DNA of 64,000 bases from Selaginella moellendorffii (Eukaryota; Plantae; Lycopodiophyta): assembly GCF_000143415.4 (NCBI RefSeq), contig NW_003314266.1, positions 1,696,463 to 1,760,462 of the forward strand, read 5' to 3'. Under the pieces are notes generated by a model. The model did not search any database, was not told the origin of the DNA, and was given only the letters and a program-made list of their open reading frames with translations. Shown here one piece after another: positions 1 to 64,000 of this stretch. Every line of letters starts with the position of its first letter. Within the stretch, counting starts at the first letter, position 1. Both the position numbers and the translations under genes were made by a program.

Positions 1-320
1 ACACACTCAGCATCATCCTGCTCGCCATGCACCTTGAGCCATTCGGGAATACCTGTGAGGAAACTAATAATCAGGAAGTAGAAACTAAACACTTTTAAAA
101 TTACATGCTTTCCTTGGGTTGGCAAGGCTGCCTTGTGTTGCCCAAACAGTGTAATTACCCTCCAGCCCGGCACCTTGTCGTAGTTGTAGTGTGCAAACAA
201 GACACCGAGGCGGAGACGGTTTTCCACCCAAGCGCCCAGCTCAGTTCCTCGAAGACGAGCATCGTTGAACACCTGGTATCTGCGCAGCCCTGTCGCAGAA
301 GAAGAGATCGCTCTGAATGG
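1..320 (-). pseudogene. Partial paralog of the 891-2076 RNase H-like gene; probably frameshifted, runs off the window edge
   Basis: 1-320 aligns by eye with ~1252-1580 (SDLFFCDRAA..YQVFNDARLRGTELGAWVENRLRLGVLF). An extra CAGA before TAC CAG GTG and a 1-nt offset at the intron acceptor break the frame. Confidence 0.65.
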
Positions 321-890
321 GGTTGAAGAACAAGGCAAGGCGGAGGTCAGATCGTCTGAGCACAAGATGCTACCAGCGTCACTATGTCTTGCGGCGCAAA
401 GGTCGATTCAAGGAGCTCATCGAATTTACTACGCATATTCTCCCTCCAGGTATTTCGGAAGAGAGAAGCGAAGATATTTTCGGTTCGATTTTCTTTTTTT
501 TCTTATTCGACTGGTGCAGGTAATGGAAAACATCGAGAGATGGATCAAAGAGTTCCCATGCGTAGCACGCTGAGCAGATTGATTCCTTTCGTCGGCAGCT
601 TTTGCCTCTCATCCGAGCTTTCCATGAATACAATGAGTTAGAGATTCGTCATGTGATAAACATCGCACAGGTCTGCAAGAAAAAGCTCTTTTTTTTTCGC
701 TACTAACAACCGAGAGGTGCAACGCGGTAGTCCTTACAGTCTGCTTTGTTTTTTGTTTTGGCATTTGTAAGTGGACACGAATTTTTCAGGCGTTGACGAG
801 CTAAAAGATCAAAAGGATTGCAGAAGAGTCTTTTTCTTTAGACAAACCTTTATTCAACTTTATTGTCGATCTTGCAAGTGCAGCTAAAAT

Positions 891-2076
891 TTATTTGCGG
901 CGCTCCAGAAAACTTCTAACGGCAGCTTTCCACGCAGGCACTGTAGATGGCACTCCAATCCCCCTCAGACACGCCCAGCCTTCCCCCTGATACGAGAAGC
1001 CTCGCCTCGATTCGTTGAAGCATTCTTCCTCGGCTTGAGAGCAGCTCTGGCTCGTTACGTGCCACACCCGGAATGGAACGTGACGAGGCCTGTCCACTGC
1101 CAAGCGCTGCACAAAAAGCTCCTGCAAACCAGCGTAGTCTTTCCTGAGCAGCTCCACAAACTTGGTGTTGCCAGACACGAAAACTTTGTTCAAGGAGCAG
1201 CCCTTCACGTCTAAACCAGTGGCTGCTTCTGCAAACAGCATAGCCGACGCTACACACTCAGCATCATCCTGCTCGCCATGGACCTTGAGCCATTCAGGAA
1301 TAATCTGCAAGTAAAAGAATAATCAGCCGGTACAAACCTTCCGAGTAAACACTTGTAAACATCACCTTCTTTCCTCGGGTTGGCAACGCTGCCTTGTGTC
1401 GCCCAAACAATGTGATCACCCTCCAGCCCGGTAAGTTGTCGTAATTGTGGTGTACGAACAAAACACCCAGGCCGAGACGCTTTTCCACCCATGCGCCCAG
1501 CTCAGTTCCTCGGAGACGGGCGTCGTTGAACACCTGGTAGGCAGCCTTGTCACAGTAGAAGAGGTCACTCTTCATTCCATCCTCGTCTAGAAGAGTGTCC
1601 TTCTCACGAGCTGGAAAGAAGCCATATTTCTTGGCTTCCACCTCATTGAGTCCGATCGCCGGGTGGATCTTGCCTGGAATGGGGGCCCAGCCGGCAATGG
1701 CTTCGTCCTCCACCTCCTCTGTGCATGGACGAGTGGCTTTCTCCTCCATGCAAGGACGCTTGCTGCCGCTAGGCCTGCGCTCAGGGGAGCGTGACCTCTT
1801 GGCATCCATCCTGCTGCTAGGCTCCCTGGGATCCATTCCATCGTTGTCCCTGCTGCTAGGCTCCTTGGTCCTGGGCCTGGGATCCATTCCATCGTCACTC
1901 CTGCTGTTAGTCCTGCGCCTGGGACTGCTGCTATGCCTATCGTCGTCCCTACGGCGCCTGCGGCTGGCCCTCCTGCGTGTGCTAGGATGGTCTGACTGCG
2001 AATAAGAGTGCTTGCCTGAGCGCCAGTCGTCAAAGTCCGGATCGACCCTGCTGCTGCGACGCGAACCATGCCCCAT
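891..2076 (-). CDS. Two-exon ~374-aa protein: Arg/Ser/Asp-rich N-terminus plus a putative degenerate RNase H-like domain
   Basis: Exon 1 2076-1366, GT-AG intron 1365-1305 (61 nt, phase 0), exon 2 1304-891. Motifs YQVFNDA...LGLGVLF, DDAECVA, VFVSGNTKFV and FRVWHVTSQSCSQAE follow RNase HI order. Confidence 0.6.
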
Positions 2077-3839
2077 TCCCTCCGAGATTAGGGCTAGGGT
2101 ATTTCAAGTCCCACTAAATCCCAGCGAAACCATTATGTGCCACGTAGTTTGTGTTGGCTGATCACATCCATTCGCTGCGTAGATGGATTGTCATTGTTTT
2201 TGTGGTAGTTTTCTGATTTTGTGTGTAGAAGTTTCTTTCTCTTCGTTGCTAGATTTCTTACGCTTTTTTCGCTTTCGGATTACTGTTCGTCGTTCATACT
2301 CTTCTAAAAGTTTTCTTTTTGGTACCAGTTTCGTCGCAGAAATACGAAGACATCGAGACCAGCCTCAACAAAACGACCTGCGTTGTCACGGCATCGGGGC
2401 CGAAAAGAAGTACAAGCAAGATCGCAGCTTGCAGAGGAAATATCGTTCTTCTCAGGTACCGGAAAGACATTGCTGGACACAGCTGAAGCTCCTCCATGAG
2501 CTCGAGAGCCCGACTCGCTTGAGATAAGTAAACATCGTGCTTCCAACAAGTGGTGGTGATGGTGATGGTCCGTAGAAACGGCCATGACGGGTGAAAGATT
2601 TCAGCCAGTGACAAGCTTTCATGGTGAAGGTGACGGTGAAAGCGACGCCGCCAGTGATGAAACCTCGGTGTTTAAAGGATGATAGCTTCGTATCCTTCCA
2701 TGGCTCTGGAGAGAAATTCCCACTTTCGTTTTGATTCTTCAACTCAAAAACTCAATCTTTGTTCCTGGCTTTTTCCTTTACAAGATCAAGCACACGAACG
2801 CAAACTCTTTGGAGTATTTAACTTGTCGGAAGAACCGGCTGGGATACCGAGACAAGCCACCCAAGTACTTTCCAAAGTGCGAGATGGAAAACAAAAATTG
2901 GAATCGAGCCTGGAGGAACTCTTGTCGCGGAGCACGAGACAAGCAGCGAAGGTTTCTTCGGTGCTCACCGTCTGGACCCCAACCAAGTAACCATACTTTA
3001 GTAGTTTGGCTTTTTACAACTGAAGTCATGGAGTGAAGGTCTCATTATTATCAGCATGGAAAAATCACCGGAAGAAAAGCTTGAGGAGAAAGTACCTGGC
3101 AGTACTGAGCCCACGAAACACGTTGCCAACACTTGGGATTGCGAGTATAAATCCACTTCTCTGAGAAAAAACCTGAGCTTCCAAGTTCTCGTCCAGATAA
3201 CCGAAGTTTTGGATGAACTCTTCATTCCTTGGCTCTTTCCTTGGTTTGAATTTAGAGTTCATGGAACTCTAAAGGCTTTTCTTTTATTCTACTTCCTGTC
3301 TATTCTTAAACGGCTTCACAGGATCACAACGAAGACCTACAAAGTATGAGTTTGTTCTTTTGTATGATCTCATATCTTCCCACGTGCAGTTGTTAAAGCC
3401 CTGTTCATTCGTCTACAAAGACAAAGTAGGTTCGTTTTGGATATTCAGCGTTGGGATGGAAGTCTCTCTTGCCAGATAAGAAGGTGAGGCAGTTAAAAAG
3501 GCATGCATCCATGAACCAGACATGTAATTGTTTCGGGAAATGTATGTAGTTCGTTCGGATTCACTTGTTTGTTTGTTTCTGACTTCTGATGTATCAGGTC
3601 GAGGGGCATACAGCCGAGATCGCTGCCGCAGGAAAACAAGAGGTTATCATAAATCCTGATTCTCCTGTCAATGCTAACCAGCTCTCATGTTATGCTAGAT
3701 TACAACGCTGAACTAGGTGTCGGTCAGTTGGCAGCAGCCGCTATAGCTGCCCCCAGCGCGGCTGAAAGATTGCAGCCGAGCTAGGACTTGCAGTGAAAGC
3801 AGAGGTATGTCACAGGAGTTTGACCAATATTTCACCATT

Positions 3840-6620
3840 GTACGCTTTTAACAGAATTTCTCCAATGCATATTGGAGGTGGGACCTCAAAACTTGCTACA
3901 GGGTCCTCTTCTGTGCCTCTATGTGCGGAGACATAAATTGGAGGACAACGTACACACTTATTTCTCTTCTTTTCTTGCGTTTGTGTGTTTTTCTGGGCTT
4001 TGGAGGATCTTTGATTTATACGTTTTTCGAAAACTGAAGGACAGGAGAGAAGACTTGTGAAACCGAGAAGGGAAGAGCTTGTTGGCGGGGCATTATTCCA
4101 GGTAGGAGCGAGCTTTTGGTTCGAGTTGAAGGACGTTTTCCATTTCCACGGACTTCTGGTTGAACTCACGTGTTTTCGCGACAGAGATTCTATTGCCTTC
4201 GGCAGATTATAAGTACGAGGCGATTGCTTCCGTTGACAAACACAGCGCTCTTATTGCTGCAAAAGTTTTGGCTCTGGCGAATGGCATTGCCGACGACGTC
4301 AGAGTAAGTACAGCTCTTGACTTTACTCGCGCCCCGGTCGTAAAACATCCTTCTTCTTTATTTACTAAGTTTTGTATGCAACAGAGTACCGATTTGACTC
4401 ACGTAAGCTTTGGAACTTCCCGAAGATGTTGGCAAAATGCGACGCTGCTGAAGGTAACCTTTGTAGCTAAACTTGTCTATGATGCGAAGGTGACTTCTCC
4501 TGTTGCATTAATTGCAGGTGCCGAAGCTTCAGCAAGCAGTTGTTGTCCCCTGCTCTGATAACACTGGATAAGTGCCGGCCCTGTATTTCATTCTTGGACT
4601 GGAACCCAGTCACTCTCACAGAAAGTTAAAAGCCAGAGGAGGCTCTGTATTAGAAAGTTTTACTAACTTATCATGTTTTTGCTTATTTTTTTCTTGTAGG
4701 CTGCGGAGATATATCCGGCGACTGTGTATGGTCGCAAGTGTGAACGCGCCTCGAAACCTTTTTGAGCAACCAGTAATTCGCATGTCTGTTGGTTGAAGTC
4801 GGGCTGGTAAATTCTAACTCTGCTCTTTCTTTTTCTGTCATTAACATTCTGTATTACCTCCTGGTCATAGATCTCTATTTCGACGACTTCCCAAGCCTGC
4901 CTGTTATTTCGGATCTGTCTGACGACGGTAGCGACATATTTAGTATAGATGATGGACTTCTTAAAACAGCTGACAGTATGGACGCTGGCTGTATCCATGC
5001 AAAAGACAGAGAAGCTGCCCGTTCGGAGATTGCTGTGTGTGTGAGGGTTGCAGAGGTACATATCTGATTTTTTAATTTCTTTTGCGCTTAGTCGTTGTTT
5101 ACGCAGGTGGCGCAAAAGACCAAACTCTCTGTTGGGGTTTTACTGTTAATGCGCGCGACAATATAGGTACTAAAATATTCCTCCCTTTGGGAAGGCTTCT
5201 AACGACTCTAACAATTGTTGTGCAGCTAATGCTTCTCTTTACTTTCGAATGCTAACGATCATTCTCATAGCCTGTATATCAGAAAGCAGAACATCGGCAT
5301 TGCGGATTACGTCCTGGTACAGTGAGTGATATAGCTTTTCTGCTTTTAACAGAATTTCTCCAGGTTTTTGTGGGGGCATGTGTCTCGACACGTAATCCAG
5401 TTATGCATATTGGAGATCGTGTCAATTATGCATGACCTGGCACACAAGATGTTTACTCTCGTCTTTCTATCATCTGGGAGTATTTTTCCTTTGCAGTGAG
5501 CTTAAGCGGCTGGCAGCATACACTGTCGAACGTTTCCATTTGTCACCTTGCTGGAGGCTTTTCTGTCATCGACACACCTTCAGGTAACTCCATTCCGTAC
5601 TCGATCTAGTTTTTTCTTTTTTCTTTTCATCGTAGCTTAAAATGTTTTATTTAGATATTCTTTAGTTTGCGATCGATTTATTTGTTCCAGGCAATGTAGC
5701 AATTTTTGAGGAAGCATCTTTCAACCGATGGTGGCTGCGACAAACATACGTTCCTCTCAAAGACAGTCCCTGCAGACATTGATACGCAAATACAGTTGGA
5801 GGACAAGGTACAGACTTGGGCTGTACAATTCTCGTAATCTTTTCTCGTGTTTTTGTGTTTTTCAGGATTGGATCTGATTTATACGTTGTTTGATGAGTGA
5901 GTGGTGGACAAGAAAGCCGGAATATAGTGGAACCGAGAATGGAAGGGCTCGAGGATACTTTGGTCTCGACTGTTGCCGAGGCGAAACCTCACTCGAACGT
6001 TTTATCAGGTATGTATGTTTTTTGTTTTCATGGACTTCTGGTTGAACTCACTTTTTTTCGCGACTTGGAAGATGCAAAATAAGTGCGGGCACTGTATTTC
6101 TTCCTTGGAGCCCAGGATCTTCACAAGAGTACCAGCTAAAAGGTTCAGTAGGAGAAAATTTTGCCAGCTGATTATGTTTTTGCTTATCTATCTTTTTCTT
6201 GTAGTGTAGTCATCGACAAATCCTAGCGTCGCAAGTGGAATACCTGGCTCAGTGGCCGTGAGCCTCACAACAGCAGCTGGTAAATTCTAAATATTCTTGT
6301 TCTTTTTTGTGTTTCAACTTGGCAATACAGGTAAAACCTTACTCCAGATGTGCTGTATTGTGCAATGGGACCTTAACGGCAACCTCAACTATCAGAAGGC
6401 CGGAAAGAGCTCTTCTTCTGACATTGGCAATTGCGTAAGAACAAGTTCTTTTGAATTCGGTGCTTGCAAAACTAAATTGTGTCTCCGCATGTACACGCTG
6501 ATGGATACCAACAGCTCGAAGGAACAATGGCTAGTTCTAGTCTAGTGGCTGTCTGTGATGTTCCTATCTCAACTGATCTCATTATTGATTTACCAGGTTT
6601 GCCAATTGTTTCAACTGACA
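3840..6620 (+). repeat. Degenerate tandem duplication (~3840-4930 vs ~5340-6620) of exon/intron-like sequence
   Basis: Collinear shared blocks: cttttaacagaatttctcca, ttggaggacaa, aaccgagaa-ggaag, ggacttctggttgaactcac, ctgtatttc, gctggtaaattctaa. Confidence 0.65.
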
Positions 6621-6959
6621 GTTATGGACGAGTGAGATGAGTCTGATATAGGATCCTCCAAAACACCGTGGGACTGGTAAGGTGCTAGTTTATGTTTCTG
6701 TATCCACTCTTTGGCCTGCAGTGTGCATTTGCTCTCCTAGGCAGGACAAACCTGTTATCAGACTTCTAAAAAGTTTCCCTGCTGTCAATCAAGCCGGCAC
6801 AATCAAGCCAGCCCTTGTGTGATGGCCCTGCATAGAAGAATGTTTAGAGGACAATGCTGCATAAAAGAATGTTTAGGAAGACAGTGCTGTTATAGATCAA
6901 CAAGAATTGAAACAACAAGAATACACTTCTGGTCTCCATGTCCAAGTAAAAACTCCCTA

Positions 6960-7353
6960 CTAGGGATGGCCGGGGGCAAACGTACTGCCACGGCTATATC
7001 CACGATCCGTCCGGTCGACCACGATCTCTCGATCGAACAAAACACACCCGTCCATCTCGCTGATAGCTGTCTGAGCCTCTCGCCGATCTCGATAGATAAT
7101 GTATCCGAAGCCGAGCGTGGTGTGGGCATTCGAAGAAGAAGAAGGACCCATCAGGATCTGGAAAACAAAAGAATAAATAGATTCAAAGTAAGAAAACACG
7201 GCAGCGCGCGCCCTGATGGCAAAGAAAAGAGTTTCGAGCTCATACCTGCAGATCCAAGATGTGCCCAAATCGCTCGAATGCTTCTCGCACCTTGGGCTCA
7301 ACCTCCTCCTTCGTCCTCAGCATTGGCAGTCCTCCAACAAAGATACAAGACAT
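6960..7353 (-). CDS. Small single-RRM RNA-binding protein (~101 aa), CBP20-like in flavour
   Basis: Exon 1 7353-7246 (MSCIFVGGLP...FERFGHILDLQ, RNP2), intron 7245-7158, exon 2 7157-6960 (ILMG...LGFGYIIY...MDGCVLFDREIVVD, RNP1). Confidence 0.7.
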
Positions 7354-7559
7354 TGGTAACCATGGTAGCGAAGTTTCCTCAGCTCTAGAACCCCTGGATT
7401 CCCAAGGCCAAGGCCATTCTGTTATACATCACACTCTGGTGATGATGGGTCAAACAAGACAAAATTTGAATTTAGAATATTCTCAATTTATTCTAGGGCT
7501 TGAACGGAAATTTCTCGAATGGAGCTGCGCTGCTATAAGTCTTGACCGGGAATTTGGGT

Positions 7560-9330
7560 ATGCAAGGCGAACTGGAGGAAGAGCTCCCATCATCACCGGC
7601 GGTAGCTTCTGCTCGGACCTGGTGACTTGCAACTCCATCCTCAGTCCCTTTCGCGTGGCCGGCAAATGCGATGAGGCTTACGAGTTCTTCCAGACCGCGA
7701 GAGCCAACAGATGCAATCCCGACGACATCAGCTACCGGATTCTCGTGCTGGCTCATTGTTGAGAGGGACGCATGGAGCGAGCTCTGGAGCTCTTCAAGGC
7801 GATGCAGAGCATCGCAACTCTGGATGTCAAGACGTGGTGGACTCGCTAAGGCCGGTCTCGTGGACGACGCGGCGGAGCTCGTCCATGGCATGATGGACGC
7901 CATGAAGCTCTACGAGAAGATGAGCCGGAGCTTCTTCAAGGCTGACGCTTTCACGTAGAACGTTCTTCTCCACGGGCTTTGCAAGGCCGGCAGGATCCAA
8001 GAGGCTTGCCAGAAGCTCTCGGTGGCACTGCGAGACCGAGAAGCCCCTGTGCGGCACGAGCTTCTCATAGGTGGCCTGTGCAAGGCTGGAAAGTACGACC
8101 ACGCTATGGCCGTGTTTCGAGAGATGAAAGTGCCCAGCTCCATGTCCTACAACATTGTCATCGCTGCTCCAAGCAGCGATGACAAAACGAAGGAGCAATG
8201 GAGCTGTTTCGAGAGATGAAAGCCAAGGGCCGCGTCCCGAACATCTTCACTTTCAACACCGTGATCCAGTCCCTGTCTAAAGCTGGGATGTTCAAGGAAG
8301 CTCTGGACCTTGTCGACGAGATGGTGTGTCTCCAAACGAGCTAACTTTCGGGCTTATCGTGGACGGTTTGTGCAAAGCCAAGCGGACTGTCGACGCCGAG
8401 AACGTGCTCGCGGTCATGGACAAGGTCGGGTGTGTCCCGGACGTTGTGCTGCACTGATAAGCGGCCACTTGAAGGAGGGGATGCATCGAGGCTGTTCGAG
8501 AAGATGATGAGCGGAAGCCAAACTTGAAAACTTTCAACATCATGATCCACGGCTTGTGCAAGGAAACAAAGTTGGTGAGGCGGACGCGGTGGTGAGGCGT
8601 ATCGAGGACGAATGTGGCGTTGCTCCGGACGAGTTCACTTTCAACACGATCATCGATGGCCCGGTCCGGGGAGGGCCGGCCGATACAATCGAGTATCCGG
8701 CGGGGGGCGCACCGAGCGGGGACAGCAAGAGAGCCTTGTCCCTGTCGGTGGTGAGTGGTCTGCAAAGCTGGAGAGGTGGTAGCCAAGCTCGGAAGGTTGG
8801 AGGCGAGCAAGCAGCTCTTCCAAGAGATGAGCCGGCATGGTTGCCACCCCGACGCGGTCACCTTTACGATCCTCATCTCCGAAGCAACAGCGGTCACACG
8901 AAGCTCTCGGCCTCGTCAAGCAGACGATCGAAAGCAAGGGGTCGACGCTGCCTTTCAACATGGTCCTCAATGCCTTGGCCAAGTCTGGAGACATGGAAGC
9001 CGCGGGAGATGTTTATCGGAGCATGAAGGTGGAAGGGATTGAATGCGGGTGACTTACAACACGCTGCTCGACGGCTACTTGGGCGAGCACGATCGGCCGA
9101 CGGCTATCGAGTTTTCGGTGAGCTCCTCCACAGCGGGTGCTCCAGACACTCTCGTTCAACGCGCTGCTGGGATGCTTGTGCTGCGACGGGCGATCGGAGG
9201 AGGCGGTGGCAAAGTTTTGGGGGGAGATGCGAGAGAGGCGCGAGTGCTGGCCCGACGCTGTGACTTACGCTCTTCTCGTCCGCCACTGCTGCAAGCAAGG
9301 GGAGATCGAGCAAGCGTGTCGAATCGTGTC
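7560..9330 (+). pseudogene. P-class PPR pseudogene
   Basis: PPR motifs scattered over all three frames (DLVTCNSIL, PDDISYRILV, LIGGLCKAGK, PDEFTFNTII, PDAVTFTILI, VTYNTLLDGY, PDAVTYALLV) with stops and frameshifts. Confidence 0.85.
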
Positions 9331-9399
9331 TATCGCGGCTTGTTCCCAGTGCTGCCATCGCCAGCATGCTTGCGATCCAAACTGGTAGCGGTGATGGTC

Positions 9400-10760
9400 C
9401 CCGCCATCGCCAGTGGCTGCAAAGCTTTCTCGTACGGGCGGATAGTTCCTTCAAAGTTTTCCGTTCGCTCTATATCTCCAGCCTTTCTCCTTCCCGACCA
9501 AGCTTCAGGCTCCAGGAGAGGTTGCCGGCCTTACACCTTTCGCTTCGAGTACGACAGGTTCCTCGAGTAACAGGGGCGGGTTCTTGAGAGCTGGCGTCAG
9601 TTTTGCTCGACCTTTGCAAGGCTTACGGCTTACAACTGCGTCAAGAGGTATGGAGGCTATGAGAAGGTTATCGTGCAGCGGAAGTGGGGGAAAGAAGCCG
9701 GACGTAAGTGCCTCCTTTCCTACTGCCGCTCCTGCGAACCTGTGCCACCTATACGAGAAACATCTGCTGGAATATGAGCGCCATCATGCAGAAGGCTTCG
9801 GGAAGCAGGCAACTAACAACGTCAGGAATGGTGAAGTACTGGACGTGAAGATTCGGAGGAAGAGATCTCTGGGTGAAGATGAAGTCAGTGTGTCGGTGGA
9901 GCCGCGAAACGAACTAAATCGGACGATGAAGCTCCATGCAGCAAAGGCTTGGGGACCAGTCCTGTGAGCAATGCCGCAGCGGAGCACATGAGCAGCTTAT
10001 GATCACCTGTGACCGGGCGTGGCATATGTATTGCCTGTCCCCTCCTCTGTCGAAAATGCTCTCTGGGAGGTGGTACTGCCTCGACGTTTTCTCAAGGCAA
10101 CTGGCACATGCTGGACTCTTTCCGACGTCTACAGGACCTATTGAAGTGCTATATGGAAGCGATCTCGATACGTCTCTGTGTATGGAAGTGAATTTCCCCG
10201 TCCGTCGAATGCAGTTCCAAAGTGGGCTAAGCAGGATATGCTCTTCTCCTCGTTTTGCTGGCATTACGAAGATCATTGCTTCTACTCTGTGAATTATCTT
10301 CACTGGTATGCTACTTGTTTCGTGTGCTTTCAATACTGATTTCTTTCCTGCAGATGCTGGTATAGTGTGCCTGGCAGTGCTTACGACGCATTTGAAGAGG
10401 TAGAATGTTTCTCTTTTAGTTGGCAGTGTAAAACTTCTTTCTTTCAGACAGGCTATGCGATCTGCATTCCCAGATTTATTTCATGCACAGCCGGACATGC
10501 CCTTTCAACTGGTTACGATGCTTAATCCAGCTGTGTTGCGGGCTAAAGGTGTGCCTGTCTGCACAACTTTGCAGGTAAGTTTGTGTTGGCAGTGCTTTAT
10601 CTTTATATTCATGTTTGTTTTTAGGAGTCTGGAAACTTTGTGATCACATTTCCACGGTCTTATCACGGAGGATTTAACCACGGTGAGACTGTTATTGCTA
10701 GCAGTGAATGTGTAGGAACTAACTTTCCTGTTCATTACGGGATTCAATTGCGCAGAAGCT
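9400..10760 (+). pseudogene. KDM5/JMJ17-like histone demethylase pseudogene (JmjN-ARID-PHD-JmjC fragments)
   Basis: In order: YGRIVP, FSFPTKLQ, TFRFEYDRFLE*, LCHLYEKHLLEYE, a truncated PHD (CEQCRSG..WHMYCLSPPL), [64 protein letters not shown]. Large internal deletions and stops. Confidence 0.85.
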
Positions 10761-12839
10761 TTCACCGTTGCAAGCAAAAGCTTTGAACCGAGACATTTTG
10801 CTTCTGACTTCTGATGCCGAGAGGTTATCATAATCCTTGTTTCTTTTTCCTTTCGAGGCTTACTTGTGCTCGCAGAAAAGATTCCACCTCTGGGGTCATG
10901 GCAGCCAGAGTCTCGGGTTTGATCACCATCACGTCTGCGGCAATGGTGTGGTCTCTGGTACATTCATTGTCTACTTCTCTGGATCTCCACCAGCTGATTG
11001 TTCACACGAAAAATTCAAGAAGCTCCCTTACCTTCAAGGCCGATCGAGCAACATAACTCAGCGGGAGCGCCTCTAATCTGGGGCATCCAAAGCCATAGTG
11101 ACGAGGCAGATTCAACCAAGCTGGTGGTAAGATCTCTCTTTTATTTTTCCTTTAGTCAGTGGCTTTGCTTGTAGGCTGTGGGTCTGAGGAGAAGCATAAT
11201 TACGCTGAGCGTCATGCTGCTCCAGGCTTACCGGACAGGGTCATACTGCTCGAAAGTCGCGCCGGCACTGAATGATCCACTGTTTGGCAGTCGAGAGCGG
11301 CCTCGTCTCGCAAGTTATGGTCTTCAACGCTCTCATCAACTAGCCCAGGCCTCTCCAGGCACAGTCGCAAAACTTCTCCGGAGAACACGCAGGTTCTTGG
11401 ACGATGCCAGGCTGCTACACAAGCTGTGTGCAACGACGCTCGAAGAACGGATCTCCAGACGGGGTGTTTGATTGACTGATGATTTGAAATTAAAAGACAG
11501 CATCTCATTCGTCTGAGAGCAAAGTTTTCTCTTAGCAATGAAAAAACCTCATCATGCCTCTGCTCGATCGTTCTACTCGTCTAAGGCTGCATGGCGAGGT
11601 CCGATAAAAAGGAAAACTATAATAAAATAAATAAATATGTCAAAAAGAAGAATTATCATGTGATTATAGCTATAAAACTGTGTTTCATAAAATGGAAAAA
11701 GAACAACAAATAAATTATAGCTAAAAAATGTAATAAAACAGTAGAAAAACTTCTGTTTGCTTTAGAAAACAAGGTGTAAAGAATATACTTAAAATATCCA
11801 AGCATGTTGTGGCTTCCTCTTGTTAATCTCTTCTCTAATTCATTTGCAATCAAATTTAATGCTAATTTTCTTACTTCACTAATTAAGAACGAGATGGAAT
11901 AAAGAATAATTTGGTTGCTTTAATTTTTTATATTTTCTCTATATAAATATAAACTGTTTCATAGTCTATGTTTTTGTTTTTGTGCAATTAATAATTATTA
12001 TCCATATATGATTGTTATTTCATATTTCATATTTTATTTATTGGATATATCAAATTCTTTACATAAGTTTTCTTAACTCTTGACTCTTCACTTATTGAAA
12101 TCACCTATTATTATTGTTAGAATATTTCATATTATATTTGTAAATAAGAATAGGTTCTTGAAGTTAAAGAAGAACTTGGTACTCAGATATAATAAGGGAA
12201 AGCTATTTAAATTACTAACTTTAACATGGTAATTTATAGTAGGATTTGAGTAATTGAATTTGAATATTCTGTTTCTTCCAACAGGAAATAAACTATTTAA
12301 TGGTGTTTTTATGGGAAATAGTTGTTTATAAGGTTTGTAATTGTAGTCTAGGATTCAGAACTTTAAAAGAAATATATTATTTTTCTATTACCTTAAAAAT
12401 GTATTTAATATTTTTCTTCTTAGTGTTACCTTGTCTTTCATTTTGATGAATTATATTTTTTATAATTAATGTTTTTGCTCAATTAATGTTAAAGCTCATG
12501 ATTCTCAGTATCAAATCTTTTCTGGCTTTACATTTGTCTATATTTATTCACAGAATTTTATTATATAGTTGTGTTTAGTAAATTTGTAATACTTTTATGA
12601 GAAAATAAAATATTTACTATTTAAAATAAAAAATTATATATACGACACTTAAAAAACAAACACGCAAAGTCAGCTCTACAGTGGCTACGTCACTTAAAAA
12701 CAAAAGCACGTTAGGGTGCAAAATTGTTTCAAAAACTTAAAGCCTTGAAAACTGTTTTTATTTTTTTAATAAAAGCAATCAATGCTTATTTGCATGTAGT
12801 TCATTTGTTGAAATCGTTTGAGTTCTTACTATCTCTCAA

Positions 12840-14250
12840 ATTGTTTACCTATTCGTCTTCTACATTTCTGTCCATTGGTTGTCAAAGAACAATGTCTTTG
12901 GCTTTGTAACAACCATCTCAACAGCACATTACGCTCAATAAACTATAATTTTGATGTTGTTCATTGCCTAAGGAGTTCTATGGCTGATGCTAATGCCCTT
13001 TCTCGAGCTCCTTTTCCTTCTCCACTCTCTTCTCATGTTTTTGACGAGTTTGTTATTCTAGCATCTAAGGATTTTCTAGATGAGGATTCTATGCTGCTAG
13101 TGGTTGCTGTACTTGACGTTCAGTGTCCACAAGGCACAGAGCAAGATCTACCTTCTCTTTAAGAAAATTAAACCGTGGATTTGAAGACTTCGAAATGGGT
13201 TTGAGAATCCTGCATCACTTGCTAATAACTTGCCTTTCCGGCATTTACATTCTCAATATTGCTTTAAATACAACCTTTTTTATTTTGTGAGGACGGATCC
13301 TGATGGTCATTTACAGCTGGTAGTGCCTTCTGTTTTTATTCTGCGGTTTTTCTATACTTATCATGATTCTCCTATTCTATGTGGGCATATAGGACCTTTT
13401 TCACAATTGACTGTTGGCAATGACTTCCTCCTCAATCGAGTGGTGTTTCAGCATTCTTGTCTAGAACAGATTCTTTTGGATAATGGTCCCATATTTATAG
13501 CTGAGGCATTTCACGTTTTGATGTCTCGGTTGGGGATACGCCACATTTTCACAAGTGTTTATCATCCACAATCAGAAAGTCTGGTGGAATGGCTTGTTCT
13601 CACGTTCAAAAGGATGATCACGAAATATGTGAATTTTCAGCATTCTGATTGGGATGGTTATTTGCCATCTCTTTGGTATGCATATGTCACAAAGGTGTAG
13701 AGTTCTGTTAGTGCTTCACCATATAAACTCTTATATGGTTATAATCCAATATTACTAAAGAAGTTGGGTTTACCTGCGATTGCCATAAATTGCTGATACT
13801 AGGTCATGGGATTTGTATTTGACAAGCATTCTTCCACTTGTCCAAGCAGAGTTTACCGAACACTTAGGTCATGTACAAGTAGGACAACAATGACACTACA
13901 ACTTCCATCATCGTTCACTTGTGGAGTATAAAGTGGATGATTTGGTGTTAGTCTGTTTTCCCTATTTTACGGTATATAGTTTGTCTAAGGGGCTCCTTGT
14001 TCAATGAAAAAGACCATATCGAGCGTTGCAGCAAGTTGGACACAAGTTTATGAGGTTCAACATGATGTCAAACAAATCGATCCTCTAGAGATTGTGCATG
14101 TGCAACGGTTGAAACGCTTTATACAAAGGGATCATGAACAATTAATACCACTTACAGATCTGCTAATGCCTCCTCTTGATGTTCTTCCAGATCTCGGCCC
14201 ATTTACAAAAGAACTCTAATAGTCTTTCATTATTTTGAGAGGAGGGAATG
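12840..14250 (+). mobile_element. Decayed Ty3/gypsy pol remnant (end of RNase H plus integrase) with polypurine tract
   Basis: NYNFDVVH..MADANALSR, YHDSPILCGHIG, ILLDNGPIF, TSVYHPQSESLVEW, SPYKLLYG, IVHVQRLKRF. Integrase lies after RNase H. PPT gagaggagggaa at ~14237-14248 followed by TGTGA. Confidence 0.85.
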
Positions 14251-14678
14251 ATGTGAGGGCTAAGTGTATAGTTACAATGCCATATATTAATATTAGCATA
14301 GTGGGATTTGACATCAAATTGATTTAAATCTGGACCACTCGCTCTTATATATAAGTTTGGGTTAATTAATATTCACATTTTCTGTATTCCCTTCCCATAT
14401 TCCATGCACTCATAGTTTATATTTTTGTTTAAAAGTTCCTTGATAAATAAAATATAATCTTATATAACACTTTTTAGTTATAATTCATTTTATGTAAAAA
14501 CATTATATACATATTCTGAATTTCAAACCAACAAAACCTGGTTAACCAAGAGTATAAACATTGAGAAAGGAGATAGCTTTACTTACACGAAAACAATGAT
14601 TTACAAAAATCCATGCATTTGAGAGTTTTTGGCAATAGAAAACACCAGGATGAACAAGGCTAGGGTTTTTTGCAAGTG

Positions 14679-17173
14679 ATGGAGGACGAAGCTGATGGGT
14701 ATAAGCGATTCGCAGCACCAGTGTCATTTTTATGTTTTAGTCTAACCAAGCACTTGAAAAATGCAGGAGCTGCAGCGCATCGAAGCTCAAAGCGCTGTTT
14801 GAGACCGAGCAGCAGAAGCTTCAGGTAAAGAATTTTTTTTTTTGCTCTTAAGTTACGAAAAACAGGTTTTTTCTGTTTTTGTTCTTCGTGTCAGGTTGGC
14901 AATCCAAGTTTTCAATATCAGCCTCCAAAGCTGCAGCCCCGTGTGTCGTTTGCACCATCGTTTTCTAGCCAGGTCTGATTCTTTTCTGGTACTTTGAGCT
15001 ACTGATTTGTGCTTGTGTTTCTTTTCCAGGTCCTCTTCTCCACAGAACTTTCCAACGTTGTTTTCATGCTTCCATCAGGTGAGAATCATGTCGATTTTTT
15101 ACAGTTCTTGAATCTCTTCTTGTTCCATGCAGGGACTGATTGCGTCCAAATAGGTCGTCGACAAGAAAATGTTGGCGATGCTACCATTCAAATCATAAAA
15201 ACAGAGACGCACGACCAACAGGTTTTAGAACCACACTCTAAATCCTCTGGCCATCTCTTTTTCATTTTACCTTTGCAGGACTCACGCATTGTCGTATCCA
15301 ACGCTGCCAAGATTGTCGTTGCGGAGGTGTCTTTCACGGGAATTATAAATATAGTGGTTTGTAGACAGCCCCTTTCCTCGTGTTCGTTCCTTTTCCATGA
15401 GATCTTCCATTCGTTTCTTCCACTGCAGCCCGACGCAAATTGCCGGATTGCCATTGAGACCAGCCAACATATTGTGGAAGCGACATTTCGCAGGTCGGCC
15501 TCTTTCTCTATTTCTTCTCAGTAGAAGCTTGCGACAACATGATAATCTGTAACTTAGCTTTTGTACTCCAGCACAGATACATGGATGGAGTTTGCTAAGG
15601 TTTTTGTTTACGCTCGCTATCACGTACAACACTCTGTGGCACAAGTCTTCCAGGTATCGCTTTCACTTTCAATCGAAGTCTGTATGATTGATGGATTTTT
15701 TTTCAGGATGTGGTATGTCCAAAAGACAATTTCAGGGAGATCGAAGATGGCGATGTGGTGAGTATCACTATTTTTTCCTCTTTTATACTTTGCTCCGGCT
15801 GCTTGAATTCTTGTGATCTAGGTGCAAGTGCTTTGTAAAGTGTTCCTTGCAAAACCGTGGAATGAGTGTTCCACTGGGCTAGTTTTTCATGGAGACACTC
15901 CAGGTTTGCTTTGAAAAATCTCGTGTGTAATCTGGGTTTTTTGTGCCAGAGAAAACTATCAGACTTGAAATCGGTTCGAAAAACTTCACAGGTAAGAATT
16001 GATTGTTTCTTCGTCAATTTTCCATGGAAAGTTTCTTTGTCCAGGACTGGAAGATGGAATCCGAGGAATGCTAAAAGGAGGGAGAAGGCTTCTGATGTTC
16101 AAGGATCATGACGACGAGGTTCACTTTGATTGAGCTCATCGAACTTCGATTGGTTTTTCTTATCTCGTTTCATTCAGGACTCGCTGGCGGCTTTATACGA
16201 TATAACGGTAGCTCGTGTCCGCAAGAGGAAAACCTTGAAGCAGCTGAGTGAAATGGAAAGCTCGAAAGAAATGGAAAGAATTCCCGAAGTTCCTGCCAAT
16301 GACATACAACAGAGCTTTGGAGAGGAGGGGAGCGAAGGGAAAGTGGAAACTGTGACTGACCGTCTGGCTCGCATGACTCGCGCTGGAGCAGCAGTAAATC
16401 TCCATCTTTTTTCGGCTCCAGCTCCAAAACAAGGGAACGAAACTCCGAAACTTGATTCCGACAAGTTGGCTCCAAATCGTACTGGGGACACTGGCGATGA
16501 ATCACGAGTTTTTGTTCAGTCCGGTCCAATACTGACTTGCGAGCACCTCGAGCTCTTACGGGAAATCAAGTATTCACAGGTACGTAATTGGAATCAAACT
16601 TGAGCGAGCTTACCATTTTCTTCTTCTTGTATTGTACGTAGGCAAACATGTCCGAGTCATTCGCGTCATTTTCTTCGAGACTCGACCAGCTTGTAAACTC
16701 GAAATCACGAGACTTTGAGCGGCGAGTGATTCCGGAGACGGAGCTCGTGGACGAGGAAAGCAACTCAGAAGAAGACAATCTGGTGGAGTCGATTGCGAGA
16801 ATGATCGCCGAAAACAGAGAGCTCAAAAGACGCTTGGAGTCTTCCAAAGGTAGTCTAGTCTTTCACCTTTCTTCTCTCTTGTTCTTGAACAGTGTCGATG
16901 TAGGACCACGAAAGATCAAACAGCCAAGTCGTGAATCCAACGGAGAACTCCAAGGATTGGAAGACCAAGTTCAGCAGATCCTACACCGGATTTCCCTGTA
17001 AGAAATCTCTTCTACTCCACATCCAAAAACACTTTTTTTCTTGCAGAGACATGGAAATCGAAATGACCAACAGCCGTCTTCAAGCCGATACCAAAGCCAG
17101 CCTTTTGAGCTCCTTGCAGCAAAAACTAGACGCGGCGACAGCATCCATCCTGGAGATCGTAAACCAAAGCTAG
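14679..17173 (+). CDS. FKBP15/WAFL-like protein (N-terminal motif, WH1/PH-like region, degenerate FKBP domain, coiled coil); about 15-16 exons
   Basis: Hand-spliced: MEDEADG/SCSASKLKALFETEQQKLQ/VGNPSFQYQPPKLQP...VEATFR/STDTWMEFAKVFVYARYH...EIEDGDV/VQVLCKVF...GLVFHG..EKTIRLEIGSKNFTG/LEDGIRGMLKGGRRLLMF.../..LYDITVARVRK...DRLARMTRAG...coiled coil. First exons 14679-14698, 14767-14824, 14895-14972. Confidence 0.75.
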
Positions 17174-18150
17174 CAAGAGGAAGTTCTCAAAAACGAAGGC
17201 AATCTAGTTTCTCCTCTCGTCGTGCACGGAAGATGAGGTAAGCATTACATACTTTACTCGAAGGCAATTCTCGCAGAATCGGCAGGACTTAACCCGTACG
17301 AAGAAATCACTCTAAAGAGACACCACTCTCTTAGTCCGGGGTGGAATTTTACCGGGACAAGGTGGTGGAATTCGCACTAAGATCATGTTAAGCACGCATT
17401 GGAAGTAACAAGGGTGTCGACATAAAGGAACCAAAGTGTCGACACCCATGACAACATCCAATTCTCTCGAGTTTGTGACGATCGCTATCAGTGACTACAC
17501 ACTCTCCACACAAATGGAGCCATTCTCTACTTTAAAAAGCTCTCTCCTCGTGGGACGCTTTGGTGGAACTTGGCATCCGGAGCACGAAGAGTTAAAAAAA
17601 ACCATAGTGACGATTAGACGAAGGACATTAGTTATATTCTACTCCCAACATCCCGGAGTGTCGCTATCGTCTTCTCGTTACGAATCCCGGCCGTCCGTGG
17701 CTTGTAACGCCCAGGCGCTGGTGGCAGTCCATCTCCTGGACTTTCCGCCCCGTAATGCTGGAGCTGTCGTACACTGGCCAAGAGGAATGGGCGCTCCTAT
17801 ATAAAGTGGCCTGGCCGTTCAGTCATGGGAATGTGAAGGCCGCATTAGATTGAAAGAGCGGCCTAGGGTTTTATTCGCGCAGTGGCACGGATCGGTCGAT
17901 CGAGGCGCTGGCTGGCGGCGCGACTCTTCTCCAGGTCTGGGATCCTGCTTGTCCGATTCCGGTCTGGAAATTTCATCATATTTTAGATTCTGGCAGCTTT
18001 CTGGTGTTCGCTGTCTGGATCCTTTTTTTTTAGTTCTCTTTGTGTGGTAGCAGTGTCCTACATTCTGGATTTGTGTCCTTTTCTTCCTCACTGGAGTGTG
18101 CTATAAGCCTGATTGGTGTTCTTCTTTCTTTTCCTGACTAGATTCATGGA

Positions 18151-21095
18151 ATGCACAAGCTGAGCCTTCTCACCAGGACGATTCCGATCTCTATTCCTTC
18201 CAGATTGGTGTCGAGGAATTTCCACTCCGGATTGAAGCCTCTGTTCTCAAGGCCTCGGTCAAACAAGCCGGCGTTGTGCACCAGGAGTGTTGGAACTATG
18301 GGATCACTCGCAGAGACGGATGTGCTGTTCTACCCGGATGTTCGTCGCGATGAATCCGTCGCTGATGATTACCATGGAGTTCGTGTTGCTGATCCTTACC
18401 GATGGTACTCTTGTCTCTTGGCCATTTCCTTTTATCAGTTTTTTTCTTCTTTCTTTTCAGGCTGGAGGATCCAGACGCGGAGGAAGTGAAAGCTTTCGTA
18501 GCCGAGCAAGTGAAACTCATGGACACGGTTTTGCAGTCCTGTGATGTTCGGCAGAAAATGAACAACAAGATCACCGAGCTCTTCGACTACCCCAAGTTTG
18601 AGTGCCCGTTCAAAAGGGGAGACAAATACTTCTACTTTCACAACAAAGGCCTACAGCCACAAAGCGTGTTGTACGCACAGGTAGTTTGGAAATCATTTGG
18701 TATCCCGGTTTTTAAGTTTTCGTGCCGCAGGATTCCTTGGATGGTGAACCGGAGGTTATTCTTGATCCTAATGAACTTAGCGAGGATGGAACTGTGGCGC
18801 TATCAGTCTATTCCTTCAGTGAAAATGCGGAATTTCTAGCTTTTGGTTTGAGTGCCAGTGGTAGTGACTGGGTTACCATCAAGGTTCTTCGTGTTGCTAC
18901 TAAGGCTCTCGAGCCTGACGTATTGTGCTGGGTAAATTGAGCTTTTGCTTCTCGTGACAACTTCCAGTCTAATTGTTTGTATATCCAGGTCAAGTTTTCA
19001 AGTATTGCCTGGACACATGATCATAAAGGTTTCTTCTATTGTCGATATCCGACTCCCATGTAAGTTTTAAGTTGATGGATTTTCTTGCAATTGGTCTTAA
19101 ATGTGCGAGTTTCGCAGAAAGGATGCGGATGCTGGAACTGAAACAGATCTTAATCTTTCTCAGGAGGTTTACTATCACTTTCTAGGAACTGATCAATCGG
19201 AAGACATATTGTGCTGGAAAGACTCTGACAATCCCAAGTGGATGTTTGGAGCTGAAGTTACTGATGATGGCAAGGTGAGAGGTGTTTTTTTTTGCTCTTC
19301 GTTTGGTTTTTATTTTCTTCTCCTTTTTTTTTCAGTACCTTGTGCTTTCGATCGAAGAAGGATGCGATCCCGTAAACAGGCTTTATCTTTGTGAACTCGA
19401 CTCACTGCCAAATGGACTACAGGGATGGAAAGGCAAGGATGAGTTGCTACCGTTTGAGAGGCTTGTGGATAAGTTTGACGCAAAGTATGAGGTGATTGCG
19501 AACGACGGCAATGTCTTCACATTTCGGACAAACAAAAATGCGCCACGATACAAAGTAACGCGGGTGGACACCAGGAATCCGGAAACATGGACAGACATTA
19601 TTGCCGAGTCAGCGAAGGATGTTTTGGACTCAGCGCAGTGTGTGAACCACCAGCAATTGGTAGTATCGTATCTCAGCGACGTAAAGCATGTGCTTGAGGT
19701 TCGAGATTTGGAACATGGCACGCTATTGAGAACTCTTCCTCTGGATATTGGAACGGTTTCAGGGATTTCTGGACGAAGAAAAGATGCGGAGATCTTCTAT
19801 GGTTTCACAAGCTTCCTTACGCCTGGGGTCATCTATCGCTGTGACTTATCCGAGGACTCGGAGCCTACTGTTTTCAAAGAAACCAGTGTGAAAGGTTTCG
19901 ACAGAACCAGATTCGAGACGAAACAGGCAAAATCTTAACTACTGAGTTAAAAATCTCTGACGCTTGTTTTGCAGGTATTCGTCCCCAGCAAAGACGGTAC
20001 AAAAGTTCCCATGTTTATTGTTGCCAAGAAAAGTATTGCGCTCGATGGCAAACATCCGGCATTGCTCTATGGCTATGGAGGTTTTAACATCAGCATAACC
20101 CCGTCCTTCAGTGCTTCAAGGATAGTTCTTATTCAGCACTGCGGGGTCATTTTCGCGATTGCTAACATCAGAGGTGGTGGTGAATACGGCGAAGAGTGGC
20201 ACAGAGCTGGTTCTCTTGGCAACAAGCAGAACTGTTTTGACGATTTCCAAGCATGCTCCGAGTATTTGATCAAAGAAGGCTACACTCAACCAAGAAAGCT
20301 TGGTATCGAGGGAGGAAGCAATGGTGGCCTTCTTGTAGCGGCATGCATCAACCAGGTCTACCTTTTCTTTTAATCAAATTTGCGAGCTAAAACTCCCTAC
20401 TGTTTGCAGAGGCCTGATCTCTATGGATGTGCTCTTGCTCATGTAGGTGTTATGGACATGCTAAGGTTCCACAAGTTTACAATCGGTGAGCTCCTTTAGT
20501 TTCTCTCACGCATCGGACGCGTCTTACTCTCTTGATTCGCAGGTCATGCCTGGACAACGGACTATGGCTGCTCTGAGAAAGAAGAGGAGTTCAAGTGGTT
20601 GATCAAGTAAGCTCCTCCCTCATTCTCACTCTACTAGAACTCACTGCTCTCTCTTTGCAAATTCTAGATACTCTCCTCTTCATAACGTTTTGAGACCCTG
20701 GGAGAAGCCTGATGGCCTTGGTGTTCAGTATCCACCAACGATGCTCTTAACCGCAGACCATGACGATCGAGTTGTGCCACTCCACACTCTAAAACTCCTT
20801 GCAGTACGTTGAAGTTTTTCTGCGCTTCCAAGTTCTAACCATCGAGTCCACAGACATTGCAGCATGTACTCGTCAAATCCTCCAAATCAAGCAACCAGAC
20901 GAATCCAATCGTAGCTCGCATCGACACAAAGGCCGGGCATGGAGCTGGCCGTCCCACCAAGAAAATGGTACGCGTTCTTCCTTCTCCTCCTTTCGAAGCT
21001 AACTTTTTCGTTTCGATCCAACTCCACAGATTGACGAGGCTGCCGATCGATTGTCATTCTTCGTTAAGATGACTGGCGCGGAGTGGACAGAGTAG
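18151..21095 (+). CDS. Prolyl oligopeptidase (S9A), multi-exon
   Basis: [28 protein letters not shown]; catalytic [15 protein letters not shown] and AGHGAG; stop TAG at 21093-21095. Second in-frame ATG at 18298 (MGSL). Confidence 0.95.
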
Positions 21096-21371
21096 CGATC
21101 CAGTTTTTCCATCTTTATTTCCCGTTCTTTTTTTGTTCCTATTTCTCTATATTTATGCTCATCACTGCAAGTTATATCCGAAGGAAGTAACTGTATCGAT
21201 GATAGAAATTTTTTTTTTAAAAATAGATTTGTCTTTTATTGCGTCGTGCAAAGTGGCAACGACGGGTGGCATCAAAATAAACTTCCAGCACCGACATATT
21301 CAGGTCGCGAGGGAGTTGTTTTTATAGCCTGGATTGGGAAAAATTAGGAATAGACGTCCGTGCGAAAGGGA

Positions 21372-22530
21372 ATGGAGCGTTCCTCTCAAATCCTACTGGT
21401 ACTACTTTCCCTCTCCAGTAAGGCCATTTGTTCGATTATTCTTGGATGTTTGCAAACAATACTACTATAACGATTTTATTCTTTGCAGCTCTTATTTCTT
21501 CGTCCTTTGAGGTTGATGTTGTGGAGCACCCCGTGCTCTTCAAGATGCCTGGCCTTGCAAGGGATCCAAAAAGCGAGGCTTTGATTCTCAACAATCTCAA
21601 CAGCCTTGGCACCATTCCAAATGTCACACTCCTTTTAACTGGTATCTCCCTTGTTATCTTATATTTTCTTCCCTGAATCAAATGCTTTGAAAAAGGTCGG
21701 CTTTTGAGGCCCGGGAATGGCTACACGCATGGTCTCTTTTCTCGTTTTCTCACCACTCAAGCTTTGGAAAACTACTACACTAGCAATTTCTTCCAGACCG
21801 CCATTCAGCCGATGATGCCGTTTCTCAAGGTATCTTGTTTTTGTTTATCTGTTTGATTCTCATCGGATATGCAGGGTGAGGATTCAGTTGATTACAGTTC
21901 GCCTCTCGAGCATGTAGATCCTGCAAAGGTATGTGGGAAGATTCTCTATTCTGTCTAGAAAGGAAGCTCTTTTTATTTGTTTCTTTGTTTGTACCAAGCA
22001 GAAGTTTAAAGGCGAGGTCGTCCACGTCTGTTTCTTCGAGCTCAAAGCGAATGTCATGCAAAACGAAACTCAATCTTTGATCTCGAAACTCAAAAATCTA
22101 GCTAATGCGATGCCCTCCACCGTATTACAAGTAACATCTGGTACGTAATTCATTCTTCCTCAAGAGAATAGAAACTAATTTCGCGCTCTTTGAGAAACTA
22201 GGCTCTAACATCAAGATCCGCCCCGATTATCTTGTGTTTTCCCATTCTTTTGTCGCTCGTTTGGCCTCAGGTATGATCCAAGACTTCTCATTGCATTACC
22301 GTTGTCTAAATTGACTTTCTTGTTCAATTCGTAGAATCTGCCGTGAAGAACTTCTATGGTCATCCTTCTTATAAAGAGGTGAAACATTTTTAGTTTTTAA
22401 TCCGTTGTGAACTCACAGATTATCATATGATATGATACAATAGGTTGTGGCTGAAATCAAACAATCGAGCACGCTTTTCGTTGAAGCCGATTTTGTTCCA
22501 GTGGATTATCATTCACTCGGGTCAATGTAA
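21372..22530 (+). CDS. Stress-responsive A/B barrel (twin Dabb domain) protein with a signal-peptide-like N-terminus
   Basis: MERSSQILLVLLSLS/TLISSS; Dabb1 VVEHPVLFK..GYTHGLFSRF; Dabb2 VVHVCFFELK..QVTSGSN..FSHSFVARL..FYGHPSY; stop at 22528-22530. Confidence 0.75.
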
Positions 22531-23245
22531 AACATCTTTGCAATAAGAAAGCTCATCAAATCAAGCAAAGGCTGGACTGGAAACTATTTTAGTCTTATCA
22601 GCGTGAGACATGCTTTTGTGTGGACTGGAAGAGTCCTACTCTTGTAAAGAATAGTATTATGTTTGCAAGGACAATGGATCCAAGAACCAAGTACGTATTT
22701 CTTCGTTTTTGTTTTCTATCACTATGGTCGCCAGTCCAAGAGCTCGGTCAGGCCCTACAGCCCTGTTCCTGCTAGCAAGGAGCCACCTGAAAGCTTCGCT
22801 CGCAACAAAGATATAAGTCAATACAAGTCAATTCTCTGTGATCATGCCTAGGAATCCACTAGTGTTGGTTGTCGCACGAGAGTTTTTTATATCTTAATCT
22901 TGCAGTACAAAGTTCTAGCAACTAAATTCCTCTCTTAAATCCCAGATGCATGGCTTTAGATATTTGTGACGCGCGCCCCTCTGGTACTTTTCGGACAGTC
23001 CCCCGGGTCAAGACGGCACAAGCATCAACCCTAAAACATCCTAGTAAAAGTCTTTTGTACAGCCAAAGACTCTAGTCTTTGATTTTTCTCAAGATTTAGA
23101 GTACCATAGCGGAGCACGTCTCCAATCCGCGTTCGGGACACGGACAAAAAAGTGGTCTTCGTAGAAAGAGAACTCCATGGCTAAATACCCAACTCCCTTG
23201 GAAGAAATTCAAAAAGAAAAACCGCAAAGATAGGGAGCTAAAGCT

Positions 23246-24222
23246 ATGCGGCATTCTTCCGATTCCTGTTACTTCAATCTTCCCGGCTTTCGATTCAATC
23301 CCACCGAGGAGGAGCTTGTCAGTTTCTATCTCGAGTACAAGGTCCGAGGCAAGTTGAATCTCCCCCCGGGCGTGATCTTAGATGTGGACTTTTATCATCA
23401 CGATCCATGGGAGCTCTCTGGTATCCCTGTTTATACGCAATGTTCTTGGTTCTCATTCTCAAGGCTGCTTTGGTTTCTTCTAGATATGATTCCAAGCGAG
23501 AACACCAAGTTGTTCTACTTCTTCGTGCCGAGAGACCGCAAGTATCCCGATGGATCGCGTCCCAGGCGAGTGGCAAGATCCGGCTACTGGAAAGCCACTG
23601 GAACCGATCATAAAGTCTTCGATTTAAGAGGCAAATGGATTGGCAAGAAGAAGACTCTGGTTTTCTACCAAGGCCGAGCTCCCAAAGGAAACAAGACCAA
23701 CTGGGTGATGAACGAATTCAGGCTTCCCTGGACTGATTATCCAAACTCCATTGCCAAAGTTGGTTCTTTTATCCCTCTTCTTTCGGCCTCGTTTTCACAG
23801 AGGGTGTGTTTCTTTTCCAGGAGGAATTCGATGTCACCTTGTGCCGGATGTATCAGAAGAGCAGCTCTTCACGACCCCCGACGAGATTCTCCACCAGGAG
23901 CTCCAAAGTCTGTGACCTTCTACTCAGTGCTCCTTCCTTGGAGGATGAGAAACCAAACTCAGTGCCATCCCCGGACGATGAAAGATCGGGGGAGAGCTTG
24001 CTGGATAGTGATGCTGCCACTGGAGAAATCTCCGAACTCCTCATGGACTGGAGCAATGTGGAGGAGGTTCTTTTTCCAGAGTTCAACCTCAAGGTGGAAA
24101 CTCACAACCTTGCCCCGTCGTCGTCTGCTTGGCCACTGGAATTCTCTCCTGGGATTCTGGTAACTCCCACCTCCATCGCTGGACACTGCCTCTGGGAAAA
24201 TCAAAGTGAGAAAAACCACTAA
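23246..24222 (+). CDS. NAC-domain transcription factor, 3 exons
   Basis: LPGFRFNPTEEELVSFYL, DPWEL, YFFVPRDRKYPDGSR, GYWKATG, KKTLVFYQGRAPKGNKTNWVMNEFRL, LCRMY. Confidence 0.95.
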
Positions 24223-24659
24223 AACCTCATGCAAGAACGTTTAGTCATGTCACGTGTCACGGATCTCGTCAATGCTCGAGGCGTCTTATTCAACTATACG
24301 GAGTCAAGGTGTTATTTAAATAAAAAATCGTTCAACCGCAAGATAAACGTGTCACGTAAACTTCATAGAAAGAAAAGCGAAATTGAGCTCGATGGTTCCT
24401 GGAAAGAATAAATCGGAAGACGATTTTGTACGATAAAGCAACCAAGAGAAAAAAAAAAGAGAGAGAAGCCCAAACACGTAAGCTCGCTTATTACGAAGAA
24501 TGCTCAAGTGATGCTAAACCATAAACCCGGTTTGAGCGTCCAATCCTTCTCTGTCTAAATTCCTCAACCGAGAGGCAAACGCGAGGGGCAAACGCGGCAG
24601 GCCGGAAAATCGCATCACTTGCGTCAACTGGCCTCGAGCTGATCACTCCAACAGGACCT

Positions 24660-25827
24660 TCAGAAGGCCACAGACTGTAGCGGTCTGGAAGTCACATCCA
24701 GTCGCAAGTCCCCGGGATCAATTTTGGAACATTGAGAGACTTTTGTGGCAATATAAGACATGAACGCGTCTGGAGTCCATTGCTGGGAGAAACCATTGGA
24801 CTCCGGGATGGTAAAGCTGACAAAATCCAGAAGGCGTGTATCAGTATCAAGAAGAAGAAACTTCCAAAACTATAAGCATTTATATAAAAAAAAAACCTCA
24901 AGATTTCTTCCACTGGTTCATGCGGTCTCCACGCCAAGACTTTCTCTGGACTAGTCGTCGAGCAAGTCAAGAGTTTGTTTTTTCCTTCCCTGGAATAAAA
25001 TGTGTGCTTACTTGAGCAAGAGAAGCTTGTATAAACACAAGTGGACCGATGATAAGCACCGCGATGCTTGAGAAGCCTTGTCTTTAGAGAACACGTAAAT
25101 CACTGGATATCCAAGCAGCCATCTTCGCGAGTAACTTCGTTTTGTTTAGCTTTGAGAAAAGAGAGAACGAAGAACTTACCCGTTGCACGTAGGAATGGAG
25201 ATATCCAGCTCCGATAGACCGTGATTAAAATCAATGAGCGAGCACTCACGAGATTCTTCCGCGAGGGACTGTGACAAACGAGCCTGCAATCGTCTGAGAG
25301 TGGCTTTCACTGACTGTTCTTCAAGCTGTGTGGCCACCTGGGAGCTACAAAGAATCAAAAGCTTTGTTCTTTCGGGAAAAAAAACATACCCGAGCAGGAC
25401 CATCGTCCAGGATTATAAAGCTCAGCCAGCTCTCGTCGCCCAGGGAGCTTTCCATGTACTCTTCCAGATTAGCTGCGTGGAGAAAGTAGATCATGGATTC
25501 GTCCATGGACATGAGTCTCCATCCTTTGAAAGCCTGGAAGTTGTTTTGCGAGGAATGAAGCAACGAAGAAATCTTTGCAAACCTCGCACACGGAGTTTAC
25601 TAGAGAGGTCAGCAGCTGGAGAAGATTTGCGCTGTAAGGCAAGTAATCGATCATGACAAGAGGTCTCACTCCCACGAGGACGAAGAAAAGATCTAGCAGA
25701 GTTTAATCAAATTCCACTCTAGCACCTCGTTTTATTCCATACCTCGAGCGAGACAATGGCAATGCCGTGCTTTGAGCCGCCAGCCCAGCTTCTTGGCTGC
25801 GGCTATCACCGCTTCCTCGATCTCCAT
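24660..25827 (-). CDS. DUF4504 / UPF0739 (C1orf74-like) protein, multi-exon
   Basis: MEIEEAVIAAAKKLGW../DLFFVLVGVRPLVMIDY...ISIPTCNG/WLLGYPVIY...SVAF*. Confidence 0.7.
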
Positions 25828-25989
25828 GAGATTTCTAGGGCTTAAAACATCACCAAAGTTTTAAATCCCAAGCATGCAAAATCCGTTTTTTTTTTTTTTT
25901 TTTGCCAGAAAAAAAATGCGATGACAACTAGGAACTTTGGCCGAACTTTAGGAAAAATGTAATGACAAGTTCGATGTTTCCATATCAAT

Positions 25990-28491
25990 CTATGTTCGTC
26001 CATAGATATTAGCCATCAAGTCATAAGCTCCAGCCGAGTGACTATCGCTCTCCACCAATCTACCAAAAGCAATCTCTCCAATCCTCACGTTTCTCCACTT
26101 CGAGCAAGCTCCCAGGATCGTCATCCACGCAACCCCACTCTCTCCAGCCGGCATGCTCTTGACCATCTCCACAGCCTCGTCGAGGTGATTGGCCCGGCTT
26201 AGCAAATCCACCATGCAGCTCAAGTGCTCCACTCCCGGAGAGATCCCAAACTTCGGCACCATGTCGCGAAAGTAGCTCCTCCCTTTCTCGACGAGACCAC
26301 TGTGGCTACACGCTGTGAGCAAACAAACCAGCGTCACAGCGTTGGCTGCCAAGCCTCGATCTTCCATGGAGCTAAAGCTCTCAAAAACGAGCTTCCATTT
26401 TCCCACCCGGCTGTACCCCGCAATGAGAGCCGTCCAGAGAACCAAGTCGCCACCTCCAGCAGCGACGATCCAGTCGAAAACACAGCGTGCCCGGATCATA
26501 TCTCCACACTTCCCGTAAACATCCACAAGCGAAGTTGCAAGAGTTTCATCAACTTCGAGACCGGCCCTGTAGATCCTTGCCTCGATCGCTTGCAGCTTGT
26601 CCAGAGCCACGGCAGCTCCGCATGCTTTTAGCAGGACGCCGAAAGTCCGGGAGTTCGCCATAGCTTCGCTCTCCAGCATTCTCGGGAAGAGCTCCAGCGA
26701 GAGATCTTCCTCGCCGTTTTCGCTGTATCCCAGCAGGAGGGCGTTCCAGGACGCGGCAGTGGCGGAGTTCCTGGCCACCACCCTGTCGAAAACACCCCTC
26801 GAATCTACCATGCTCCCACACCTCGCGTACATGTCCACCAGAGTATTGGCTACGTAGGTGTCCGTCTCAAAGCTCCTATCCATCGCCTGCGAGTGGAAGC
26901 TCATCCCTTTCTCCAGAGCCTTGAGCTTCACAAGCCTGCCATGGACGAGCTCCCCGGCCTCCTTGCCGGCCATGCTCGAGCAAGCCTTCAAAGCCGCGAC
27001 GAAAGTTGGCGGATCAAGCCCGCCTCCTTGCTCGCAAACTTTCGATTCGAGGAGCTCCACTGCGAGCTCTCCCTGGCCATTCTCCGCGTACCCCAGCGTG
27101 AGAGACGTGAGCGGCACCACGCTGCTCGAGGAGAGCCTGTCAAACACTCGTCTGGCCTCCACCAAGCAGCCACACTTCGCGTACATATCCACCAGCGAAA
27201 TCCCCACGCTTGCGTCGAGCTCCCAGCCACTTTTCTCCGCTCGAGCGTGGATCTCCACTCCTCTCTTGAGAGACTCCACCTTGACAAGCCTCCCATCGAG
27301 CTCCCTCGCCTCTTCTCTCTCGGAGAGGCTCGAGCAAGCTTTGAGCGCCGAGACGAAAGTTGCCGCGTCGATTGAGGAGGAACTCGCGAGCTCCATCCGC
27401 GAGAATAAATCGATGGCGAGCTCTCCATTCCCTGCGTCGATATATCCCATCATCAGCGACGTCCAAGACACAGCATTGTGGCAAGGCATCCTATCAAAGA
27501 CTCTCTGCGAGCTCACCACGCTCTTACACTTCGCGTACACGTCCACCAGCGTAGTCGCGACGTAGAGATTAAACTCGCAGACAAACTTCGCCGCCAGGGA
27601 ATGGATAGCCATCGCTCTCTCCAAGCTCTCCACCTTCACGAGCTTTCCATCGATCTCCCTGCCGTCCTCCTTCACTGCGAGGCTGGAGCAAGCTTTCAGC
27701 GCGGCAACAAACAAAGTAGCGTCTGGAGCAATACCTTGGGAGTGGAAACTAAAGCTCGAGAAGAGCTCCAGCGCCAGCGATTCTTGGCTGTTCTCCGCGT
27801 ATCCCAGCATCAAGGCCGTCGAGGAAACCAAGTCGTGCAACGGCATTCGATCAAACACCGCTCGAGCTTCGATCACACTGCCACACTTTGCATACATAGT
27901 GACGAGAGCGCTAGCAACGAAGATATCCATACCTCTGGAAGCTCTCGCGAGCTGCGAGTGGATCGCCACGCCTTGCTTGAGAGCAGCGAGCTTGAGCGCT
28001 CGTCCGTCAGCTTCGTGAGCCTGTTCTCTCGCCGCCAAGATCGCACAAGCCTTGAGCACAGCCACGAAAGTCCTCGCGTTTGGATCGCATCGATGGCGAT
28101 CTCGCCCGCGATCCATCCGAGCAAAGAGCTCCAGAGCACTGGCTGGATCATCGTTGTCGACATATCCCAGCAGGAGAGAGTTCCAAGTCACAACATCCCG
28201 CCTCTCAAGCTCATCAAAGATCTTGCGAGCTTCCAAGACGCTCCCACACCTCGCGTACATGCTCACGAGAGCGCTGGCCACGAACTTATCTTTGCTTTGC
28301 CGGCTCGCCATCGCTCGAGCGTGGATCTCTCGGCCCTCGACGAGGGTCTTGCATTGCTTGAGCGAGGCAAGCAAGCCAAGAACACTGGATTCGTGCCTTT
28401 GCTGTGGAGCTATGGCGATGGAAAGCCCGCGACTAGAGAGGAGAAAATGCCCACCTTGGAGAACTAAGCTTCTTCGTCTTCCAGAATGCAT
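25990..28491 (-). CDS. PLS-class PPR protein with E domain, no DYW (833 aa, intronless)
   Basis: Repeated LVxMYAKCG/VSWxALxxGY motifs, LTACSHSGLV, EHLSCMVDLLSRA, WMTILGAC, YDLMANIY. Confidence 0.95.
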   Translation of the reverse strand: MHSGRRRSLVLQGGHFLLSSRGLSIAIAPQQRHESSVLGLLASLKQCKTLVEGREIHARAMASRQSKDKFVASALVSMYARCGSVLEARKIFDELERRDVVTWNSLLLGYVDNDDPASALELFARMDRGRDRHRCDPNARTFVAVLKACAILAAREQAHEADGRALKLAALKQGVAIHSQLARASRGMDIFVASALVTMYAKCGSVIEARAVFDRMPLHDLVSSTALMLGYAENSQESLALELFSSFSFHSQGIAPDATLFVAALKACSSLAVKEDGREIDGKLVKVESLERAMAIHSLAAKFVCEFNLYVATTLVDVYAKCKSVVSSQRVFDRMPCHNAVSWTSLMMGYIDAGNGELAIDLFSRMELASSSSIDAATFVSALKACSSLSEREEARELDGRLVKVESLKRGVEIHARAEKSGWELDASVGISLVDMYAKCGCLVEARRVFDRLSSSSVVPLTSLTLGYAENGQGELAVELLESKVCEQGGGLDPPTFVAALKACSSMAGKEAGELVHGRLVKLKALEKGMSFHSQAMDRSFETDTYVANTLVDMYARCGSMVDSRGVFDRVVARNSATAASWNALLLGYSENGEEDLSLELFPRMLESEAMANSRTFGVLLKACGAAVALDKLQAIEARIYRAGLEVDETLATSLVDVYGKCGDMIRARCVFDWIVAAGGGDLVLWTALIAGYSRVGKWKLVFESFSSMEDRGLAANAVTLVCLLTACSHSGLVEKGRSYFRDMVPKFGISPGVEHLSCMVDLLSRANHLDEAVEMVKSMPAGESGVAWMTILGACSKWRNVRIGEIAFGRLVESDSHSAGAYDLMANIYGRT

Positions 28492-28655
28492 AGATTTAGA
28501 GAGAGCTACTCACCTCCATAGACAAACTCTCTAGTCAACTGCCCTAAGATGCTTTGCTTGTCATTTCTTTGCCGTGGAATGCACTGCATAGGTTCCTTGT
28601 CCCCACATTCGTGGAGCTCGTGGAGCTCGCAAGTTCTTCTTTATTTTTCCTCGCC

Positions 28656-30530
28656 ATGGCTCTATGCAGATCTGACACGCTCGTGTGGTGGACACTCCTG
28701 GGAGTGGTGTGTGGAATCGGTCTAGGAGCTGCGCTTTACAGAGCCCACTGTTCCGACTTGACGATTGAGCTCATAGGTGCGTGGCAAAGATTTCCATTTG
28801 TTGGTGATTTCGTTCTTCGTTTTCGGTTTCTAGGATATCCTGGCGAATTGTATCTTCGAGCACTGCAGCAGCTCGTTTTGCCATTGATTGTCTTCGCTCT
28901 AATGTCCGGAGTCTTCAGCTTGAGACACACTCAGCATGGGTATTGCGTTTTTTCTCGTTTCCTCCATGGACTTCTGAGAAAACTTTTTTGGTCCAGCGTT
29001 GGAAGAATCACGCGGTGGTCGCTCTTTTACTACCTCATATCAATGCTACTGGCTGTGGTACTCGGGATCACTCTGGTTTACTTGATCAAGCCAGGCCAGT
29101 CTCGACCATTTAGCACCACCAATGACAAATGCACTAGGAACAACATTACAATCACGTAAGTTGTGTCAAGTTCATCTTTTGTGAAAAAAGAGCGATTTTT
29201 TTCCTTGCTGCAGCTCGGTTTCTCTGCAAGAAAACGCAGCTGCCACTTTGGTGGAGCCACTTTTGCAGATTGGCCGAGATCTTATCCCAACAAATTTTGT
29301 TGCCGCTGCTGCTAAATCAGATTATCTTGGCATGGTTGCCTTCGCTATCGTATTTGCGTTCTTCGTCAATACTTTCGGTACTACATTGCTTCTTCTTTCT
29401 GCCAAGAAAAAAAACTACTTTTTTTTTTGTTTTGCCAGGCGAGAAAGCAGATTCATTAGTCCAGTTGGTTGAGCTTTGCAATGCAATTATAATGAAGATT
29501 GTAAGCCATCGTTTTCTCTCTTCTCTAGTTCTGTTTTTTCTAAGGTTTTTTTTTTCTTTGTGAAGCTTAGATTTTCGCAGTTATCACCTTGACTCCAATC
29601 GGAGTTGCGTCACTGACCGCAAGCGCGCTCTTGAAAGCTTGCGACGTCTTTCGTCTGCTCAAGGCTCTTGGGCTATTCGTCGGGACGGTCTTAGGTGGTT
29701 TGATGCTACACTCTTTAATTCTTCTTCCTCTCATGGTAATGCTGCTCTCGCGAAGAAATCCCTTCAATGCTCTCAAGTAAGCCAATTTGATGGCACAGCA
29801 TTGTCAGCTTTGAATCCATATCTTGTAGGAATTTCTTTCCAGCTTTGATCATGGGTCTAGGAACATCGTCCGGCGCGGTGACAATGCCAGTGACAATGAA
29901 CTGTGCCGTGGCCTCAGGCTGCGATCCAAACTTAGTTCGCTTCGTCATTCCTCTGGGAACAAATATCAATCGCGATGGATCCGCACTATATGAAGCAGTC
30001 TCTGTACTGTTTATCTGTCAAGTACGTAAGAAAAATTCTGTTTTTCTTAGAAAGAATTCTTCGGTTTTCTCTTGTCCAGGCTCATGGCCTCGATTTACCA
30101 CCCGCGAAGCTGTTTGTTCTTGCGATTGCAGCAACTCTTGCAGCGGTTGGCTGCGGTCCGGTCCCAAATTCTGGCCTACTTACAATGATCGTTGCTCTTC
30201 AGGTGGACCAACTTTTTAAAAAAAAGAACTTTAGGATATCTTGATGTTCTTCATGGTTTTGTCTACAGTCGATTGGATACTCCCAATTCGTGGGAGATGT
30301 TTCACTTCTCTACGCAGTGGATTGGCTGCTGTGTGCCGTCCGCACTTCTGTCAACATTTGGGGAGATGGATGTGCGTGTTTGATCGTGGATGCGTGGAAC
30401 AAACGCTACGTCGATCCAAAGTCCAATCTGGTGAGTACTTCTAAGGCAAAAACTCTTCTTCTTTCTCTAATTTTCATATCAGGAAGAGATTAGAGAACCA
30501 CTCCTTTCGAGTGATTCCATTGACTTTTAG
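28656..30530 (+). CDS. SLC1/DAACS dicarboxylate/amino-acid:cation symporter, multi-exon
   Basis: GYPGELYLRALQQLVLPLIV, TPIGVASL, GTSSGAVTMP, FVIPLGTNINRDGSALYEAV, TLAAVGCGPVP, AVDWLLCAVRTSVNIWGD; last exon EEIREPLLSSDSIDF*. Confidence 0.92.
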
Positions 30531-30626
30531 CTGTGGAAAACCGCTCGACTTGTACAGTGGAAATTTTTATTCGCGAACAAGTAAATAGCGCCTCTCTTTT
30601 ATTTTTTCCATGGTTTGATCATGATC

Positions 30627-31640
30627 TTATGAACTGGAAGAGGATCGAGAATTTTTTTCATGCTTGTTCCAATAGTCGTGCGCTGAAATGCATGGGTAAG
30701 TGACGAGAAAACAGTGACTTCTCCTGCGTGAGTAGGCGCCTCTCGAGCCGTTTATGCGACTCCTCCACCAGGAAATCGTTGTGAGAGAGATGTTTCTCCA
30801 CGAGCTGAGAAGAAACACTCTTTAGAAACATTGCCTCGCTGCGTGTGTTTTCTTCCCATCTTGCAGCAGCCGCCCGAGATCTCGCTTCTCCATACGCTGG
30901 TTTCGGGGGATCAACGAGAACCAGTTTCCTCGACTGCCTCAAGGATTTCATAGTCTGCTCGATGGAAGCAGCGCATGTTGAAAGTGTCTCGGGTTCTCTT
31001 GCACATAAAGCCGCTTTCCAAGATCTCAAGCTATGGTATTTTCATGGTATTTTATACCTCGGTGACCATGAGCTCCAAGCAGCTGTAAACCAGTTGACAA
31101 CGTCTGCGCTAGTGTTCTCGGTTTGGAATCTCCTCCTCGCGTTCATCAGCATGCACAATAGTCCCCCAGGAACGATCTCTTCGGCTCTAAACTTGAGAAA
31201 GTTGCAAAGATTTTCGTGAGCTTGCTGCTGATAAGCCTGCGCCACCTCGGGCTTTGCCTTGTCCGGCGATATATTGCCACCATTCCAGCAAACAGATTCG
31301 CCATCCAGGACCGCATCGGGTATCTGGAAGAAGAGAACTTCTTGTGATCATCACAAAAACTCTCAAGAGTTTTTACCTTGGAGACCCAATGCAACGCAGC
31401 GCTGGACACGAAGTGAATGCTGGAAGATGGTAAAAGTTCATAAAAACAACCCGGAACTCCAGCGATAGTTTACACTGAGCCTGCGGTGGAACTGCTGATC
31501 GATTTGCAGTGCATGGCTATGGCGTTTCTTATGGCTGGAACAACTAGAGGGAAATCTGAGCTCTGGAAGGCCGAGTTCCTGGCATAGCTCCCAATTCCAA
31601 CGCCACTTTCCATCTTGAATATGATGGGCATGGGATACAT
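30627..31640 (-). pseudogene. SABATH (Methyltransf_7) methyltransferase pseudogene
   Basis: MESGVGIGSYARNS, then GSV*TIAGVPGCFY (SAM-binding DLGC region missing), ALHWVSK, AYQQQAHENLCNFLKFRAEEIVPGG; further stop after YKIP. Confidence 0.8.
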
Positions 31641-31802
31641 GTTGAGTGGATTTATAGAAGTCAAGTAAAAGGGTTATACACAAAATCAAAATCAACTAAA
31701 GTCTCAGTGAAAGTCGATAGTATTATGAGAATCAGAAAAGGTTATCTAGGTGACCTTTATTAAGTCAAGGTTTTAGGTGTTTTGAAGCTAAGGATTAAAG
31801 AC

Positions 31803-32942
31803 ATGGCTTTCTGGAAGGCTTTGGCTTTTGGTTTTCTAGTAGTATTCTGCCATGCCAGTAGGCTCGTGGATCACCATCACCACCACCATGACAAAGCTGG
31901 TGTCCATGCCTTGTTCGTTTTCGGTGACTCCATCGTGGATCCAGGTAACAACAACAATCTCGACACGATTGCAAAGGCAAACCATTTGCCGTACGGCTTC
32001 AAGTTCAAGGGTCACGAAGCCAGTGGAAGGTTTTGCGATGGAAAGCTGGCGGTCGATCTTGTTGCCGAGCACTTGGGACTTCCATATCCGCCACCTTACA
32101 GCCCAAATTCCAGCGCTGCCACCCAGGGCATGAACTTTGGATCGGCCACCTCGGGGATTCTCAATAGCACTGGAATGGTAAGCCTTCAGTTTCTAATCAC
32201 GAGTGAGGTTCTAACCAGGAAAATTGTGTAGGGATCTATTTTATCCCTTTCCACTCAAGTCAACCTCTTCTCGCATGTTGCGAAAGGACTGCCGAGGGAC
32301 TTGATTGCCAGCTCGATCTTTTACATTAGCACTGGGAACAACGACATGGCATCCATAGAACCCATGCACACGATCATCTCACAGTTCCATGCACAATTAG
32401 AGGTGAGTAGTAACTATCTTTCGAATCTCTCATGAAACTTTGCATAGTTCATCTCTAACTTCTTTTGCTCTTTGCCGCAGCGTCTCTACGACTTGGGCGC
32501 ACGCAAGTTCGTGGTGGTGGGTATTCTCAACGTTGGATGCGTGCCGGCAACGCAGCTGGGCGACAGCTGCACGGAGCTGGGCGAGTGGATGACGAAGCGC
32601 TTCAACGAGCAGCTGCAAACGATGCTGGAGGAGATGCGGACGTCGCACCAGGGCTTCACTCCCATCTACGCAAACGCTGCAGGGATCATGGACGAGGTGA
32701 TGAGGGATCCAGCGGCGTTTGGCATGAGCAACGTTCACCAGGGGTGCTGCCCGAGCAGCAGCATCATCCCGTTTATGTTTTGCTACCCTGGTGCGTTCCA
32801 CTGCAAGGACAGCAGCAAGTATATGTTCTGGGATCTGGTTCATCCGACCGAGGCATTCAACACCATACTGGTGCAAAGGTGGTACAACGGCAGCACCGAG
32901 TACGTATCGCCCATGAACATTGCGGCACTTGCTGCGGCTTAG
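31803..32942 (+). CDS. Secreted GDSL esterase/lipase, 3 exons
   Basis: Signal peptide, FVFGDSIVDPGNN, GRFCDG, GMNFGSA, STGNND, LYDLGARKF, FWDLVHPT. Confidence 0.95.
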
Positions 32943-32997
32943 TTTGTGTGTATACTTTCAAAAGTTTGTGTGTATACTTTCAAAAGTTTGTGTGTAT
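32941..32997 (+). repeat. 22-bp tandem repeat, about 2.6 copies
   Basis: Unit agtttgtgtgtatactttcaaa, directly after the GDSL stop codon. Confidence 0.9.
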
Positions 32998-33130
32998 AAC
33001 AAAGAACTTGTTTCGTAAGAAGGGAAGGTTTAGAGAAAAGGAGAAAGGAGGGAAAAAGGCTTCGATGGTATGTAACTTCTTTATGTAAAAGAATCACTCG
33101 ACATACCTTCACTGTGAAAGTACTCGATAA

Positions 33131-35679
33131 TCATAACCTCTCTAGAGGTGTAAGGCCCAGTAACTCAAGGCCTTGTTTCATGATCAGGCGGGTTGCCTCA
33201 CAGAGCAATAACCGGCTTGCCTCTTGCAAGCTTCCATTCACCTGCGACAAAAGCTCGAGATAGAAACAAAAGGATTTCAGAAAGAGAGAACCTTGCAGCT
33301 GGTGTAAAACTGCGTGAAGAGCTCCGAGAGAGTGTACAGGTAATCGCACAGAGTACTCGGCAAGAGCCGGCTGATGGAGTCCTCTACGGTCTAAGCTCAC
33401 GGAAAAAAAAATGGTTAAGTCGTGCGTAAAAGCACCAGTGCTTACCTCTGTGAACTGAACGAGATGTAACCCGAGAGATCTTTCGTGTGGGTGCTCCACA
33501 ACCAGCTCGCAAGTCTGCAAAATTTATTTGCAAAAAGCATTTGAGAAACAAGACAGCCATACCTGTTTGATTTCGTCAATGCTTCTTCCAGATTTTCTGA
33601 TGATAGAACAAACCCGTGCATACGCATAGAAAAGATAAACAGCAGTGTTTCCCTGCCAGCAAATGCTCAAAAATAAGGAACTGAGAAAACGATGGACGTT
33701 AAAAAACCTTGATGTCGAGCATCTGCTCAAAGTCGAATCTATAGGTTGTTTCGCGGTTGTTTTTCAGGTCTGCGTACCTACAAAAACACAAGAAGTTCAT
33801 ATCTGTGGAAGAACTTGACAACTTACTTGACGGCTCCATAGCCAAGTGCTTCAGCTGCTGCCTCTAAATCTTCACCGCTCCACTCTCCTTTTCGGCCTAG
33901 GATGTGATCATGAGAACTTTTACGAGCTCCGACGGGTCAGTTACCTCGCTCTATCAGTTCCTTGTGGCTGCGGCTCTTGGCATCGTCCAGCAAGTTTGCA
34001 AGCAAAACCCCTCCTTTTCTACCTCGGATGCGCTTCCCATCTTCGCCAAGCACCATTCCAAATCCAATATGTTGGGCTTTGGGAAATCCATGCTCCGGCA
34101 ACCACCCAGCGAGTTTTGCAGCCTATACATAGATATCGTCATGTATGTAAAAGAGAAACCAAAACAAAACCTCTCACCTGGAAGAACATATCAAAGTGCT
34201 GCTTCTGTCCAACATCAGTAACGTAGATAATCCATTCCGCCTTCTCGACATGGACACGGTACCTGACACAACTATTTTGATCCCAACAGAAAAAGAAAAT
34301 TACGAACCACAAGGCTGCTAAGTCAGTGCTAGCATATGTATAAGCACCATCTGTCTTTGTTACAATCAGCGGTATATCATAGCCTTTGAGAAATATCACC
34401 CTTGCACCGTCGCTCTCTTGCAAAAGTCCCTTCTCTTCGAGAGACTTGATAGCATAGGGAATGTATGGATGATAAAAGCTCTCGGCCTGCAAGACAAAAG
34501 AAAAACCTTTTCCTCAATCTGAACAAAGCGACGTGAATCCGCTCACTTTCTCCTCAAGAGAAACGTTCAGACGGCCATAAGTTCGTTCGTAAGCTCTTCG
34601 ACTCACGTCGCAAAGGGACTTCCACTTAGCGTGATATTCCGCCTCGCTTCTCTAAATCCAAGCAAAGAAACGTACTGAGAAAACATATTTGTTCCATCGC
34701 CAGTACCTGTAATTTGACCACACCTTGCTGGGCTTTAGCTTTGAATTGCTCATCGCTTTTAAATCTCTCGGATGCTTCAACGTACATTTTCTGCGGACAA
34801 TGTGATTTCTCGATGTCAGTACTCAGGATTTCTAAAAGCAAACCATACGTTATCTAACCTGCAAGTCGCCGATAGCCTCTACCTCGGCACCCGTCTCAAA
34901 TATGTGTTCAAGTAGCATTCCAAACTGCAAAGACCTGCCACGGTCTTGCTGAAAGGAACAAAGAAAGGAGGACTTTGGCTTCGTTACCTGCGTTCCCCAG
35001 TCGCCAACGTGGTTTCTCCGCATGACACTTACGTTACAAAACTCAAGCATTTTCGCCACACTATCGCCGATAACTGTCGAGCGCAAGTGTCCGACATGGA
35101 GCTCCTTGGCAATGTTTGGCGAAGAGAAATCCACGAGTGCGTGCTTAACGGGCAGCTCGGGCGCAAGTGCGTCAACTCCTTGATGCAAAACAGTAGTAAG
35201 TTTCTGTTTTAATTTTGAAACATAGGATAAGAAGAAGAGAACGATCGAGCTTAAGATCTATACCTCTGCAATGAAGCGTGCCGAGAGCGTGACATTTATG
35301 TAGCCTGCTCCAGCAACGCTGGTCTTCTCAAGCATGCTCGTCCTGGGAATGTTCCGCAAAACATCCTGAGAAGAAAAGCGTAAAAACACGAGCAAGTTCT
35401 CGCTAGACTTTTCTACCTGCGCAACGGAGACTGGATTCCCGTATGTGGATTGCATGCCTTTGATTCTAGACCAGATTCCCATCGCATTGTTGCTGCAGGA
35501 CAGTTTAAAGGTTACTCCATGAAGAGGAAAATCTCGACTTACATTTGATAGTCTCCAAACTTGGGATTGTTGCAAGCGATGACAATGGGCTCCACAGAGA
35601 CCCACTCTCCGACCGTGCTGCGAAATGCTGCCTGAAAAATCTGGGAGATCTCGTTCCTCACAGACGGATATCGTGCCAT
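33131..35679 (-). CDS. Arginyl-tRNA synthetase, multi-exon
   Basis: [32 protein letters not shown] (HIGH-type), [53 protein letters not shown]. Confidence 0.95.
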
Positions 35680-35949
35680 CAAAGAAAATGTTTCTATTGT
35701 GTATAAACCCTAAGAGAAAAAAGCTGCTTACACAGCTTTAGTGAATAGTCGGCTAGCTCGTTAAAAATGAATTATGCTCACCATTCAGTGATCACGCTGC
35801 CCTTCCCTGTAAAAGTTCCATTTGACTTAGATGTTCACATTCACCACGATTTACCCCCGCTGGTAAAGGGATTTACTGCTCACATTCTCTGGCCTAATCC
35901 TTTCGTTGCTAATGAGATCCCTGTCAAAACTTGACGAGAAGTTTTATAG

Positions 35950-37510
35950 GTACCTTGGTAAGAATAGCCGCTCTTGTTTATAATTGTTGCTCATGGTCCA
36001 TGCCTGAACGAGAGCAGCATTGATCTGTCTCATGCACTCTATGGTCCAAAACCGTGACAGAGCTTGAGCCTGGAGCTTGAAGACGTTATAAGAAATATAG
36101 TCTTCCTTGTGTACTCACGAGTAATGCTTGCAAACGATCATATTCTTTGAAAGCTCGGCCATAGGCTGCTGCGCCTTGCTCCTGTACAGCTTACAGAGTC
36201 AGTAATTTCGACATAAAGTTTCCAATACCTTCTTCACGTAGACGTTATAGATCAAGCTTGAATAGAGAAATCCATCTTGTTTATGGCTTTCTTCAGGCAG
36301 TGACGTCTCATTGTAGCACTCCCGTCCCAGAGCGGCAAAACCAAAGGAACCACTCGAAACATCTTCATGAGGACTGGAAGCACGAGCAGGCAAATGCGGC
36401 CATTACCGTTTGGAAACGGATGAACCGATAGAAGATGCTCGCGACCTTGTTCACACGGCTCCTGACTGTCCAGCTTGTGTGCGCCACCATGAGCCGCTGC
36501 TCTTCAACCTCTTGCAAGACGAACAGCAAGTCCGCCGTGAAAAGCTGCTACCAGGATCAGACGACACATCGGTTGTTCGCAGCTCTCCTGCTTTGAAGTC
36601 CGCCTTGGCTCCATAGAACATGATCAAGTGAGCTCGCTTCACTGTTTCCACCGTAACCTTCACCGTCGTCGAGAGATCTTGAGGTGTTGTAGGAGCTGTG
36701 CCTCCATAGCTTTGTGTGAATCATCTCCTTCAACCGGCCATTCCCCCTGGGGAACTAGGCGACTCTCATAGCTATCGCCATAAAACTCCGCCACGAGGTC
36801 GTCGAACGAGTCAGCGGCATGCACGATCATGTAGCTTTGTAAGACTTTGTAAGCGAAACAAATAATTTGGCTTGACTGCTACAGGGTTTGCGCGCAAAGA
36901 GTTGCGAGTCCGGCAGAGGAGACAAAGCTCGGGTCAACACAAGGCGCTAAAAAGCATCTCGATCAATAGATCACGGGCGACCGGACACGTTGTGAGGACC
37001 ATCTCTCTCTTGCGCGTTGCTTCATCCACGATGAGGCTCTCGACTGCGATTCGGAAGGATTCCTCCGGTTCCACGACGTAAGGCCATGGAAGCTTATGGT
37101 TGCGCGCCATATCTGTGATCAAACGAACGAAATTTTGTGAGGAAGAAATGCGTGAAGAAGGAATTGCGAAGCACTTACTTTCTTGGTCGCTGTAGTTAGC
37201 AAATGCCGGAAAGCAAAGAGCCTAATCCTTGAAATCGATCGCCCCGTGTCTGTCGCGAGACTGGATCCAACGCAAATGCTCGTTACATCCATTGCTGACA
37301 CGATTGATTCTTACAGTTGGCGCCGCGCCTATGCAATGCTTCCCTGTGTTGAAGCCGGCGATATTTCGGCGACCAGCCCCGGAAGCTGGCGATCGCCATC
37401 CCTGTCAAGTTAGAATCGGATTTGCAGAAGAATCGAAGCCATCTCTCACGCTCGCTTTCCCCGCCCTCTCGCCGCCGGCGTCGCGCAAGCTAGGGTGTAT
37501 TCTCTCCATG
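35950..37510 (-). other. Unidentified, probably degenerate multi-exon coding-like region
   Basis: GT-AG-bounded, GC-richer segments with short ORFs interrupted by stops; no recognised motif. Confidence 0.3.
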
Positions 37511-37580
37511 CAGCTGCTTAAACACTAGGGGAGGAAACGTAAAGATACTGGGAATATGCTAAGACACGCATACACTTCTC

Positions 37581-37990
37581 GTCACCGCTTGCAACAATGC
37601 CAAGTTTGGAGACAGAGATTTCCTCCTCATGGAGCAATCTTGAAACTCTCTTGCAGCAACAATGCCATGGGAATCTGGTCTAGAATCAAAGGCATATCGG
37701 AATCCTATCTTCGTTGTGCAGGTAGAGAATAGCGAGAACTTGCTTGTTTTCTCATCCTATGTTGCTGTTTTGCATCAAGGAGTTGACGCACTTGCGTGCC
37801 GAGCTGCCCGTTAAGCACGCGCCTTCTCAACATGGACACGATACCTAAATATTAGAGCCCGAGGAAAAATTACGAACCACAAGGCTAGTGGCCTATGGCA
37901 CCATCTGTCTTCGTTACAATCAAGTGTCCGACATGGAGCTCCTTGGCAATGTTTGGCGAGAGAAATCCACGGTTGACGCGCTCATGCAAA
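37581..37990. repeat. Mosaic of ArgRS gene fragments in both orientations
   Basis: 37581-37753 and 37765-37820 are inverted copies of ~35380-35584 and ~35139-35192. 37821-37922 and 37921-37970 are direct copies of ~34239-34368 and ~35085-35134. Confidence 0.85.
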
Positions 37991-38246
37991 GATTATTTCA
38001 ACCCTCCGAAGGTTTACGGAAGCGTCCACATTGTCAACGAAGACTTATTACGCCTCCCAGTGGTTCGTGGAACCTATATTTTCTTGACACCCAAGACTTT
38101 CCATCCTACAAATACCTTCACATCTCACCTCACAGCTCAAGCCACTTCTCAGCAAAAGCAGATCTTGTGAGTCCATAAGATTTAGTTTTTATCATCTCTC
38201 TCTTTTTGTTCCTCAAGTTCGCCAGGGATCACTCAAGAACGCGACG

Positions 38247-64000: not shown

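Follow-up and report, generated by a model that had tools for sequence, protein, structure and literature searches.

Mammalian FKBP15 (also WAFL, FKBP133 or KIAA0674) is a poorly understood partner of the retromer/WASH complex. It is built in the order WH1 domain (residues 69-171), FKBP domain (178-290), coiled coil and acidic end; strumpellin and SWIP come down with it in co-precipitation, and its central coiled coil was proposed to mediate endosome association (PMC2850539). A tripartite complex of retromer, WASH and FKBP15 has been proposed; the Parkinson-linked VPS35 mutation D620N abolishes FKBP15 binding, and FKBP15 was described as unconserved even in flies and worms (PMC4024763). Here, we ask whether a gene of the lycophyte Selaginella moellendorffii belongs to this family and what its product might do. 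The gene lies in a 64,000-nucleotide stretch of contig NW_003314266.1 (the window; RefSeq assembly GCF_000143415.4, positions 1,696,463 to 1,760,462). A literature search found no paper on plant FKBP15. We consider it likely that the gene is a Selaginella FKBP15/WAFL member, with an N-terminal motif, an EVH1/RanBD-like PH fold, an FKBP domain, a variable linker and a short coiled-coil-like C terminus.

A preliminary description of the window, made from the letters alone, had spliced the gene by hand. Its limits stood (ATG at 14679, stop codon at 17171-17173, plus strand). Between them, our own splicing gave a chain of 16 exons and 15 GT-AG introns (46 to 78 nt) with no internal stop; transcripts confirmed the exon chain except for two boundaries, which they moved to 15154 (start of exon 5) and 15279-15356 (exon 6). 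The contigs used as transcript support behave like transcript assemblies, and intron-skipping joints were present in contigs from 4 runs of 4 studies. The joint to 15154 was seen in three of these runs, the fourth (X12) having no contig that spans it. Translation of the corrected model equals, letter for letter, a 525-aa protein (P0001; XP_024525500.1) named FK506-binding protein 15 isoform X2 in RefSeq, and the model with the alternative acceptor at 15133 gives isoform X1 (P0005; 532 aa, seven residues more). Every splice site is canonical and used, and expression is visible in many studies. Splicing and expression of the gene are shown, and a transcript-confirmed frame of 1578 nt that stays open through 15 consistent splice sites lies far outside what chance would produce. 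Because automatic RefSeq annotation already carries the FKBP15 name, the value of the identification is limited: it is a modest evolutionary point, not a discovery. A Pfam scan of single exons gave no match, the exon pieces being too short, and an exact protein look-up of P0003 and P0004 returned no record. The 3' UTR intron used an alternative acceptor in one run.

Table 1. Features of the FKBP15-like gene, in window coordinates
Feature	Position	Strand	Evidence or remark
Exon 1, start codon, residues 1-7 (first part)	14679..14698	+	Joint 14698/14767 in 3 runs; matches P0001
Exons 2-3, N-terminal motif	14767-14824, 14895-14972	+	Transcript joints; alignment A2
Exons 4-8	15030-15078, 15154-15221, 15279-15356, 15429-15493, 15572-15653	+	
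Exon 5 alternative 5' extension, 21 nt, adds GTDCVQI (isoform X1)	15133..15153	+	Model equals P0005
Predicted EVH1/WH1-RanBD-like PH-fold domain, residues 48-159	14958..15632 (end of exon 3 and exons 4-8)	+	AF2 model, structure matches
Exons 9-12	15707-15757, 15822-15903, 15950-15991, 16045-16118	+	
Degenerate FKBP domain, residues 174-266	15728..16228 (exons 9-12 and start of exon 13)	+	Pfam FKBP_C, structure matches
Linker, residues 267-383, with LARM..G motif	16229..16579 (rest of exon 13)	+	Poorly conserved
Exons 14-16, C-terminal coiled-coil-like region, residues 384-525 and stop	16642-16849, 16904-16997, 17047-17173	+	Transcript joints
3' UTR	17174..17500	+	Transcripts reach at least 17500; intron ~17238-17285 (joint 17235/17284, cut +2)

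A transcribed gene may still be a relic that is becoming a pseudogene, and the other haplotype gives some reason to ask: in its assembly, a 1-bp deletion affects exon 15 (window 16946), and the gene models are truncated. Transcript contigs carrying that haplotype's SNPs at 16953 and 16957 are, however, gap-free at 16946, and the deletion lies ~130 bp upstream of an N-run; it is therefore probably an assembly error. The 16-exon frame is intact in the haplotype of the window, and the splicing is in use. Between the two haplotypes, pN/pS is 0.42, which with only 22 substitutions is weak evidence of constraint; 13 of these are non-synonymous, a count that could be read as decay. The same could be said of close relatives, which were not found in a word-index search by shared 5-mers (whole P0001, residues 8-262 and residues 137-262; proteins of 289 to 919 aa): it returned P0001 alone, a result that says little on distant relatives. 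We rejected the pseudogene reading and regard a decaying gene as very unlikely.

Homology was assessed against a 1455-aa metagenome protein (P0006; L002:2060-6424:-), the sole authentic FKBP15 compared. It was authenticated by Pfam PF23649 (127 bits, residues 593-812, in the coiled-coil region) and FKBP_C (99 bits), with a sub-threshold WH1 match (18.4 bits at 64-156). Among 241 million metagenome records, a degenerate DNA pattern for the motif EDG..GM.KGG.RLL had matched 1 contig, which encodes an FKBP15; because the motif that led to P0006 came from P0001, part of the FKBP score of P0006 is owed to the way in which it was chosen. BLASTP aligned P0001 87-243 with P0006 92-245 (52.4 bits, E = 7e-11). 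Once the search motif was left out, residues 1-226 of P0001 scored 91 (z = 12.0, 0/2000 shuffles), and the non-FKBP N termini by themselves (P0001 1-172, P0006 1-178) gave z = 7.5 (0/2000 shuffles). Over the N-terminal 270 residues, the two proteins are collinear and 26% identical. Common to both are the N-terminal motif L..LF ... N.S..Y..PK.QP (alignment A2; z = 4.3 for the region), the EVH1/WH1-like domain, the LARM..G motif and, at the same coordinates, the FKBP domain (z = 14.8, or 5.0 without the search motif, which lies at residue 227 in P0001 and 229 in P0006). The N-terminal half of P0001 is homologous to, and collinear with, authentic FKBP15.

The blocks by which the preliminary description had recognised FKBP15 are all in P0001 (ASKLKALF at 11-18, GNPSFQYQPPK at 28-38, FRSTDTWMEFAKVFVYAR at 137-154, TIRLEIGSKNFTGLEDGIRGMLKGGRRLL at 213-241, LYDITVARVR at 255-264 and RLARMTRAG at 311-319), and P0006 carries equivalents in the same order. 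FKBP15-like identity, as proposed there, agrees with the scores above, with the RefSeq name and with the ESM Atlas, in which the best feature matches were FKBP15 clusters (0.91; 203 and 196 shared features) and the best shape match was a chordate FKBP15 cluster (residues 33-256), at Atlas TM scores below 0.5. A metagenome search for related loci gave no relative, and phmmer and profile searches of PDB sequences (whole P0001, FKBP part, N-terminal part and N-terminal profile) gave noise only.

The WH1/PH-like fold that FKBP15 membership led one to expect was predicted at residues 48-159. The AF2 model there has an EVH1/RanBD-type PH fold (six strand elements, then one helix), with pLDDT of 63-80 over most of the domain and 45 in the 111-120 block; the model as a whole is moderate (mean pLDDT 54.8) and was built on a 5-row alignment with the FKBP15 comparator among the rows. 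A single-sequence AF2 model (pLDDT 35) was set aside, and an ESM Atlas query with residues 1-172 alone scored 0.75, below the usable level. VIA-align matched residues 48-159 to the RanBP2 RanBD (Z = 11.5), ENAH EVH1 (11.4), Homer3 EVH1 (11.2) and SPRED WH1 (10.7) domains. The predicted likeness extends to the EVH1/WH1 group (Ena/VASP, Homer, SPRED, N-WASP) and to Ran-binding domains (RanBP1/RanBP2) at Z of 9.2-11.5 with 104-114 residues aligned; P0001 has no sequence or Pfam match to either group. Since EVH1 and RanBD are tied, the ligand type of the domain is not readable from these matches. The putative WH1/EVH1-like fold precedes the FKBP domain, which follows it directly, as in WAFL.

Land plants have numerous FKBPs, non-catalytic ones included, and FKBP_C is the only Pfam family detected in P0001 (residues 177-243). 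Both facts would suit an ordinary or divergent standard land-plant FKBP whose likeness to FKBP15 is one of shared fold only. The FKBP_C match is marginal: the isolated domain passes the cut-off of 21.1 bits (23.0 bits), whereas a scan of the whole protein falls below it (18.8 bits). A phmmer search of all PDB FKBPs was empty; the similarity to FKBP15, moreover, runs through the 170 residues that precede the FKBP domain. One plant FKBP served as a control, an FKBP42/TWD1-like gene in the same window (~38995-40390, minus strand). FKBP42 is a non-catalytic scaffold. The ORF pieces of the control show an FKBP-fold domain, as in P0001, then TPR-like and C-terminal anchor-like sequence, and no EVH1-like domain. 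It resembles P0006 (z = 9.4) but has no detectable similarity to P0001 (z = -0.9 to 2.0), an outcome in line with the preliminary identification. P0001 does not fit the standard land-plant classes (FKBP12/13/15-x/16-20/42/43/53/62/65/72), none of which is known to have a central FKBP domain flanked by an EVH1-like domain and a coiled coil. With this one control, an ordinary plant FKBP was rejected, and we consider it extremely improbable.

Membership in the FKBP15 family does not imply an active FKBP domain. The AF2 model has an FKBP fold at residues 174-270, matching SlyD (Z = 9.3) and FKBP13 (Z = 9.1). Pocket positions were mapped to FKBP12 numbers that we take to be Y26, F36, D37, F46, V55, I56, W59, Y82 and F99. 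In alignment A2, P0001 has L for W59, I for F46, N/F for V55/I56 and F for Y82; the D37 position is occupied by H in one haplotype, by Y in haplotype 2. The 80s loop is acidic and ~10 residues shorter than that of P0006. P0001 thus departs from an active-FKBP pocket with a full-length 80s loop, whereas P0006 retains those residues. Key pocket residues appear to have been lost, and with the loop shortened as well, the domain would neither isomerise prolines nor bind FK506; on this sequence evidence, it probably binds a protein partner instead. The preliminary description had proposed a deleted flap loop and a scaffold rather than a PPIase, and the alignment fits that proposal.

Beyond the FKBP domain, conservation is low. 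The linker compares with that of P0006 at z = 1.5, with LARM..G at residues 312-319 also present in P0006, and a phmmer search of 1.84 billion representatives with the 134-aa exon 13 retrieved no protein besides P0001 itself. A coiled coil had been proposed after RLARMTRAG; heptad-like stretches do occur at 370-406 and 484-524, though short (22 windows, against 5.3 in shuffles), and the C-terminal region has weak Pfam matches to coiled-coil families. This region of ~140 residues ends in ...EIVNQS, whereas the last residues of P0006 are a run of Asp and then LDWFS. It is weakly like the first ~45 positions of the P0006 PF23649 region (E = 5e-4, z = 3.0). PF23649 itself was not detected in whole P0001 at E <= 1 or in parts 1-176, 40-170, 170-265 and 380-525 at E <= 10, with a model that is not very sensitive, since 13% of the members of an arthropod FKBP15 Atlas cluster carry it. 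The long central coiled coil (~450 aa) and the acidic, W-containing C terminus of animal FKBP15 are missing from P0001, which at 525 aa is far shorter than P0006 or human WAFL (1219 aa; PMC2850539). A match of LF..PAPK in the linker of P0001 to the C terminus of P0006 was rejected as non-collinear and not significant (E = 1.6). P0001 is a short and probably non-catalytic relative of animal FKBP15/WAFL, a stripped-down natural variant in which conservation would extend to the N-terminal motif, EVH1-like domain and FKBP scaffold but not to the catalytic pocket, long coiled coil and acidic tail.

By analogy with the mammalian work, P0001 would be a dimerising endosome adaptor linking retromer to the WASH complex. 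WASH has been reported in Selaginella, Physcomitrella, Ostreococcus and conifers, and as decaying in grasses (PMC3298513); Selaginella, unlike angiosperms, would then keep the partner module. An endosomal scaffold role is plausible because WASH is reportedly retained, and we infer a link to WASH/retromer from that report together with the FKBP15 papers, which establish such an association for mammals only. P0001 could instead be a genuine FKBP15 homologue whose function has drifted, leaving a shortened, lineage-specific scaffold with no WASH/retromer role and another one, possibly cytoskeletal or unrelated. The missing PF23649 region overlaps the coiled coil proposed for WAFL endosome association (PMC2850539), the acidic tail is gone, the FKBP pocket is degenerate and varies between haplotypes at D37, and even mammalian FKBP15 is dispensable for WASH-retromer binding (PMC4024763). 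Such drift is nonetheless unlikely in our view: the N-terminal motif, EVH1-like domain, FKBP scaffold and LARM..G were kept in order across a very long divergence, the gene is expressed in many studies, and its presumed partner WASH is reportedly kept too (PMC3298513).

A lycophyte homologue places the origin of the FKBP15 family far below animals. We hold it possible, but rather doubtful, that FKBP15 is an ancient eukaryotic retromer/WASH accessory and not an animal invention, one that early-diverging green plants kept together with WASH and that angiosperms lost along with it. Commander is another endosomal recycling module kept in early-diverging land plants (PMC10187114), and the Selaginella gene would add to a picture in which such modules (WASH, Commander) survive there and are lost in Arabidopsis. 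If FKBP15 were such an accessory, the 525-aa Selaginella form, perhaps with a chlorophyte form of ~530 aa, would represent a minimal core of N-terminal motif, EVH1-like domain, pseudo-FKBP and short coiled coil; the ancestral function would require no isomerase activity, no long coiled coil and no acidic tail. The candidate chlorophyte form is an Atlas cluster of 51 members annotated as hypothetical protein, whose representative (532 aa) is similar in length to P0001. It was the second-best shape match to P0001 (TM 0.44, residues 45-255, both domains), with a feature match of 0.83; at these scores, which are below the tool's reliable level, it may be a green-lineage form of the same family.

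Window ORFs at 14679-17173 (+ strand) are short fragments only, and the gene was read by hand as a stop-free chain of 16 exons with GT..AG introns throughout (46 to 78 nt). In an index of public sequencing runs, 20 runs from 10 studies contained ~0.25 to 0.42 of the stretch's sampled words, the share expected of spliced transcripts. Contigs from four runs (four studies) were compared with the gene model, and intron-skipping joints were present in them. The hand-read chain was borne out by these joints with two boundaries corrected: exon 5 starts at 15154, and exon 6 ends at 15356, not 15326. Position 14679 is the true ATG and 17173 the true stop. The corrected model (1,578 nt) translates identically to the 525-amino-acid (aa) RefSeq protein XP_024525500.1 (isoform X2; here P0001), in which all of the peptide blocks originally quoted were found. 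An in-frame alternative acceptor at 15133, 21 nt upstream of 15154, adds window positions 15133-15153 and yields isoform X1 (P0005; 532 aa); the downstream acceptor was used in the three runs whose contigs cross the exon 5 joint. With G>T at 15133, the added segment of the second haplotype begins with V in place of G. The 3' untranslated region (UTR) is interrupted by an intron (joint, 17235/17284), for which one run shows an alternative acceptor near 17275. Compared with the window, a 13-nt insertion after 17360 is seen in the contigs of all four runs, and the contigs of three also lack 1 nt at 17338; the 13-mer is also in the second haplotype, and the 3' UTR differences (window 17236-17500) are therefore allelic.

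Searched against a library of 1.84 billion representatives, exon 13 matched P0001 alone (exon 100% identical). RefSeq calls this protein 'FK506-binding protein 15 isoform X2 [Selaginella moellendorffii]', so the FKBP15 naming of the gene already exists through automatic annotation; three further models (P0002 to P0004) come from the second haplotype scaffold. In the literature search, no paper was found that connects FKBP15 in the WAFL sense with Selaginella or with plants, and plant papers using 'FKBP15' apparently concern other FKBPs, as far as their titles and abstracts tell. In plant papers, the name denotes unrelated 15-kDa plant FKBPs.

Pfam scans of P0001 detected FKBP_C alone and marginally (18.8 bits for the whole protein, 23.0 bits for residues 170-265; cut-off, 21.1 bits), with PF23649 not detected. 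PDB sequence searches gave no match, and word-index homologue searches (scope, 289 to 919 aa and relatives with shared 5-mers) returned the protein itself only. An ESM Atlas feature search was topped by arthropod and chordate FKBP15 clusters (0.91; 203 and 196 shared features), followed by an oomycete cluster (0.89) and a 532-aa chlorophyte cluster (0.83).

For a comparator, metagenomes were scanned with a degenerate DNA pattern for EDG..GM.KGG.RLL, a motif common to P0001 and a fragment quoted in the preliminary description. Exactly one contig (L002) among 241 million records contained it, with an uninterrupted ORF of 1,455 aa (P0006; L002 2060-6424, - strand); the 4.4-kb coding sequence being unbroken, the contig is probably an animal transcript. 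By its domain content, P0006 is recognized as an authentic FKBP15: Pfam found PF23649 (127 bits; 593-812), which lies in the coiled-coil region and not at the N-terminus, and FKBP_C (99 bits; 180-272), with WH1 and VID27_PH both sub-threshold at residues 64-156. It was not accepted as the human protein, being clearly unlike the human fragments quoted earlier. Its C-terminal end has LF-acidic-like motifs, an Asp run, and then LDWFS, a tail like the WASP-family acidic motif and the retromer-binding LFa repeats of FAM21.

BLASTP aligned P0001 87-243 with P0006 92-245 (52.4 bits; E, 7e-11; 26% identity), and a second segment pair (P0001 355-481 with P0006 528-637; E, 5e-4) falls where the PF23649 domain begins. 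In shuffle tests (2,000 shuffles each), similarity was found for the FKBP domain (z, 14.8; 0/2000), the non-FKBP N-terminus (1-172 with 1-178; z, 7.5; 0/2000), and, weakly, the C-terminus against the PF23649 region (z, 3.0; 10/2000); the linker was not significant (z, 1.5; 183/2000). Because P0006 had been picked through the motif (residue 227 of P0001, residue 229 of P0006), the test was rerun with it removed (P0001 1-226, P0006 1-228), giving z of 12.0 (0/2000) and a single local alignment of P0001 2-219 with P0006 8-220 (score, 91). The control was the FKBP42/TWD1-like gene, an ordinary plant FKBP of the same window: the P0001 FKBP domain was not similar to any of its FKBP exons (z, -0.9 to 2.0), whereas P0006 resembled one of them (z, 9.4). 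Judged from these alignments, P0001 is therefore specifically similar to FKBP15, and the similarity reaches well outside the FKBP fold. The gene first noticed is real, and its proposed FKBP15/WAFL-like nature is supported by this collinear similarity.

AlphaFold2 (AF2) on the single sequence gave no usable model (pLDDT, 35). With a five-row alignment (A2; three Selaginella rows, P0006, and P0007), mean pLDDT was 54.8, with most of residues 50-150 at 63 to 80; six strand elements are followed by a helix at 140-155. VIA-align against 48,161 PDB representatives placed residues 48-159 of this moderate model, whose input contained FKBP15, in the EVH1/WH1-RanBD branch of the PH-like fold (RanBP2 RanBD, Z 11.5; ENAH EVH1, Z 11.4; Homer3 EVH1, Z 11.2; SPRED WH1, Z 10.7; N-WASP EVH1, Z 9.2), so that a WH1/PH-like fold is predicted, and matched residues 174-270 to FKBP folds (SlyD, Z 9.3; FKBP13, Z 9.1). 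Foldseek results agree. In an ESM Atlas shape search, the best matches, both with TM below 0.5, were a chordate FKBP15 cluster (TM, 0.45; residues 33-256) and the 532-aa chlorophyte cluster (TM, 0.44).

P0001 is a divergent, short addition to the known FKBP15 family: it has 525 aa, against 1,455 in P0006 and 1,219 in human WAFL (PMC2850539). Its C-terminal region, ~140 residues long, contains two short stretches of heptad-like sequence and, unlike P0006, has no acidic, W-containing tail. Pocket positions that P0006 has in common with catalytic FKBPs are, in A2, replaced in P0001 (D37 to H, F46 to I, V55/I56 to N/F, W59 to L, and Y82 to F, in what we take to be the equivalent FKBP12 numbering), the D37 equivalent varying by haplotype (H or Y). 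The acidic 80s loop is 10 residues shorter than that of P0006. These replacements and the shortened loop support the earlier suggestion of a probable scaffold rather than a PPIase.

WAFL/FKBP15 co-precipitates strumpellin and SWIP, and its endosome targeting is said to go via the coiled coil (PMC2850539). A tripartite complex of retromer, WASH, and FKBP15 has been proposed; WASH and retromer do not need FKBP15 to bind each other, and its conservation is said not to extend to Caenorhabditis elegans or Drosophila (PMC4024763). Ostreococcus, Physcomitrella, Selaginella, and conifers are reported to have WASH, of which grasses keep decaying fragments (PMC3298513), and Commander has a similar pattern, lost in Arabidopsis and partly kept in a moss (PMC10187114). 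By analogy, P0001 would most likely act as a non-catalytic adaptor of a retromer/WASH endosomal sorting module kept by Selaginella.

Between the window gene and the second haplotype scaffold (L001; GL377566.1), 22 exonic substitutions (9 synonymous, 13 non-synonymous) give pN/pS of 0.42, which hints at purifying selection. The second haplotype assembly has a 1-bp deletion in exon 15 (equivalent of 16946) and, ~130 bp downstream in the last exon (exon 16), an N run (equivalent of 17078-17093), which account for the truncation of P0002 to P0004 (483 to 512 aa). Contigs from three studies carry its SNPs at 16953 and 16957 with no gap at the deletion site, so the frameshift is probably an artefact of assembly rather than a broken allele.

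Neighbouring loci in the window, with the basis of each call
Feature	Position	Strand	Basis
ORF fragments, retroviral-type integrase core (rve) and integrase C-terminal domain	13230-14219	+	18.2 and 16.6 bits, both sub-threshold
Prolyl oligopeptidase gene	18151 onwards	+	Window ORFs, including ...DPYRW
212-aa ORF, germin/cupin-like (...HTHPRGSEIIYVVKG...)	38247-38885	+	Read by eye only
FKBP42/TWD1-like gene	~38995-40390	-	Exon ORFs
Intronless 596-aa ORF, PPR-repeat look	40522-42312	-	Read by eye only

The integrase-like fragments just upstream of the gene are probably a decayed retrotransposon. Exon ORFs of the FKBP42/TWD1-like gene, ~22 kb from the FKBP15-like gene, encode an FKBP domain (e.g., ...GLAIAVASMKAGESALFKVGWKLGYGKEGNFSFPNVPPMADLVYEVEL...), TPR-like sequence, and a C-terminal end that is hydrophobic and resembles an anchor. 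The second-haplotype counterpart of the prolyl oligopeptidase gene, the downstream neighbour, is annotated Peptidase_S9_N and Peptidase_S9. One contig of run X5 (4,265 nt) extends from the FKBP15-like gene beyond 17500 towards it, reflecting either overlapping transcription or chimeric assembly.
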